Assembly (NCBI GenBank): GCA_934446285.1
Contig: CAKSEI010000001.1
Coordinates: 6,498 to 70,497 of the forward strand
DNA: 64,000 bases
Source of the DNA: an uncultured Eubacteriales bacterium
GTDB taxonomy: Bacteria; Bacillota; Clostridia; Oscillospirales; CAG-272
Direction of reading: 5' to 3'
Positions 1 through 64,000 of this stretch are shown piece by piece. Numbering within the stretch: the first letter of the stretch is position 1; each line of letters starts with the position of its first letter. A program made the position numbers and the translations under genes. The notes beneath the pieces are model-generated. The model had not been told where the DNA came from, ran no database searches, and saw only the letters and a list, made by a program, of their open reading frames with translations.

Positions 1-685
1 AGTAAGCGGCGCTTCCTACCCCCGTAAGATGGTCGGTCATATCCTCTTTTCTTGCCTTCTTTCTCCTGCACAGCGTGAAAATCAACACGCATACAAGCGA
101 GAGTAAAAGTCCGCCGGCAAAGGCAAGGACGCAGAAAAGAGCAGCCGTGCGGCTGTCCGTCCGCCGCTCGCCCGCATACGAGAGAATTATCCCGTTCTTC
201 TCCTCCTCGAAAATGCTCTCTATCGCCTCGCGCAGCTCTTCTGCACTCTCCCGCGGCATGAGGTCTGTAAAGCATATCGAAAAAACTTTTTTCTCCCCGT
301 CCTCTGTCACGGTGTATACGGGAAAAGAGTCCGCGACGGAGGCTTCAACCCCGTCTGCGGCAGTCACAAGCTCAACCTGCCTGTTGTCCGCAAGCTCAGC
401 CTGTCTGTTTTCCCCGCCGGCATAAATATAAGTAAAGCGAAAATCCGTCTGCTCTTCCGCACGCGCAAGCATATCGGGTATAAGCCCCCTGTACTCGCCC
501 GCCTCGCGGTCATAATACTCTATCGGATAATTATCGGGGTTTCCCGCGACCAAAAGCGCGCCCGCCTCACCGCCGCCGCTCTTGTCCGCCGTGACAGCCC
601 GTGCGGGCACAGGGTAAACGGCGGCAACGCACATTAAGAGGGAGAGAACGCCGACAATCGTGCCCGCCGCCTTTCCCGCTCTCAT
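1..685 (-). CDS. Partial CDS (3' end at or beyond the left edge): secreted solute-binding-like protein with a C-terminal TM anchor; last gene of the riboswitch-controlled operon
   Basis: Absent from the ORF track because it runs off the window. The minus-strand ATG at 685-683 overlaps the TGA of the upstream gene (ATGA). The translation starts MRAGKAAGTIVGVLSLLMCVAAVYPVPARA (signal peptide). It continues GNPDNYPIEYYDREAGEYRGLIPDML (type-3 periplasmic-binding-protein-like) and then has a TM helix LFCVLAFAGGLLLSLVCVLIF. Confidence 0.55.
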   Translation of the reverse strand, partial: MRAGKAAGTIVGVLSLLMCVAAVYPVPARAVTADKSGGGEAGALLVAGNPDNYPIEYYDREAGEYRGLIPDMLARAEEQTDFRFTYIYAGGENRQAELADNRQVELVTAADGVEASVADSFPVYTVTEDGEKKVFSICFTDLMPRESAEELREAIESIFEEEKNGIILSYAGERRTDSRTAALFCVLAFAGGLLLSLVCVLIFTLCRRKKARKEDMTDHLTGVGSAAY

Positions 686-1173
686 CTGCCGCTCCGCTTG
701 CCGCAGGACAGAGCCTCGCTTATACGGCGCAGTATATTCTTAACCGCACACGGCTCTTCCTTTTTATCTTTCACCGTCCCGCCGCCTTTTCTGCCCGTCG
801 GGCTTTCCCGTCTCTGCGCTCGTGCTCTCTCAAGCTCCGTGCTCAAGCGATCTATCTGAGCGCGCCGGTCATCAAGCTCTTTTTTTAACTCTGAAAGTTT
901 CTCGTTTGCCTCAGCCGTTCTCTTCTCCGCGCCGTCAAGCTGCTCACGGGCGCTCTCAAGCTCCTTTTTCAAGGCATCATTCTCGGTGCGCAGCATTACG
1001 TTCTCGGAATCAAGTGCGGCGTTCTTTTCGCTCAGAGCCGCGCACTTCTCCTCCGACTCCTTTTTCTGCCCCTCGAGCTTGTATGCAAACTCGTTATTTA
1101 GCTCCGATATGTACTCAAACACGCTGCGCTTTTTTAATCCGAAAAAGCCCGTCTTAAGATCCTTTAATTCCAT
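682..1173 (-). CDS. DivIVA-like coiled-coil protein
   Basis: ORF 682..1182. The ATG at 1173 has an AAGGGG RBS; the TTG at 1182 is an alternative start. The N-terminus LKDLKTGFFGLKKRSVFEYISELNNEF resembles the DivIVA N-domain pattern. The rest is heptad-rich E/K/L coiled coil. Confidence 0.5.
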   Translation of the reverse strand: MELKDLKTGFFGLKKRSVFEYISELNNEFAYKLEGQKKESEEKCAALSEKNAALDSENVMLRTENDALKKELESAREQLDGAEKRTAEANEKLSELKKELDDRRAQIDRLSTELERARAQRRESPTGRKGGGTVKDKKEEPCAVKNILRRISEALSCGKRSGR

Positions 1174-1186
1174 TTTTACCAACCCC

Positions 1187-2590
1187 TTATTTGAAGTTTA
1201 TCTTTTTTCGCTCTATTCTGCCCCACTGCATTTTCTTCTTTCTGTACCCGAAAAGCGCCGTCGCGCGCACCCACGCAAGCACGAAACGCAGACAGGTTAT
1301 CTCAAAAACGCATAAAAGGCATGCCTTCAGAGCGTCGGAGACGGTCACGCGCAGGTTCGCCGTGTACATTCGCGAGAAAAACGCGGTGAGCGACAGCACG
1401 CTGCCGAAAAACGCGTATACGGCAAAGAAAAGTATCATAAACGGCACGTTTATAAGGTCGAGCGCCCACGCGAGCACCATGGTGAATACGCCGAAAATCT
1501 CAATGAACGGCGAGAGCAGCTCGTATACGAGAAAATACAGGTATGATATCAGGCTTACCGCCCCGAACTTCGGATTGAAGAACATCCTGCGGTGGCGGGT
1601 CATACTCTGAAAAAGTCCTATATGCCATCTCTTGCGCTGCTTCATAAGGTCGCGCAGCCGTTCGGGTGCCTGCGTCCAGCATACCGCATCCGTAGCGTAT
1701 GCTATAGTATAGTCAATGTTATTTACATTGCAATATTCGTGCAGCTTGACGACAAGCTCCATATCCTCGCCCATCGTTTTGCTGTTATAGCCGCCCGCGG
1801 CGATGACAACATCCTTCTTAAAAAGCCCGAATGCGCCCGATATGATAAGCGAGCCGTTGAATTTGTCAAAAAGAATTCTCGACGCAAGAAAAGAGCGATC
1901 GTACTCAAGTACCTGCATACAAGCGAGAATATTTCGCGGCAGGCGGTACTTCTTTACCCTGCACCTCTCAAGCTCAACATCGTTCGACAGCCGCACAAGC
2001 CCGCCGACGGCAACGGTATTTTCCCGCTCAAGCACCGGCTCGGTTATTTTTTTCAGAGAGTCGTACTGCAGCACGGAATCTGCATCCATGCATATAAAAT
2101 ACGGATAATTTGCCGCGTTTATTCCCATATTAAGCGCGTCTGCCTTTCCGCCGTTCTTTTTGCGTATGACGGTCAGCGGCACTTTCGTATCATGCGTCTC
2201 GTAAATAAATTCCTCGGGCCGGCAGTCTATCTGCCGCCTCAGCGGTCTGTGCACCGCATGCATTGAAAAGGCTTCTATCAGAGCGGATGACGTGCCGTCC
2301 GTCGAGCCGTCGTCAACGACTATTATCTCATAGAGCCTGTAGTCAAGGCTGAGCAGGCTCTTCACCGTCTCGACGACCGTTATCTCCTCATTGTGCGCGG
2401 GCACGACGACGGATATCGGGATGAAATAATCGCTCTTCAGGTAATTTTCAAGCCTCTTCTGCCTGTGCTTACGGTACAACTCCGACGAGCCGACGACAAC
2501 CGAGAGAAAGAGAAATGTCGAATAGCCGAGCATATATATAACGAAAAATACACCCACTCCGCGAAGAAAGAAATCTATAAAATTCATCAT
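1187..2590 (-). CDS. Processive family-2 glycosyltransferase (PgaC/IcaA/cellulose-synthase-like membrane-embedded polysaccharide synthase)
   Basis: 467 aa with two N-terminal and several C-terminal TM helices. GT2 motifs are VVPAHNEE, VVDDGSTDGT, MDADS and QRKRW (the Q-x-x-R-W of processive synthases). ATGA overlap with the upstream gene at 2587-2590. Confidence 0.85.
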   Translation of the reverse strand: MMNFIDFFLRGVGVFFVIYMLGYSTFLFLSVVVGSSELYRKHRQKRLENYLKSDYFIPISVVVPAHNEEITVVETVKSLLSLDYRLYEIIVVDDGSTDGTSSALIEAFSMHAVHRPLRRQIDCRPEEFIYETHDTKVPLTVIRKKNGGKADALNMGINAANYPYFICMDADSVLQYDSLKKITEPVLERENTVAVGGLVRLSNDVELERCRVKKYRLPRNILACMQVLEYDRSFLASRILFDKFNGSLIISGAFGLFKKDVVIAAGGYNSKTMGEDMELVVKLHEYCNVNNIDYTIAYATDAVCWTQAPERLRDLMKQRKRWHIGLFQSMTRHRRMFFNPKFGAVSLISYLYFLVYELLSPFIEIFGVFTMVLAWALDLINVPFMILFFAVYAFFGSVLSLTAFFSRMYTANLRVTVSDALKACLLCVFEITCLRFVLAWVRATALFGYRKKKMQWGRIERKKINFK

Positions 2591-3678
2591 GTCCGTGCCC
2601 CCTGCGCGATACGCGCACGCTCGAGACGGTATCTTAGCATCTCGCTCGCGTATCTGTCCTTTCCGTCTATTACGTCGGCGAGCTTCTCGTATGTAAAGCC
2701 CTGACGATCAAGGCTGTCCGCAGAATTCAATCGGATATACCAGTTTGGGCTGTAGAGATTTTGCTTTAACCTCTCCTCCGTTTTTTCTCCGGGATAGGCG
2801 GCGAGGGCACTCGATGCTATCGCGGCGTACTCCCACCTTGCCGCGTCAGTGCACTCGGCAAGGGACAGAATATAATCCCGCGCCTCCTCAAGCGGGAACT
2901 TCCCGAGGTATCTTATACATGCGTATCTCACTTCGTCGTCGCGCGTCCCGTCGCGCAGCAGTCCGTAAGCAAAGCAGCCGTAACCTGAGTCGCAAAAGCG
3001 CAGATAATTTAAAAGCACCACCTGCATTGATGGGGAGAAGCCGTCAAAGCCCGCCGTGATTTTCCCGTTAAGCTCGCGTGCGCTGCCCGCGAAGTTGAGC
3101 AGTCCGTCGGAGAGCATCTTACCGTGGTAAAAGTCGGATGAAGAGTCTATCACCGTCAGAGCCTCCATGATACAGTCGGCGTCACCCGTGGTATAGAGCG
3201 CCTGCATGGCGTTCTCTCTGCAATAAATGCTCGGCGAGTGCAGCATGGATATGAGCGTCCCCGTGATGCTCGGGAAAGGTCGGTGCGCGATGAGCCTGTA
3301 TTTCTTTATAATATAAGGAAAATAAGCCGCCTCTATGCCGCCCCTGCCGCTGTAATATGCGGTAAGGGCTATTATCACGCTGTCAAGTGAATAGAGATAG
3401 TCACGCGTGCGCCCCGCATTCTCTATGTACATAGGCTCAAGCATTTTATCAAATGCTATCATATTCCCGACGCGGCGCAGCTTGCGCATCATATATTTTA
3501 AGTGCTTTTCGTCCGCTCCCGCTCTCTCTATCTGCGCCCGAACATGTCTCTCAAGCCCGGCGCTCACCCTCTCCGTGCGAACGTCGCGCCGCTTTAAGAC
3601 TACGGCGTGCACGATATTGAAGACTATCATGGACAGGCACACGGCAAGATATACGTATAAGAGGATTTCTACTTTCAT
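2587..3678 (-). CDS. Membrane-anchored alpha-helical repeat (HEAT/ARM-like) protein
   Basis: ORF 2587..3690 has a TTG start. The internal ATG at 3678 forms an ATGA overlap with the stop of the upstream gene and is preferred. It has an N-terminal TM helix (ILLYVYLAVCLSMIVFNIVHAVVL) followed by repetitive helical segments. No catalytic motif was recognised. Confidence 0.55.
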   Translation of the reverse strand: MKVEILLYVYLAVCLSMIVFNIVHAVVLKRRDVRTERVSAGLERHVRAQIERAGADEKHLKYMMRKLRRVGNMIAFDKMLEPMYIENAGRTRDYLYSLDSVIIALTAYYSGRGGIEAAYFPYIIKKYRLIAHRPFPSITGTLISMLHSPSIYCRENAMQALYTTGDADCIMEALTVIDSSSDFYHGKMLSDGLLNFAGSARELNGKITAGFDGFSPSMQVVLLNYLRFCDSGYGCFAYGLLRDGTRDDEVRYACIRYLGKFPLEEARDYILSLAECTDAARWEYAAIASSALAAYPGEKTEERLKQNLYSPNWYIRLNSADSLDRQGFTYEKLADVIDGKDRYASEMLRYRLERARIAQGART

Positions 3679-5846
3679 TTGCCGCTCCAAAGCTCCCGTA
3701 AAATATAATATGAGCTTTTCAGTCTCTCGTGGCTCGTCACCTTATTGCCCCAGCCCTTAAGCGCTACGGGAAACATTTCGCATCTGCCGCTCCGCCCCGC
3801 AGAACCTATATAGAGACTGTCTATCGTGATATACTCGACCCCGTAGTTGCCGTCGTAATAATCATCGTGAACCGACATACGCGACGGGTCGGCGAAATTG
3901 AGCAGCTGCCACGGCAGCTTTATCTCGACGCTGTCCCCCGAGAACATGAAGTCCGCAAGAGAATTGAAATCCGCGCTTTCGGGATTGGCGTTGCCGTAGG
4001 TGAGCTTGCCCGTTTCAAAGACCTCGGCGGTCGCGCCCATGTCGTTGTAAATAAGCGGGGTCGCCGTCTGCAGTATCATATCGATATTGACAAAGCGCGG
4101 CGAGGTGAGCGACGGGATGTTTTCCTTTATGTATGTATCGAAATTATATACATTCACCGAATATGTCGAACGCAGCGACTCGTATCTCTCCTGAACGGTC
4201 AGACGGCTGTTATCCCTGCCGTCGATTATGAGTAAGAAGTCGGCGGCGCGCGAAAATTTCACTTCGTAGTCCTCGCTGTAGGTGCTTCCGCTTTTCGGCG
4301 TTGAGTCTATCGGGAGCAGCAGCCGCTCACTCTCGAGCTGCACGCCCTCTTTTTTTATCATAAAATATATAAATTTCTCATCGTATTTCGCCGAAAAGGT
4401 CATGCCGTCCGAGCGCCCGACAACGTCCTCCTCCGTCCACTCGGAAAGGTCGCCGTCGACGTAGCACACCGACTTTTCCTTACCGGGGTCAAAGGAAAGA
4501 AGTCCGAAATACTGCTCGTTGGTCTGATAGTCCGACCAATACGGCGTGCGCTTGAGATTTACCGCGTACATTGTGTTCCACGTGCGCTTGAACCACTCGT
4601 CCTGCCATGTGAAAACACAGCACCCCGCGCAGCCCGCCGCCATGATGTCCTCATAGCATTCGACAAGAGCCTGACCCTGCTCGCTCTCGGACATATTACC
4701 CTGGTTTCGTCCGGTGTTTCTGTCGCGCTGCGCCATGCCCCTGCCCGTCGATACGCCGAACTCGGATATGACAACGGGCATGGTATGGTGCTTTGTCAAA
4801 AGCGAGAGATACGCCCTGTATGTGTTAAACTCCCCGTCCCCGTTTATAAACTCCGTGAGGTCGGTTATGCCGAACATGGCGAAATTCTCTACATAACTGA
4901 GATAATCGGGATAGTATGGGTAGACGTGATACGATGCGAACTGACCCGAGAGAAAGCTCTCGGTCGTCTTTATATGCTCGACGTCCACCGCGGCGCACTT
5001 CATGAAATAGTCGCGCACCTTTTCGGGATAGTCAAAAGGGTCTGTCGTAGGCCAGTTTGAAAAGGCGACGATGCGCTGCTCCTTATACCTCTTCGTCTCG
5101 TACTCTATTACCTTGTCCCCGACGTGCGCGAGCATGGCTTCAAAGGGGGTCGCATCCTCTGAGGTGTACATATATTTCCCTCTGTAGGAGTTGCGTGCGG
5201 GGTCGGCGCTGTATTTCTCGTCCGTGTATACGACCGTCACGTCCTCCCACTCGACGCCGAGGATGTAGCCTATTACCCACGGGGATATATCCTTCAGATA
5301 CGAGCCGTGACCCGCCGACGCCATGCGCCCGAGAGAGAGCTTTTTATTGCCGTGGATAACGTCTATCATTATCTTGCAGTTGTCAAGAAAGGTATCGAAA
5401 AAGTCGCTGTCATAGGCGTCCCTCGACGAATTCTGCACATAGTCATTCACCCACACGCCGTGAATAAGATAGAGCGGGTCGGGATTGTCCTTATTGAATT
5501 CGTAGAAAGCCTTGTAGAAGGTATCGTTCTGCACGGTATATATACGCAGGGTATTCGCGCCCATCTCCTTCATCTCGGCAAACCAGCGCTTGTATGTTTG
5601 CCCGTCCACGGCGAAATCCGTCGACCACTCTCCCGGCTCGCCCGAGCCCATGTTCACGCCCTTTATCTCAAAGGGCTGCCATGAGTCGCCGTCTTTTATG
5701 TAAATCTGCTCCGCATCGGTTTTTACCGCTGTCGTGACGGCTTTGCCCGGGTGAAAATCTATATAAAGACCGCCGCGGTAGTAGGCGGTGTCGAGCGCGA
5801 GATATACGGCTATGACTATGCACACGACAATAATAAACTTCTTCAT
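3675..5846 (-). CDS. Membrane-anchored glycoside-hydrolase-like (TIM-barrel-type) protein of exopolysaccharide operons
   Basis: 723 aa with an N-terminal signal anchor. FEIKGVNMGSGEPG and GANTLRIYTVQND resemble clan GH-A barrel openings (GH2/GH5/GH72 style). AAGGAGG RBS. Family assignment is not certain. Confidence 0.6.
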   Translation of the reverse strand: MKKFIIVVCIVIAVYLALDTAYYRGGLYIDFHPGKAVTTAVKTDAEQIYIKDGDSWQPFEIKGVNMGSGEPGEWSTDFAVDGQTYKRWFAEMKEMGANTLRIYTVQNDTFYKAFYEFNKDNPDPLYLIHGVWVNDYVQNSSRDAYDSDFFDTFLDNCKIMIDVIHGNKKLSLGRMASAGHGSYLKDISPWVIGYILGVEWEDVTVVYTDEKYSADPARNSYRGKYMYTSEDATPFEAMLAHVGDKVIEYETKRYKEQRIVAFSNWPTTDPFDYPEKVRDYFMKCAAVDVEHIKTTESFLSGQFASYHVYPYYPDYLSYVENFAMFGITDLTEFINGDGEFNTYRAYLSLLTKHHTMPVVISEFGVSTGRGMAQRDRNTGRNQGNMSESEQGQALVECYEDIMAAGCAGCCVFTWQDEWFKRTWNTMYAVNLKRTPYWSDYQTNEQYFGLLSFDPGKEKSVCYVDGDLSEWTEEDVVGRSDGMTFSAKYDEKFIYFMIKKEGVQLESERLLLPIDSTPKSGSTYSEDYEVKFSRAADFLLIIDGRDNSRLTVQERYESLRSTYSVNVYNFDTYIKENIPSLTSPRFVNIDMILQTATPLIYNDMGATAEVFETGKLTYGNANPESADFNSLADFMFSGDSVEIKLPWQLLNFADPSRMSVHDDYYDGNYGVEYITIDSLYIGSAGRSGRCEMFPVALKGWGNKVTSHERLKSSYYILRELWSGK

Positions 5847-5855
5847 GCCGCCTCC

Positions 5856-7340
5856 TTAGTTCGCATTCTCGACAAATTTCTTTATCTTGCTCTCCGCCGA
5901 ATACTGGCGCAGACTCTCAATATTTTCATCCATCCACTCTCCGCGCTCTGCGATAAAACTCTTCAGACTCTCTATCGCCTCATCATATGAGCGCGGATTT
6001 CGCCACGCGGGGGAGAGCACGTCGTTTTCCTTCTCAAAAGTATATCCCCACTTCTCAAAGTTGCGCTCAACGGCAGGTCCCAGATAGTCTATGCAGGAGT
6101 CTATATAGTCGTATAAAAATTCTTCGCTGAAAAATGTCCCACGCAGCTCACGGTAACGCTTTATGAGTGCGTCGGTGAAGTCCTCATCCTTTATCAGCAT
6201 GACGTACCAGAGGCAGTTCTGCATTTCAAAATTATTCGGCATCATCTTCGACTCCTGGTAGTTGTCGCACGCAGAGTTGAAGTCCCATATGCACATGCGG
6301 AATTTACCGCTTATATCCTTATAGATATAGGTCGAGAGCCAGCCCGCGTCGTAGTTGCATGTAAATTCGTTTATAAGAAAATAGTCGACAAATGACTGAG
6401 TATCTATGTACGTGTCATACCCGTCGCCCGGGTTGTCGAAATCGTAGGAATAGAGCGCTTTCTCAAAATCGGAGAAATCCTGACGGATCTCCTCGGCGAG
6501 CGCCGGGGTGCTCTTCCCCGAGCCGGGGTAAACGAGGTCGATTATATTCTTTGTGCGCAGGGAGTATTTTGAAAATGTGCGCAGATTTTTCTGCGGATTT
6601 GCTGCTCCGCGGTCAAGGCGCAGTACGTACCCCGAGAAGGAATTATTCTTCACGTCCACCGACATGCTTAACCGCGCACCGTCCTGCCCCGCCGTTATGC
6701 TTTCGCAGAGAACGTACAGCCCCATGTACTCGCCGTTTACCGTCACCTCGCAGAAGCGGACGTTCGGTGCCCAGTCCATTATCCCGCCCGCGATATTGTA
6801 CCACATATAGTTTCGCATAAGGCTCTTGTCAATAAAAGGTCCGTGCAGCACCCAGTCGGCGTGTGCGTCCATGCCGAGCATACTCTGTGCCCTGTCCGTG
6901 CCGTCGGAATTTATGAGATTGACGGCATATCCCGGCTTGTCAAAGGTACGGGAAGAATTTCCCCTTATGTGAATTGTTATCTCCGATGTAAGAGTCGGGG
7001 TGTCGGTCGGGTGATTGTATTTTTCCTCGCTGTCAAAGGTCGAAATCCTGCCTCTTATCCTGTCGCTGCCGTCGGCGGCGGTCGTGTAGCCCGTGACCTT
7101 GCCCTTTTCGTCCGTTATCGCCTTGCCGGGTATAGTCTCCTGAGTCTCTATGCTTATCACGGGAAGGTGGGTACACAGCTCGCCCTCGGAGTGCCGGGTA
7201 GTGCACGCCTGCTTTGCGGGGGCATCTTTATGCTGCTCATATCTGCCCTTATCCGCATTTCCGAATATCATCTGCCAATCAAGCAGCCCGACAAGCAGAG
7301 CTCCGCAGAGTGCGGCAAGTCCTATCGCCTTATATTTCAT
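5856..7340 (-). CDS. cotH: CotH family protein (atypical protein kinase fold), secreted or anchored
   Basis: 494 aa with a signal anchor. CotH-typical strings are FIDKSLMRNYMWYN, GEYMGLYVLCE, FVDYFLINEFTCNYDAGWLSTYIYKD and CIWDFNSACDNY. Confidence 0.8.
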   Translation of the reverse strand: MKYKAIGLAALCGALLVGLLDWQMIFGNADKGRYEQHKDAPAKQACTTRHSEGELCTHLPVISIETQETIPGKAITDEKGKVTGYTTAADGSDRIRGRISTFDSEEKYNHPTDTPTLTSEITIHIRGNSSRTFDKPGYAVNLINSDGTDRAQSMLGMDAHADWVLHGPFIDKSLMRNYMWYNIAGGIMDWAPNVRFCEVTVNGEYMGLYVLCESITAGQDGARLSMSVDVKNNSFSGYVLRLDRGAANPQKNLRTFSKYSLRTKNIIDLVYPGSGKSTPALAEEIRQDFSDFEKALYSYDFDNPGDGYDTYIDTQSFVDYFLINEFTCNYDAGWLSTYIYKDISGKFRMCIWDFNSACDNYQESKMMPNNFEMQNCLWYVMLIKDEDFTDALIKRYRELRGTFFSEEFLYDYIDSCIDYLGPAVERNFEKWGYTFEKENDVLSPAWRNPRSYDEAIESLKSFIAERGEWMDENIESLRQYSAESKIKKFVENAN

Positions 7341-7371
7341 GTGTACCTCCTCCCGTTTTTTTAAAAACTTT

Positions 7372-8805
7372 TTATCTCTCGTCGTGATCCTGCGCCTCGT
7401 CGAGGTAGCTCGAGAGCGGTGTACCCGTCATGCGCGGAAGTCTGCGCAGCACGGCGGACCTCGGGTTCGCGCCCGCACCGTAGACAAAATAATTTGAAAG
7501 AGTCTTGCGCTCCGCTGGGTCGTCCCCGCCGAGCAGCAGCTTATAGCCTGCCCTTACCCACGCCCTGTCCGCCGTCACCGTGCGTTTTGAATAAGGATAT
7601 GCCATGGCTCGTGTAGTCTTTCCGATATGCTCGCGCATATTGCCGTTAAACGCAGCGAAATCCGCCTGAGCCGCAGGCAGAAACGTATCAAAGGTATCGT
7701 CGGGCGCGGTGTTCGCTCCCTGACGGTTTTCATGCGAAAAGACGTGCATGGATTGAGTATGGCTTATCATCTCGACCGCGCCCGTCTCCGACATCTCCGC
7801 TATCTCGCTCCACGTGCAGAAGGGAGCGGCGCTCTTATCCCTTGCCTCGGTATTGTCCGTGGCGGAGTCTATCTCATACCCGATAAGCGCAAGCGACATG
7901 GTCATACCGTATTTCTTCAACAACGGATATGCATTTTTATACACTCCGTATTTGCCGTCGTCGGCGGTAAGAAGTATAGGTCGCGCCGGCAGCTCGGCTT
8001 TTCCCTCCATGGCATCAATCAGCTGCTCAGCCGTCACGGTCGTATAGCCGCTGCTCTTTAACCATATAAGGTCTTCTTCAAATTCGCTCTGCCATATGGC
8101 ATATTCATCAAAGGCTATGCCCGAGGCGATATCCTCCTCCGTTACGAACTCATGATACATTATAACGGGCACGCGAAAGACCGAGCGCGCATTTCTGCCC
8201 GTCGGCACGGGGCTTGATGCGGCGGAGCGTTCCTCTCCGCGCACGGCGCTTACCCTATAGTAATATTCGTCTCCGTAGGCCTCCTCATCGTAAAAGACAT
8301 TATCCTCCGTGCTGCCCGCCGTCTCGTATGTTCCGTCCACGTCAGGGCAGCGCTCGACCTCATAGGTGCAGTCCTTATCGGGGGAAGAAATCATTACGGC
8401 GTTCGTATACCTGTCCATCTTCGTCACCGACGTTATCGAGGGAACGGAAAGCACGGCGGCAGGGCTCTCGTTATCCGCGTAAATATACACCGCGCCCGAG
8501 ACCGCACCGTCCGATTCGTTTTTTCCCGCAACGGCGCAGACCTTATATACGTAGGTCATACCGCCCTTTACGCAGGAGTCGGTATACTCGCCCGCAGTCG
8601 TATCGTCGATGAATTTAAATACTCCCGTTCCTCCGTCGTCACGGTATATGCGGTAGAACTCCGCGCCCTCCGCCGTACCCCATGAAAGGGAAACGCTTTT
8701 CTCCCCCGCGTCTGCCGAAAGCAATGCCGGGACAGCGGGTACGGCGGGCGAGCAGGAAAGCAGCGCGAGCAGGAGGAGAGTAAGGAGCGGCAGAAGCTTT
8801 TTCAT
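7372..8805 (-). CDS. Lipoprotein polysaccharide deacetylase (CE4/NodB) with N-terminal Fn3-like domains
   Basis: Lipobox LLALLSC. There are two roughly 90-aa Fn3-like segments (SWGTAEGAEFYRIYR; YEVERC). The NodB motifs are VIMYHEF, LLTADDGKYG and ISHTQSMH. Confidence 0.8.
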   Translation of the reverse strand: MKKLLPLLTLLLLALLSCSPAVPAVPALLSADAGEKSVSLSWGTAEGAEFYRIYRDDGGTGVFKFIDDTTAGEYTDSCVKGGMTYVYKVCAVAGKNESDGAVSGAVYIYADNESPAAVLSVPSITSVTKMDRYTNAVMISSPDKDCTYEVERCPDVDGTYETAGSTEDNVFYDEEAYGDEYYYRVSAVRGEERSAASSPVPTGRNARSVFRVPVIMYHEFVTEEDIASGIAFDEYAIWQSEFEEDLIWLKSSGYTTVTAEQLIDAMEGKAELPARPILLTADDGKYGVYKNAYPLLKKYGMTMSLALIGYEIDSATDNTEARDKSAAPFCTWSEIAEMSETGAVEMISHTQSMHVFSHENRQGANTAPDDTFDTFLPAAQADFAAFNGNMREHIGKTTRAMAYPYSKRTVTADRAWVRAGYKLLLGGDDPAERKTLSNYFVYGAGANPRSAVLRRLPRMTGTPLSSYLDEAQDHDER

Positions 8806-9483
8806 TCAGTTTGAAACCTCGTCGTTCTGCATAACGGTATTGACATACTCGACGCCGCCTATCCTGTATATGCTGTCGGAAATATTGTTTTCGCTCTTTT
8901 CGGCGCGGCGCAGCATTTTCTGCGTCAGCTCGTATATAAGCTCGACCGAGCCCTCGGTCGTATTCTCCACGCGCAGAGCCGCTTTGCCGCGGAAGAGCTT
9001 ATAGACCTGTGCCTTTATGAGCGGCATCTTTGCCCTGTCCGCGCGGATGATGAAAAGTATTCTGTTATCGCTCTTTATGCAGCCGAGCACGAATATAACA
9101 ATAAAAGTCACGCAGCTGCCGACCGAGGCGACAAGATAGTCGCCCACTCCGCAGCATATGCCGACGATTATCGCCCAGAATATGTATACGGTGTCGCGCG
9201 AATCCTTTACCGCCGTTCTGAAACGGACTATCGAGAGCGCACCGACCATACCGAGGGAGAGCGCAAGATTATTTCCTATGACGGTCATGACCGTGCCCGT
9301 AAGCACGGTGAGAATGACCAGCGAGGAATTGAACTTCTTGCTGTATATCGTTCCCCTGTGAGAAATGGCATAGGAAATGAAGATGAAAAATCCGAGGGCT
9401 GCGGCAGCCGAGATGTTCATGAATATCTGCTGCCACGTCATGTCGCTCGGGTTAGTGAAAAGGCTGTATATTTTCTCTCTCAT
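8806..9483 (-). CDS. DUF4956 family integral membrane protein
   Basis: 225 aa with four or more TM helices, followed by LSIVRFRTAVKDSRDTVYIFWAI (the DUF4956 signature as I remember it). It directly abuts the next gene (TGAATG). Confidence 0.7.
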   Translation of the reverse strand: MREKIYSLFTNPSDMTWQQIFMNISAAAALGFFIFISYAISHRGTIYSKKFNSSLVILTVLTGTVMTVIGNNLALSLGMVGALSIVRFRTAVKDSRDTVYIFWAIIVGICCGVGDYLVASVGSCVTFIVIFVLGCIKSDNRILFIIRADRAKMPLIKAQVYKLFRGKAALRVENTTEGSVELIYELTQKMLRRAEKSENNISDSIYRIGGVEYVNTVMQNDEVSN

Positions 9484-9496
9484 TGTTTTTCTTCCT

Positions 9497-10195
9497 TTAT
9501 AACAGTCTCGTGAGATATCCGTCTCTGCGGGCGAGCACGTATTTGCTCACCGAAATCTCCGCGCGGTCGACGGGGTTGATAAGGCGGCGTATATAGTCGA
9601 GCAGAAATCCGTTGTACTTGACTTCGAGCACGGTATTCTGCGCGGACAGCACGGGTATCATATTAAGCTCGGGGTCGAAGAGTGCGAAGCTGCTCTCGGT
9701 CGACCTGATATCAGAGTCAAGGGTTATCCTTATGCGGTTTTCCTTTGCGATAAACGCCTTTCGGTTGTACTCAACGATTGTTTTCGGCAGATAGCACAGC
9801 CTGTGCATAAGCCCGTAGCACTCGGCGGCGAAGGGCTCGGAATACCCGAGCAGCGGGGAGTAATCGCCGCGCGTGAGCCGCTGCGCATCGGGGCGCATCA
9901 GGCGCAGCGAGCGCTTGAGCTGATTTGACCCCTGCTTTTGTTTTATCTCAAGCATGGCGAAATCCGAGAGCGTGTCGTAGCAGCGCAGACGAATCTTCCG
10001 GCGCGTCTCCGTCCCCGCGAGCTTGTCGAAATAGTCTCCGTCGTACAGGGTATCGAAATAGAGCGAGCGTATCATATACCCGCGTGAGCCGTTGTGCGGG
10101 TCGGGTGCGAGCACCTGCCCGAGCCGCCTCTCAAGGGAAGCTGCCTCGTCCGCGCGCAAAAGAAACTTCTTTTCCTCGCGCAATACACTGTTCAA
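9497..10195 (-). CDS. VTC-domain (triphosphate tunnel metalloenzyme / polyphosphate-polymerase-like) protein
   Basis: 232 aa. Alternating charged beta-strand motifs typical of TTM/VTC: EEKKFLL, YMIRSLYFDT, RRKIRLRCY, LEIKQKQG and VLEVKYNG. TTG start with a GGGGGTG RBS. Confidence 0.75.
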   Translation of the reverse strand: MNSVLREEKKFLLRADEAASLERRLGQVLAPDPHNGSRGYMIRSLYFDTLYDGDYFDKLAGTETRRKIRLRCYDTLSDFAMLEIKQKQGSNQLKRSLRLMRPDAQRLTRGDYSPLLGYSEPFAAECYGLMHRLCYLPKTIVEYNRKAFIAKENRIRITLDSDIRSTESSFALFDPELNMIPVLSAQNTVLEVKYNGFLLDYIRRLINPVDRAEISVSKYVLARRDGYLTRLL

Positions 10196-10211
10196 TACTT
10201 CACCCCCTACG

Positions 10212-10253
10212 AAAACAAAAAGACCGACCGCCTCATAAAAGAAGTGCGGTCAG
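10212..10253 (-). terminator. Intrinsic terminator forming the riboswitch expression platform
   Basis: The minus-strand RNA reads CUGACCGC-(14 nt)-GCGGUCGG followed by UCUUUUUGUUUU. It sits between the aptamer and the RBS of the VTC gene. Confidence 0.6.
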
Positions 10254-10332
10254 TCGATCATACGGTAAAACCGTTTAGACACTAAACTTTGCGTCCCTGC
10301 CTTTCGACAGGTTTGCCCGAAATACCCCGATT
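10254..10332 (-). promoter_or_regulatory. c-di-GMP-I (GEMM-I) riboswitch aptamer
   Basis: The minus-strand RNA reads GGGCAAACCUGUCGAAAGGCAGGGACGCAAAG. Its conserved positions match the remembered Vc2 aptamer GGGCAAACCAUUCGAAAGAGUGGGACGCAAAG. The downstream CUAAAC...GUAUG resembles the tetraloop-receptor halves. The P2 fold could not be fully verified by eye. Confidence 0.75.
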
Positions 10333-10340
10333 TTACGCTT

Positions 10341-10370
10341 ATTATACCACATCTGTCCGCAAAAAGTCAA
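10341..10370 (-). promoter_or_regulatory. SigA-type promoter of the riboswitch operon
   Basis: Minus strand: TTGACT (10370-10365), an 18-nt spacer, then TGgTATAAT (extended -10; hexamer 10346-10341). Confidence 0.6.
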
Positions 10371-10417
10371 GCCCTTCGCAAAAAAATCGGTGAGAAAGGG
10401 CTTTCGCAAATCGGGTG

Positions 10418-10446
10418 TTGACAATCGGCGCTCTTTGTGTTAGACT
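10418..10446 (+). promoter_or_regulatory. SigA-type promoter of the ABC-exporter leader
   Basis: TTGACA (10418-10423), a 17-nt spacer, then TAGACT (10441-10446). Confidence 0.5.
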
Positions 10447-10524
10447 GAAAGCGTAAATTACGGGCAATCAAAGACAGCGGAGATTTATCGCCGTGTCACG
10501 GCTTTTTCCCGCGGCGGGGTTAAG

Positions 10525-10620
10525 ATGATATTGCACAATTACAGCGGCAATTATTATAAAAATCGCACCGACATCGCTCTGTCGTATTCTCGTCATGCCC
10601 ATCCGAATAAATTTCTCTGA
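10525..10620 (+). CDS. Candidate 31-codon leader sORF (MILHNYSGNYYKNRTDIALSYSRHAHPNKFL)
   Basis: ATG preceded by GGCGGGG. Its TGA abuts the first base of the downstream terminator hairpin. It is too short for the ORF track, and coding status is unproven. Confidence 0.25.
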   Translation: MILHNYSGNYYKNRTDIALSYSRHAHPNKFL

Positions 10621-10651
10621 ACAGGACACGCGCGTCGCGTCCTGTTTTTTT
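10621..10651 (+). terminator. Intrinsic terminator or attenuator between the leader and the ABC exporter
   Basis: ACAGGACACGCG-CGT-CGCGTCCTGT followed by T7. It lies 33 nt before the ABC start codon. Confidence 0.7.
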
Positions 10652-10683
10652 ACCCCGCAAAAACCCGCACGGAGGAAGAGGAC

Positions 10684-12447
10684 TTGAAGAAAAACAGATT
10701 TTTATTCCTTTTGAAGCCGTTTTTCAAATACGGCAAAGGATATTTTCTGATAATGCTTATACTGCCCGTCATATGCAATGCGGTTTCCATACTCGTCTCC
10801 GTATCGATGGACAAGCAGATAATCGACTCCATAATCGCGGGAAACGGCTTTGTATATACGATAAAAACGGCGCTTTTCTGGGAGGCACTCTTTGTTGGAG
10901 TTTTCATCGCCGACTCCTTTATCACGCTTAATCTGCAGAATGTTAATTACTACAAAATCACCTCGAAAATAACGGAGGATATCTATGATAAAGCTCTGCA
11001 CACCGATGTTGCAAACACGGATTTGCCGGGCTTTTACGACTCATATTCCTATACCGTAAGAGAATATCCGGGTCTTTCCCACGCAGCCCTCACGACTCTT
11101 TCTCAGATATGCGTCTCGGTTGTCGGCGTGGCTACGGTTTTCTCCGCCGTATCGTACCTGAGTTGGTTTGCCGTCCTGCTTACCGCGCTCTATGCGCTGA
11201 CAACAATTCCGCTCGACAGAAAAACAAGCGAGCTGTCCGCAGAAAGGCGCGAACAGATGAACTCCGCCTCCCGACGGCTCGGGTATATTCAAAAGCTGTT
11301 TTATCAGAAGGAATATCTCTTCCCGTTCAGAATAACCGATTTCAGACGGCACGTGCTGCGGGATTTTCATGAGACTTATGAGAAAATAACATCTATCCAA
11401 AAGGAAAAAAATCTTAAGCTTTGTCTGATAACCGTTTTTCAGACCGTATATGCCCGCGCGATAACGCTCGTGATAATGGGCATATACATTCATCTCATAA
11501 TTTCCGGCAAGCTGTCAATCGGTTCTTTTGTCGCGGTGATGTCGGCGACAAAAATCTTAAGGAGCATATTTCACAATTTCGCCGGTCACTACAGAAAGAT
11601 ACGCGAGCTGTGCCTATCGACAAACAAGATGTACGACTTCTTCAATGTTACACCGACCATAGAAAAGCCGGGCGGAAAAAGTCTCGTCTCTGCCGCATCG
11701 GGCGATTTTGAATTGAAGCTCTCTCAGGTATCTTTTCACTATCCGAACTCGGACAGAGGCGTAAAAAGCATCGACCTCTGCATAAAAAGCGGGCAGAAAA
11801 CAGCAATAGTCGGAAAGAACGGCTCGGGGAAATCAACACTCGTCAAGCTGCTCCTGCGCCTTTACGCCCCCGACAGCGGCAGCATTACCCTTAATAATAT
11901 ACCTATAGAGGAATATGATATAAGCAACTACAGAAACTCTGTAGGAGTTGCGCTGCAGGACTCGCATATTTTCGCCTTTTCCGTCAGAGACAATCTGACA
12001 AGATATTGCGACGTCGCAGACTCAGAGATGCTGAATGCGCTTGAAAAGCTGGATTTAAAAAATGTATGCGAGATAAGCCGCGGCGATCTGAACAGGCAGC
12101 TGACAAGAGAGTTTTATGCGGACGGTATAGAGCTTTCCGGCGGTGAAAAGCAAAAAATCGCGATAGCGTCCGTTTTGGTGGGAATTTTTGATTTACTGAT
12201 ATTTGACGAGCCGACGAGCCAGCTCGACCCGATTTCCGAATACAATCTGAACAGCCTTATATTAAGTGAGTCAAATAAGAACGCGACGGTCATCATCTCA
12301 CACCGTCTGTCACTCGTTAAAAATGCCGACCTTATCCTCGTCATGAACGACGGGGAAATAGTCGAGCGCGGCACTCACGCCGATTTAATGCAAAAGGGAG
12401 GACTCTACCGTGAAATGTACGAAAAGCAGGCAAGGGAGTACACCTGA
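10684..12447 (+). CDS. ABC exporter, fused permease/ATPase (type I exporter half-transporter)
   Basis: 587 aa. Six-TM N-domain, Walker A GKNGSGKST, signature LSGGEKQKIAIA and Walker B LLIFDEPTS. TTG start with a GGAGGAAGAGG RBS. It looks visibly more AT-rich than its neighbours. Confidence 0.85.
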   Translation: MKKNRFLFLLKPFFKYGKGYFLIMLILPVICNAVSILVSVSMDKQIIDSIIAGNGFVYTIKTALFWEALFVGVFIADSFITLNLQNVNYYKITSKITEDIYDKALHTDVANTDLPGFYDSYSYTVREYPGLSHAALTTLSQICVSVVGVATVFSAVSYLSWFAVLLTALYALTTIPLDRKTSELSAERREQMNSASRRLGYIQKLFYQKEYLFPFRITDFRRHVLRDFHETYEKITSIQKEKNLKLCLITVFQTVYARAITLVIMGIYIHLIISGKLSIGSFVAVMSATKILRSIFHNFAGHYRKIRELCLSTNKMYDFFNVTPTIEKPGGKSLVSAASGDFELKLSQVSFHYPNSDRGVKSIDLCIKSGQKTAIVGKNGSGKSTLVKLLLRLYAPDSGSITLNNIPIEEYDISNYRNSVGVALQDSHIFAFSVRDNLTRYCDVADSEMLNALEKLDLKNVCEISRGDLNRQLTREFYADGIELSGGEKQKIAIASVLVGIFDLLIFDEPTSQLDPISEYNLNSLILSESNKNATVIISHRLSLVKNADLILVMNDGEIVERGTHADLMQKGGLYREMYEKQAREYT

Positions 12448-12504
12448 CCCCCTGCTCTGCTTTTCTCATAAAATTTTCGATTTTTTCAATATAATGCCTC
12501 GCGG

Positions 12505-14613
12505 TCAGGCGGTGAAGTCGAATACGGCTTTGCCGCCGTCAAGGCGCAGGCGCGCGTCAAAGCTGCCTCCCGTGCGTGCCGAGACAAAGCCCTCTATCTT
12601 TGACGTGCTGCCGCTCTCGAGCAGCATTCTCATGTTAGAGGGAGATATGACCCTGCCGCATATCGTCATGCTCACGCCGAAACGGCAGCCCTCCTTATAT
12701 CCTCTGCAGCCGTAGCCGAACTTCGTGCGCGTAACGGCATTCCCGCACAGCGGACACCTGCCCACCTCCTCGCCGTAAAAGCCGATATCCCTATCCTTTT
12801 CCGGCGGGACTTCTTTTTTCGCGAAAACCTCCGCTATCTCAGCGCGCGCAAGCGACACCGCGTCGTCGACGCTGCTCTCACCCCTGAAAACGCGCTTGAG
12901 CGCCTTGCCCATTTCGCTTGTCTTATATTTATCCATATTTATATTCATGCGCCCGAGCGACTCTATCAGATACTCGCCCGCGGGCAGGATGGTATAGACA
13001 TCCTTTTTCAGCTGAATATATCCGCTCTTGCGCGCGTTCTCGATTATGCCCGTGCGCGTTGCCTCCGTGCCCAGCTCAAGTCCCTCGAAAAGCGCGCGGT
13101 AATCCTCGCTGTCGTCCGTCTCCGCGCCCTCCTCCGTGTCGCGCAGACGGGCTTTATCCTCTCTGAAAGGATTTTTTAAATAATTATTAAGCGTCTCTAT
13201 GGTATAGTGCTTGGGCGGGCTTGTCTGTTTTTCCTCCGCACGAAAATCGACATTTACGCTGTCTCCCCGCGAAAGGGCTGGCAGAATTTTATCCTTTGTC
13301 GGGCAGTCGTCGAACTTCGTCCACCCCTGCTCGACTATGACCGTACCCTTGAGAGTGAACTCCTCGTCCGCACACCTTACCGTCACCGTTGTGCGGTCGG
13401 CTACGCAGTCGCGCGAGCAAAAGACCGCCGTAAAGCGACTTAAGACCGCGGCGTAGACTAACTTCTCCCTGTCGGTCAGTCGCGCGGGGTCGGGGAACTT
13501 ATATGTCGGGGTGAGCGCCGAATGGCTCTCTATCTTTGAGTCGTCGAAAATGCTCTTGCCGTCCTTGAATGTCACGGGATAGCCCTTGCCCGCGACGACG
13601 GAAATTATGCTGCGTATCTTGTCCTTTTCCGCCGTGGCAAGATACTCGGAATTCGTTCGCGGATAGGTGAGATACCCGTCCTCATACAGCTTTTGCGTCA
13701 GGGCAAGCGACTCGTCCATCGGCATTTTGTACTTTTTGCCGAGATAATTCTGCAATTTCGAGAGCGAATAGAGCTTGCCCGGCTTTATCACGTCTCTTTT
13801 TTTCTTTACCGATGTGACCACTGCTCCCGCCGCATTGTACTTCTCGCACAGGGCGCGCGCCTCATCCGCCTTTTCGCGCGGGAATTTATTTTTACTCGTA
13901 AGCTCAACCGTTATTCCGTTCGTCTGAGCCTTTGAGACTGCGGCATAGTATATGTCGGGCTTGAAATTCCGTATGCTCATGTCGCGCTCGTAGATTGCGC
14001 GGACGATGGGCACGATGACCCTGCCGACACGTAAGAGCGTACCCGTGCGCAGAGTCGCATAACGCGTCAGATTGACCCCGTAAAGCCAATCGGTAAACGT
14101 GCGTGCATAGCCCTCTCCCGCAAGCAGGTCGTACTCCTTCTCGTCCTTCAGCGCCTCCGCCGACTCCCTTATCGTCTCGGGTGTCTGGTCGGGCAGCCAC
14201 ATGCGCGTGCGCCTCTTGCCCGTGACACCCGTTTTATCTATGCACAGCCTTATTATTATCTCTCCCTCGCGGTCGGCGTCTCCCGCATTGACTATCTCGT
14301 CAACGTCATCGCGCAGGCAGAGCTTTTTTATTATATTAAACTGTCTCTCAATACCGTCGTCCGCCCGTCCGTCCGCGCCCGATCGCAGCTTATAGTCGAA
14401 TTTCTCTGGAAAGCAGGGCAGATTGTCCATGCACCACCTGCCGCTCCCGCTCGGTGAATAATGCTCGATATCCTCGAGCGAAAAGAGGTGTCCGAATGCC
14501 CACGTGACGATATATCCGCCGCCCTCGAGGCAGCCGTCTCGGCGCGTGCGTGCGCCGAGTGCGGCAGCGATATTGCGGCCGAGAGACGGCTTTTCCGCTA
14601 TTATCAGCTTCAT
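12505..14613 (-). CDS. topB: DNA topoisomerase III
   Basis: 702 aa. MKLIIAEKPSLGRNIAAALG Toprim start, DADREGE, type IA core with catalytic-Tyr region LTYPRTNSEYL, and a C-terminal Cys4 zinc ribbon (CPLCG...CRGYKEGC). Confidence 0.85.
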   Translation of the reverse strand: MKLIIAEKPSLGRNIAAALGARTRRDGCLEGGGYIVTWAFGHLFSLEDIEHYSPSGSGRWCMDNLPCFPEKFDYKLRSGADGRADDGIERQFNIIKKLCLRDDVDEIVNAGDADREGEIIIRLCIDKTGVTGKRRTRMWLPDQTPETIRESAEALKDEKEYDLLAGEGYARTFTDWLYGVNLTRYATLRTGTLLRVGRVIVPIVRAIYERDMSIRNFKPDIYYAAVSKAQTNGITVELTSKNKFPREKADEARALCEKYNAAGAVVTSVKKKRDVIKPGKLYSLSKLQNYLGKKYKMPMDESLALTQKLYEDGYLTYPRTNSEYLATAEKDKIRSIISVVAGKGYPVTFKDGKSIFDDSKIESHSALTPTYKFPDPARLTDREKLVYAAVLSRFTAVFCSRDCVADRTTVTVRCADEEFTLKGTVIVEQGWTKFDDCPTKDKILPALSRGDSVNVDFRAEEKQTSPPKHYTIETLNNYLKNPFREDKARLRDTEEGAETDDSEDYRALFEGLELGTEATRTGIIENARKSGYIQLKKDVYTILPAGEYLIESLGRMNINMDKYKTSEMGKALKRVFRGESSVDDAVSLARAEIAEVFAKKEVPPEKDRDIGFYGEEVGRCPLCGNAVTRTKFGYGCRGYKEGCRFGVSMTICGRVISPSNMRMLLESGSTSKIEGFVSARTGGSFDARLRLDGGKAVFDFTA

Positions 14614-15329
14614 GTGTTTTTCTCCGATTTTTCCGTACAGTCAAATAACCGTGCAAAGCGCGGGAAGAGCGGGCGCGGCTGCATTCTGCTGCGGAAGAGT
14701 TTATCGAAAAGTCCGATTGCCGTGCCGTTGACGGGCGTGACAAGCACAGTTCCTATGCCTATGCCGCGTATTCCGCCGAAAAAGGCAAGTGACATCACAA
14801 GCGCGAGCACGAAAAAAGAAAGATCGAACGCAGTTTTGAACTTTGAGAGCGAGATACCGTACCTGCCGCTCACGCCCTTTACAAACATATCGTTTACCTG
14901 CGGCGGCAGATACGTATTAAAGCCGAGCGCGACGGCGAAGGCGGTGAGCAGCGCTCCCGCGGCGAACAGCGCAATTCTCACGGGCATATCCGTGCTGCCG
15001 GGAGCGGTGCGCGTCGGGTCGAGCAGGGGAAGCACGGCACGCCATACATCGAGCACCGCGCCGTATATTATACAGGTAGCAAATGAGAAAAGATAGGGCA
15101 GGCGGAAGCCTTTCATAACCGCACAGAAAAGCACAAACAAAAGCGCCTGAACGATATACTCTCCCCTGCCGAACGATATAAAATCAAAGCGCAGGCTCAG
15201 TATATACGGCGGCGCAACTATCATGGAAACACCGAAGTCCGCCGCGGCGGTCATGGCGACGCCGAGCGACAGCAGCGTTATCGCGATTATGTATACAGCC
15301 TCCGACGGGACTCTTAACTTCCTTTCCAT
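14610..15329 (-). CDS. Polytopic membrane protein (YczE/DUF6198-like)
   Basis: 239 aa with about six TM helices. N-terminal pattern LLSLGVAMTAAADFGVSMIVAPPYILS. Its stop overlaps the topB start (ATGA). Confidence 0.45.
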   Translation of the reverse strand: MERKLRVPSEAVYIIAITLLSLGVAMTAAADFGVSMIVAPPYILSLRFDFISFGRGEYIVQALLFVLFCAVMKGFRLPYLFSFATCIIYGAVLDVWRAVLPLLDPTRTAPGSTDMPVRIALFAAGALLTAFAVALGFNTYLPPQVNDMFVKGVSGRYGISLSKFKTAFDLSFFVLALVMSLAFFGGIRGIGIGTVLVTPVNGTAIGLFDKLFRSRMQPRPLFPRFARLFDCTEKSEKNT

Positions 15330-15516
15330 CCGATTTTCCTCCGTATGTCAAAAACGTATATATTATAGCAGAAACGCGCGGTTTTGACAAGCTCCGGACG
15401 CAAAAGCGGACGCACGCAAAAAAGAGAAACCCCCGTAGCGGGGATTTCTCTTTTTTTACAGCCGCGTACCGCTCTTCGCAAAAAGCGAAAACGGAACGGG
15501 TCATATCAGACAAAGC

Positions 15517-17220
15517 TCAGATATTCATGATAATGGGTAAAATCATCGGGCGGCGCTTTGTCTTTTGGTATATAGCACGAGACAGCTCTTCCTTTACCGC
15601 ATTCTTCATCTGATTCCAATCCTGCTTGCCGTGAGAAAGGCAATTGTCTATAGCGCCCGAGGCAATTTCACGCAGCTCGTTTATCAGCTCTTCGTTTTCG
15701 CGCACATATACAAATCCGCGTGAAACAACGTCCGGTCCCGACACCACGTCCATATACGCCGTGTCGACCGTCGCGACGACTACTATAAGTCCGTCCTCCG
15801 AGAGGTGCTTTCTGTCGCGCAGGACGATATTTCCGACGTCTCCGACACCCAGTCCGTCAACAAGGATGTTGCCCGCCTGCTCCGTGCCGGCAAAGCGCGC
15901 ACCCTTTCTGTCTATCTCTATTACCTTTCCTATATCGGAGACAAACACATGATCGGGGCGCATCCCCATCTCGCACGCAAGCTCCTTGTGCGCGTTAAGA
16001 TGCTTATACTCGCCGTGAACCGGCATGAAATACTTCGGACAGACGAGCGCGTGCATGAGCTTCAGCTCCTCGACGCAGGCGTGTCCCGAAACGTGAACCG
16101 AAACGGACGGGTCGCGGAATACCGATATGCCGCGGCGCGACAGTTCATTTACTATATTTCCGACGAGCTTTTCGTTTCCGGGTATCGGATGAGCGGAGAT
16201 GACGACAAGGTCGGAAACTCCGAGCTGCACCTTTTCATGTCCCGAATATGCCATGCGGTAGAGTGCAGACATAGGCTCGCCCTGGCTGCCCGTGGATATT
16301 ATCGTTAACTTCTCGGGCGGGTATTTTTTTATCTCAGATATGTCAATAAGAGTTCCCTCGGGGATGTGCATATAGCCGAGGTCGATTGCCGCCGAGACTA
16401 TATTTAGTATGCTCCTGCCCGTCACGGCAACCTTGCGCCCGTAGCGCGCGGAGGAGTCGATTATCTGCTGCACTCTGTGGACATTGCTTGAGAATGTCGC
16501 TATCACTATGCGCTTGTCCGGGTGGCGCATGAATATCGTATCAAGGCTTCTGCCTATGCTCTTCTCCGACGGAGTGTAGCCCTCGCGCTCGACGTTCGTC
16601 GACTCGCACATGAGCATGATTACTCCCTTCCTCCCTATCTCGCCGAGGCGCGCAAGGTCGGTTATCTCGCCGTCGACGGGAGTATAATCAACCTTGAAGT
16701 CGCCCGAATGCACGAGATATCCGAGCGGAGTCTTTATAGCAAGTGCGCACGCGTCGGCAATGGAATGGTTTACATGTATAAATTCGACGGTCATCTTGCC
16801 CGCCTCGATAACATCTCCCGCCTGAACGCATATAAGCTCGGGCTGATAGTCGTATGTATGCTCGGAGAGCTTGCCGGAAATTATTCCGAGGGTTAATTTC
16901 GTGCCGTATACCGGGACGTGCAGGTCGCGCAGCACGTACGGCAGCGCTCCTATATGATCCTCATGTCCGTGGGTTATGAATATGCCGCGTATCCTGTCCT
17001 GACGCTCTATCAAGTAGGTTACGTCGGGTATAACGCAGTCGATGCCGAGCATATCGTCGTCGGGAAATCCCATGCCGCAGTCGACGACTATTATATCCTC
17101 GTCGCACTCTATGACGGTCATATTCTTACCTATCTCGGAAAGTCCTCCGAGAGAAAGAATTCTTATCTTACTGTTGCTTCGGGGCATTCCCGTGCGTTTT
17201 TTTCTTGTTTTGTATGCCAT
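15517..17220 (-). CDS. rnj: Ribonuclease J
   Basis: Metallo-beta-lactamase motif THGHEDHIGALP, beta-CASP region and a C-terminal domain. I prefer the ATG at 17220 (MAYKTRKK; RBS GGAAAGGA) over the ORF-track start at 17325. Confidence 0.85.
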   Translation of the reverse strand: MAYKTRKKRTGMPRSNSKIRILSLGGLSEIGKNMTVIECDEDIIVVDCGMGFPDDDMLGIDCVIPDVTYLIERQDRIRGIFITHGHEDHIGALPYVLRDLHVPVYGTKLTLGIISGKLSEHTYDYQPELICVQAGDVIEAGKMTVEFIHVNHSIADACALAIKTPLGYLVHSGDFKVDYTPVDGEITDLARLGEIGRKGVIMLMCESTNVEREGYTPSEKSIGRSLDTIFMRHPDKRIVIATFSSNVHRVQQIIDSSARYGRKVAVTGRSILNIVSAAIDLGYMHIPEGTLIDISEIKKYPPEKLTIISTGSQGEPMSALYRMAYSGHEKVQLGVSDLVVISAHPIPGNEKLVGNIVNELSRRGISVFRDPSVSVHVSGHACVEELKLMHALVCPKYFMPVHGEYKHLNAHKELACEMGMRPDHVFVSDIGKVIEIDRKGARFAGTEQAGNILVDGLGVGDVGNIVLRDRKHLSEDGLIVVVATVDTAYMDVVSGPDVVSRGFVYVRENEELINELREIASGAIDNCLSHGKQDWNQMKNAVKEELSRAIYQKTKRRPMILPIIMNI

Positions 17221-17410
17221 ATTTTCCTTTCCCGCACGCAAAAAAACGTGCTTACGTATGTAATCACTGATAAGAAATATATTTACCGGACGCGTAGGAG
17301 AGCGCACAAGGCGATCGCGTGACAACTCTCCTGTCCGATATTTTATCCGTTCTTTTTACATCCTAAATATATTGTACCACATACGGGAGGGTTTGTCAAT
17401 CCCGCATATC

Positions 17411-17692
17411 TTAAATCGCCGCACGCAGCAGCAAAACCGCCGCAGCACCCGCGAAAGCTCCCGCCGCAAAGAGAACTGCGCGTATCAACCTCTCGCGCAC
17501 GGGCAGCCCCTCGCGCGTGAAGTAGCCGGATATCAGATTGTCGTTTACTATCCTGTTCGCCTCGCGTATCATCTCGGTCTCCGAGGCACACGCCGAGCGC
17601 GGAATTTTATCCTTTATTATAAAATATACCTCGTCAAAAAATTCCGAGCCCGTGTTGCGCAGCATGAGTATCTTCTTCTGACAGCTTTTCAT
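17411..17692 (-). CDS. Small hypothetical protein with a C-terminal TM helix
   Basis: 93-aa ORF with plausible composition and a hydrophobic tail AVLFAAGAFAGAAAVLLL. No family was recognised. Confidence 0.4.
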   Translation of the reverse strand: MKSCQKKILMLRNTGSEFFDEVYFIIKDKIPRSACASETEMIREANRIVNDNLISGYFTREGLPVRERLIRAVLFAAGAFAGAAAVLLLRAAI

Positions 17693-17799
17693 CTTCTCAC
17701 CTCACGATAATCTTTGACATAAAAAAAGTGCCGTATTCACGGCGAAAAGAAAAACTTTCCGCCGCGATACGGCGTTTCGGCAGGTATATTGAATAGATT

Positions 17800-17880
17800 T
17801 TTGCAAAAGAAATCACGCAATCCTTTAAAAAGGCTCGACCCGAATTTCTGATAAGGGGGTAAGCGAGGGCGCTTCCTATA
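17800..17880 (-). repeat. Partial copy (E) of the mosaic intergenic repeat family
   Basis: CCTTTAAAAAGGCTCGACCCGAATTTCTGATAAGGGGGTAAGCGAGGGCGCTTCCTATAC parallels 25838-25905 (copy B) and 46268-46290/46405-46425 (copy C). It immediately follows the asnA stop. Confidence 0.45.
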
Positions 17881-18888
17881 CTAAAGCAGCGGTATGCCCG
17901 CCTGCTCGCAGGCGTTTACCGTCTGCGTATCCCATATGCTCGACTGAACCTCGCCTATGTGCGCGCAGCCCATAAGCAGCATACAAAGTCTCGACTGCCC
18001 TATACCTCCGCCTATGGTAAGCGGCAGCTCGCCAGAGAGCAGCATCCTGTGAAAAGGCAGATCGCGCCGCTCCTCACATCCCGCCTCGCGCAGCTGGGAC
18101 GCAAGCGAGCTTTCGTCTACGCGTATGCCCATGCTCGACACCTCAAAGGCGCAGTCGAGGGTATCGTTCCAAAAGATTATATCTCCGTTGAGTGTCCAGT
18201 CGTCATAGTCGGGCGCGCGTCCGTCATGGCGTAAGCCGGACGGCAGGAGTCCGCCTATCTGCATTATAAACGCCGTTTTATGCTCGCGCAGGTACTCGTT
18301 CTCGCGTTCCTTCGGCGTGAGCGTCGGGTACATATTCTCAAGCTCGGTCGTCGTCACGAAAGATATATCCCGGCAGAGGTTTGACGGCAGCGCGGGAAAT
18401 CGCGTATGCAGCTTGTCCGAAACCATGCATATTGCATTAACGATACTGCGAACCGTACTCTTAAGGTACTCTGTATTCCTGTCATCGCGGGAAATAACCT
18501 TTTCCCAGTCCCATTGGTCGACGTATACGGAGTGCAGATTGTCAAGCTCCTCGTCGCGGCGAATGGCGTTCATGTCCGTATAAAGCCCCTGATGCATACG
18601 GAAACCGTATCTGTAGAGCGCAAGCCTCTTCCACTTCGCGAGTGAATGCACCACCTGCGCATTCTCTCCGACAGCGGGTATGTCAAAGTCAACGGGGCGC
18701 TCGTAACCGTTCAGGTCATCATTTATGCCCGACGAGCCGGAGACGAAAAGGGGCGCGGAAACGCGCTTCAGTCCGAGAACCTCGGACAGCTCCGTCTCAA
18801 ATTGCTGTTTTATAAACTGTATGGCGCGCTGAGTATCGTATCTGTTCAGGCGCGGCGAATATCCCTCGGGGATGATTATTTTATTCAT
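17881..18888 (-). CDS. asnA: Aspartate--ammonia ligase (asparagine synthetase A)
   Basis: 335 aa. The N-terminus ...YDTQRAIQFIKQQFE...GLKRVSAPLFV and the class-II aaRS-like core are typical of AsnA. Confidence 0.9.
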   Translation of the reverse strand: MNKIIIPEGYSPRLNRYDTQRAIQFIKQQFETELSEVLGLKRVSAPLFVSGSSGINDDLNGYERPVDFDIPAVGENAQVVHSLAKWKRLALYRYGFRMHQGLYTDMNAIRRDEELDNLHSVYVDQWDWEKVISRDDRNTEYLKSTVRSIVNAICMVSDKLHTRFPALPSNLCRDISFVTTTELENMYPTLTPKERENEYLREHKTAFIMQIGGLLPSGLRHDGRAPDYDDWTLNGDIIFWNDTLDCAFEVSSMGIRVDESSLASQLREAGCEERRDLPFHRMLLSGELPLTIGGGIGQSRLCMLLMGCAHIGEVQSSIWDTQTVNACEQAGIPLL

Positions 18889-18965
18889 TGTAGCTCCGCA
18901 AATAAAAATATAAGATATTTTACCACATTAAAGCGTCGATGTCAATGTGCGGCGGACAAAAGGCT

Positions 18966-19910
18966 TTACTTGCCCTTTATAAGAGGACTGAGCGCCTCGG
19001 CGACGTTGTCCATGAGACGCGCACGCCATGAGGCGTCACGCAGCAGTGCGACATCCTCTTCGTTTGTGTAATAGCCCGTCTCAAGCAGCATGGACGGCAG
19101 CAATGTATATTTCGTCACTATAAACGCGTCGTCCCATGAATCGGCAAAGAAGTGCATGTCCCTGCCGGGATAGTCGGCGGCAAGGGCGGCGCGCAGCGTG
19201 TCGGCGAAAACCTTACTCTGCGCCGATGAGGTATTCTGCGCACAGTAATCGAGGTCAAAGCCCGAGCGGTCTTTATTTTCTATGGAATTTACGTGTATCG
19301 ACAGCGCAAGGTCCGCGCACTCCGATGCCGCAAGGCAATTCATATATATCGCGCGCTCATACGGAGAGAACTTCCCGTCGTCAGCCCATGTGTCCTTGGA
19401 TGCGTCGTATTCGGTTCCCGTTTTCCTGCAAAGCGCCGTCAGCTCGTCAAGAGACGGATATGTATCCCCGTCGTGGGTGAGCAGCACGCGCACTCCGCGG
19501 CTCTCAAAAGAGTCGCGCAGGCTTTTTACCATATCGAGCGTCATATCTTTTTCCCACTGTCCGAGTGCGCTCTCCGGTCCCGCGCATCCGACATCGGCAA
19601 AGCCGTGTCCCGCGTCGAGGATGACCGTCGGTTCATGTTCCTTTACAGTCGGCTGCGTAGTTTCGCCGTCTTCCGTGCCGTCCGTCGTAAGCGTACCGCC
19701 CGCGTATGCCGCGTCCGTGGGAGTCTCGGGCTTGCCCATCGTCGGGGTGCTCCCGCCGAAGAAATAATATATCACCGCACACGCGATAAGTCCTATAACA
19801 AAAGCTATGCATAAGGTGACGACGACGGCATTGTTTTTTCTTTTTTTCGGCTGCGGGGGTAAATTCCGCTGCGGCGTTGTTTCGTTAAGAGCCGTGTTTT
19901 CCTGTTTCAT
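18966..19910 (-). CDS. N-acetylmuramoyl-L-alanine amidase (Amidase_3), membrane anchored
   Basis: TM helix VVTLCIAFVIGLIACAVIYYFF, VILDAGHG, SIHVNS and ETGYYTN motifs. The start at 19910 (MKQENT) is preferred; the ORF-track start at 19952 is possible. Confidence 0.7.
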   Translation of the reverse strand: MKQENTALNETTPQRNLPPQPKKRKNNAVVVTLCIAFVIGLIACAVIYYFFGGSTPTMGKPETPTDAAYAGGTLTTDGTEDGETTQPTVKEHEPTVILDAGHGFADVGCAGPESALGQWEKDMTLDMVKSLRDSFESRGVRVLLTHDGDTYPSLDELTALCRKTGTEYDASKDTWADDGKFSPYERAIYMNCLAASECADLALSIHVNSIENKDRSGFDLDYCAQNTSSAQSKVFADTLRAALAADYPGRDMHFFADSWDDAFIVTKYTLLPSMLLETGYYTNEEDVALLRDASWRARLMDNVAEALSPLIKGK

Positions 19911-20370
19911 TCTCCGTTGCCTTTCTTTCAAGTGCGAGCAGCGTCTGTGCAAGAGTCAAAGTACCGTCGGCATCCGCCGTCTGCCCTCCGTTTTTGGATA
20001 CTATACGGTGGGTCGGAATGAGTATCATGCACGGGTTAGCCCTGCAGGCTGCCGCCGTTGCCCTGACCGCATCGGGGCGGTGCGCCGCGCGAGCCGCATC
20101 CGTATACGAGAGCGTGCTGCCGTAGGGTATCTCTCCCGCCTGCTCCCATATCTTCATCTGAAAGGGCGTTCCGTCGGCAAAGACGGGCACGTCAAAGACT
20201 CTGCGCGAGCCGTCAAGATATTCGCATATCTGCTCCGCAGCCCTGTCCGTCAGCGGCGAGGGGCTTTCCGTCTCTCCCCTGTCCGAGAGCGAAACTCCCG
20301 TTACCGCATATGATGTTGCTCTTACCGTTATCACGCCTATAGGCGTAGCGTATCTGCCGAGATAATCCAT
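19885..20370 (-). CDS. Alkyltransferase-like (ATL) protein: MGMT/Ogt fold lacking the acceptor cysteine
   Basis: 161 aa. GTPFQMKIWEQAGEIPYGSTLSYTD...RANPCMILIPTHRIV aligns to the Ogt helix-turn-helix and active-site loop. The PCHR cysteine codon is ACC (Thr). Confidence 0.7.
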   Translation of the reverse strand: MDYLGRYATPIGVITVRATSYAVTGVSLSDRGETESPSPLTDRAAEQICEYLDGSRRVFDVPVFADGTPFQMKIWEQAGEIPYGSTLSYTDAARAAHRPDAVRATAAACRANPCMILIPTHRIVSKNGGQTADADGTLTLAQTLLALERKATENETGKHGS

Positions 20371-20496
20371 ACGAACCTCCGACCGTTTACATTATATCAC
20401 AAAACACTATCTTTCGCAAGACTTGGCGAAATCGCCCAAAAGCGTCATGCCGATTTCTACACTTCCTACAAAAATATTTTTTATCGCGCAAAGCCC

Positions 20497-20550
20497 TTGA
20501 AAAAACAATATATTGTGGTATAATAAAAAATACGATCGCATATTTTGTGT
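20497..20550 (+). promoter_or_regulatory. nrdD promoter with two NrdR-box-like sites
   Basis: TTGAAA (20497-20502), a 16-nt spacer, then TGgTATAAT (20519-20524). A perfect palindrome ACAATATATTGT (20505-20516) lies in the spacer. A second site ATCGCATATTTTGTGT (20535-20550) matches 11/16 of the remembered consensus acaCwAtATaTwGtgt. The box centres are 32 bp apart. Confidence 0.6.
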
Positions 20551-20606
20551 GGCAAGCGGCTTGTCTCGCTTTATATAGATGAAGAAATACGGTAAGGAGA
20601 GCGGAT

Positions 20607-22781
20607 ATGAAGGTAATCAAGAGGAACGGCTCGGAAGCGGTTTTTGACGTAACGAAGATAATAAACGCCGTTGTAAAAGCAAATAATGAGGTTCGCGAGA
20701 GCGAGAGAATACCCCAGGACAGGATAGTATATATAGGAGACAAGGTCGCCTCGGCGTGCGAGGCTCTCGACCGTGCGCCTGCGGTCGAGGAGATACAGGA
20801 TATGGTGGAAAACGCGATAATGGAGGAGAATGCCTTCTCCGTCGCGCGAAAATATATAAGATACAGATACAACCGTGCGCTCGTGCGCAAGTCGAATACG
20901 ACGGACGAGCAGATACTCTCGCTTATTGAGTGCAATAACGAAGAGGTCAAGCAGGAGAACTCCAATAAGAACCCGACCGTCAACAGCGTTCAGCGCGACT
21001 ATATGGCGGGCGAGGTGAGCAAGGATATCACGCGCCGCGTGCTCCTGCCCCGAGACATCGTGGAGGCTCACGAGCAGGGTATTATACATTTTCATGACGC
21101 GGATTATTTCGCTCAGCATATGCACAACTGCGATCTCGTCAACCTTGAAGACATGCTGCAGAACGGCACGGTCATAAGCGGTACGCTCATAGAGAAGCCG
21201 CACAGCTTTTCCACGGCGTGCAATATCGCGACTCAGGTAGTGGCGCAGGTTGCGTCAAACCAATACGGCGGGCAGTCTATCTCGCTCGCGCATCTCGCGC
21301 CCTTTGTACAGGTGAGCCGAGAGAAGATACGCGCGGCGGTCATAGACGAGATAGACGAACTCGGCACGGTGCCCGACGAGGAGCGCATATCGCGCATAGT
21401 CGAGAAGAGACTGCGCGAGGAGGTGCGCAAGGGCGTTCAGATGATACAGTATCAGGTCGTTACACTTCTCACGACAAACGGTCAGGCGCCTTTCGTCACG
21501 GTATTCATGTACTTGGGCGAGGCAAAGAACGAGCAGGAAAAGCACGACCTCGCCATGATAATCGAGGAAACGCTCAAGCAGCGTTATCAGGGTGTCAAAA
21601 ACGAGGCGGGCGTGTGGATAACTCCCGCTTTCCCGAAGCTTATCTACGTGCTCGAGGAACAGAATATACATGAGGACAGCGAATTCTGGTATCTTACGCG
21701 TCTCGCGGCCCAGTGCACGGCAAAGCGCATGGTTCCCGACTATATCTCGGAGAAGAAGATGCTCGAATTAAAGGTGGACAAAAACGGCGAGGGGCACTGC
21801 TATACCTGCATGGGCTGCCGTTCGTTCTTAACGCCTTACGTCGATGAGAACGGCAAGCCGAAGTATTACGGCAGGTTCAATCAGGGTGTTGTCACGCTCA
21901 ATCTGCCCGATGTCGCGCTCTCGTCCGGCGGCGATTTTGAAAAGTTTTGGCGCATTATGGACGAGCGCCTCGACCTTTGCTACCGCGCACTCATGTGCCG
22001 TCACAACAGGCTGAAGGGCACGCTCTCGGACGCCGCTCCGATACTTTGGCAATACGGCGCGCTCGCGCGCCTAAAGAAGGGCGAGACTATAGACAAGCTG
22101 CTCTACGGCGGCTACTCGACAATTTCTCTCGGCTACGCGGGGCTTTACGAATGCGTCAAATACATGACGGGAAAGAGCCATACCGACCCCACCGCAACTC
22201 CCTTTGCCCTTGAGATAATGAACAGGCTCAACGCCGCGTGCAAGACATGGAAAGAGAAAGAAAATATCGACTTCTCGCTCTACGGCACGCCGCTTGAGAG
22301 CACGACATACAAGTTTGCAAAGTGCCTGCAGAAGCGTTTCGGCATAATTCCCGGCATAAACGATAAGGGATATATCACGAACAGCTATCATATACACGTA
22401 ACCGAGAAGATAGATGCCTTTGAAAAATTGGCATTTGAGTCAAAATTTCAGGCGCTCTCGCCAGGAGGTGCGATAAGCTACGTGGAAGTGCCGAATATGC
22501 AGAACAATATCGACGCCGTGCTCGAGGTCATGAAGTTTATTTACGACAATATCATGTACGCGGAGCTGAATACCAAGAGCGACTACTGCCAGGTCTGCGG
22601 CTTTGACGGCGAGATAGAGATAGCGGAGGACGACGGCAAGCTCGTATGGAGATGCCCCTGCTGCGGCAATACCGACCAAAGCAAGATGAATGTCGCGCGG
22701 CGCACATGCGGCTATATCGGCACGCAGTTCTGGAATCAGGGACGCACGCAGGAGATACGCGACAGGGTGCTGCACCTGTAA
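20607..22781 (+). CDS. nrdD: Anaerobic ribonucleoside-triphosphate reductase (class III)
   Basis: 724 aa. N-terminal ATP-cone, C-terminal Zn site CQVCG...CPCCG and glycyl-radical motif RRTCGYIG. Confidence 0.95.
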   Translation: MKVIKRNGSEAVFDVTKIINAVVKANNEVRESERIPQDRIVYIGDKVASACEALDRAPAVEEIQDMVENAIMEENAFSVARKYIRYRYNRALVRKSNTTDEQILSLIECNNEEVKQENSNKNPTVNSVQRDYMAGEVSKDITRRVLLPRDIVEAHEQGIIHFHDADYFAQHMHNCDLVNLEDMLQNGTVISGTLIEKPHSFSTACNIATQVVAQVASNQYGGQSISLAHLAPFVQVSREKIRAAVIDEIDELGTVPDEERISRIVEKRLREEVRKGVQMIQYQVVTLLTTNGQAPFVTVFMYLGEAKNEQEKHDLAMIIEETLKQRYQGVKNEAGVWITPAFPKLIYVLEEQNIHEDSEFWYLTRLAAQCTAKRMVPDYISEKKMLELKVDKNGEGHCYTCMGCRSFLTPYVDENGKPKYYGRFNQGVVTLNLPDVALSSGGDFEKFWRIMDERLDLCYRALMCRHNRLKGTLSDAAPILWQYGALARLKKGETIDKLLYGGYSTISLGYAGLYECVKYMTGKSHTDPTATPFALEIMNRLNAACKTWKEKENIDFSLYGTPLESTTYKFAKCLQKRFGIIPGINDKGYITNSYHIHVTEKIDAFEKLAFESKFQALSPGGAISYVEVPNMQNNIDAVLEVMKFIYDNIMYAELNTKSDYCQVCGFDGEIEIAEDDGKLVWRCPCCGNTDQSKMNVARRTCGYIGTQFWNQGRTQEIRDRVLHL

Positions 22782-22787
22782 AAGCAA

Positions 22788-23321
22788 ATGAACTACGCGA
22801 CAATAAAAACGTGCGACATAGCAAACGGCACGGGGGTGAGAGTTTCGCTCTTCGTGTCGGGCTGCACGCATCACTGCCCCGGCTGCTTTAACTCTCAGGC
22901 GTGGGATTTTTCCTACGGCGAGCCTTTTGACGAGGGCGTGCAGGACTATCTTATGTCGCTTTTATCAAGGAGCTATATTGATGGGCTTACGCTGCTCGGC
23001 GGCGAGCCTTTTGAGGCGGAAAATCAGCGTGCGCTGCTGCCTTTTCTCGAGAGGGTAAAAAGAGAATTGCCCGAAAAGACCGTCTGGGCGTACAGCGGGT
23101 ATACCTATGAGCAGCTGACCGGCACGGGCGCGCCCGTGTGTGAGGCGACGGAAAAAATGCTCGGGCTTGTCGATGTGCTTGTCGACGGAAGATTTATAGA
23201 AGAAAAAAAGAACATACGACTGCTCTTCCGAGGCTCGGAAAATCAGCGGATAATCGACATGGCAAAGACGCGGGCGACGGGTGCGCCCGTGCTCTGGGAA
23301 GAGCCGAAAAAGGGGATTTAA
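22788..23321 (+). CDS. nrdG: Anaerobic RNR activating enzyme (radical SAM)
   Basis: 177 aa with the GCTHHCPGCFN cluster motif. It starts 7 nt after nrdD. Confidence 0.9.
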   Translation: MNYATIKTCDIANGTGVRVSLFVSGCTHHCPGCFNSQAWDFSYGEPFDEGVQDYLMSLLSRSYIDGLTLLGGEPFEAENQRALLPFLERVKRELPEKTVWAYSGYTYEQLTGTGAPVCEATEKMLGLVDVLVDGRFIEEKKNIRLLFRGSENQRIIDMAKTRATGAPVLWEEPKKGI

Positions 23322-23325
23322 AAAA

Positions 23326-23763
23326 ATGGAAGTAAAAATAAAAAAGCTGCGCGAGGGCGCGAAAATTCCCGCATACGGAACGCCGTTCTCGGCGGGAGCG
23401 GACCTTTACGCCTGCCTTGAGGAGGCGGTAAGCCTCGCGCCGGGGCAGAGTATGATGATACCTACGGGTATTGCCTGCGAGCTGCCCGCGGGCACGGTCG
23501 GGCTTGTCTACGCGCGCTCGGGAATGGCATGTAAGCAGGGGCTTGCACCGGCGAACAAGGTCGGAGTCATCGACTGCGACTATCGCGGCGAGATTACGGT
23601 ATGCCTCTATAACCATTCGGGAGAAACCCGCACGGTGGAGAGCGGCGAGCGCATAGCACAGCTCGTCATTGCGCCGTACTACACGGCGGAGTTTACGTTT
23701 GCCGACGAGCTGTCCGAGACGGTGCGCGGCGCGGGCGGCTTCGGCTCGACGGGTAGAAAGTAA
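23326..23763 (+). CDS. dut: dUTP diphosphatase
   Basis: MEVKIKKLREGAKIPAYGTPFSAGADLYA..., GVIDCDYRGE and GGFGSTG motifs. The true ATG at 23326 has an AAAGGGG RBS; the ORF-track start at 23281 is an upstream extension. Confidence 0.9.
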   Translation: MEVKIKKLREGAKIPAYGTPFSAGADLYACLEEAVSLAPGQSMMIPTGIACELPAGTVGLVYARSGMACKQGLAPANKVGVIDCDYRGEITVCLYNHSGETRTVESGERIAQLVIAPYYTAEFTFADELSETVRGAGGFGSTGRK

Positions 23764-23770
23764 TTTAGAT

Positions 23771-24172
23771 TGCGTATAGTAAATGTCGCTTTTTTGCCGA
23801 GCTTTCCCGAAAAAGCTCGGCAAAAGCTTTTGTATAAGGAAAAAGGTTTGCTTATTCTCTTAATTGAAGTTTTTTGCGCAGCTTTTTTAAAAAAAGCTGC
23901 CGGATTTTAAAGGCAGAGCCTTTAATCGCCGCCGGTCGCTTCCCCCTCGAAAAGCGACGCAAAAGCTTTTGCAGACGCATGATATCTCAGCAAGTGAAAA
24001 GCTTTAGTATACCCCTGTTTTTTTGAAGTTTTTGCCGAGTTTTTACGGGAAGGCTCGTGAATTTTACGCCGCAGGCGTAAAAGAGGAGAAACCCTCGCGC
24101 AGAGGGTTTCTCCTTGATTTATTTACAAACAAACATTGCCGCTTTTCTCGGAAAGCTGCTTTTTTGATAAAA
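23771..24172 (+). repeat. Mosaic hairpin-rich intergenic repeat, long copy A
   Basis: About 330 bp are roughly 85-90% identical by eye to 55067-55410 (copy D). It is built of GCTTTT-loop-AAAAGC hairpins, AAAAGCTTTTG palindromes, TTAAAGGC-N3-GCCTTTAA, and a terminal hairpin at 24084-24114. Confidence 0.75.
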
Positions 24173-24177
24173 GCCTC

Positions 24178-25116
24178 TCAGGCAACAGGGATTTCGTATA
24201 GATACATCTGCCCGCCGTCGCAATAGGTTTCGCTTGATCTGTCGCCGTCAAAATATAACTCGGACAAGACGCATACCCGAATGTAGTACTTTCCGTCGAT
24301 GTTTACAAGGTCAAAGCCGTCGATTTCAAAGCTCTCAAGCGAATCCCCGTAAAGCTCCTTTGTTTTTTGCTCAAGGTCTTTTTCGATTTCTTCTTTTGAA
24401 ATGCCTTTAAGTCTGTTTTCATCGAAGTCCTCGAAATCATCTTCACGCATTTTGCATGAATATACGGTGCCGTCCGCCAAAATCGTCGCATAGCAACGCG
24501 AGCCGGTAACAAACTTTCCGTCGCCTAACTTTTGAGCAAGAAAAACCGTATAGCTGCCGTCGCTGTCGTCCGATATGGTCTCCTCAAGTTCAAAGCCGTC
24601 GATGCGCGAGCCGAAATTTTCTTTCATGGTTTTCTCGGCTATAGCTTTCGCCTCAGCCTCGGTGATTCGATTGCCGGTTCCCTTTTCCTTTGCCTCAGCC
24701 GTAACAGCGGAATAATTCGCGATATTCATATTCATACCGATAAATTTTCCGTCGGCATCAAAATAATACTCATTATTTTCGCCGTCAAGGTACAGGAGCT
24801 TTCTCGAACCGTCCGCTTTACCCAATGTCTCCGAATAGCTTAGCGAAATCGTCTCGCCGTCCGCGTTATACTCGCGGGTAGCGGCAGCGCCCTCATCCGC
24901 GCATTTAACCCATTTATTGTCTCCCGCAGCCTCAATAATTTCCGCAGAATTCGCAAGTGCGGTAATTTCGCGGTCGCCGCCGTCTGTTCCGACTTCACCC
25001 TGCGCCGGTGTGTCTGACTTTGCAAAATCCGTATTCAGCACGAACACCGACGCGATGACGGCAAAAACCACTGCGGCGGTCGATACGGCAATAATAAACG
25101 GCCTTTTGTTTTTCAT
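24178..25116 (-). CDS. Membrane-anchored secreted protein of unknown function (PepSY-like segments)
   Basis: 312 aa. Signal anchor FIIAVSTAAVVFAVIASVFVL, ITEAEAKAIAEKTMKENFG (PepSY-like) and acidic repeats. AAGGGGG RBS. Confidence 0.6.
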   Translation of the reverse strand: MKNKRPFIIAVSTAAVVFAVIASVFVLNTDFAKSDTPAQGEVGTDGGDREITALANSAEIIEAAGDNKWVKCADEGAAATREYNADGETISLSYSETLGKADGSRKLLYLDGENNEYYFDADGKFIGMNMNIANYSAVTAEAKEKGTGNRITEAEAKAIAEKTMKENFGSRIDGFELEETISDDSDGSYTVFLAQKLGDGKFVTGSRCYATILADGTVYSCKMREDDFEDFDENRLKGISKEEIEKDLEQKTKELYGDSLESFEIDGFDLVNIDGKYYIRVCVLSELYFDGDRSSETYCDGGQMYLYEIPVA

Positions 25117-25440
25117 TTGTATGCCCCCTTTTTTTATTTGCTCTTCGAGTCGGTACGTTTGTCAGGGGACAACCGCACCCCTCTATCGGTTATACGTCCG
25201 AGAGACGTGCAATTCCTTATTTTTTTGATAGAATTTTCGGAAATTGCGAATTTTCGGAGGCTGAGTGCAGTAGCGCGAGTGAATACAAAGGCGAAATTTC
25301 GTTTTAATCATACGATAATTTCAAATTCAGCACCCGAGCGCACAGCATGATGAAAGCCGGTCTGTATTCTTGTTGCACGCGATTGGATATCGCCATTAAC
25401 CTGTCATCGCTTTCGTAAAAAATCTCGCTGTCCCGCGCCT

Positions 25441-25648
25441 CCTTTGTGTAAAGGGAGGCTGACGAAGCCATGACGGAGGGATTGTTACGCAGAAATGCCT
25501 TATACAAACGGGAAAATAAGCGTAAATTCTATCGGCGCGCGTATTAAAACAAACCCAATCGACATCACATAACCTATACCGAGTGCTAATTCCTGAGGGG
25601 ACAATCCCTCAGTCAGCCTAACGGCTGACAGCTCCCTTTACACAAGGG
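25441..25648. repeat. Imperfect inverted repeat (about 45-bp arms, 115-bp spacer)
   Basis: The left arm has CCTTTGTGTAAAGGGAG (25441-25457) and GAGGGATTGT (25476-25485). The right arm has ACAATCCCTC (25601-25610) and CTCCCTTTACACAAGGG (25632-25648). Confidence 0.5.
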
Positions 25649-25765
25649 CGCCTCGGGGGAGGCGAAATATTTTCCGATACGAGAAAATGTGCAAGAGCGG
25701 TTATTTAAAGGTAAACAAACGGATTGTTTTTCTATATGGTCGGGCGATTATATATTATTTTCCCT

Positions 25766-25962
25766 ATACAAAAGCTTTTGTTTCGCTTTTCACGAAAAGC
25801 GACCGGCAGCAATTAAAGGCATTGCCTTTAAAATCCGCGAGCCTTTAAAAAGGCTCAACCCAAACTCTTGATAAGGGGTTAAGCTAAGGCATTTATTATA
25901 CAAAAGCTTTTGCCAAGCTTTTCTCGAAAAGCTTGCGAAAAAGCGACATATACTATACGTAA
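25766..25962 (-). repeat. Mosaic repeat, copy B (inverted relative to A)
   Basis: The reverse complement aligns module-for-module with 23771-23990 of copy A, including the end motif CGTATAGTA(A/T)ATGTCGC. Confidence 0.7.
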
Positions 25963-25965
25963 ACT

Positions 25966-25998
25966 GAAAAACGCGGGGCAGGTCGATGACCTGCCCCG
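25966..25998 (-). terminator. pnp terminator
   Basis: Minus strand: CGGGGCAGGTC-ATC-GACCTGCCCCG followed by CGTTTTTCAG. Confidence 0.6.
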
Positions 25999-26046
25999 TA
26001 TTTGGGTTTAAGGAACGCGTCGTAAATTTGCGCGTTTCCTGTTTTT

Positions 26047-28437
26047 TTATTTTAGGAATGAGAAGAGTCCCTTTTTCTTTTCTTCCGGCTTCTCCTCGGG
26101 CTTTGCCTCCGTGTGGCGGATAACGCTCGGCTGCTGCTCCTCGTGTCTTACAGGTGTGACGGGTGCGCTCTCACGCTCCGAACGGAATCCTCCGTCTCTT
26201 GCGCCGCGCTCGGGTCTTCTGTCCCCTCTGTCTCCGCGGTCGCCTCTGTCGCCTCTGTCATATCTGTCTACGCGGTATGAGCCTCTGTCTCTGCGGTCGC
26301 CGTCTCTGCCGCCGCGGCGGTCGCCGTCACGGCGCTCACGCGGTGCGCGCGGCTTCTCCTCGTAGTCCGCGTATGCAAAGTCAGGTCCTTTCGCTCCGAC
26401 GCCGAGGAACTTGACCGTGAAGGTATCGCCTATCTTCACTACGTCCTCAACCTTTTCCACTCTGTGGTCGGCGAGCTTGGATATGTGGCAGAGTACCTCC
26501 TTGCCGGGGGCTATCTCCACGAACGCGCCGTAGTCGGCAATGCGCGTTACCGTGCCCGTATACTTGCAGCCGACCTCCGGCTCAAATACTATTGCGTCGA
26601 TAAGCTCCTTTGCCTTGTATGCGTCATCGCGGTTGACGGCGAGAATGTATACGTCGCCCGTCTCCTCAATGTCTATCTTAGCGCCCGTGTCTGCGACAAT
26701 CTTCTGAATGACCTTTCCGCCCGTGCCTATTACGTCACGAATCTTCTCGGGGTCTATCTTCATCGTTATCATCTTCGGTGCGTACTTGCTGACCTCATCG
26801 CGCGGCTTGTCAATTGCCTTGAGTATATACTCATCGATGATGTAATCACGTCCCTTATGAGTGACGGCGAATGCTTCCTTTATTATCTCGGGAGTAAGTC
26901 CGTCTATCTTCAGGTCCATCTGTATGGACGTGATACCCTTATGCGTGCCCGCAACCTTGAAGTCCATATCGCCGTAGAAGTCCTCAAGTCCCTGAATGTC
27001 TATCATGGTCATGAAGTCCGGTCCGTCGGTGATAAGTCCGCAGGAAATGCCCGCAACAGGAGCTTTTATCGGCACGCCCGCATCCATGAGTGCGAGGGTC
27101 GAGCCGCATACCGATGCCTGAGAGGTAGAGCCGTTGGACGAAACAACCTCAGACACAAGTCTCATAGCATAGGGGAACTCCTCAACGGAGGGCAGTACGG
27201 GGATAAGCGAACGCTCAGCAAGAGCTCCGTGACCTATCTCGCGGCGTCCGGGGCTGCGCGCCGGCTTTGCCTCGCCCGTGGAATATCCGGGCATATTGTA
27301 GTGGTGCATATATCTCTTCTCGGTCTCCTCGTCAATGCCGTCGAGCATCTGGCTGTCGCTGAGAGGGCCTAAGGTCGCGACGGTGAGAACCTGAGTCTGA
27401 CCGCGCGTGAAAAGTCCCGAGCCATGCGCACGGGGCAGCAGACCTACCTCCGCCGCGAGCGGGCGTATCTCGTCAAGGGCGCGTCCGTCCACACGCTTGT
27501 GGTCGACAAGCAGCCAACGGCGCACAATCTTCTTCTGTATCTTATATACAAGCTCATCCATCATGCCGTCAAGTCCCTCGTACTTGTCGCCGAAGGTAGC
27601 TATGATGTCGTCGCAGATGGGGACCATCTTCTCGTCGCGGACATTCTTGTCATCCGTGTCGAGAGCCTCCATTACCGCCTTTTCGCAATGAGCGAATATC
27701 TCATCAAACATATCGTGGTCAAGCTCGCCCGACTCGTAGGTGAACTTCGGCTTGCCGACCTCGGCTACTATGCCGTCGATGAACGTGCACAGCTTCTTTA
27801 TCTCCTCGTGAGCGGTCATGATGGCATCAAACATCGTGTCGTCGTCGACCTCGTTTGCGCCCGCCTCAATCATGACAACCTTCTCATGAGAGCCGGCAAC
27901 CGTCAGCTGCAGGTCGCTCTTCGCACGCTGCTCAAGCGTCGGGTTCATGACTACCTCGCCGTCGCAAAGTCCCATGAATACGCCCGCGATAGGTCCGTTC
28001 CACGGAATATCCGATATGGAAAGGGCGATAGACGCGCCTATCATGGCGGTTATCTCGGGTGAGCAGTCGGGGTCAACGCTCATAACCGTAAGGCTCAGCG
28101 AAACATCGTTGCGCAAATCCTTCGGGAAGAGCGGGCGAATGGGGCGGTCGATGACGCGGGAGGTAAGGATGGCCTTCTCACCCGGTCTGCCCTCACGGCG
28201 CAGGTAGCCGCCGGGAATTCTGCCGACGGAATACATCTTCTCCTCGTAGTCTACGGAAAGAGGCAGAAAATCAATGCCCTCGCGCGGTTTCGCGCTCGCG
28301 GTGGCACAGCAGAGCACGCATGTATCGCCGTACTTCACCATGACCGAGCCGTTCGCAAGTCCCGCGAGCTTGCCGTGCTCTACAACAAGGGGTCTGCCCG
28401 CCAGCTCATAGGTAAACGTCTTAAAATTCTCAAACAT
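26047..28437 (-). CDS. pnp: Polyribonucleotide nucleotidyltransferase (PNPase) with an Arg/Asp/Gly-rich C-terminal extension
   Basis: Two RNase PH domains plus KH and S1 domains. The ATG at 28437 (MFENFKTF; GGAGGA RBS) is preferred over the ORF-track start at 28482. The tail reads RRDGDRRGGRDGDRRDRGSYRVDRYDRGDRGDRGDRGDRRPERG... Confidence 0.9.
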   Translation of the reverse strand: MFENFKTFTYELAGRPLVVEHGKLAGLANGSVMVKYGDTCVLCCATASAKPREGIDFLPLSVDYEEKMYSVGRIPGGYLRREGRPGEKAILTSRVIDRPIRPLFPKDLRNDVSLSLTVMSVDPDCSPEITAMIGASIALSISDIPWNGPIAGVFMGLCDGEVVMNPTLEQRAKSDLQLTVAGSHEKVVMIEAGANEVDDDTMFDAIMTAHEEIKKLCTFIDGIVAEVGKPKFTYESGELDHDMFDEIFAHCEKAVMEALDTDDKNVRDEKMVPICDDIIATFGDKYEGLDGMMDELVYKIQKKIVRRWLLVDHKRVDGRALDEIRPLAAEVGLLPRAHGSGLFTRGQTQVLTVATLGPLSDSQMLDGIDEETEKRYMHHYNMPGYSTGEAKPARSPGRREIGHGALAERSLIPVLPSVEEFPYAMRLVSEVVSSNGSTSQASVCGSTLALMDAGVPIKAPVAGISCGLITDGPDFMTMIDIQGLEDFYGDMDFKVAGTHKGITSIQMDLKIDGLTPEIIKEAFAVTHKGRDYIIDEYILKAIDKPRDEVSKYAPKMITMKIDPEKIRDVIGTGGKVIQKIVADTGAKIDIEETGDVYILAVNRDDAYKAKELIDAIVFEPEVGCKYTGTVTRIADYGAFVEIAPGKEVLCHISKLADHRVEKVEDVVKIGDTFTVKFLGVGAKGPDFAYADYEEKPRAPRERRDGDRRGGRDGDRRDRGSYRVDRYDRGDRGDRGDRGDRRPERGARDGGFRSERESAPVTPVRHEEQQPSVIRHTEAKPEEKPEEKKKGLFSFLK

Positions 28438-28594
28438 TAAAATGTTCCTCCAAATTTTTATAAACACCGTCCCCTTTAGCACTTAAAACCGACCGTATGC
28501 CGTGCATACGCGCGCTTTTAACTGCTAAAGACAGGGCGGACTTTTACTTAAAAACGCAAGTACGGCTCGCACAAAAAATGCGCGAGCCTACTGC

Positions 28595-28858
28595 TTACTT
28601 TCTGATACCCAGCTTCTCAATGATTGCGCGGTAACGCTCAATATCCGTCTTCTGCAGATAACCGAGAAGGTTTCTGCGGTGACCGACCATTTTCAGCATG
28701 CCTCTGCGGCTGTGATGGTCCTTCTTATTTGCCTTGAGATGCTCGGTGAGCGTGTTGATTCTGCTCGTCAGGACGGCGATCTGAACCTCGGGCGAGCCTG
28801 TGTCGCCGGGATGAGTGGCATAAGCCTCGATTATCGCCTGCTTTTCTTCTTTTGTCAT
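28595..28858 (-). CDS. rpsO: 30S ribosomal protein S15
   Basis: 87 aa with the typical S15 sequence ([14 protein letters not shown]...[14 protein letters not shown]). Confidence 0.95.
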
Positions 28859-29000
28859 TTTTTCACCTCTTATTTTTATTACGGAGAACCAAGCCTACGG
28901 CGGGTGAAACGCGCGATGCGCCTTTTCCCGTAAGCATAGTCCGCGTACTTACACATTGTATCATATAAAACCGAAAAAGTAAATACCTTTTTCCGAATTT

Positions 29001-30437
29001 TTACGGCTCAATCGGCTCGAGCGGCGGTTCGCTCGGCTCTGTCGGCTCGGTTACGGGCTCGCTCGGCTCGGTAGGTGCCGCCGGCTCTGCCGCTCCGCAC
29101 CATATGCACGCGCCTCTCTCGTATTTATGCGCTGCCTTTCTGCCGCTTTCAAGACCGCACTTCTTACACGTAGCAGCCTTCTCGCAGGTCGCCTCGGAAA
29201 AGTCGTGGCCGCTCGTCGCGATCCTCTCGGTATAGCTGTCCCCGCACACGGAGCACTTATACACCTTTTCGCCGTCCTGATAGCAGGTCGGCTCGCTCTG
29301 CGACTCTAAAGCATAAGTATGCCCCTTGGCGGCAATCTGCTCCTCCTCCGAGAATGAGCAGACACTGCACTTGCGTGTGACTGTTCCCGGCTCGGTGCAT
29401 GTTGCCTCCTTTGTCACCGTCTCGGTAAAGCTATGTCCCTTCGCGGGAATGACCTCCGTGGATTTAGCCCCGCATGAGAGGCAGGTCAGGCGATACTCGC
29501 CGTTTGACGTGCACGTCGCCGCTCTATTCGTCTGGCGCAGCCACTTGTGCGAGCCGGCGGCGATATGGGTTATCTCTGTATGTCCGCATCTCTTGCAGAC
29601 AGACTTGACATCTCCCGCCTCCACGCATGATTTGCGCATATCGGTTATCTCATAGTCGTGCCCAAGCTTCGGCTGCTCCTCGGAGTAGCTGTCGCCGCAG
29701 CGTGAGCAGGTATATCGCACTCTCCCCGACTTCTCGCAGGTCGCCTCTTCTCCCGACTTAACATAGTCGTGACCGAGCGCCGGAACGTCGACCTCGCCCT
29801 TGACAAAGCCGCACTTTGAGCATACTATCCTGCCCGTACCGCCCTGCAGGCACGTGACCTTATCTCCCGGGACGGTCTCAAAGGTATGCTCACACGAAGT
29901 AACGGCACTCGGTGCGATACCCGTCTCCTCGCCCGCGATTGCGCGCGCGAAAAGCACAGACATCGCAAGGCACAGAACCGCCGCCGCACAGCAGGTTATC
30001 ACTCTGCCGCGCTTAGTCCTGAGAAACGGAATTTTGTCAAAAATGCCCGGTTCTCTCTCGGGCTCGCCCGCCCGCGCGACAAGCTGCTCGTCGTAATACT
30101 CAAGTATCAGCCCGCGTCCGTCAGCCTTTCCGCCGCGGACTTTGCCCTCTCCGTGCGTAGTATCGGTATCCGCTGCGCTCTGCACGGGAGCGGACGAATT
30201 TTTATCCTCCGTATCAACCGTATCATCCGTCGGATTCTCCGTCACTGCTCCCTCCGCATCGGGAGAAAGGCGCTCGGAGTACTCCGCCGCACGTCCGTCC
30301 GCGGACGGAAAAGTATATATATCGGTCGGCTGCACATCGCCCTTTGCCGCCGCAGCTCCTACAGAATGCTCCGCACGGAACTCGGCAAAGGTCATTTTCC
30401 TGCCGCCGCAGACTATTTTTTTTACTCTGAATTTCAT
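29001..30437 (-). CDS. Single-pass membrane protein with about seven tandem His/Cys3 (zinc-ribbon-like) repeats and a Pro/Glu-rich tail
   Basis: 478 aa with TM helix VITCCAAAVLCLAMSVLFARAIA. Repeats of about 37 aa fit GH-x(9-11)-C-x4-G-x5-C-x2-CG. The C-terminus is EPAAPTEPSEPVTEPTEPSEPPLEPIEP. The start could also be the ATG at 30395. Confidence 0.7.
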   Translation of the reverse strand: MKFRVKKIVCGGRKMTFAEFRAEHSVGAAAAKGDVQPTDIYTFPSADGRAAEYSERLSPDAEGAVTENPTDDTVDTEDKNSSAPVQSAADTDTTHGEGKVRGGKADGRGLILEYYDEQLVARAGEPEREPGIFDKIPFLRTKRGRVITCCAAAVLCLAMSVLFARAIAGEETGIAPSAVTSCEHTFETVPGDKVTCLQGGTGRIVCSKCGFVKGEVDVPALGHDYVKSGEEATCEKSGRVRYTCSRCGDSYSEEQPKLGHDYEITDMRKSCVEAGDVKSVCKRCGHTEITHIAAGSHKWLRQTNRAATCTSNGEYRLTCLSCGAKSTEVIPAKGHSFTETVTKEATCTEPGTVTRKCSVCSFSEEEQIAAKGHTYALESQSEPTCYQDGEKVYKCSVCGDSYTERIATSGHDFSEATCEKAATCKKCGLESGRKAAHKYERGACIWCGAAEPAAPTEPSEPVTEPTEPSEPPLEPIEP

Positions 30438-30693
30438 GATATCACCCGTAATAAGTATGCCGCAAAGCGTCGTCCGTCAAACAGACGACGTGCGGTCGGT
30501 GCAAAAATCCCGTGTATTTACAAAGCTATTTTAACACATATAATCAAAAATGTCCATATGCTCTTTGTAAATGTTGCCCGCTCTCTAATTCATATTCGCA
30601 ATGCAGCGGGAAAATGCGCCCGGGGTTGTTCGCCGTAAAAAGCGATATGTACCCCCATGCCGATATACGGCATCGGGAGTACACATCAAACGG

Positions 30694-32475
30694 TTATTTA
30701 TTCGCGGTGAGATATCTTACAAGTATCGCTGCGACCTGTGCGCGCGTTGCGTTGCCCTGCGGCTGTACATTCAGCGTACTGCCGTTGGCAATGCCGTTTA
30801 CCAAGCCCTTTTCGTATGCCCACGCAAGGCTCTTCTTTGCGTATGACGATACGTCGCTCCAGTCTGCGAACATGCCCTTCGCACCCGCGGTGTCAATATC
30901 TCCGATACCGCCGTTTTTGTAGCTCTCGTATCTGCAGAGTATCGCCGCAAGCTGCTCACGGGTTATCTTGCCCGTAGGAGCGAATTCCGTCTCGGTCATG
31001 CCGTTGACAATCCCGTTTTTATACGCCCACTTGACCGCGTCCGCGTAATATTTCTTATTGCCCACGTCTGTGAAAGGGTTTTCTATGCCGTTAACAGACG
31101 GGCTGCCCTCCATACGGTATATAACCGTGACAAGCATTCCGCGCTCCATGGCGGTATCGGGTGCGAATTCAGTCGTCGAAACTCCGTTGAATAGTCCGCG
31201 GGAGACCGCCTCCTTTACATCCTTATAGAACCACTTCTTCGGCGTTACGTCCGTGAATACAAGTGCGCCGTCCGTCGAGCCTATCTTCGCCGTCTCGCTC
31301 TTCCACTCGCCGTTTATTCCCTTTGAGAGGATAACACGCAGCGTCCCGTCGGGCATGGCATACGAGCCGAATATATCCCCGACATCGTTCCAATAGTCGC
31401 GCGAATACAGCTCCGATATCGTGCACGCAATCGGATTGTATGCGTAAACGTGCTTCGCATCATTGAAGATTAGGCTGCCATTATACAACGACAGGCCCGA
31501 ATATGTACCGTTGTAGTACGATACGTCATCGTACCACGGTCTCCATATTGCCTCCCTCGGAAGGACCGATGTGAGCTTGTCGTTTGCGGGATTGTAGGTG
31601 AAAAGCCCGCCGTCCGCATATACGTAGTATTTTCCGCGGAACGGCACGATGGCGGATGAACCCCATGTCCCGTAAGGTGAACTGCCGTCGGAATACTTGT
31701 ACTTATCGTACTTTTGCGACGTGCATTCATAAAGCTTTACTCCGCCTTTGTGATATAAGAAATTCTCATCCGAACGCATAAAGTAAAGGTGATCCGCCTT
31801 GCCGTAAAAGCTCGGGATATCATTACTTCCCACCGGGTCGTCGTAGGTCACGTCAACATTGTACCACTCGCCGCCGACTTTTACGATATTCCACATGTGG
31901 TTCATCTCTTCACTTATGACAAAGTCGCAGTCGATGCCTACCGAGCGTAGAACATATGCGTAAAAATACGCATATCCCTGGCACACTCCCTTGCCCCATT
32001 TGACAAAGTTATATATGTCTCTCACGGTATAGTCGAGGTCATACTCGTATTTCGCCGCTATGGCATCATGCATGAGCAGGGCTTTCTCAAAGTCGGACGC
32101 CCCGTCGGGGATAATCTCGGTAAGGGCGCTTACCTCCGCATCAACCGCAGCGAGACGCTCCTTATATTCGGAAAGCGAAAGCGAATAGCGCGGCTCGACC
32201 TCCGTGACCTTGCCGTTTATATCCCTGCTGAACGCATATGTGCCCGTATAATGGAAAAGCTCGGGGAATTCGTTTAGTATACTCTTCATGATACCGCTCA
32301 GTTTCTCGGCGTCGATATCATAGTCCGAGATATCAATAAGCGTCTCACACCCGGTCATTGCCGAGTATATACAGTCTGCGGCATCCGCCGTGTTATCCGA
32401 CGCACCCGTTCCCGCAAATGAAAACAGGCAGACACACAAGACAAGCGCCGTCATCGCGGAAATAATTCTCTTCAT
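30694..32475 (-). CDS. Secreted transglutaminase-like cysteine protease-fold protein with three C-terminal SLH domains
   Basis: Signal peptide. Core GKGVCQGYAYFYAYVLRSVGI...NHMWNIVKVGGEWYNVDVTYDD gives the Cys/His/Asp pattern. Three FxDV...W/Y...V...G(L/I)xNG SLH repeats. Confidence 0.8.
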   Translation of the reverse strand: MKRIISAMTALVLCVCLFSFAGTGASDNTADAADCIYSAMTGCETLIDISDYDIDAEKLSGIMKSILNEFPELFHYTGTYAFSRDINGKVTEVEPRYSLSLSEYKERLAAVDAEVSALTEIIPDGASDFEKALLMHDAIAAKYEYDLDYTVRDIYNFVKWGKGVCQGYAYFYAYVLRSVGIDCDFVISEEMNHMWNIVKVGGEWYNVDVTYDDPVGSNDIPSFYGKADHLYFMRSDENFLYHKGGVKLYECTSQKYDKYKYSDGSSPYGTWGSSAIVPFRGKYYVYADGGLFTYNPANDKLTSVLPREAIWRPWYDDVSYYNGTYSGLSLYNGSLIFNDAKHVYAYNPIACTISELYSRDYWNDVGDIFGSYAMPDGTLRVILSKGINGEWKSETAKIGSTDGALVFTDVTPKKWFYKDVKEAVSRGLFNGVSTTEFAPDTAMERGMLVTVIYRMEGSPSVNGIENPFTDVGNKKYYADAVKWAYKNGIVNGMTETEFAPTGKITREQLAAILCRYESYKNGGIGDIDTAGAKGMFADWSDVSSYAKKSLAWAYEKGLVNGIANGSTLNVQPQGNATRAQVAAILVRYLTANK

Positions 32476-32496
32476 AAAAGCCTCCGGTTTATTTTT

Positions 32497-34287
32497 TTAT
32501 TTAAGCAGGTCTTCCATCTCGTCGACAAGCCCCGAGAAGAGCTTTACAGCCTCCTCAATCGGCGCCGGGCTCGCCATATCGACACCCGCACCGCGCAGAA
32601 GAGCTATCGGATCTTTCGAGCATCCGCCCGAGAGGAAACCGAGATAGTCGCGTGCGGCGCTCTCTCCGCCCGTGAGAATTCTGTTGGCGAGAGCCACTGC
32701 GGCGCAGAAGCCGGTCGAATACTGAAAAACATAGAAGTTATAATAAAAGTGCGGTATTCTCGCCCACTCGTAGGATATTTCCTTATCGACCGTGACGGCA
32801 GGTCCGTAGTAGTCGCAGTTGAGCTTATAGTAGATATCGTTGAGGACTTCGGAGGTAAGCGTCGTACCGCTCTCGGTAAGCGAGCTTATCTTCCTCTCAA
32901 ACTCGGCAAACATTGTCTGGCGGTAGAGGGTCGTGCGGAACTGCTCAAGGAAATAGTTTATAAGGTAAGCGCGTGTGCGTTTGTCCTCGGTCTTTGAGAG
33001 CAGGTGGCGCATGAGCAGCACCTCATTGCAGGTGGATGCGACCTCGGCTACGAATATCACGTAGTCGGAATAAACTACGGGCTGATTTTCCTTTGAGAGA
33101 TAGGAATGGAGCGAATGCCCCATCTCGTGGATAAGCGTAAACTGGCTGTCGAGCGTGCCCGTGTAGTTGAGCAGCACATACGGGTGCGGACGCGCGCCCG
33201 AGGAATATGCGCCGGAGCGCTTGCCTCTGTTCTCGTACACGTCTATCCAACGGTTGTCAAAGCCCTCCTTGATAACGCGGCAATAATCCTCGCCGAGCGG
33301 CTCTAACGCCTCAAGACATGTCTTTTTCGCCTGCTCAAAGGGTATCTTCACGTCCGCGTCGGCGACTATCGGAACATAAAGGTCGTACATATGCAATTCG
33401 TCAAGTCCGAGCAGCTTCTTGCGCAGCGCAGCATAGCGGTGCATAGGCTCGATATTCGCGCGGACGGTATCGATGAGATTGTGATAAACCTCGACGGGGA
33501 CTTCGTTCGCGGTAAGAGCCGCCTCAAGTGCGCTCGGATATTTTCTCGCGCGGGAGTAGAAACAAAGCTGCTTATTCTGAGCGTCGAGAGTTGCGGCAAT
33601 GGTATTTTCAAAGGAGTGATACGTCTCGTGCAGCTTGCGGAAAGCGTCGGCGCGCACGTTTCTGTCCGCCGAGGTACGGTATACCGCGTAGCCGCCCTCG
33701 GTAAGCGGCTTCTTCCCGTCCTTTGTTTCCACATCGGGGAAACGCAAATCCGCATCGCACAGCTTAGAGAATATATCCTCCGGGGCGTTTGCCATCTCGC
33801 CCGAGAGTGCGAGCAGCTTTTCCTCGCCCTCGGTGAGCGTGTGAGCGCGCTTTACAAGTATGCGGTCTATGGCATGGCGGTAAAGCTCAAGCCCCGGCTC
33901 GGTTTTATACATTTCCTCAAGTTTTTCGGACTCTATGCTCATTATCTCCGGAGCAGCGAAAGCGGAGGCGGCGGAGGTTGAGACAAGCAGGCTGTAGGCT
34001 CTGCCGCGCATCTCGGCGTACTTACCGACCGCCGTGTCCTCGTCGCCCTTGAGTGCTGCGTAATGATATACCGCACCCAGCTCTATGTCAGCCGCGTCTG
34101 ACGCACGGAAGAAATCAAGCAGTGCTGTCGCGTCATGCAGTCTGCCCTGATAAGACGCTGTTTTCTCCGGTATCTTCTGCGCCTTTTTGTACGCCTCCTC
34201 CCACGCCTCGTCGCTTTGGAAGATGTCCTCGGTCGCCCATGTGTCGCGGGGATCGACCTCGCTTCGTGTCTTTACCTTATCACTCAT
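32497..34287 (-). CDS. pepF: Oligoendopeptidase F (M3B)
   Basis: HEMGHSLH zinc motif. The ATG at 34287 (MSDKVKTRSE) has an AAAGGAGAAAG RBS; the ORF-track start at 34329 is an extension. Confidence 0.85.
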   Translation of the reverse strand: MSDKVKTRSEVDPRDTWATEDIFQSDEAWEEAYKKAQKIPEKTASYQGRLHDATALLDFFRASDAADIELGAVYHYAALKGDEDTAVGKYAEMRGRAYSLLVSTSAASAFAAPEIMSIESEKLEEMYKTEPGLELYRHAIDRILVKRAHTLTEGEEKLLALSGEMANAPEDIFSKLCDADLRFPDVETKDGKKPLTEGGYAVYRTSADRNVRADAFRKLHETYHSFENTIAATLDAQNKQLCFYSRARKYPSALEAALTANEVPVEVYHNLIDTVRANIEPMHRYAALRKKLLGLDELHMYDLYVPIVADADVKIPFEQAKKTCLEALEPLGEDYCRVIKEGFDNRWIDVYENRGKRSGAYSSGARPHPYVLLNYTGTLDSQFTLIHEMGHSLHSYLSKENQPVVYSDYVIFVAEVASTCNEVLLMRHLLSKTEDKRTRAYLINYFLEQFRTTLYRQTMFAEFERKISSLTESGTTLTSEVLNDIYYKLNCDYYGPAVTVDKEISYEWARIPHFYYNFYVFQYSTGFCAAVALANRILTGGESAARDYLGFLSGGCSKDPIALLRGAGVDMASPAPIEEAVKLFSGLVDEMEDLLK

Positions 34288-36664
34288 TGTCTTTCTCCTT
34301 TTCGGGCGCGGGTGCGCCGGTTTTGTCATTTTTATCCGTATTTGTTTTATCGGTCTCGCTTTTCGACGTGTCGCCGTTCTCCACTATCGGAGGAACTACG
34401 TAGGTCTTTGACGGCGTTTTCGGCATCTCGGGGATGTCACGCCGCCGAGTGCGTGCGCGCCCTGCCTTTCCCGCCGAACCGTGCTTCTCGGGTACGGAGC
34501 TTTGCTCCGTCTGTGTCTGAGGCGGCACGGACTTTTCCTTTTTCTTCAGTGTGCCCTTTGCCTCTACGGGCGTGCGAGGCTGCGGAGCTGTCCTGCGCTT
34601 CTGCATTGCAGACAGGCGGATGAGCAGCACCGTAAGCAGCACCACAGCCGCGAGCAATATCCACATGACCGTCCTTACCGCCCTCTCGCCGGCATCGGGT
34701 CCGATCGGGAAAAGCTCGACTCCGCGTGCGTACAGGGTGAGTGCCGAGCCGTTCTCCGTTTTCGCGGATACGGTTATCTTCTCGATCTTATCTATCCCGT
34801 CAAGCGGGAAAGCAGCGTCTCGCCACTGCCCCGCGACAAGTGCCGACGTGCCGTAGAGAACCACCCTCTCGCCGTTCTTCGTGCCGACGAGGGTAAGGGT
34901 CAGCTCTGCCGCGTCGTCGGTGCACAGCGCCTTCAGCGTGAGCACCAATATATTATACTCCTCGCCTACAGCGAAAGCGTTAGTATAGCTTTTTATCATG
35001 CCGGAACTGTCCGCCTTGCCCTTTACGCAGAGGATTATTCCGTCCTGTCCCGCGACAAGGCTCGAGAGCGACTCGGTAGTCTTGTCGGCGATAAACTCAT
35101 AGCTTCCTCCGTCGGTAAAGTCGGCGATATATACGCCCTTATCCTTATTCGGTATACTGCCCGTGTACTCTCCTATGCGGGTGCGGTTGACAAAGACATC
35201 GGGAAAAAGCTCGCCCGATATCACCGCGAACTCGTCCTCTCCCACAAGCGTGCGCAGGCGCTCGGCTATGCCGTTCTCATCGGTATCCGCGAGCGTATTC
35301 AGCGCCTTATACGCGCTGCGTGCCGTGCCGTCCGCTCCGTAAAGCCCGACGGCTTTCCCCTCATCGGGGTCGCTCCACGCATTGTATATAAATGTGTTTA
35401 CCCCGTCGCAGGCGAGGGTCTGATAGTATGCGCAAAGAAGAGCCGCCTCCTGCGCATTGAGCGCCGCCACGGTATTCTCCGTGCACTCGGCGGTAAAGGT
35501 CATGGCAAGGTCGCGCACATAGCCCGAGCAGAGCATCCTCTCTTCCTTAAGTGCCGCCGCGACGTCACCTATATTGACGGCAAAATACTTATCCTGCGCG
35601 TCGCTCCTCCAGAAGTAATCCTCCCCTTCGGGGCTTGAGCCGTCCCACACTATTCCGAAAGGCACATCGGACAGCTCTTTACAAAGCTCGGTCATGTCGT
35701 CCATACCGTCCTGCCCGAGAGAAACATAAAGGGACGCTCCCGTATAGCCCGAGCGCAGAGCAGATGAGGTCAGTCTCACGAGAGATGCGTAGGCACTTAG
35801 CTCCGTGCTGCCGCGCGGCAAAATATAGCGTGAGACAAAGCCGTATGCCTTGTCCTCCCTGCCGTATCTGTCCGCGAGAAATTCCGTCAGTGCACTGTAC
35901 AGCTTAAGCGACTCTCCGTCCGAAATATCAAAATCTTCTCCCGACTCGGAGAAGAGCACCTGAGCGGCGCTCGACGCCGACTGCATATCTCCCGGATTTA
36001 TCTCAAGCCATACGGTGATATTCTTCTCGGACAGCGCACGCACGCGGTTATCAAGTGCGATGAGCGCCTCCTTATCCACGTGGTACACCCCGTCGGAGTA
36101 CTCTACCTTTGCCGCTCCGTCGGCACTCACTGCGACAAGCTCCGAGAGGTCAAGGGAGACTATCCCGTGCCCTATGCCCTCCTCCGGCTGCTTATCAGAC
36201 TCGGTGCGCACGCCTACGGAATTCTTCGGCGAAGGGGCAGAGCCCTTATTCTCCGTGAGCACGTCGGAGTTTTCTACGTAAGACGCGCTGCCGTGAGTGA
36301 TATATTTTCCGCCGTCAAGGCGCGCTATGGCAAATTTATCATACTTGCGCGTGCGGCTGCCGTCAGTTATATCAACGCTGAATGTCAGATTTGCATTGGC
36401 GACAAGCTCAGCCACGGGCGCCATACGGTCGATATCGGAAAACTTCTCATACGGGGCAAGCTCGAAAAGATATACCCCGCACGCTCCGTAGACGTTTAAA
36501 AAGTCCTCGGACAGCGTTGCCTCGACCGTAATCTCCTTTCCGTCGTCCGAAAGCTTTACCGAGGTTATTCTCGTCGTCCGCTCCTCGGCGCTGACCGGTA
36601 TAAACGTGCACAGCGTCATACACGCGCACAGCATTATAATTAAAAACTTCCTTGTATACTTCAT
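34280..36664 (-). CDS. Large secreted protein of unknown function with a C-terminal TM anchor and a basic/Pro-rich cytoplasmic tail
   Basis: 794 aa. Signal peptide ...CTFIPVSAEE, late TM WILLAAVVLLTVLLI, then a K/R/P/T-rich tail. Its stop overlaps the pepF start by 8 nt. No family was recognised. Confidence 0.6.
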   Translation of the reverse strand: MKYTRKFLIIMLCACMTLCTFIPVSAEERTTRITSVKLSDDGKEITVEATLSEDFLNVYGACGVYLFELAPYEKFSDIDRMAPVAELVANANLTFSVDITDGSRTRKYDKFAIARLDGGKYITHGSASYVENSDVLTENKGSAPSPKNSVGVRTESDKQPEEGIGHGIVSLDLSELVAVSADGAAKVEYSDGVYHVDKEALIALDNRVRALSEKNITVWLEINPGDMQSASSAAQVLFSESGEDFDISDGESLKLYSALTEFLADRYGREDKAYGFVSRYILPRGSTELSAYASLVRLTSSALRSGYTGASLYVSLGQDGMDDMTELCKELSDVPFGIVWDGSSPEGEDYFWRSDAQDKYFAVNIGDVAAALKEERMLCSGYVRDLAMTFTAECTENTVAALNAQEAALLCAYYQTLACDGVNTFIYNAWSDPDEGKAVGLYGADGTARSAYKALNTLADTDENGIAERLRTLVGEDEFAVISGELFPDVFVNRTRIGEYTGSIPNKDKGVYIADFTDGGSYEFIADKTTESLSSLVAGQDGIILCVKGKADSSGMIKSYTNAFAVGEEYNILVLTLKALCTDDAAELTLTLVGTKNGERVVLYGTSALVAGQWRDAAFPLDGIDKIEKITVSAKTENGSALTLYARGVELFPIGPDAGERAVRTVMWILLAAVVLLTVLLIRLSAMQKRRTAPQPRTPVEAKGTLKKKEKSVPPQTQTEQSSVPEKHGSAGKAGRARTRRRDIPEMPKTPSKTYVVPPIVENGDTSKSETDKTNTDKNDKTGAPAPEKEKDNE

Positions 36665-36819
36665 ATTAACTCGCCCTTATCTTCATTATGAGCCGATAAT
36701 ACGCTCAGCGGCTGCCTTTCCCAGGATATTTTTTTGACCATTATAACATATTTTCTTAACGTATGCAAGTACGGCGGCAGAAGTAAAAAAGCAAAACGCC
36801 GCAAGGGATTCACGGTCTC

Positions 36820-37467
36820 TTACGGCGTATTTCTGCTTTTTGCGCGCATTCTCTTTATAAACAGTGCCGCAAGGAGTACTATAGCCACTACCGCAGCGAC
36901 GCACAGCACCACGAGGTAGTAGCTTATATTCGGGAACATAAGCGCAAGGAAATAATAGAAAAATGTCATTATCACGCCGGCTGCCATAACTCCCGCAGCT
37001 ATGGGCGGCAGCGCCCTGCGCAGTCTCATATCCGTGAGAGCCGCGACAAGAGCGCCGGTCCACGCACCCGTACCCGGGAGAGGTACGGCGACAAAGATAA
37101 AAAGTCCCCACGTGCTGTACTTTTCTATTTTGCCTCGGTTTTTCTCGGCTTTTTTCTCGATCAGCTCTGCTATCCTCTCAAAAGGTCCTATGCGGCGCAT
37201 AAGGGTGAGGATTTTCCTTATAAATATGATAATAAACGGTACGGGAAGAACATTCCCGAGCACGGCGGCTATATATGTGACGAGCCACGGCAGATTATTC
37301 GCAGGTCCGAACGCGATAGCGCCGCGCAGCTCGAGCACGGGTATCATCGACGTAAGAAAAACCTGCGCAACCTCACGAAATCCGTACCAGTCCGCCTCGA
37401 TAATGTTTTTTACTATATATTCCGGTATATAATTAAAAACGTTTTTCATACGAAAGTATTTTACCAT
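36820..37467 (-). CDS. Putative small multidrug-export family membrane protein (Sm_multidrug_ex-like)
   Basis: IPVLELRGAIAFGP...LGNVLPVPFIIIF resembles the PF06695 signature. It has four to five TM helices. The start codon is uncertain. Confidence 0.6.
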   Translation of the reverse strand: MVKYFRMKNVFNYIPEYIVKNIIEADWYGFREVAQVFLTSMIPVLELRGAIAFGPANNLPWLVTYIAAVLGNVLPVPFIIIFIRKILTLMRRIGPFERIAELIEKKAEKNRGKIEKYSTWGLFIFVAVPLPGTGAWTGALVAALTDMRLRRALPPIAAGVMAAGVIMTFFYYFLALMFPNISYYLVVLCVAAVVAIVLLAALFIKRMRAKSRNTP

Positions 37468-37495
37468 TTTTTATCATTGCTGTCAATGGCGTTTT

Positions 37496-38077
37496 TTATA
37501 ATTTAAGCACCTTTTTAAGTCTCTTATACAGTACAAAGGTTATACCGCTGCATATAAGTCCCTTTGCCACCGTGAACGGCACATTGAAAATGAGAAGAGC
37601 GGCCGGGATGCTCTTTACAGCCGGGATAATCGCCTGATACGCTGCAAGCACCGCACTTTCGGGCGCGAATATCACGTAGTAGACGGGATAAACGATAAAG
37701 CAGTTGAGCGGCAGACTCGCAGCTCCCATGGCAAGAGAGCCTGTGAGCATGGCAATAAGCGCTCCGCGCTTTGTTCTCTTTCTCCTGTAGCAGATATCCG
37801 ACACGACGCACAGAACCGTTCCGAGCAGGAAGTTTGACAGCTCCCCGACCCCGCCCGATGATGAATCGATTAAGTGCAGCAGATTTTTTATAAGGCAGAC
37901 GCATATTCCCGCGGGCGAGCCGAGCATAAATGTCGCGAGCAGCTCGGGCAGGTCGGAAAAATCCATCTTAATAAACGGCGGTATGAGCATGGGCAGCGGA
38001 AATTCGAAAAACTGAAGTACGAACGCCACTGCGGAAAACATTGCTATGATAAGCAGATTTTTTAGTTTCTTATTCAT
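37496..38077 (-). CDS. ribU: ECF-transporter S component, riboflavin (RibU/FmnP type)
   Basis: 193 aa with six TM helices. IKMDFSDLPELLATFMLGSPAGICVCLIKNLLHLI is typical of RibU. It is preceded by an FMN riboswitch. Confidence 0.8.
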   Translation of the reverse strand: MNKKLKNLLIIAMFSAVAFVLQFFEFPLPMLIPPFIKMDFSDLPELLATFMLGSPAGICVCLIKNLLHLIDSSSGGVGELSNFLLGTVLCVVSDICYRRKRTKRGALIAMLTGSLAMGAASLPLNCFIVYPVYYVIFAPESAVLAAYQAIIPAVKSIPAALLIFNVPFTVAKGLICSGITFVLYKRLKKVLKL

Positions 38078-38113
38078 TGTTTCTCTCCTGTACTTAAGAA
38101 AAAAATTATGCGG

Positions 38114-38150
38114 AGAAAAAACAGTCCCCCTTGTAAATATACAAGGGGGA
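38114..38150 (-). terminator. FMN riboswitch terminator (expression platform)
   Basis: Minus strand: CCCCCTTGT-ATATTT-ACAAGGGGG followed by ACTGTTTTTT. Confidence 0.7.
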
Positions 38151-38164
38151 AGGTATAAAAATGC

Positions 38165-38315
38165 CTGTAACTGCTCTTTCTTCTCTCATCCGGACTGTAC
38201 CGTCGGTACGGGATTTTCACCCGTTCGGCTCTGCCCTCCTCGGCAGAGTTTGCGGACTCGGGCACTCGCGCCCTCACCGCCGGTGTGGAATTTCACCACC
38301 CCTTGAAGAATATAA
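38165..38315 (-). promoter_or_regulatory. FMN riboswitch (RFN element)
   Basis: The minus-strand RNA contains AAGGGGUGGUGAAAUUCCACACCGGCGGUGAGG...GCGAGUGCC...CCGAACGGGUGAAAAUCCCGUACCGACGGUACAGUCCGGAUGAGAGAAGAAAGA. These are the conserved RFN blocks. Confidence 0.85.
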
Positions 38316-38321
38316 GTCATC

Positions 38322-38347
38322 ATACCCATGCCATACGGCATGGGTAT
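38322..38347 (-). terminator. Hairpin after tuf (putative terminator)
   Basis: ATACCCATGCC-loop-GGCATGGGTAT, an 11-bp stem. The U-tract is weak. Confidence 0.5.
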
Positions 38348-38363
38348 GAATCGTATTAATTAA

Positions 38364-39569
38364 TTACTCGATGATATCAACAACGACGCCCGAGCCTACG
38401 GTTCTGCCGCCCTCGCGGATAGCGAAGCGGAGACCCTTCTCGATAGCGATAGGTGTGATAAGCTCAACGGTCATATCGACGTTGTCGCCGGGGCGGCACA
38501 TCTCAACTCCGTCGGGAAGGCTGATAGAACCGGTAACGTCGGTAGTTCTGAAGTAGAACTGCGGACGGTAGCCAGCGAAGAACGGCTTCTGACGTCCGCC
38601 CTCCTTCTCGGTGAGGACGTAAACCTGACCTACGAACTTGGTGTGAGGATGGATAGAACCGGGCTTGCAGAGAACCTGTCCTCTCTCAATCTCGTTCTTC
38701 TGGATACCGCGGAGAAGTGCGCCGATGTTGTCGCCTGCCTCTGCGTAGTCCATCATCTTGTGGAACATCTCGATACCGGTGATAACGGTGGTCTTCTTCT
38801 CATCGGAAAGACCTACTATCTCAACGGTGTCGCTCATCTTCAGAGTACCTCTCTCAACTCTACCGGTAGCAACAGTACCACGGCCGGAGATGGAGAATAC
38901 ATCCTCGACAGGCATAAGGAAGTCAAGGTCGCTCTTTCTGTCGGGAGTAGGAATGTACTCGTCAACAGCGTCCATAAGCTCAAAGATAGGAGCATATACG
39001 GGATCCGACGGATCCTTGGAGTCGGAGAGAAGAGCCTCTCTTGCCGAACCGCGGATAATCGGTACATCGTCGCCCGGGAAGTCGTACTGAGAAAGGAGGT
39101 CACGGATCTCCATCTCAACGAGGTCAAGCAGCTCAGCGTCGTCAACAAGATCGGTCTTGTTCATGAAGACAACGATTGCGGGAACGCCGACCTGACGTGC
39201 GAGAAGCACGTGCTCACGGGTCTGCTGAAGAGGTCCGTCAGTACCTGCAACGACGAGGATAGCGCCGTCCATCTGTGCTGCACCAGTGATCATGTTCTTG
39301 ACGTAGTCAGCGTGGCCGGGGCAGTCAACATGAGCGTAGTGACGCTTGTCAGTCTCGTACTCAACGTGACGGGTGTTGATGGTAATACCTCTTTCTCTCT
39401 CCTCCGGTGCGTTATCGATCTGGTCATATGCCATGAATTCGACGTTGCCGTCCTTGAGTGCGAGAGTCTTGGTAATAGCAGCGGTAAGAGTGGTCTTACC
39501 GTGGTCAACGTGACCGATAGTACCAATGTTTACATGCGGCTTTGTTCTTTCAAATTTTGCCTTTGCCAT
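38364..39569 (-). CDS. tuf: Elongation factor Tu
   Basis: 401 aa, [28 protein letters not shown]... Confidence 0.97.
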
Positions 39570-39601
39570 TGTTATTTCCTCCTGAAATTTATCAAAAATT
39601 T

Positions 39602-41704
<2,103 letters not shown>

Positions 41705-41722
41705 TCAAATGCTCCCCTGTCA

Positions 41723-42193
41723 TCAATATCTGTAGTGTGCAAAAGCCTTGTTTGCCTCTGCCATTCTGTGTGTTTCTTCTTTCTTTTTAACTGCTCCGCC
41801 CATATTGTTGAGAGCGTCGCAGATCTCACCTGCAAGTCTCTCTGCCATGGTGCGCTCGCTTCTCGCGCGCGAATAGGTGCGCAGCCAGCGCAGACCGAGG
41901 GTCTGACGGCGTGCGGGTCTTACCTCCATGGGGACCTGATAGGTCGAACCGCCGAGACGGCGTGCCTTTACCTCAAGGGTAGGCATGATGTTGTTGAGCG
42001 CCTCCTGGAATGCTTCCAGTGCGTTCTTGCCGGACTTTGCCTCTACTATTGCAAAGGCGTCGTAAACTATCTTCTGCGCAACTCCCTTTTTGCCGTCAAG
42101 CATCATATTGTTTATGAGCTTTGTGACCAGCTCGGAGTTATACATAGGATCCGGCAGAATCTCTCTTTTGGAAATTTGGCCTCTTCTTGGCAT
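41723..42193 (-). CDS. rpsG: 30S ribosomal protein S7
   Basis: 156 aa, typical S7. Confidence 0.97.
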
Positions 42194-42337
42194 GATAACT
42201 TCCCTCCTTCATAAAGTATGAATCTCATAGGTACTCGATTTTACTCGCTTATGCAAAGAACAGACCTTCATAAACTTCATATCGGTAAAGAAGGATGTCT
42301 TTGTTGCAAAAACGATGTTGAGTCTTTGTGCCCGCGA

Positions 42338-42751
42338 TTATTTCTTCGGGCGCTTTGCGCCGTACTTGGAACGGCCCTGCTTACGGTCGGCAACGCCCTG
42401 AGTATCAAGCGTACCGCGTATGATGTGATAACGTACACCGGGCAGGTCACGTACACGTCCGCCTCTGATAAGAACAACGGAGTGCTCCTGCAGGTTGTGT
42501 CCGATACCGGGAATGTAGGTCGTAGCCTCCATGCCGTTGGTGAGACGCACTCTCGCTATCTTACGCATAGCGGAGTTAGGCTTCTTCGGGTTTATTGTCG
42601 TAACCTTCGTGCATACGCCTCTCTTCTGAGGTGCGCTCTGCTTGATTGTTTCATTCTTAAGAGTGTTGAAACCCTTCTGAAGCACGGGAGCCTTACTCTT
42701 GTAGACTCTGTCCTGTCTGCCGCTGCGAACAAGCTGGTTAAATGTCGGCAT
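42338..42751 (-). CDS. rpsL: 30S ribosomal protein S12
   Basis: 137 aa, [10 protein letters not shown]...[10 protein letters not shown]... Confidence 0.97.
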
Positions 42752-42829
42752 TCTTTTTTCCTCCTTCTTTGCTGATATAAAGTTTATTGCCGCAAAACGG
42801 CATAGTTATGCCTATAAAGCGACGTCTAT

Positions 42830-42858
42830 ATTATATCAAAGGGTTTTGGTTTTGTCAA
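42830..42858 (-). promoter_or_regulatory. str-operon promoter (consensus SigA)
   Basis: Minus strand: TTGACA (42858-42853), a 17-nt spacer, then TATAAT (42835-42830). Confidence 0.65.
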
Positions 42859-42940
42859 CACATAGCGGGAAAAAAGTGCCGCGGCGCCGGGGTGCGGGCG
42901 CTTTTTTGCCGCCGTATCCGCGCTTTTTGCACGCGCGCGC

Positions 42941-42969
42941 TTGTAAAGCCGGTAAATGTATGGTATAAT
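42941..42969 (+). promoter_or_regulatory. gpmI promoter
   Basis: TTGTAA, a 17-nt spacer, then TGgTATAAT. Confidence 0.5.
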
Positions 42970-43011
42970 ATAATGTAAAAAATTTCTCATACCCTACAGG
43001 AGATGATAAGC

Positions 43012-44661
<1,650 letters not shown>

Positions 44662-44746
44662 AGCCCCGCGCCCGGAATGAGCTATGCTCCTCCCGGGCGT
44701 AACGGCGTCTTTGACTTTCGGAAATAAATAAAGGAAACTATACATA

Positions 44747-46159
44747 ATGGAAAAGTTTTTTAAATTAAAAGAAAACGGTACAACCGTCCGCACGGAGATA
44801 ATCGCGGGCGTTACGACATTCATGGCGATGGCGTACATCCTCATGGTCAACCCCGGAATGTTCTCCGAGCTCGGCGTTGTATCCTACGGCGCTATCTATA
44901 TAGCTACGGCTGTCTCTGCCGTCATAGGCTCGATGCTCATAGGGCTGCTCGCCAACCTGCCGCTCGCTCAGGCATCCGGCATGGGTCTCAACGCTTTCTT
45001 CGTATACACCGTATGCTTCGGATTGGGCTTCTCTTATGCGAACGCCCTGCTCTTTGTCCTCGCCGACGGAATTTGCTTCGTGCTGCTCACCGTCACGGGA
45101 CTGCGCACAAAGATTTTTGATGCTATCCCGCGCAGGGTAAAGAAGATTATCCCCGCCGGAATAGGTCTTTTCATCGCATTTCTCGGCTTTCAGGACGCGG
45201 GAATCGTCGTGAACAATTCCTCCACCTGCGTAAGCCTCGCGTCATTCAACCTGCTCGGCTCGGCTACGTGGGCGAGCGTAATGCCCATGCTCGTTACGGT
45301 CTTCACCCTCATATGCATAGCCGTTCTCTCAAAGAAGGGCGTAAAGGGCGCAATCCTCTGGAGCATTCTCGGCGGAACTGTCGTTTACTATCTGCTCGGG
45401 CTGACCGTGAACGGATTTTACGTCGGATTTATGGACGGCAAGTCCTTAAATCCCTTTGCCGCATTTGCCGACTTCGGCTCGCTGTCCTTCGGCAAGGTGT
45501 TTACCGAGGGCTTTGACTTCTCCGCATATCTTGCAGTCGAGGGACACACGGTCGGCGGGCTTGTGATTGCATTCATCACGACTGCCCTTGCATTCTGCAT
45601 GGTCGATATGTTTGATACCATGGGCACGCTCTACGGCGCTTGCCGCGGCGGAAATATGCTCATAAAGAACGAAAAGGGCGAGGAGGAAGTGCCGAATATG
45701 AACCGCGCCATGCTCGCGGACGCTATCGCAACCTGCACGGGCGCGGTATGCGGTACTTCGACCGTCACGACCTTCGTTGAGTCGTCCGCAGGTGTTGCTG
45801 CCGGCGGCAGAACCGGTCTTGCCGCGCTCGTCACCTCGGCTCTCTTCTTTGTCGCCATGTTCCTCTCGCCCATCGCCGCTCTCATCCCCGCATGCGCTTA
45901 CGCCGCAGCGCTCATTTACGTCGGTATACTCATGATGGGCTGCGTAAAGGACATTCAGTGGGACAACCCGTCGGTTGCCGTTCCCTCGTTCCTCACGCTC
46001 GTCGTCATGCCGTTTACCTACAATATATCCTACGGTATAGCCTTCGGCCTTATCTCGTATGTCGCGATAAAGCTTTTCACGGGCAAGGTGAAGGACATAA
46101 AGGTCGGTACGTGGGTCATAACACTGCTCTTTACGGCAATGTTCTTCTTAACGCATTAA
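44747..46159 (+). CDS. NCS2/AzgA-family purine (adenine/guanine/hypoxanthine) permease
   Basis: 470 aa, MEKFFKLKENGTTVRTEIIAGVTTFMAMAYILMVNP... Confidence 0.85.
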   Translation: MEKFFKLKENGTTVRTEIIAGVTTFMAMAYILMVNPGMFSELGVVSYGAIYIATAVSAVIGSMLIGLLANLPLAQASGMGLNAFFVYTVCFGLGFSYANALLFVLADGICFVLLTVTGLRTKIFDAIPRRVKKIIPAGIGLFIAFLGFQDAGIVVNNSSTCVSLASFNLLGSATWASVMPMLVTVFTLICIAVLSKKGVKGAILWSILGGTVVYYLLGLTVNGFYVGFMDGKSLNPFAAFADFGSLSFGKVFTEGFDFSAYLAVEGHTVGGLVIAFITTALAFCMVDMFDTMGTLYGACRGGNMLIKNEKGEEEVPNMNRAMLADAIATCTGAVCGTSTVTTFVESSAGVAAGGRTGLAALVTSALFFVAMFLSPIAALIPACAYAAALIYVGILMMGCVKDIQWDNPSVAVPSFLTLVVMPFTYNISYGIAFGLISYVAIKLFTGKVKDIKVGTWVITLLFTAMFFLTH

Positions 46160-46189
46160 AAAAAACGGCATTACCATACGTAATCCGAC

Positions 46190-46490
46190 TCAGGAGAAGC
46201 TCTCTGCGAGGGCTTCTCTTTTGCTTTTTGCGTCGCTTTTTCACGAAAAAACTCGGCAAAAACTTTTAATAAGGGGGCAAGCGAATGCGTTCCATATACT
46301 AAAGCTTTTGCGTCGCTTTTCACGAAAAGCGACCGGCAGCGATTAAAGGCTCTGCCTTTAAAATCCGGCAGCTTTCCCGAAAAAAGCTGCGCAAAAACTT
46401 CTAATAAGGGGTTAAGCTAACCTCTTTCTTATACAAAAGTTTTTGCCAAGCTTTTTACAAAAAGCTTGTGACGACAAAAAGCTCTTGAAA
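46190..46490 (-). repeat. Mosaic repeat, copy C (inverted orientation)
   Basis: It has the same modules (GCGTCGCTTTTCACGAAAAGCGACCGGCAGCGATTAAAGGCTCTGCCTTTAAAATCCGGCAGC...) plus the AGGAGAAGC...GCTTCTC hairpin at 46193-46219. Confidence 0.7.
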
Positions 46491-46544
46491 AATGAGTCGC
46501 CGTATAGTATAATTATTTTGAATTTAATGAATCGAGGTTTAACC

Positions 46545-47921
46545 ATGCCGAGTACATTCAGGGGCGGTATTCACCCGGAGGGATATAAAAACGCGCGGCA
46601 CTCGCAGATAAGGCGTATGCCGGCGGGTGCGAGGCTGACCATTCCCCTGCTTCAGGGCGAGGGCGCGGAGGCACTGCCGACGGTCACGGTCGGTCAGAGC
46701 GTCACTATGGGTCAGGTCATAGCCGACGTGCCGCGAGGTGCGCTCGGATGTCCCGTCCACGCGAGCGTCTCGGGCGTCGTCTCGGGGCTTACGGAGTACA
46801 TCGACCCGCTCGGCAGGAAAACCGCCGCAATAGAAATAGACAACGACGGGAAGTATACCCCCTGTCCCGATAACGAACCGTATACCGCCTCTCTTGCCGA
46901 GGCTTCTCCAGAGAGTATAGCGGAGCTTATCCGCTGTGCGGGGATTGTCGGCATGGGCGGCGCGGGCTATCCGACCTACGCAAAGACACTTGACGCACGC
47001 GGCAAGGCAAGTCTGCTCGTAATCAACTGCGCGGAGAGCGAGCCTTTTCTCTCCTCCGACCACAGACTGCTCGTAGAGAACCCCGCCTCGGTAATAAACG
47101 GCGCGAAAATTCTCCTGCGTGCGACGGGGATAAAAAAGGCCTTTATAGCCATAGAGGACAACAAGCTCGACGCGGCGAACAAGCTCGAGGTTCTGCTCGC
47201 CGATGACAGCATGATAAGCGTACGCGTGCTGCGCGCGAAATACCCTCAGGGAGACGAAAGGCGGCTTGTGGGCGTACTCACGGGCAGAGAAATACCGACA
47301 GGCGGCAATCCGACCGACGTCGGTTGCGTCGTTTACAATGCGCAGACCTGCGCTGCGGTATATAACGCATTCGCCCACGGCACTCCCGTCACATCGAGAA
47401 TAGTGACGGTTGACGGGGACTGCATTTCATCCCCGCGCAACGTCCTCGTGCCAATCGGAACGCACATAGGCGAGCTTATTGCTTTCTGCGGCAAGCTGCG
47501 CCGCGACGCGAAAAAGATAATCCTCGGCGGACCTATGACGGGTACCGCCGTCGGAAACACCGACTTTCCCGTTACAAAGACCGTGTCCGGCGTCACCGTC
47601 CTATCGGAAAAGCTCTGTCCCGAGATACCCGAGCACGCCGCATGCATACGCTGCGGCAGGTGCGTCGCGGCTTGTCCCGAGCACCTCATGCCCCTGTATC
47701 TCGCGCGCAGTGCAAAGGCGGGTGACCTGCGAGGATGCGAAAAATACCGTATATCCGCCTGCACGGAGTGCGGCAGCTGCACTTATATATGCCCCGGCGG
47801 CGTGCAGATTGTTTCTCTTATACACGGAGCAAAGGAAAAAATGAAGTCAGACGCTCGTGAAAAGAGCATATCCGACAATAAAGACAATGAAAATACGGAG
47901 GCAGAGAGCAATGGACAGTAA
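46545..47921 (+). CDS. rnfC: Rnf complex subunit C-like (NADH-binding, 2x[4Fe-4S])
   Basis: MPSTFRGGIHPEGYK, GMGGAGYPTYAK, CIRCGRCVAACP and CTECGSCTYICP motifs. The start at 46545 has a GAGG RBS. Confidence 0.85.
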   Translation: MPSTFRGGIHPEGYKNARHSQIRRMPAGARLTIPLLQGEGAEALPTVTVGQSVTMGQVIADVPRGALGCPVHASVSGVVSGLTEYIDPLGRKTAAIEIDNDGKYTPCPDNEPYTASLAEASPESIAELIRCAGIVGMGGAGYPTYAKTLDARGKASLLVINCAESEPFLSSDHRLLVENPASVINGAKILLRATGIKKAFIAIEDNKLDAANKLEVLLADDSMISVRVLRAKYPQGDERRLVGVLTGREIPTGGNPTDVGCVVYNAQTCAAVYNAFAHGTPVTSRIVTVDGDCISSPRNVLVPIGTHIGELIAFCGKLRRDAKKIILGGPMTGTAVGNTDFPVTKTVSGVTVLSEKLCPEIPEHAACIRCGRCVAACPEHLMPLYLARSAKAGDLRGCEKYRISACTECGSCTYICPGGVQIVSLIHGAKEKMKSDAREKSISDNKDNENTEAESNGQ

Positions 47922-48894
47922 AAAAACGCTCGCGGTAACACCCGCGCCGCATATACACTCCCAGGTGACCACCCCCGTAATAATGGGAGACATAATTATC
48001 GCTCTCGTCCCCGCACTAATCTGGGCTTGCTACGTTTTCGGGATGCGCGCGCTCTATCTCACGGTTATCAGCTGCGCATCGTGCGTGCTTTTTGAGGCGG
48101 CATATGAGCTTGTACTCAAAAAACCGCTGACCGTCTCCGACCTCTCCGCCGTCGTCACCGGTATGCTGCTCGCTCTCTGTATGCCCGTGACCGTGCCCGT
48201 ATGGATGCTGCCCGCAGGCGCTTTTGTAGCCGTAGTAATAGTAAAGCAGCTCTTCGGCGGAATAGGAAAAAACATACTCAACCCCGCGCTCACCGCGCGT
48301 GCCCTGCTCCTTCTCCTGCCCGGCATTACCTATACGACTCCCGTAAAGGACCGCTTTAACGGTATACTCACGGGCAGCCTTGACGGGCTCGCGGCATCCA
48401 CTCCGCTCACGGGTCTGCACGCAGGCAAACTGCCCTCGGATGAGTCGGGATATACGACCCTTGACCTCTTTATCGGCAACGTCCCCGGGGCTATGGGCGA
48501 GATAAGCGCACTGCTGCTCATAATAGGCTTTATTTATCTGCTCTTCAGGCGGGTAGTGTCATGGCATATACCCGCCGCCTTTATCGGCACTGTCGCGCTG
48601 CTCACTCTTGTTTTTCCGCGCTCGGGCGCGGCTGCCATACCGTTTATGGCGAGCGAGCTTTTCTCGGGGAGTCTCATGCTCGGCGCTCTCTTTATGGCGA
48701 CCGACTGCGTGACAAGCCCGATAACCGACACGGGCAAGCTGATATACGGATGTCTGTGCGGCGTCTTTACCGTACTTTTCCGCTATTTTCTGCCGAGCGG
48801 CGAGGGCGTGCCGTATGCGATACTGCTCATGAATGCCCTCTCCTATTTCGCACCGCGCATTCCGCTGAAAATGCCCGAAAAAAAGAAAAAATGA
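47911..48894 (+). CDS. rnfD: Rnf complex subunit D-like membrane protein
   Basis: PHIHS..., polytopic, and AASTPLTGL (the FMN-attachment-type S/T-P-L region). The start at 47911 has a GGAGG RBS and overlaps rnfC by 11 nt. Confidence 0.85.
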   Translation: MDSKKTLAVTPAPHIHSQVTTPVIMGDIIIALVPALIWACYVFGMRALYLTVISCASCVLFEAAYELVLKKPLTVSDLSAVVTGMLLALCMPVTVPVWMLPAGAFVAVVIVKQLFGGIGKNILNPALTARALLLLLPGITYTTPVKDRFNGILTGSLDGLAASTPLTGLHAGKLPSDESGYTTLDLFIGNVPGAMGEISALLLIIGFIYLLFRRVVSWHIPAAFIGTVALLTLVFPRSGAAAIPFMASELFSGSLMLGALFMATDCVTSPITDTGKLIYGCLCGVFTVLFRYFLPSGEGVPYAILLMNALSYFAPRIPLKMPEKKKK

Positions 48895-48907
48895 AGCTTT
48901 CACTTGT

Positions 48908-48936
48908 GCGCGCCGCCTGTCGGCGCGCTTTTCTTT
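48908..48936 (+). terminator. Intrinsic terminator directly after rnfD
   Basis: GCGCGCCG-CCTGT-CGGCGCGC followed by TTTTCTTT. Confidence 0.7.
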
Positions 48937-49049
48937 ATATGCGAATGATTTTTACCGATTTGAGCAAAAATATTGATTTTTGTTTTAACGGGTGTTATAA
49001 TAAAGAGTAATTAACAAATAACAGAAATGAAAAGAACAAGAGGTTTGTT

Positions 49050-50885
49050 TTGATAAGAGAGGATTTAAGAAATATCGCCATCATAGCCCACGTCGACCAC
49101 GGCAAGACGACGCTCGTCGACGAAATGCTCAAGCAGGGCGGAGTTTACCGCGAAAACCAGGCAACGACCGAGCGCGTAATGGACTCGGGCGACCTTGAGA
49201 GAGAGCGCGGAATTACCATTCTCGCGAAAAATACCGCGGTACACTATAAGGATGTAAAAATAAATATCATCGACACCCCCGGTCACGCCGACTTCGGCGG
49301 GGAGGTCGAGCGCATACTCAAGATGGTCAACGGCGTTCTCCTGCTCGTCGACGCAGCGGAGGGTCCTATGCCGCAGACACGCTTCGTGCTCCAGCGCGCT
49401 CTTGAATTAAATCACAGGGTCATAGTCGTAATAAATAAAATAGACAAGCCGGACGCACGCCTCGAGGAGGTCGAGGAGGAGGTTCTCGAATTGCTCATGG
49501 ACCTTGACGCGACGGACGAACAGCTTGACTCACCCATGATATTCTGCTCGGGAAGAGCCGGCACGGCATCGCTCTCCCCTTATGAGCAGGGCACGGACCT
49601 GAAGCCGCTTTTCGATACTATTCTTGAGTATATCCCCGCGCCGTCGGGCGACGAGAATGCTCCGCTGCAGGTTCTTGTTTCTTCCATAGATTATAATGAG
49701 TACGTCGGCAGAATAGGCATCGGCAGAATTGAAAACGGAAAAATGACCGTAGGCGAGCAGGTGGTCATCACAAACTACCATGACGAAACAAAGAAAAAGA
49801 GGACGAAAATAGTCTCCCTCGAGCAGTTCACGGGACTCGGCAGGACGCCGGTCACCGAGGCGTACCCCGGAGACATAGTAGCTTTCTCGGGTGCTGAGGA
49901 CATAACGATAGGCGATACCGTATGTTCACCCGAAGCTCCCGCGCCGCTTTCGTTCGTCAAGATAACAGAGCCGACCCTCGAGATGACATTCTCGGTAAAC
50001 GACTCTCCGTTTGCGGGCAGGGAGGGTAAGTTCGTCACATCGCGCCAGATACGCGCACGCCTTTACAGCGAGCTTTTAAAGGATGTTTCGCTGCGCGTTG
50101 AGGACGGCGAAACGACCGACTCCTTCCGCGTATCGGGCAGAGGCGAGATGCACCTCTCAATACTCATAGAGACTATGCGCCGCGAGGGATATGAGCTTGC
50201 GGTGAGCACGCCAAAGGTCATTATGAAGGAGATAGACGGCGTGACATGCGAGCCTATCGAGCGCGTGCAGATAGATGTCCCGGACGGCAGCAGCGGTTCG
50301 GTCATAGAGAAGATGAGCGCACGCAAGGGCGAATTTCTCGATATGGTGTCGCACAACGGCAGAACGCGCATTGAATTCAGCATTCCGTCCCGCTGCCTCA
50401 TAGGCTACCGCTCGGAATTTATGACAGACACGCGCGGCGAGGGTATAATCAATACTATTTTCGACGGATACAAGCCTTATAAGGGTGAGATAACCCGCCG
50501 TTTCACAGGCTCTCTCATAGCGTCCGAGACGGGCGAGTCCACGTCCTACGGACTTTACAATACGCAGGAGCGCGGCGAAATGTTTATCGGCGTGCAGACA
50601 CCGGTATACGAGGGTATGATAGTAGGGCGTTCGCCCAAGCTCGGCGATATCGCCGTAAACGTATGCAAGAAAAAGCATCTGACCGCGGTTCGCTCCACGG
50701 GCGCTGACGAAAAGCTGCTGCTCACGCCTCCGGTTATATTCTCACTTGAAGAGGCAATAGAATTCATCGCCGACGACGAGCTTATTGAGGTCACGCCGAA
50801 GAGCATCCGTCTGCGTAAAAAAATCCTCGACAACTCCCTGCGCCTCAAGGACCAGGCAAAGCGCAAGGAAGCCGCGGGAAAGTAA
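49050..50885 (+). CDS. typA: Translational GTPase TypA/BipA
   Basis: 611 aa, [20 protein letters not shown] start with an AAGAGG RBS. Confidence 0.9.
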
Positions 50886-50913
50886 GAAAATATGCAGAAA
50901 TGATTATTCAAAG

Positions 50914-50952
50914 CAATGCCTCCGTCACGAATTTGTCGTGACGGAGGCATTG
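50914..50952. terminator. Perfect 16-bp hairpin between convergent genes
   Basis: CAATGCCTCCGTCACG-AATTTGT-CGTGACGGAGGCATTG. Confidence 0.55.
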
Positions 50953-50997
50953 TCATAAAGAAACGGCTTTTACAGAACGTCAGCGTACCGTACCGCC

Positions 50998-51261
50998 TTA
51001 CTCGGATTTCGCCGAGGCTTTCTCCTGCGTCTTTTTGCGCGCCCTCCTTCTGCATGAGATAACCTCGATTACCTTAAGCACGGCGGCAATCAAATACATC
51101 GCGCCGTTTATGTAAAGATATGATTTATATACCACGTGTATGGCTTCAAGCGAAAGAGAAAACGGCACTCCCATCTCCGGATGGCATATCGCATAGTAGA
51201 AGAATGTTATGCCTACGGCAGACATCGCAAATCCGATTTTTAAGAAAATTTTCGACTTCAT
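50998..51261 (-). CDS. Small membrane protein (two TM helices, basic tail)
   Basis: 87-aa ORF with hydrophobic helices and an RRRARKKTQEK tail. No family was recognised. Confidence 0.4.
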   Translation of the reverse strand: MKSKIFLKIGFAMSAVGITFFYYAICHPEMGVPFSLSLEAIHVVYKSYLYINGAMYLIAAVLKVIEVISCRRRARKKTQEKASAKSE

Positions 51262-51535
51262 CGCTCCCTCTCCTTATGAGTACATATTTTATCCGTAAGC
51301 GCCGAAGTAAACCGAAAGGTGCTGTGTATTCAAACTGTTTCTATTATGATAATAACATATCTTACTTCTTTTGTCAACATTATCCTCGACTGTCCTGCTG
51401 CGGCAGTAATTTTTTTATGTTCCCGCAAAAATACGCGGGAGAGTTTTATTTTTCAGGCACAAAAAACGGTTTGCGTTTCATCTCCGCTTGTGATATAATG
51501 ATTTTACTTGATTTTAGTATACGGAGGCGCGGAGG

Positions 51536-52423
51536 ATGCACGGTCTGCCCGATTTTCTCAAAGAAAAACTGAATGAACAATACGGCGAGGCGCTGTGCGC
51601 CGTGATAGAGCGCGGCATGAGCGAGCGGCGCGTGACAAGCTTTCGCGTAAATACGCTTAAGGGCACGCCGGGGGACGTGGCGGAAATGCTGCGTACGGAC
51701 GGGATAGAATGCTCTCCCGCGCCGCTCGGAGACACGGCATTCGTGACCTCGTGCAGCGCACATGAAATTTCACGCACGCACGCTTATGAGTCGGGACTTA
51801 TTTATCTTCAGAGCCTGTCGTCAATGCTGCCCGTGATGTTTCTCGGCGCGCAGGCGGGTGAAGACATACTCGATATGGCGGCCTCTCCCGGCGGCAAGAC
51901 CTCGCAGATTGCGGCTGTGACCGGCGGGAAAGCGTGCATTACCGCGTGCGAAAAAAATGCCGTTCGGTTTGAGCGGCTGAAATTCAACATGCAGCGTCAG
52001 GGGGTGGGCAGGGTTTCGCTCATTCACAAGGACGCATGCGCGCTTGATAAAATGTTTGTTTTTGATAGAATACTGCTCGATGCGCCGTGCAGCGGCAGCG
52101 GAACGCTCGAGCTTTGGCGGGACGAGCCGCCGGCAATCTCCGAGGAGCTTGTCACACGCTCGGTGAAAACACAGCGGCGCATGTTAAGCTGCGCGCTTGA
52201 CCGCCTGAAGAGCGGGCATGAAATGATATACTCAACCTGCTCTCTGCTGCATGAGGAAAATGAGGATGCCGTAAGGTCGGTACTCTCCCGTGCGCAGATA
52301 ATCCCGCTCGAAGCGCCCGAATATCTGCCTCTGCTGCCGTCGGCGACGGGCGGTTGCATCACGGTAGCGCCGTCAGAGATGTACGAGGGCTTTTTCATCG
52401 CAAAGCTGCGAAAAAAGGGATAA
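51536..52423 (+). CDS. RsmB/RsmF/NOP2-family RNA m5C methyltransferase
   Basis: DMAASPGGKT (SAM), DAPCSGSGT and YSTCS catalytic cysteines. Promoter TTGCGT-17-TGaTATAAT at 51471-51499. Confidence 0.8.
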   Translation: MHGLPDFLKEKLNEQYGEALCAVIERGMSERRVTSFRVNTLKGTPGDVAEMLRTDGIECSPAPLGDTAFVTSCSAHEISRTHAYESGLIYLQSLSSMLPVMFLGAQAGEDILDMAASPGGKTSQIAAVTGGKACITACEKNAVRFERLKFNMQRQGVGRVSLIHKDACALDKMFVFDRILLDAPCSGSGTLELWRDEPPAISEELVTRSVKTQRRMLSCALDRLKSGHEMIYSTCSLLHEENEDAVRSVLSRAQIIPLEAPEYLPLLPSATGGCITVAPSEMYEGFFIAKLRKKG

Positions 52424-52443
52424 CACGGAAACGCCGTCGGTGC

Positions 52444-52482
52444 ACAAAGGAGAAGCTCTCGCGCAGAGAGCTTCTCCTTTGT
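52444..52482. terminator. Bidirectional hairpin of the AGGAGAA...TTCTCCT family
   Basis: ACAAAGGAGAAGCTCTC-GCGCA-GAGAGCTTCTCCTTTGT lies between convergent genes. It is followed by CGTATAGTAAATGCCGC, the end module of the mosaic repeat. Confidence 0.6.
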
Positions 52483-52505
52483 GCCTTCGTATAGTAAATG
52501 CCGCC

Positions 52506-53144
52506 TTATTTTATATTACTGCGGAATGCAACGGCTTTGCCTATTATGCGTATCTTCTCAAGCTCCCGCCCGACGAAAACGAACGGCTCATATTTAGGAT
52601 TTTCCGCCTGCAAAACAAGCTTTCCCGACTCGGGATAGTAATACACCCTCTTGAGCGTTGCCTCGTCGCCTATTATCACCGCCGCAATATCGCCGTTGTC
52701 AACCGCGTTCTGCGAACGGCAAAATACCATATCTCCGTCGTATATCCGCGCGCCCGTCATGCTGTCCCCGCTTGCCCTTAAGCAAAAGTCCGCACCGATA
52801 TCCTCTCCGCAATCCACGTAATCTCCGCGCGTCTCGTCCGCAAATATCGGCTCTCCGCACGCTACCGTGCCGAGCAGCGGAACACGCTTTGTCCGTATCG
52901 GCAGAATATTCGGAAACTCCGCTATATTGCTCTCCGCCGACAGCCTCTCCGCTCCCGTCAGATAGTTCATATCCACTCCGAATATCTCCGCCGCCGCCGT
53001 CAGCGTTCCTATCCCCGGCTCGCGCTCGCCGCGCTCATACATATTTACACTGCTCTTGCTTATCTTCAGCCTGTCCGCGAGCGCCTGCTGCGACATTCCC
53101 GCGCTCAGACGCAGTGCGCGCAGCCTTTCGTTAAATTTCGCCAT
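52506..53144 (-). CDS. XRE-HTH / S24-peptidase self-cleaving repressor (HdiR / phage-cI type, not canonical LexA)
   Basis: N-terminal LRLSAGMSQQALADRLKISKSSVNMYERGEREP (XRE HTH). Candidate cleavage site VACGEP (Cys-Gly, as in UmuD). Ser in ASGDSM and Lys in TLKRV. Confidence 0.8.
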   Translation of the reverse strand: MAKFNERLRALRLSAGMSQQALADRLKISKSSVNMYERGEREPGIGTLTAAAEIFGVDMNYLTGAERLSAESNIAEFPNILPIRTKRVPLLGTVACGEPIFADETRGDYVDCGEDIGADFCLRASGDSMTGARIYDGDMVFCRSQNAVDNGDIAAVIIGDEATLKRVYYYPESGKLVLQAENPKYEPFVFVGRELEKIRIIGKAVAFRSNIK

Positions 53145-53188
53145 AACCTTCTCCGTCCCGTATATGTCCCATAAATTCTTTCCACTAC

Positions 53189-53242
53189 ATTATACACTAT
53201 ATGTGTTCAGCTTGCAATTGTCATGGTGCACAAAGAGTGCTC
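53189..53242 (-). promoter_or_regulatory. Repressor-gene promoter plus operator copy 1
   Basis: Minus strand: TTGCAA (53217-53212), a 17-nt spacer, then TATAAT (53194-53189). The 17-bp site GTGCACAAAGAGTGCTC is at 53226-53242. Confidence 0.5.
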
Positions 53243-53274
53243 TTTTCGGCAAAGAAATTTGTATTTTCGTGCTA

Positions 53275-53324
53275 TTGCGCCGTGCCGGACAGAGTTGTAT
53301 AATATATGTGCACTAAATGTGCTC
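53275..53324 (+). promoter_or_regulatory. Polymerase promoter plus operator copy 2
   Basis: TTGCGC (53275-53280), a 17-nt spacer, then TATAAT (53298-53303). The 17-bp site GTGCACTAAATGTGCTC is at 53308-53324, over the predicted TSS. Confidence 0.5.
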
Positions 53325-53341
53325 GGAAGGAATGATGCATA

Positions 53342-54835
53342 ATGCCGAAGGAAAAACAATATATCGCGATAGATTTGAAGTCATTTTACGCATCGGTCGA
53401 ATGCGTGGAACGCGGACTTAACCCGCTGAAAACAAACCTCGTCGTAGCCGACAGGACACGCACGGAAAAGACCGTATGCCTTGCCGTGACGCCCGCTCTC
53501 AAGGCTTACGGCATATCCGGCAGAGCAAGACTTTTTGAGGTAACTGAGACCGTGAAAAGAATAAACCGCGAGCGGGCACGCCGATGCCCCGGCAGCTTTC
53601 TCTGCGGCAGCTCGACGGACAGTGACGAGCTTTCGCGTGACCCCGCTCTTGCGCTTGATTTTATTGTCGCTCCGCCGCGCATGTCGCTTTATATGGAGGT
53701 AAGCGCGCGCGTATACAGGATTTATCTTAAGTATTTTTCGCCGCAGGATATACATGTTTACTCGGTCGACGAGGTATTTATCGACTGCACGCCTTATCTC
53801 GGGCTTTACGGGGACGCGCAGACGCTCACACGGCGCATAATAGGCGATATTTTAGCTTCGACGGGCATTACCGCGACGGCGGGGATAGGCACTAACCTTT
53901 ATCTATGCAAAATAGCCATGGATATCGAGGCAAAGAAAATGCAGCCCGATGAAAACGGTGTGCGCATAGCGGTACTCGACGAGCGCAGCTATCGCGAGCG
54001 CCTTTGGGAGCACCGCCCGCTCACCGACTTTTGGCGGATAGGTGCGGGCAGCCGCCGCAGACTCGAATCGCACGGGATGTACACCATGGGAGATGTGGCA
54101 CGCTGCTCTCTCGGCAACGAGGAGCTGCTTTATCGACTCTTCGGAGTAAATGCCGAGCTGCTTATAGACCATGCCTGGGGGTGCGAAAGCTGCACCGTTG
54201 AGGATATAAAAAATTATCGCCCGCAAACACACAGTATGAGCACCTCTCAGGTGCTCAAATGTCCGTACGGTAAGACGGACGGCGAGCTGATAATCCGCGA
54301 AATGACCGACTCGCTTGTGCTTGACGCGGTGCGGCGCAGGGTCAAGACAAGCCTCATAACTCTCGATATCGGTTACGACGTATCAAACGACCGCACGGAG
54401 TACGCCTGCAGCGCAAGAGACAGATACGGCAGGGCAGTACCGCCGCCGTCGCATGTCTCGGTAAACTTCGGAAAACACACATCGTCGTCGGCACTTATTA
54501 TATCGGCGGCGGTAGAGGCTTACCGACGGACGGCAAAGGACGGGCTGCTCGTGCGCAGGCTGACCGTTTCGCTGTGTCTGCTCGCCGACGAGAGAAATGT
54601 GGAAAAAGCCGAGGCACAGACAGCGGAACAGCTCGATATGTTCACTGACTACAGCGAGCGCGACAGGAGGCGTGAGGAGGAAAAAGCGGCTCTCGAACGC
54701 GAGCGGAGGTGGCAGCTCGCCCGCCTCTCCGTGCGCGACAGATACGGAAAAGCAATGCTGCTGCGCGGCTGCGACGGGCTGCCCGCGGCAACCGCGCGTG
54801 AGCGATGCGCGCAGATAGGAGGACACCGTGCCTGA
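53342..54835 (+). CDS. Y-family DNA polymerase (UmuC/DinB-like translesion polymerase)
   Basis: 497 aa. IAIDLKSFYASVECVERG (catalytic Asp and steric gate) and YSVDEVFID (Asp/Glu). The Arg/Glu-rich C-terminal region is atypical. Confidence 0.85.
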   Translation: MPKEKQYIAIDLKSFYASVECVERGLNPLKTNLVVADRTRTEKTVCLAVTPALKAYGISGRARLFEVTETVKRINRERARRCPGSFLCGSSTDSDELSRDPALALDFIVAPPRMSLYMEVSARVYRIYLKYFSPQDIHVYSVDEVFIDCTPYLGLYGDAQTLTRRIIGDILASTGITATAGIGTNLYLCKIAMDIEAKKMQPDENGVRIAVLDERSYRERLWEHRPLTDFWRIGAGSRRRLESHGMYTMGDVARCSLGNEELLYRLFGVNAELLIDHAWGCESCTVEDIKNYRPQTHSMSTSQVLKCPYGKTDGELIIREMTDSLVLDAVRRRVKTSLITLDIGYDVSNDRTEYACSARDRYGRAVPPPSHVSVNFGKHTSSSALIISAAVEAYRRTAKDGLLVRRLTVSLCLLADERNVEKAEAQTAEQLDMFTDYSERDRRREEEKAALERERRWQLARLSVRDRYGKAMLLRGCDGLPAATARERCAQIGGHRA

Positions 54836-55028
54836 GAACAGAGCTCCGCATAACTATACGGCGAAAAAGTCCGACAGCTCATACTCGGATATAATCGATC
54901 AGCCGCGCCCGATGACAAACAGGCGCCGCATGACGCGCGAGGCAAGAGCCGCGCAATTTGCGGCATTCGCCGCCCTTACGGGTTTTGACGATGTAATAGA
55001 AAGAGAGAATGACACGAGCCCTTTGTAA
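54828..55028 (+). CDS. Small protein translationally coupled to the Y-family polymerase (possible accessory factor)
   Basis: GTG start overlapping the polymerase stop by 8 nt. 66 aa with RMTREARAAQFAAFAALTGFDDVIE. An internal ATG at 54912 is an alternative start. Confidence 0.4.
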   Translation: MPENRAPHNYTAKKSDSSYSDIIDQPRPMTNRRRMTREARAAQFAAFAALTGFDDVIERENDTSPL

Positions 55029-55420
55029 GCCCGGGCAGCTTTTTGCAAGCTTTTCGTGAAAAGCCCGGCAAAAGCTTTTGTATATGGAACGCTCTCGCCT
55101 GCCCTCTTATTTGAAGTTTTTGCGCAGCTTTTTTGAGAAAAGCTGCCGGATTTTAAAGGCAGCGCCTTTAATCGCCGCCGGTCGCTTTCCCCTCGAAAAG
55201 CGACACAAAAGCTTTTGCAGACGCATGATATCTTAACAAGCGAAAAGCCTTAGTATACCCCTGTTTTTTTGAAGTTTTTGCCGAGCTTTTTCGGAAAAGC
55301 TCGTGAATTTCGCGCCGTAGGCGTGAAAGAGGAGAAACCCTCGCCGAGGGTTTCTCCTTGACTTTGTTTACGAACAAACATTGCCGCTTTTCGGGGGAAA
55401 GCTGCTGAAAAGCTGCCGGA
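55029..55420 (+). repeat. Mosaic repeat, long copy D
   Basis: Near-duplicate of copy A, including the hairpin AGGAGAAACCCTC-GCC-GAGGGTTTCTCCT at 55329-55358. Confidence 0.75.
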
Positions 55421-55858
55421 TTATCTGCGTTTATATATCACTATCTCGGGCGAGCTGCCGTTCACGCCGTAGCTGCATACCAAAATAAAGTCCGCGCCCG
55501 CAACGACTCCGCAGCATACACCGATTCCATCATACTCAATCTGAGTGCCGAGGTAAATGTCATCATCCGACAACAGCTTTATTTTCTCACCCGACGGGAC
55601 TGTATATTCAAGATTGACATACCTTCCCGCAAGCTCATACAGCCGCTCGGCGCGGCATATGCCTTCGCATTCAAGCAGCTCGTTTACCTCGTCAAGCAGC
55701 TTTTTCTTATATTCATCTTATGCGCCCCTGCCGCCCGTCTTTATATACTCGGCTGCAATGCAGCGGCCTCCGAACGGTCTGCCCCTCGTCTCGGCGCAGC
55801 CGCGGCAGTCCTCTCTTGTCGGGCAGACGGCGCAGTCTGCGCCGCATATCGCGCTCAT
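55421..55858 (-). pseudogene. Cys-rich small protein gene interrupted by an in-frame TAA (pseudogene or split gene)
   Basis: The ATG at 55858 overlaps the mscS stop (ATGA). The first part reads MSAICGADCAVCPTREDCRGCAETRGRPFGGRCIAAEYIKTGGRGA and ends at a TAA (55720-55718). The same frame continues DEYKKKLLDEVNELLECEGICRAE...IVIYKRR to a TAA at 55423-55421. Confidence 0.6.
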
Positions 55859-56679
55859 TTGCTTTCCCCCGCGTCCGTATGCACGTCAAGCTGCGGGAAC
55901 GGTATCTCTATGCCCGCACCGTCGAAAGCTTTTTTCACAAGTCCGTTTATCTCGATCTGCGCATCCCAATAGTGCTCCCATTTAACAAAAATGCACAGTT
56001 TATACATTACCGCCGAGTCGCCGTGGGCGCTGACATATGCAAAAGGTTCGGGGTGCCCGAGCGTCCATTCGTACCCGCGCGCGACTCCGAGAAGTATTTC
56101 CTTTACCTTGTCAACATCGTCAGAATACGATGCGGAAAATTCAAAATCCGCTCTGCGGTACGGCTCGGTGGAATGATTCACGACCGCGCCCGCCGTCAGA
56201 TTACCGTTCGGTATCGTCACGACCTGCTTATCTGCCGTGACTACCATTGTATAAAAAACCGAAATCGAGCGAACCGTCCCGGTATAGCCGCCCGCCGTGA
56301 TGAAATCACCGACGCGGAACGGCTTGAATATCAGAAGCATAAGCCCGCCCGCGAAATTTGACAGCGAGCCCTGCAGCGCAAGTCCTATCGCAACGCCGCA
56401 TGAGGCGAGAATGGTGATAAAGCTCGTCATCGGTATGCCGAGGATGTTCGCCGCCGTAATTATCACAAGCGCGTTCAGAAGAATTCTCAAGAGGCTTATG
56501 ATAAACGACAAAGCCGTCGGGTCAAGCTTTTTCATCACCTTGCCCTTTTGTATCAGGCGGATGAAAGGCCCTACCGCCTTAAGCCCCGCTATCAGCACTA
56601 TCGCCGCATATAAAAGCGACATGCCGACGGATGCAATCTCCTGCATTATTTTATTAAGCACCTCTTCAAAGTTTATCAT
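55855..56679 (-). CDS. mscS: Small-conductance mechanosensitive channel (MscS family)
   Basis: 274 aa with three TM helices, followed by FKPFRVGDFITAGGYTGTVRSISVFYT (MscS beta-domain). Confidence 0.85.
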   Translation of the reverse strand: MINFEEVLNKIMQEIASVGMSLLYAAIVLIAGLKAVGPFIRLIQKGKVMKKLDPTALSFIISLLRILLNALVIITAANILGIPMTSFITILASCGVAIGLALQGSLSNFAGGLMLLIFKPFRVGDFITAGGYTGTVRSISVFYTMVVTADKQVVTIPNGNLTAGAVVNHSTEPYRRADFEFSASYSDDVDKVKEILLGVARGYEWTLGHPEPFAYVSAHGDSAVMYKLCIFVKWEHYWDAQIEINGLVKKAFDGAGIEIPFPQLDVHTDAGESK

Positions 56680-56690
56680 TTTTACCTCCG

Positions 56691-58577
56691 TCAGTTTATA
56701 TGTATCTCCGTTGTATTACCGTTTTGCAAAAGGGAAATTACGCCGTCCTGCGGCTTTTTCAGCGTGATTGTAAAGCTGCCGTCCTTTTTCTGCGAGCAAA
56801 CCTTGCCGTTTGCCGTTAAACTATAGCCCGGGTCGCTCGTACCCGAAAGGGTTATACAGCCGTCCGCCTCTGCGGTCACTGCGGCGCTCGGCTGCGTGCC
56901 GTCGGAGTAGCTCCGAATATATTTTATTCTCGTCGAGAAAAGCTCCTCGAGCGAATCCGTCACGCCGCTGTCGTTTCCGTACAGCGCAGCATATCCGTAC
57001 AGTATGCTGCCGCGGTAGTTTTTATACTCCCGCGCGCTCGCTATCTGGCGGGCAATCTCGCCCGCGTCCCATTCGCCGCTCTTATATGCCGCGTGGGATA
57101 TGTAATATTTAACACCCGTGCCTTCGAGCGCCGCATTCCACCATGAGCAAAGCTCCTCATACGGTGCGGCCTCGCTCGACAATTGCCAGTATATCTGAGG
57201 TGCGAGGTAGTCAAGAGCGCCTGTGCGCGCCATGTCGAGCACATCACAGTACAGGGACTTGTACGCCTCAAAGCCGCGCGTCGCCGAGCCGTTATTCTGC
57301 CCGTCGTCGTTCTGCCATATGCCGAAAGGTGCTATGCCGAAAAGGCAATCGGATTTTTTATCCTTTATTGCTTTCATGCACGAACGCGCAAGCTCCGTGC
57401 AGCTCGCACGGCGAAAATCGCCTAAATCCGAATAATCGCCGCCGTATTTTTCATACGCCGCCGAGTCGTCAAAGTCTTGTCCCTCAATCGGGTATGGATA
57501 AAAATAATCGTCAAAAATTATACCCTGAATATCGTAATTTTCTGCAAGCTCCGCGCAGACCGACGCTGCAAGCTCACGTACCTCGGGCAGACCGAGATTG
57601 TAATAAAGTTCCCCGCCGTATTCTACGGTAAGCTCCGGATTTTTCACTGCCGGATTTTTCCGCGAGAGAGCATTCTTATCGAGCGCGCCCGTCGTTATTC
57701 GCATGGGATTTACCCACGCGTGCACGGCGATACCCTTTTCGTGTGCGGCTTTACAGACGTACTCAAGGATATCGAAATCGCCGGGAAAAGCCGCGCCCTC
57801 CCTGCCCGTCACCACCGACGACGACGGCAGGATTTCCGAATGCCACAGTGCGTCGGAATACGGGCTTACCTGAAAGAAAATGGTGTTTAACCTGTTTTGG
57901 GCACAGAAATCAACTATTCTGTCCGCCTCGTAGGCAAGCTGACGTGCACTTAAACCTTTTTTCGACGGATAATTTATGTTATATGCGCTCGCGATATAAA
58001 CCCCGCGCATCTCCTCGTCCGCATCTCCCGGGGATAGGTCAAGCGCCTCGGCGGGCTGCACGCCGAAAAGCGTGTACATGCTGTCCTTCTCCGCTTTTCC
58101 CCTGCCGAGCAACATAACGATACAGCCAAAAATGACAGCTGCCGTCACGGGAATAAGAGCGGCAAGGAAGAAGAGCATACCTCTGTTCTGCCCTGCCGGT
58201 GCGGGTGCGCCGACCGTGCGCAAATTCTTTTTATTATATAATTCGGGCGCTGATGCCATTTGTTTTTCCTCGTTTTTGTTCTCTTCCCCGTTATTTAAAC
58301 GTGAATCCGAGTCGGGTATCCCGTTGTTTTCTTCTGTATTTTCAAGTCGTTCTCCCGCCTCTCGGTCCGACGGCACGCCTTGCGCTGCGTTATGTTCAAA
58401 TTCCGGACGGGTGTTCGGCTCTGTGTCAGTCGCGTCTTCTCCGTACAAATCCGCGGCGACGTGTGTATATGACTGCGGCGCTGTGCGCTCGTCGGGCAAT
58501 CGCTCCCCGGACTCTCCGCGGGCGCTCGGTTCATGCCCGTCAGGCTCAAAAATCTCCTCGGGAATTCTGTCGCTCAA
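56691..58577 (-). CDS. Glycoside-hydrolase-like family 10 (GHL10/DUF187, YngK-like) membrane protein with an acidic N-terminal extension
   Basis: TM helix MLFFLAALIPVTAAVIFGCIVMLL, then RGVYIASAYNINYP...LNTIFFQVSPYSDALWHSEILP...HAWVNPMR. TTG start at 58577 with a GGGGTGA RBS. An internal ATG (MASAPELY) is possible. Confidence 0.7.
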   Translation of the reverse strand: MSDRIPEEIFEPDGHEPSARGESGERLPDERTAPQSYTHVAADLYGEDATDTEPNTRPEFEHNAAQGVPSDREAGERLENTEENNGIPDSDSRLNNGEENKNEEKQMASAPELYNKKNLRTVGAPAPAGQNRGMLFFLAALIPVTAAVIFGCIVMLLGRGKAEKDSMYTLFGVQPAEALDLSPGDADEEMRGVYIASAYNINYPSKKGLSARQLAYEADRIVDFCAQNRLNTIFFQVSPYSDALWHSEILPSSSVVTGREGAAFPGDFDILEYVCKAAHEKGIAVHAWVNPMRITTGALDKNALSRKNPAVKNPELTVEYGGELYYNLGLPEVRELAASVCAELAENYDIQGIIFDDYFYPYPIEGQDFDDSAAYEKYGGDYSDLGDFRRASCTELARSCMKAIKDKKSDCLFGIAPFGIWQNDDGQNNGSATRGFEAYKSLYCDVLDMARTGALDYLAPQIYWQLSSEAAPYEELCSWWNAALEGTGVKYYISHAAYKSGEWDAGEIARQIASAREYKNYRGSILYGYAALYGNDSGVTDSLEELFSTRIKYIRSYSDGTQPSAAVTAEADGCITLSGTSDPGYSLTANGKVCSQKKDGSFTITLKKPQDGVISLLQNGNTTEIHIN

Positions 58578-58667
58578 ATTCTCACCCCATTATACCACCG
58601 ACGCCCTCTTTTTACAAGCCCGGCTTTCTTTTACATTCATTTTTACGTTGATAATACCGCCATTATT

Positions 58668-58770
58668 CCCCGGGCTTTTTTAAAAAAGCTCGGGAATAAA
58701 TGTTGCCGTTTTTCCGGAAAAGCAGCGCAAAAGCTTTTGCAGACAGGGATAATAAACTCTTGCAGACGTT
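58668..58770 (+). repeat. Partial mosaic-repeat copy (F)
   Basis: The hairpin CCCGGGCTTTTT-TA-AAAAAGCTCGGG and GCGCAAAAGCTTTTGCAGAC match modules of copies A and D. Confidence 0.4.
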
Positions 58771-58860
58771 TAACAACACGAAAATTTCGGTTTTACCCGT
58801 TCAATATTATGTTTGTTAATTCGTAAGTGTAAGGCTTTTCACGGGTAACCGGTATATATG

Positions 58861-58889
58861 AAAAAACACGGCGGAAAGCCGTGTTTTTT
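58861..58889. terminator. Bidirectional terminator after rplQ
   Basis: AAAAAA-CACGGC-GGAAA-GCCGTG-TTTTTT. Confidence 0.7.
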
Positions 58890-58929
58890 CTTGTACGTCC
58901 GCTGTTGCGGGCGGTTTTATTTGGGATAG

Positions 58930-59319
58930 TTATTTGGACTTTTTGTCCTCTTTCTTATCCTCTGCCTTGTCCTCAAATCCTACGAGGCGGATGAGTGCCA
59001 TCTCTGCGGCATCTCCGCGGCGCGGTCCGAGCTTGTATATCTGGGTATAGCCGCCGTTTCTGTCGGCATACTCGGGGGCGATGGTTGCAAAAAGCTTGCT
59101 TACAACATCTTCCTTCGTTATATATGCCATTGCCTGACGGCGTGCTGCAAGAGTATTAGTCTTGCCCAGGGTTATCATTTTCTCAGTAAGAGCGGCGACT
59201 TCTTTTGCTCTCGTGTAGGTCGTCTCTATCTTGCCGTTTTCGAGCAGATAGGTTACCATGCCGCGCAGCATAAGATTTCTGTGTGCGCTCTTCCTGCCAA
59301 GTTTTCTTGTTCCCGGCAT
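58930..59319 (-). CDS. rplQ: 50S ribosomal protein L17
   Basis: 129 aa, typical L17, with a short KE-rich tail. Confidence 0.95.
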
Positions 59320-59335
59320 TTTCTTTCCCTCCTAT

Positions 59336-60286
59336 TCAGTCTTCTTCACGCTTCAGGTCAAGACCGAGCGAATGTAATTTTTCGATTACCTCTTCGAGGC
59401 TCTTCTTACCGAGGTTACGAACCTTTATCATGTCGTCCTCGGTCTTGTTGATGAGATCCTCGACGGTATCAATGCCGGCGCGCTTCAAGCAGTTGAAGCT
59501 GCGTACCGACATGTCAAGCTCCTCAATGGTCATCTCAAGGACCTTCTCCTTGATGGTCTCCTCACGCTCAATCATTATCTCTGCGTTCTTTGTCTCGTCG
59601 GAAAGCTCGACAAAGAGGTTGAGATGCTCGTTGAGAATCTTGGCTGCAAGAGACACTGCCTCTTTCGCGGAGATTGTACCGTTTGTAAGTACATCAAGGG
59701 TAAGCTTGTCAAAGCCGATGTTGTTTCCTACTCGCGTATTCTCTACGTTGTAGCTTACCTTATATACGGGGGTATATATGCTGTCGGTGTATATCACTCC
59801 GACTATCGGCTGATTGTTCTGCTTGTTCTTCTCCTGAGAAACATATCCTCTTCCGCGATCAAAGGTCAGCTCCATGTAGAAGCGGGTATCCTCCGATACG
59901 GTTGCTATATGCTGCTCGGGATTGAGTATCTCGATATCCGCGTCGGTCTTGATGTCGCCCGCGGTGACTTCGCACGCGCCGGTCTTGTCAATGACCACGG
60001 TCTTAGGACCGTCGGAATAGAGCTTTGCGACTATCCCCTTGACATTGAGGACGATTTCGGTTACGTCCTCCTTTACCCCGTCGATGCAGGATATCTCGTG
60101 GAGAACTCCGTCTATCTTTATGCTCGTAACCGCCACTCCGGGCAGCGAGCTCAAGAGCACTCTGCGCAGTGAGTTGCCGAGGGTAGTGCCGAATCCCCTC
60201 TCAAGAGGCTCGACTATGAAAGTACCTTGCGTACCGTCCTCGACCTCTTCGATAACGGATATGTTTGGCTTTTCGATTTCTATCAT
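59336..60286 (-). CDS. rpoA: DNA-directed RNA polymerase subunit alpha
   Basis: [14 protein letters not shown]... The start at 60286 has a TAGGAGGA RBS; the ORF-track start at 60343 is an extension. Confidence 0.95.
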
Positions 60287-60367
60287 ACCTATTCCTCCTA
60301 TATGTTGTTTTGGGTTTACAAGTTTGCCTCGCGGCGCTCTCACGCCGCGTCAGGCAGGAGGTGCGGA

Positions 60368-61000
60368 TTATTTGGAGTAAAGCTCGACGATAAGCTGCTC
60401 GTCAACCTCAAAGTCGATGTCCTCACGCTTCGGAAGAGCGACTACCTTTGCGGTTGCGTTTGCCTTGTCTACTTCAAGCCATGCCGTGCCTGCGCCCTTG
60501 CTCTCGGAGAGAGACTCGCACAGACCCTTTATCTTTGCGTTTGAGCGGCTCTCGTCGCGGACGCCGATAACATCGCCGACCTTCAGTATGATGGACGGAA
60601 TTGTCGCTTTCTTGCCGTTCAGGCGGAAGTGACCGTGGAGCACGAGCTGACGCGCTTCCTTACGGCTCTCTGCCATACCCATGCGATAAACAACATTGTC
60701 AAAGCGGCGCTCAAGCAGTGCAAGCAGATTTTCACCTGCAACGCCTTCCTGCTTTTCCGCCTGGCTGTAATAGCCCTTAAACTGCTTCTCAAGAACGCCG
60801 TAGTAGCGTCTTGCCTTCTGCTTCTCGCGCAGCTGCATTCCGTATTCCTTGAGCTTCTTCTGCTGTGCTCCGTGCTGACCGGGTGCTGTTCCTCTGCGGT
60901 CAAGGGCGCATTTGCCCGATGTGCAGCGCTCACCCTTTAAGAAGAGCTTCTGGTTCTCTCTGCGGCAAAGCTTGCACGCAGGTCCTGTATATCTTGCCAT
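60368..61000 (-). CDS. rpsD: 30S ribosomal protein S4
   Basis: [15 protein letters not shown]... Confidence 0.95.
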
Positions 61001-61021
61001 ACTTTTATCCTCCTCTAATAA

Positions 61022-61417
61022 TCAGACGCGGCGGCGCTTAGGCGGGCGGCAGCCGTTGTGCGGGATAGGAGTTACGTCCTTTATCATGGTGATCTCAAGT
61101 CCCTGTGTGTTGAGAGCGCGGATAGCGGACTCGCGTCCCTGTCCCGGTCCCTTTACGTATACCTCTACGCTCTTCATGCCCTGCTCTGCTGCGAGCTTTG
61201 CTGCGTGCTCAGCTGCCATCTGAGCTGCGTAAGGTGTGGACTTTCTCGAGCCCTTGAAGCCCATCTCACCTGCGGATGCCCACGATACGGCATTTCCGCG
61301 AGTGTCGGTTATCGTTACTATCGTGTTGTTAAAAGTGGAACGGATATGTGCAACGCCTTTTTCGACGTTCTTTTTCTCGCGACGTCTCTTAACAACCTTT
61401 TTTGATGTTTTAGCCAT
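61022..61417 (-). CDS. rpsK: 30S ribosomal protein S11
   Basis: Typical S11 ([18 protein letters not shown]). Confidence 0.95.
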
Positions 61418-61432
61418 TGTTATATCCTCCCC

Positions 61433-61801
61433 TTATTTCTTTTTGTTTGCTATGGTCTTTGCGGGTCCCTTACGGGTTCTCGCGTTGGTCTTTGTTCTCT
61501 GTCCGCGTACCGGCAGTCCCTTACGATGGCGGATACCGCGGTAGCAGTTAATCTCTATCATGTTCTTGATGTCGAGAGCCACGTCACGGCGGAGGTCACC
61601 CTCAACCTTGTAGTTCTCTTCTATCTCGTCACGAAGCTTTGCTACCTGCTCTTCCGTCAGGTCCTTTGCACGCGTCGAGGGGTCAATTCCGGTTGCTGCC
61701 AGAATGTCCTGTGCGCTCTTTCTTCCGATTCCGTAGATATAGGTAAGTGCTATCTCTACTCTCTTAGCGTTCGGAATATCTACACCAGCTATACGAGCCA
61801 T
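61433..61801 (-). CDS. rpsM: 30S ribosomal protein S13
   Basis: [26 protein letters not shown]... Confidence 0.95.
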
Positions 61802-61842
61802 CTTTTATCTCCTTTTGTGTAATAATATGTGGGAAATGCTGC

Positions 61843-61956
61843 TCAGCCCTGTTTCTGCTTGTGCTTGGGGTTTTCGCATATGACCATCACGGTTCCTTTT
61901 CTCTTGATGATCTTGCACTTTTCACAGATTTTCTTTACGGATGGTTTAACTTTCAT
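61843..61956 (-). CDS. rpmJ: 50S ribosomal protein L36
   Basis: Hand translation gives [37 protein letters not shown] (37 aa). It is below the ORF-track cutoff. Confidence 0.9.
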
Positions 61957-61973
61957 TTCTTTACCAGCCTTTC

Positions 61974-62201
61974 TTACTTGGAACGGTAGGTGATACGTCC
62001 CTTGGTGAGGTCGTAGACCGAAACCTCGACCGTGACCTTGTCACCCGGAAGTATCCAAATATAGTTCATTCTCATCTTGCCCGATATAGTCGCGTTGACT
62101 ACGTGACCGTTGGGCAGCTTGACCTTGAAATTCGCGTTCGGGAGAGACTCAAGTACGACTCCCTCAAACTCTATCACGTCATTCTTCGGCAGAATAATCA
62201 C
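61974..62201 (-). CDS. infA: Translation initiation factor IF-1
   Basis: [54 protein letters not shown]. The exact start is uncertain because the ORF overlaps the upstream gene by 23 nt. Confidence 0.9.
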
Positions 62202-62478
62202 TCCTTAATCTGTCAGTCTCGTCCAAAGCATCCTCAACTGCCTTACACGCCTTCGCTAACTCGGTGTCAGTCAGCGCGCCGCGGTGTATAAGAGAGTCGA
62301 GCGGCGACACGTCGCCTGCAATGACTACCAAATGCTTGGGATTCTTTTTTTTGGGATTTGATATACGGTGCGTGCGTCCGTCGGCGACAAGCACGCGCCC
62401 GTCAGCCGTTTCTCCGACCTCAAGCGCTACTCTTCCCATGTCTCTTCCGGCAAGGGAGAGTACAAAATGCATCTGCAT
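62179..62478 (-). CDS. KOW-domain RNA-binding protein (conserved map-infA spacer gene of Clostridia)
   Basis: [14 protein letters not shown]...[20 protein letters not shown]. Confidence 0.7.
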
Positions 62479-63230
62479 CAGTCCACCTTTGTCAGCAGTA
62501 TCGGACCGTCATCCGTGACAGCCACGGTATGTTCATAGTGAGAGGAAAGCGCGCCGTCAAGCGTACAGACTGTCCAACCGTCATCGAGCGTTCGGACCTT
62601 GTACGTCCCGGCATTTATCATAGGCTCTATGGCTATGACCATGCCCTCCCGGAGCCTCAGTCCGTGTCCCGCTTTGCCGTAATTAGGTACATCGGGACTC
62701 TCGTGAACATTCCGTCCGACGCCGTGCCCGACGAAATCGCGCACTACGCCGTAGCCGTTCTTCTCAGCATGTTCCTCGACCGCCGCACCTATATCCCCGA
62801 GCCGTGCTCCGGGAACTGCGTGCTCCGCTCCGCGAAAGAAGCATTCACGCGTGGTGTCAAGCAATCTCTGTGCCTCTTCACTTATCCTGCCGCAGGCAAA
62901 TGTCCGCGCGCTGTCTCCGTGAAAACCGTTCTTGCATGCTCCGACGTCAATCTTGACAAGGTCACCCTCCTGCAGCACAACGTCCTTTGACGGTATGCCG
63001 TGTATGACCTGGTCGTTTATACTGATGCAGGCGCTGCCGGGGAAGCCGTACAGACCGAGGAACGAGGGGCGCGCCCCGCATTTCTCTATGTACGCATGGA
63101 TAACATCATCAAGATGCTTTGTCGTTACCCCCGGCTTTACCTGTTCGCCCGCAAGCATAATAGCCTCTCCGGTTATTCTGCCTGCCTCGCGCATTAATTT
63201 TATTTGCTCCGGTGTTTTGAGAGAGATCAT
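62478..63230 (-). CDS. map: Methionine aminopeptidase type I
   Basis: 250 aa with a typical pita-bread metalloprotease sequence. Confidence 0.95.
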   Translation of the reverse strand: MISLKTPEQIKLMREAGRITGEAIMLAGEQVKPGVTTKHLDDVIHAYIEKCGARPSFLGLYGFPGSACISINDQVIHGIPSKDVVLQEGDLVKIDVGACKNGFHGDSARTFACGRISEEAQRLLDTTRECFFRGAEHAVPGARLGDIGAAVEEHAEKNGYGVVRDFVGHGVGRNVHESPDVPNYGKAGHGLRLREGMVIAIEPMINAGTYKVRTLDDGWTVCTLDGALSSHYEHTVAVTDDGPILLTKVD

Positions 63231-63871
63231 TACTTTTGATATTCCTTAACTATCTGCTCAAACTGTTCAAGCGAATACTCAAGGCAGACCGATACGTCTA
63301 TGCGTGAGAGCAATCCCTTCTCCGCGTAGTAGGAGATGAGCGGCTCGGTCGTCTTATGGTATACCGCAAGGCGGCTCTTTACTACCTCGGGGTCATCGTC
63401 AGCGCGCTTTACAACGGGTGTACCGTCCTTGTCGCAGTGAACGCCGTCCCGCGGGGGCATTGTATCTATCTGATAGCTCGCTCCGCATTTCGGGCAGACT
63501 CTTCTGCCGCCTAAGCGGGCTGCTATCTTCTCGTCGGATATCTCGAGAGATACCGCGCGGTCGATACGCACTCCCATGTCGGTAAGTGCCTCAGCTTGAT
63601 TTACAGTCCGCGGGAATCCGTCAAGAATGAAACCGTCTGCGCAGTCATCATTCTTCAGCCTCTCGCGTATCAGCCCGATAACCACGTCGTCCGGCACAAG
63701 ATTGCCGTCCTTTATATACCTCTCGGCCTCGCGTCCGAGCTCTGTGCCCTCGGCTATTGCCTCGCGTAAAAGGTTACCGGTGGAGACTGTCGGGATGCCG
63801 AGCTTTTCTTTCACTCGGTCGGCAAGTGTTCCCTTGCCCGCTCCCGGTGCTCCGAGAAATATCAGGTTCAT
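63230..63871 (-). CDS. adk: Adenylate kinase (zinc-lid type)
   Basis: MNLIFLGAPGAGKGT; lid CPKCG...CDKDG. Confidence 0.95.
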   Translation of the reverse strand: MNLIFLGAPGAGKGTLADRVKEKLGIPTVSTGNLLREAIAEGTELGREAERYIKDGNLVPDDVVIGLIRERLKNDDCADGFILDGFPRTVNQAEALTDMGVRIDRAVSLEISDEKIAARLGGRRVCPKCGASYQIDTMPPRDGVHCDKDGTPVVKRADDDPEVVKSRLAVYHKTTEPLISYYAEKGLLSRIDVSVCLEYSLEQFEQIVKEYQK

Positions 63872-63875
63872 CTCA

Positions 63876-64000
63876 TCACTCCAAAAATCCCTTATAATGA
63901 CGCATAGTCATCTGTGCCTCAAGATCACGGACAATCTCAAGTGCAACACCTACGACTATAAGCAGTGACGAGCCGCTGAATGCTATGCCCGATACCGCGT
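63876..64000 (-). CDS. secY: Preprotein translocase SecY, C-terminal fragment (gene continues beyond the window)
   Basis: Hand translation gives ...[32 protein letters not shown]. Confidence 0.8.

Follow-up and report, generated by a model that had tools for sequence, protein, structure and literature searches.

A candidate VTC-DUF4956-CotH phosphate module co-inherited with Gram-positive synthase-dependent exopolysaccharide loci

A VTC-domain protein, a DUF4956 membrane protein and a CotH-family kinase-like protein are encoded together in an exopolysaccharide (EPS) operon of the window, i.e. the whole 64,000-nucleotide stretch of DNA analysed here, from an uncultured Eubacteriales bacterium. 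We propose that Gram-positive synthase-dependent EPS loci share this trio as a portable and co-inherited phosphate module acting as a three-step phosphate route, a reading to which we give a probability of about 0.4. The three genes very probably function together as a module of EPS loci, the odds are about even that their role is phosphate transfer or polyphosphate (polyP), modifying or tuning the polymer, and the full chain, in which VTC makes polyP, DUF4956 exports it and CotH uses it, is unlikely. We infer every chemical step of this model; gene identities, topology, conserved catalytic residues, obligate synteny and riboswitch control are shown below.

In the proposed route, the nine-gene operon would be transcribed from a strong promoter, with c-di-GMP at the leader riboswitch lifting intrinsic termination. 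The Vtc4-like tunnel enzyme would then act at the inner membrane face on a nucleoside triphosphate, most likely yielding a polyP chain, and DUF4956, as obligate membrane partner of VTC, would relay this product or its effect across or along the membrane. Finally, the CotH kinase domain would phosphorylate an extracytoplasmic target (nascent polymer, matrix or wall component), its phosphoryl donor being either an exported phosphoanhydride or scavenged ATP. We know of no protein-kinase-like fold that takes polyP as donor, and a literature search found no biochemical data for bacterial VTC, DUF4956 or secreted CotH.

Organisation of the operon

The following features were located, in the order of transcription:
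10341..10370 (-), sigma-70-type promoter, TTGACT, 18 nt spacer, TG-extended TATAAT
10242..10327 (-), c-di-GMP-I riboswitch aptamer, Rfam RF01051, full model 1-87
10210..10255 (-), intrinsic terminator (expression platform), hairpin 10255..10222, U-tract to 10210
9497..10195 (-), VTC-domain triphosphate-tunnel protein, 232 aa, TTG start, soluble
8806..9483 (-), DUF4956 membrane protein (MgtC/YhiD-like), 225 aa, PF16316
7372..8805 (-), fn3 and polysaccharide deacetylase protein, lipoprotein-like, PgaB/IcaB-like, PF01522 (E 8e-13)
5856..7340 (-), CotH-family kinase-like protein, 494 aa, PF08757, N-terminal signal or anchor
3675..5846 (-), p723, TM-anchored 723-aa protein, weak GH-A TIM-barrel (GH72/GH2) similarity
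2587..3690 (-), HEAT-repeat protein, membrane-anchored, PF13646 (E 8e-9)
1187..2590 (-), processive membrane GT2 synthase, PgaC/IcaA-like, PF00535, PF13641 and PF13632
682..1182 (-), small cytoplasmic coiled-coil protein, final short cassette gene, coiled-coil-type matches alone
1..685 (-), ninth gene, 5' part, which exits the window; signal peptide, SBP_bac_3-like domain and TM segment

On the minus strand the order thus runs riboswitch, VTC, DUF4956, PgaB-like deacetylase, CotH, p723, HEAT, GT2 and coiled-coil gene. The intergenic gaps range from -16 to +31 nt (13 nt between VTC and DUF4956), and the genes therefore form a single tight operon. The earlier note had described the trio as embedded in an EPS operon, and all three genes are indeed found on the minus strand where it claimed: VTC and DUF4956 are the first two genes after the c-di-GMP-I riboswitch, and CotH comes two genes after DUF4956, with the one deacetylase gene intervening.

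The downstream genes would build and process a secreted beta-glycan, probably rich in hexosamine, with p723 as a surface protein and the HEAT protein as a partner of the GT2. The GT2 translation contains DAD, GED and QRKRW motifs and four TM segments, matches TIGR03937 (E 4e-42, under the equivalog cutoff) and is conserved in 61 of 62 loci. The HEAT protein, present in 65/65 loci, has a TM segment at residues 9-27 followed by a basic stretch, and its HEAT domain is predicted to lie in the cytoplasm. Conserved in 67/67 loci, p723 belongs to the cassette and lies outside the trio; it shows a weak PF03198 match in 8 of 18 homologues, a weak PDB match to a GH2 catalytic domain (9fz9) and no DUF4832 match. 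The deacetylase, whose signal sequence ends in LLSC, matches TIGR03938 PgaB (E 1e-38) under the equivalog cutoff. Of 70 related loci, only 12 carry it between DUF4956 and CotH and, judging from these loci, it is an optional cassette insert. A weakly conserved homologue of the coiled-coil gene is present in 29 related loci. More than 50 related loci have a homologue of the ninth gene (630-690 aa) behind the cassette; the SBP_bac_3 match of this gene is weak, two homologues carry an EAL domain (E 1e-55) with a weak GGDEF, and the full-length relatives are, from their predicted domains, sensor-GGDEF(divergent)-EAL proteins.

Promoter and riboswitch

The promoter scores 11/12 matches, is the top site in the 10 kb scanned and lies directly upstream of the riboswitch. 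The latter scores 60.4 bits against RF01051 (gathering score 35) and directly adjoins VTC on its upstream side. The terminator hairpin (-19.9 kcal/mol) is followed by UUUUUGUUUUC, and 14 nt of its 5' arm (GACUGACCGCACUU) fall within the aptamer match and take in the 3' strand of P2. Hence, aptamer and terminator exclude each other, which would make this an ON switch: c-di-GMP binding would release the operon from the terminator. Of 78 related genome loci, 66 have a related leader ahead of VTC by nhmmer, and Rfam detects one in locus L005.

The proteins of the trio

The VTC protein matches PF09359 (E 4e-39) over profile positions 2-230 of 235 and hydropathy shows no TM segment. The top PDB matches of its AF2 model (pLDDT 89.9) are yeast Vtc4 structures (3g3r/3g3q; TM 0.74-0.77, E 3e-14), whereas CYTH hydrolases and cyclases reach a TM of about 0.5; as modelled, the fold is nearer to the Vtc4 polymerase than to CYTH hydrolases, in agreement with the soluble, Vtc4-like triphosphate-tunnel protein initially described. 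The tunnel residues were mapped by HMM alignments to 3g3q/5iiq. K10 corresponds to Vtc4 K200, R69/R71 to R264/R266, K85 to K281, Y143/R145 to Y359/R361, R156 to R373 and E191/K193 to E426/K428. Hence the catalytic tunnel set K200, R264, R266, Y359, R361, R373 and E426 is kept, the earlier note having made its claim depend on tunnel catalytic residues, and the mapped residues are invariant or more than 90% conserved among 67 representatives of 33-51% identity. Furthermore, an invariant lysine, K218, sits where the catalytic Lys-458 is expected. In yeast, an R264A/R266A/E426N mutant inactivates VTC (PMC9911596). In some cases (P0328, P0354, P0366), VTC and a polytopic membrane domain form a single fused protein.

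DUF4956 matches PF16316 with 47 bits (cutoff 30.6) and MgtC with 20.6 bits, under the Pfam cutoff of 31.4; one source labels its relatives YhiD. Hydropathy gives 4-5 TM segments, the protein ends in a C-terminal alpha/beta domain of ~ 85 aa, and the low-confidence AF2 model (pLDDT 45) shows helices at 17-133 and then beta-alpha elements, this model being too poor to reveal a pore. Two basic loops are invariant (H42/R43/K49/K50 and R87/R89/K93/R96) and, together with the C-terminal domain, are predicted to face the cytoplasm. DUF4956 is MgtC/YhiD-like and not related to DUF202, the yeast VTC membrane domain.

CotH matches the full PF08757 profile (E 1e-58) and has a single hydrophobic segment at residues 8-26, after MKYK, by hydropathy. 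The cellulose-type homologues display an extra C-terminal TM segment ending in INRK, so that the two segments would bracket an outside-facing domain; CotH is accordingly predicted to be extracytoplasmic, as the signal-anchored protein first proposed. In the profile match to B. cereus CotH (5jd9), D331 and D353 align with the NFD and WDYD aspartates, and both catalytic aspartates are therefore kept. D353 is invariant and D331 is found in 7 of 8 diverse homologues; in one homologue (L095) the catalytic Asp is replaced by Asn.

Synteny and co-occurrence

Synteny was analysed in 80 species-level genome loci and 80 more diverse metagenome loci. These were picked by VTC similarity, and the counts thus give what accompanies the VTC subfamily and not the reverse: DUF4956 follows VTC in 76/76 genome loci and 74/74 metagenome loci, and CotH follows in 70/70 and 50/57 respectively. 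Pooled, DUF4956 is directly after VTC in 150/150 loci and CotH is adjacent in 120/127. The linkage of the three families is far beyond chance and extends well past the one genome in which it was noticed, the polytopic DUF4956 always accompanying VTC. In 7 of the 57 diverse loci, VTC-DUF4956 occurs without an adjacent CotH; the pair is accompanied there by DUF4832, or by SigI/RsgI-like genes plus a second DUF4956. This makes the pair the core unit, with CotH as its frequent client. The trio heads both p723-HEAT-GT2 loci (12/18 dereplicated) and BcsA-PilZ/MBOAT/AlgX loci (5-6/18).

Alternative explanations

The phosphate route has to be weighed against a regulatory role, which we hold to be somewhat unlikely. 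The MgtC-like DUF4956 would alter ATP and phosphate homeostasis or bind the synthase and VTC would buffer local NTP, polyP or Pi, with no polyP crossing the membrane; the two would jointly tune the synthase post-transcriptionally, and CotH would be a separate control, phosphorylating a matrix protein or an extracytoplasmic component of the machinery. In Salmonella, MgtC reduces ATP and acts as a repressor of cellulose synthesis, and the MgtC match of DUF4956 and the YhiD label of its relatives point in this direction, but that match is under the Pfam cutoff. Furthermore, in S. intermedius, where the pel-linked trio is SIR_1592-1594 (PMC12345266), deletion of the DUF4956 homologue raised Pel, as for a negative regulator, deletion of CotH lowered it, the two deletions also moved aggregation in opposite directions, deletion of VTC had no reported phenotype, and the trio was dispensable for polymer synthesis. 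These phenotypes do not fit a simple linear VTC to DUF4956 to CotH pathway, and the VTC result weakens the otherwise plausible delivery of polyP to CotH suggested in the earlier note; the changes in Pel amount and aggregation on loss of DUF4956 or CotH nevertheless favour a module that acts on the polymer. The C-terminal beta-alpha domain of DUF4956 could also be an ACT-like ligand sensor (PMC12345266). However, a regulator should not need a fully conserved Vtc4-type catalytic tunnel, yet one is present in 150/150 loci, and an extracytoplasmic kinase with intact residues still requires a phosphoryl donor outside.

It is improbable that polyP itself is the product, extruded by VTC and DUF4956 as an anionic matrix co-polymer or cation chelator, with CotH independently modifying proteins by means of extracellular ATP. 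PolyP would then cross-link or neutralise a glycan that is cationic once deacetylated. Characterised Pel and PgaC/PgaB-type polymers are partly de-N-acetylated and cationic, and the partner polymers of the trio include Pel and a PgaC/PgaB-like system, but the trio also occurs at cellulose-type loci with a neutral or acetylated expected product and only 12 of 70 cassettes have the deacetylase. The occurrence of VTC-DUF4956 without CotH indicates that the pair can work alone, and yeast VTC offers a precedent for joining synthesis to translocation (PMC9911596); against this, the adjacency of CotH in 120/127 loci suggests a shared task.

Quite unlikely as well is a trio for adhesion and housekeeping, in which VTC would not be a polymerase but a hydrolase or cyclase of the tunnel type, such as a tripolyphosphatase or NTPase, CotH would be a non-catalytic surface protein binding glycan or host, and no phosphate would be transferred to the matrix. 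Mucorales CotH proteins bind host receptors, and L095 is without the catalytic Asp, but nearly all homologues retain the aspartates. Hydrolases make up most of the characterised TTMs, and AtTTM3 makes no polyP although its tunnel centre is that of Vtc4 (PMC4641920). In addition, the bacterial VTC family keeps an invariant acidic residue on strand 1, E8, at the Vtc4 Thr-198 position; this Glu could be left over from the acidic patch of hydrolases, so sequence cannot separate polymerase from hydrolase. On the other hand, structure and profile both place Vtc4 well ahead of the hydrolases, K218 is invariant, and the acidic-patch Glu that hydrolytic TTMs carry at the Vtc4 K428 position (PMC4641920) is replaced by a basic residue, K193, as in Vtc4.

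Mere adjacency of the genes through chance or operon drift, with no shared function, is effectively refuted, since the VTC-DUF4956-(x)-CotH order holds as VTC identity drops to 33-43% and is kept across three synthase contexts and hundreds of species.

Comparison with known systems

The trio itself is not new: the same families have already been described as accessory genes beside the pel loci of Gram-positive bacteria (10.1101/768473; PMC12345266). What we add is its presence at acetylated-cellulose-type loci, a clade with putative ON-type riboswitch control, and VTC-DUF4956 as the obligate core. The synteny at non-pel loci contradicts the 2025 statement that it is absent outside pel loci (PMC12345266). 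In the pel set (Whitfield et al. 2020), the three Pfam families are likewise contiguous and co-oriented beside a synthase-dependent EPS operon, with a CotH predicted to be secreted; its members are named cotH, 'poly-phosphate polymerase' and DUF4956 (plus DUF4832), DUF4956 being described as an MgtC-like TM domain with ACT. In contrast, the window has no PelF, PelG or PelD and its partner is the PgaC-like GT2, HEAT and TIM-barrel-like cassette; its trio heads the operon whereas the pel trio trails, and it has the c-di-GMP-I riboswitch but neither DUF4832 nor an FN3 on CotH.

The yeast VTC complex (Vtc4 TTM polymerase with the Vtc1/3/4 DUF202 channel; PMC9911596, PDB 3g3q/7ytj/8i6v) matches in tunnel fold and residues, and in both systems a soluble catalytic domain is obligatorily tied to a polytopic membrane protein. 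The analogy drawn in the earlier note thus stands for architecture but not for homology: DUF4956 is MgtC-like and unrelated to DUF202, the bacterial VTC has about 19% identity and neither SPX sensor nor DUF202 helices, and the product compartment would be the cell exterior, unlike in yeast. MgtC/SapB/YhiD proteins share with DUF4956 a similar size, an N-terminal bundle of ~ 5 TM segments, a small cytoplasmic alpha/beta domain and weak profile similarity, but MgtC regulates F-ATPase and PhoR and is without a known partner tunnel enzyme. Bacillus spore-coat CotH (5jd9/5jda) belongs to the same Pfam family and has both active-site aspartates; it is a mother-cell kinase with ATP at hand and Ser-rich coat proteins as substrates, whereas the window CotH is a remote relative (profile E 1e-3) with a signal or anchor in an EPS operon, and no obvious Ser-rich substrate gene lies nearby. 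As for PNAG systems (pgaABCD / icaADBC), PgaC/IcaA and PgaB/IcaB are the best named relatives of the GT2, which carries the QxxRW motif of processive synthases, and of the deacetylase. Both score far under the equivalog cutoffs (145 vs 422 and 133 vs 322 bits), and HEAT and p723 are found instead of PgaD/IcaD and PgaA.

Finally, C. perfringens NELoc-2 (CP4_0463-0468; Lepp et al. 2010, PMC2879425) has the gene order of the window. From gene tables and not sequences, its VTC (230 aa), 'tubulin/FtsZ' (222), CotH (497), hypothetical (685), HEAT (377) and 'chitin synthase' GT2 (466) compare with 232, 225, 494, 723, 367 and 467 aa, the 'tubulin/FtsZ' membrane protein evidently being the DUF4956 gene. 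The window has in addition the deacetylase between DUF4956 and CotH and the riboswitch leader, whereas in NELoc-2 the VTC-DUF4956 pair is duplicated around a resolvase and a SigI-type sigma factor is encoded upstream.

Organisation of the operon

The VTC, DUF4956 and CotH genes (hereafter the trio) are contiguous and co-oriented at the front of a minus-strand exopolysaccharide (EPS) operon, the genes of which are tightly packed with intergenic gaps of -16 to +31 nt. The families, gene order and riboswitch described in the earlier note were all recovered by gene, domain and riboswitch identification.

Features of the operon in the window
10370..10341, minus: near-consensus promoter, TTGACT-18-TGnTATAAT
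10242..10327, minus: c-di-GMP-I riboswitch aptamer (RF01051)
9497..10195, minus: VTC, 232 aa (PF09359)
8806..9483, minus: DUF4956, 225 aa (PF16316)
7372..8805, minus: fn3 and polysaccharide deacetylase, lipoprotein-like
5856..7340, minus: CotH, 494 aa (PF08757)
3675..5846, minus: TM-anchored 723-aa protein, weak GH-A TIM-barrel similarity
2587..3690, minus: HEAT-repeat protein, membrane-anchored
1187..2590, minus: processive GT2 synthase
682..1182, minus: small coiled-coil protein
1..685, minus: ninth gene, start only, running off the window

The GT2 synthase shows four TM segments and the DAD, GED and QRKRW motifs typical of processive synthases. Its closest named relative is PgaC/IcaA and that of the deacetylase is PgaB/IcaB, but both scores fall far short of the equivalog cutoffs (144.7 against 422.3 bits and 132.9 against 321.9 bits respectively), and in this the operon differs from the PNAG (pga/ica) systems. 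A hexosamine-containing beta-glycan is a reasonable guess for the polymer. The 723-aa protein, which belongs to a large, separate and uncharacterised family, was searched for DUF4832 or a solved relative and gave no DUF4832 and only weak GH72/GH2 TIM-barrel signals.

The ninth gene and the stop of the coiled-coil gene overlap; the part in the window codes for a signal peptide and a TM segment together with an SBP_bac_3-like domain. Its relatives, sensor proteins of 630-690 aa, lie downstream of the cassette (the trio followed by the 723-aa, HEAT, GT2 and coiled-coil genes) in more than 50 loci and carry a divergent GGDEF domain as well as an EAL domain (for the compared loci L010 and L033, L010:11657-13618 and L033:17955-19982). 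An EAL gene at the end of the cassette suggests feedback on the c-di-GMP signal that turns the operon on. On the other side, a divergent ABC exporter of 587 aa with fused TMD and NBD (10684..12447, plus strand) adjoins the operon promoter; an ABC transporter, a topoisomerase and RNase J are also neighbours in Hadza gut metagenome contigs with identical VTC and DUF4956, which places the window in an uncultured Clostridia lineage of the human gut.

Predicted control by a c-di-GMP riboswitch

The aptamer scores 60.4 bits with the RF01051 covariance model (gathering score 35). It is followed by a leader hairpin (10255..10222, -19.9 kcal/mol) and then UUUUUGUUUUC, and this terminator hairpin shares 14 nt of its 5' arm with the aptamer, the 3' strand of stem P2 among them. 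The expression platform is thus complete (10210..10370, minus strand), from strong promoter to aptamer to overlapping terminator. Since the ligand-stabilised aptamer would exclude the terminator, we infer a switch of the ON type, with read-through at high c-di-GMP. An OFF-switch reading was dropped given the fact that the terminator 5' arm belongs to the ligand-stabilised aptamer stem.

A related leader is found upstream of VTC in 66 of 78 related genome loci, while the more distant cassettes and the cellulose-type trio loci that were checked showed none. Hence, riboswitch control appears specific to the clade of the window and does not belong to the trio as such. Within this clade of gut Clostridia the entire cassette, with the sensor-EAL gene at its end, would stand behind an ON-type c-di-GMP riboswitch, and our literature search returned no paper linking the cassette to a riboswitch. 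An FMN riboswitch (104 bits, 38174..38314, minus strand) is also present in the window and bears no relation to the trio.

Linkage of the three genes

When one genome per species was scanned, a close VTC relative turned up in 403 genomes, all of them Clostridia (Oscillospiraceae, Ruminococcaceae, Lachnospiraceae, Acutalibacteraceae and other families), and 80 of the 403 were examined. The denominators below are the loci whose contig leaves room for the downstream gene.

Genes linked to VTC in related genomes (loci with the gene/loci with room)
DUF4956 downstream of VTC: 76/76
CotH downstream of VTC: 70/70
723-aa protein downstream of VTC: 67/67
HEAT protein downstream of VTC: 65/65
GT2 synthase downstream of VTC: 61/62
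Deacetylase between DUF4956 and CotH: 12/70

The deacetylase, being present in just 12 loci, is an optional insert. A second sample consisted of 80 metagenome loci with a distant VTC (33-42% identity) as their anchor, where DUF4956 lies next to VTC in 74/74 and CotH is present in 50/57 (49 by custom HMM and one divergent CotH recovered by Pfam). The trio, the co-occurrence of which the earlier note had left to be checked, is consequently linked well beyond the genome of the window; every locus was picked via VTC, so that all these frequencies are conditional on VTC, and the CotH family is far wider. P0391, the most divergent VTC family representative looked up, lies at a contig end with an uninformative neighbourhood, and the contigs of the representative P0121 stop before the end of the operon.

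The VTC-DUF4956 pair stands without an adjacent CotH in seven loci (L134, L140, L145, L146, L156, L164 and L171). Three of them, including L134, have DUF4832 downstream, one has a sigma-70-family gene upstream, and the remaining three combine a metallo-beta-lactamase-fold gene and a second DUF4956 with a SigI/RsgI-like sigma/anti-sigma pair. These loci identify VTC-DUF4956 as the invariant, obligate core of the module and CotH as its usual third member.

Among 18 dereplicated loci the trio heads the 723-aa/HEAT/GT2 cassette in 12, which stays intact even at 37-43% VTC identity, and in 5-6 it heads loci with a BcsA-like GT2-PilZ synthase, MBOAT and AlgX-like acetylation genes and frequently a GH5 cellulase. 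Trio loci of this acetylated-cellulose type are L092, L095, L096, L100-L104 and L136, and such a context of the trio was not found in the literature search. A 2025 study of S. intermedius states that synteny of the three genes is absent outside pel loci (PMC12345266), a statement contradicted by the cassette of the window and by the cellulose-type loci. Counting the Pel loci of the literature, the PgaC-like/HEAT cassette and the acetylated-cellulose type, the trio accompanies at least three synthase types. Given its occurrence with at least three unrelated synthase-dependent polymers, the module probably contributes a modification or control step of general use to the biofilm matrices of Gram-positive bacteria.

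The VTC protein

The VTC protein matches the Pfam profile over positions 2-230 of 235 with 134.9 bits (cutoff 23). Single-sequence phmmer against the PDB gave no match and profiles were needed. An AlphaFold2 model built from a 143-sequence alignment (pLDDT 89.9) finds yeast Vtc4 as its best match in the PDB (3g3r/3g3q, TM 0.74-0.77, E 3e-14), followed by Vtc2 and Vtc3, while ygiF, AtTTM3, thiamine triphosphatase and class IV cyclase/CyaB-like proteins rank lower (TM 0.45-0.57, E 1e-8 to 1e-5). The modelled fold is a closed beta-tunnel nearer to Vtc4 than to the CYTH hydrolases and cyclases. Residues were mapped onto Vtc4 from profile alignments.

Tunnel residues of the window VTC and their Vtc4 equivalents
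R6: R196
K10: K200
R69/R71: R264/R266
K85: K281
Y143/R145: Y359/R361
R156: R373
E191/K193: E426/K428

Among 67 family representatives with 33-51% identity to the window protein, each mapped residue is either invariant or conserved in at least 90%. The conserved tunnel residues called for by the earlier note are therefore present, K10, R69, R71 and E191 among them; in yeast, R264A/R266A/E426N is an inactive VTC mutant (PMC9911596). Furthermore, S217-K218, conserved to the same degree, stand at the spacing expected for S457-K458 of Vtc4, in a segment outside the alignment of the tool, and the invariant K218 would be the equivalent of K458, named the catalytic lysine of Vtc4p (PMC4641920).

Hydrolytic TTMs carry a patch of four glutamates where Vtc4p has basic residues instead (PMC4641920). 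The hydrolase E-x-E position reads E191-V-K193 in the window VTC as in Vtc4, with K193 basic like K428. In strand 1, by contrast, the bacterial family has an invariant R-x-E-x-K where Vtc4 has R-x-T-x-K, and E8, which aligns with T198, might be a remnant of the hydrolase acidic patch that could alter the chemistry. The Vtc4 character of the tunnel is clear, yet by sequence the enzyme may be a polymerase or a hydrolase.

The family comprises 4,456 clusters at 50% identity (E <= 1e-3), mostly stand-alone proteins of ~230 aa. In a few members (P0328, P0354 and P0366) a polytopic membrane domain of weak TM7S3/TM198-like similarity is fused to the N-terminus, an independent link between enzyme and membrane. 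The VTC start codon of cellulose-type loci lies within a small ORF for a polytopic membrane protein (L092:367-924, L095:9313-10008 and L096:9415-10008); compared with the membrane domain of P0328/P0366 it gave no significant BLASTP match (E 0.1-0.2), and Pfam gave nothing useful.

The DUF4956 protein

The PF16316 match (47 bits, cutoff 30.6) together with 4-5 hydrophobic helices at residues 17-135 upholds the description of DUF4956 as a polytopic membrane protein. By hydropathy and a low-confidence AlphaFold2 model, five helices lie from residue 17 to 133 and a beta-alpha domain comes after them; the model (pLDDT 45), built from an alignment of near-identical homologues only (81-85%), is too poor for fold comparison. 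Only chance matches and no solved relative were obtained with a DUF4956 profile against the PDB. DUF4956 and GT2 are the most conserved proteins of the cassette (mean 75% identity), and residues 42-123 of DUF4956 are near-invariant. By the positive-inside rule, two loops (H42/R43/K49/K50 and R87/R89/K93/R96) are presumed to face the cytoplasm, as is the C-terminal domain. The exit of the VTC tunnel could dock on these parts, in analogy with the basic path described for the yeast VTC complex (PMC9911596).

The CotH protein

The CotH protein matches the Pfam profile over its full length (199.4 bits, E 1e-58, positions 1-322 of 322). As for VTC, single-sequence phmmer against the PDB gave no match and profiles were needed; B. 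cereus CotH (5jd9) was reached with a profile built from cassette homologues, with N329-Y-D331 and W352-D353 aligned to NFD and WDYD. The catalytic and the metal-binding aspartate of B. subtilis CotH are D228 and D251, a numbering that fits the spacing of 23 residues between the two motifs. D331 and D353 are invariant in 18 cassette homologues. Among eight homologues from different contexts D353 is invariant and D331 is present in seven, the exception being the CotH of the cellulose-type locus L095 (L095:11475-12989), which reads NSNAG instead of NYDAG with Asn at the catalytic Asp and could be a pseudokinase variant, unless the alignment is locally wrong. Both catalytic aspartates, the loss of which would have spoken against a kinase, are thus present in the window protein.

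The N-terminus reads MKYK followed by a 16-residue hydrophobic stretch, in agreement with the signal anchor proposed in the earlier note. Moreover, cellulose-type CotH homologues have a further TM segment at the C-terminus, which ends in INRK and thereby encloses a domain that faces outward. The full-length match, the conserved aspartates and the N-terminal anchor point to a surface-exposed, kinase-like and probably active enzyme with no obvious source of ATP.

A proposed phosphate module and its alternatives

Best supported is a reading of the trio as a phosphate module whose members function together and which modifies or tunes synthase-made exopolymers. In mechanistic terms, VTC would make polyphosphate (polyP) at the membrane, DUF4956 would couple this polyP to the cell exterior, and CotH would phosphorylate the polymer, or else a target in the matrix or wall, using the exported donor or scavenged ATP. 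Confidence in this chain from VTC through DUF4956 to CotH is modest, its basis being architectural and evolutionary. In its full form, a PPK-independent polyP route in which VTC docked on DUF4956 extrudes polyP that serves as donor for, or is attached by, a surface CotH phosphorylating the EPS or matrix, we put its probability at roughly 0.17.

Several observations count against the chain. In S. intermedius the deletion of VTC was without reported phenotype, that of DUF4956 raised Pel and that of CotH lowered it, and all three genes proved dispensable for making the polymer. A kinase of the CotH fold is not known to use polyP. The CotH-less VTC-DUF4956 pairs weigh in the same direction, as does the invariant E8, with which the family sequence leaves polymerase and hydrolase undivided.

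A regulatory, MgtC-like role of the module is possible though doubtful. The DUF4956 protein does match MgtC, but with 20.6 bits it stays below the PF02308 cutoff of 31.4 and so falls outside the MgtC family proper. Less likely is a VTC hydrolase acting beside a CotH adhesin, a reading for which E8 leaves room and which is set against the basic K193 and the conserved CotH aspartates. That polyP itself is a matrix component is just as improbable.

The delivery of polyP or a phosphoryl donor by VTC and DUF4956 to an extracytoplasmic CotH, as the earlier note proposed, is therefore reasonable and so far without refutation, if unproven. Bacterial polyP synthesis is ascribed to PPK1 and PPK2. If true, hundreds of gut Clostridia would possess a working polymerase of the VTC type, a new enzyme class for bacterial polyP, and the chain would be the first polyP-fuelled extracellular phosphorylation system, explaining how a kinase functions outside the Gram-positive cell, where ATP is not retained. 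Indeed, for a monoderm, in which the donor of an extracytoplasmic kinase poses a problem, the module offers a concrete answer and, if confirmed, would constitute a new pathway. Even if the mechanism were regulatory, the VTC-DUF4956 pair would open a first way into the function of DUF4956 and of bacterial VTC. The module loci include one tied to necrotic-enteritis strains of C. perfringens and the Pel locus tied to abscess persistence of S. intermedius.

Comparison with known systems

The window VTC differs from the yeast VTC complex in being a VTC-only protein of 232 aa with no TM segment, in which the SPX sensor and the DUF202 three-helix channel subunits are absent. Its partner is PF16316 instead of DUF202, and DUF4956 has no relation to the DUF202 helices. 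In contrast to the spore-coat CotH of Bacillus, the window CotH stands outside a coat context, with a signal/anchor, in a riboswitch-controlled EPS operon and with no coat genes nearby.

In the NELoc-2 locus of C. perfringens (VTC-DUF4956-CotH-~700 aa-HEAT-GT2), the gene table published in 2010 lists the same order and sizes as in the window (PMC2879425), the comparison being by gene table alone, and this order is also found in 61-76 related loci. NELoc-2 starts with a SigI-type sigma factor. Its genes at the DUF4956 position, CP4_0461 and CP4_0464, are annotated as 'tubulin/FtsZ, GTPase' of 222-226 aa at the cytoplasmic membrane (PMC2879425); they are almost certainly DUF4956 proteins and the published annotation looks wrong.

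A conserved accessory set of cotH, a 'poly-phosphate polymerase', DUF4956 and DUF4832 contiguous with pel operons has been described in streptococci, clostridia and bifidobacteria (Whitfield et al. 2020, 10.1101/768473). The window shares with it three contiguous, co-oriented genes in an EPS operon but lacks pelDEA(DA)FG and DUF4832, no operon protein having a Pel-family or DUF4832 match. The gene association is thus already published, the literature search gave no paper assigning a biochemical function to any member of the trio or cassette, and the window is a further case of a described, uncharacterised module. New here are the reach of this module beyond pel loci, its invariant VTC-DUF4956 core, the predicted ON-type riboswitch in the clade of the window and the family-wide conservation of its tunnel and kinase catalytic residues.
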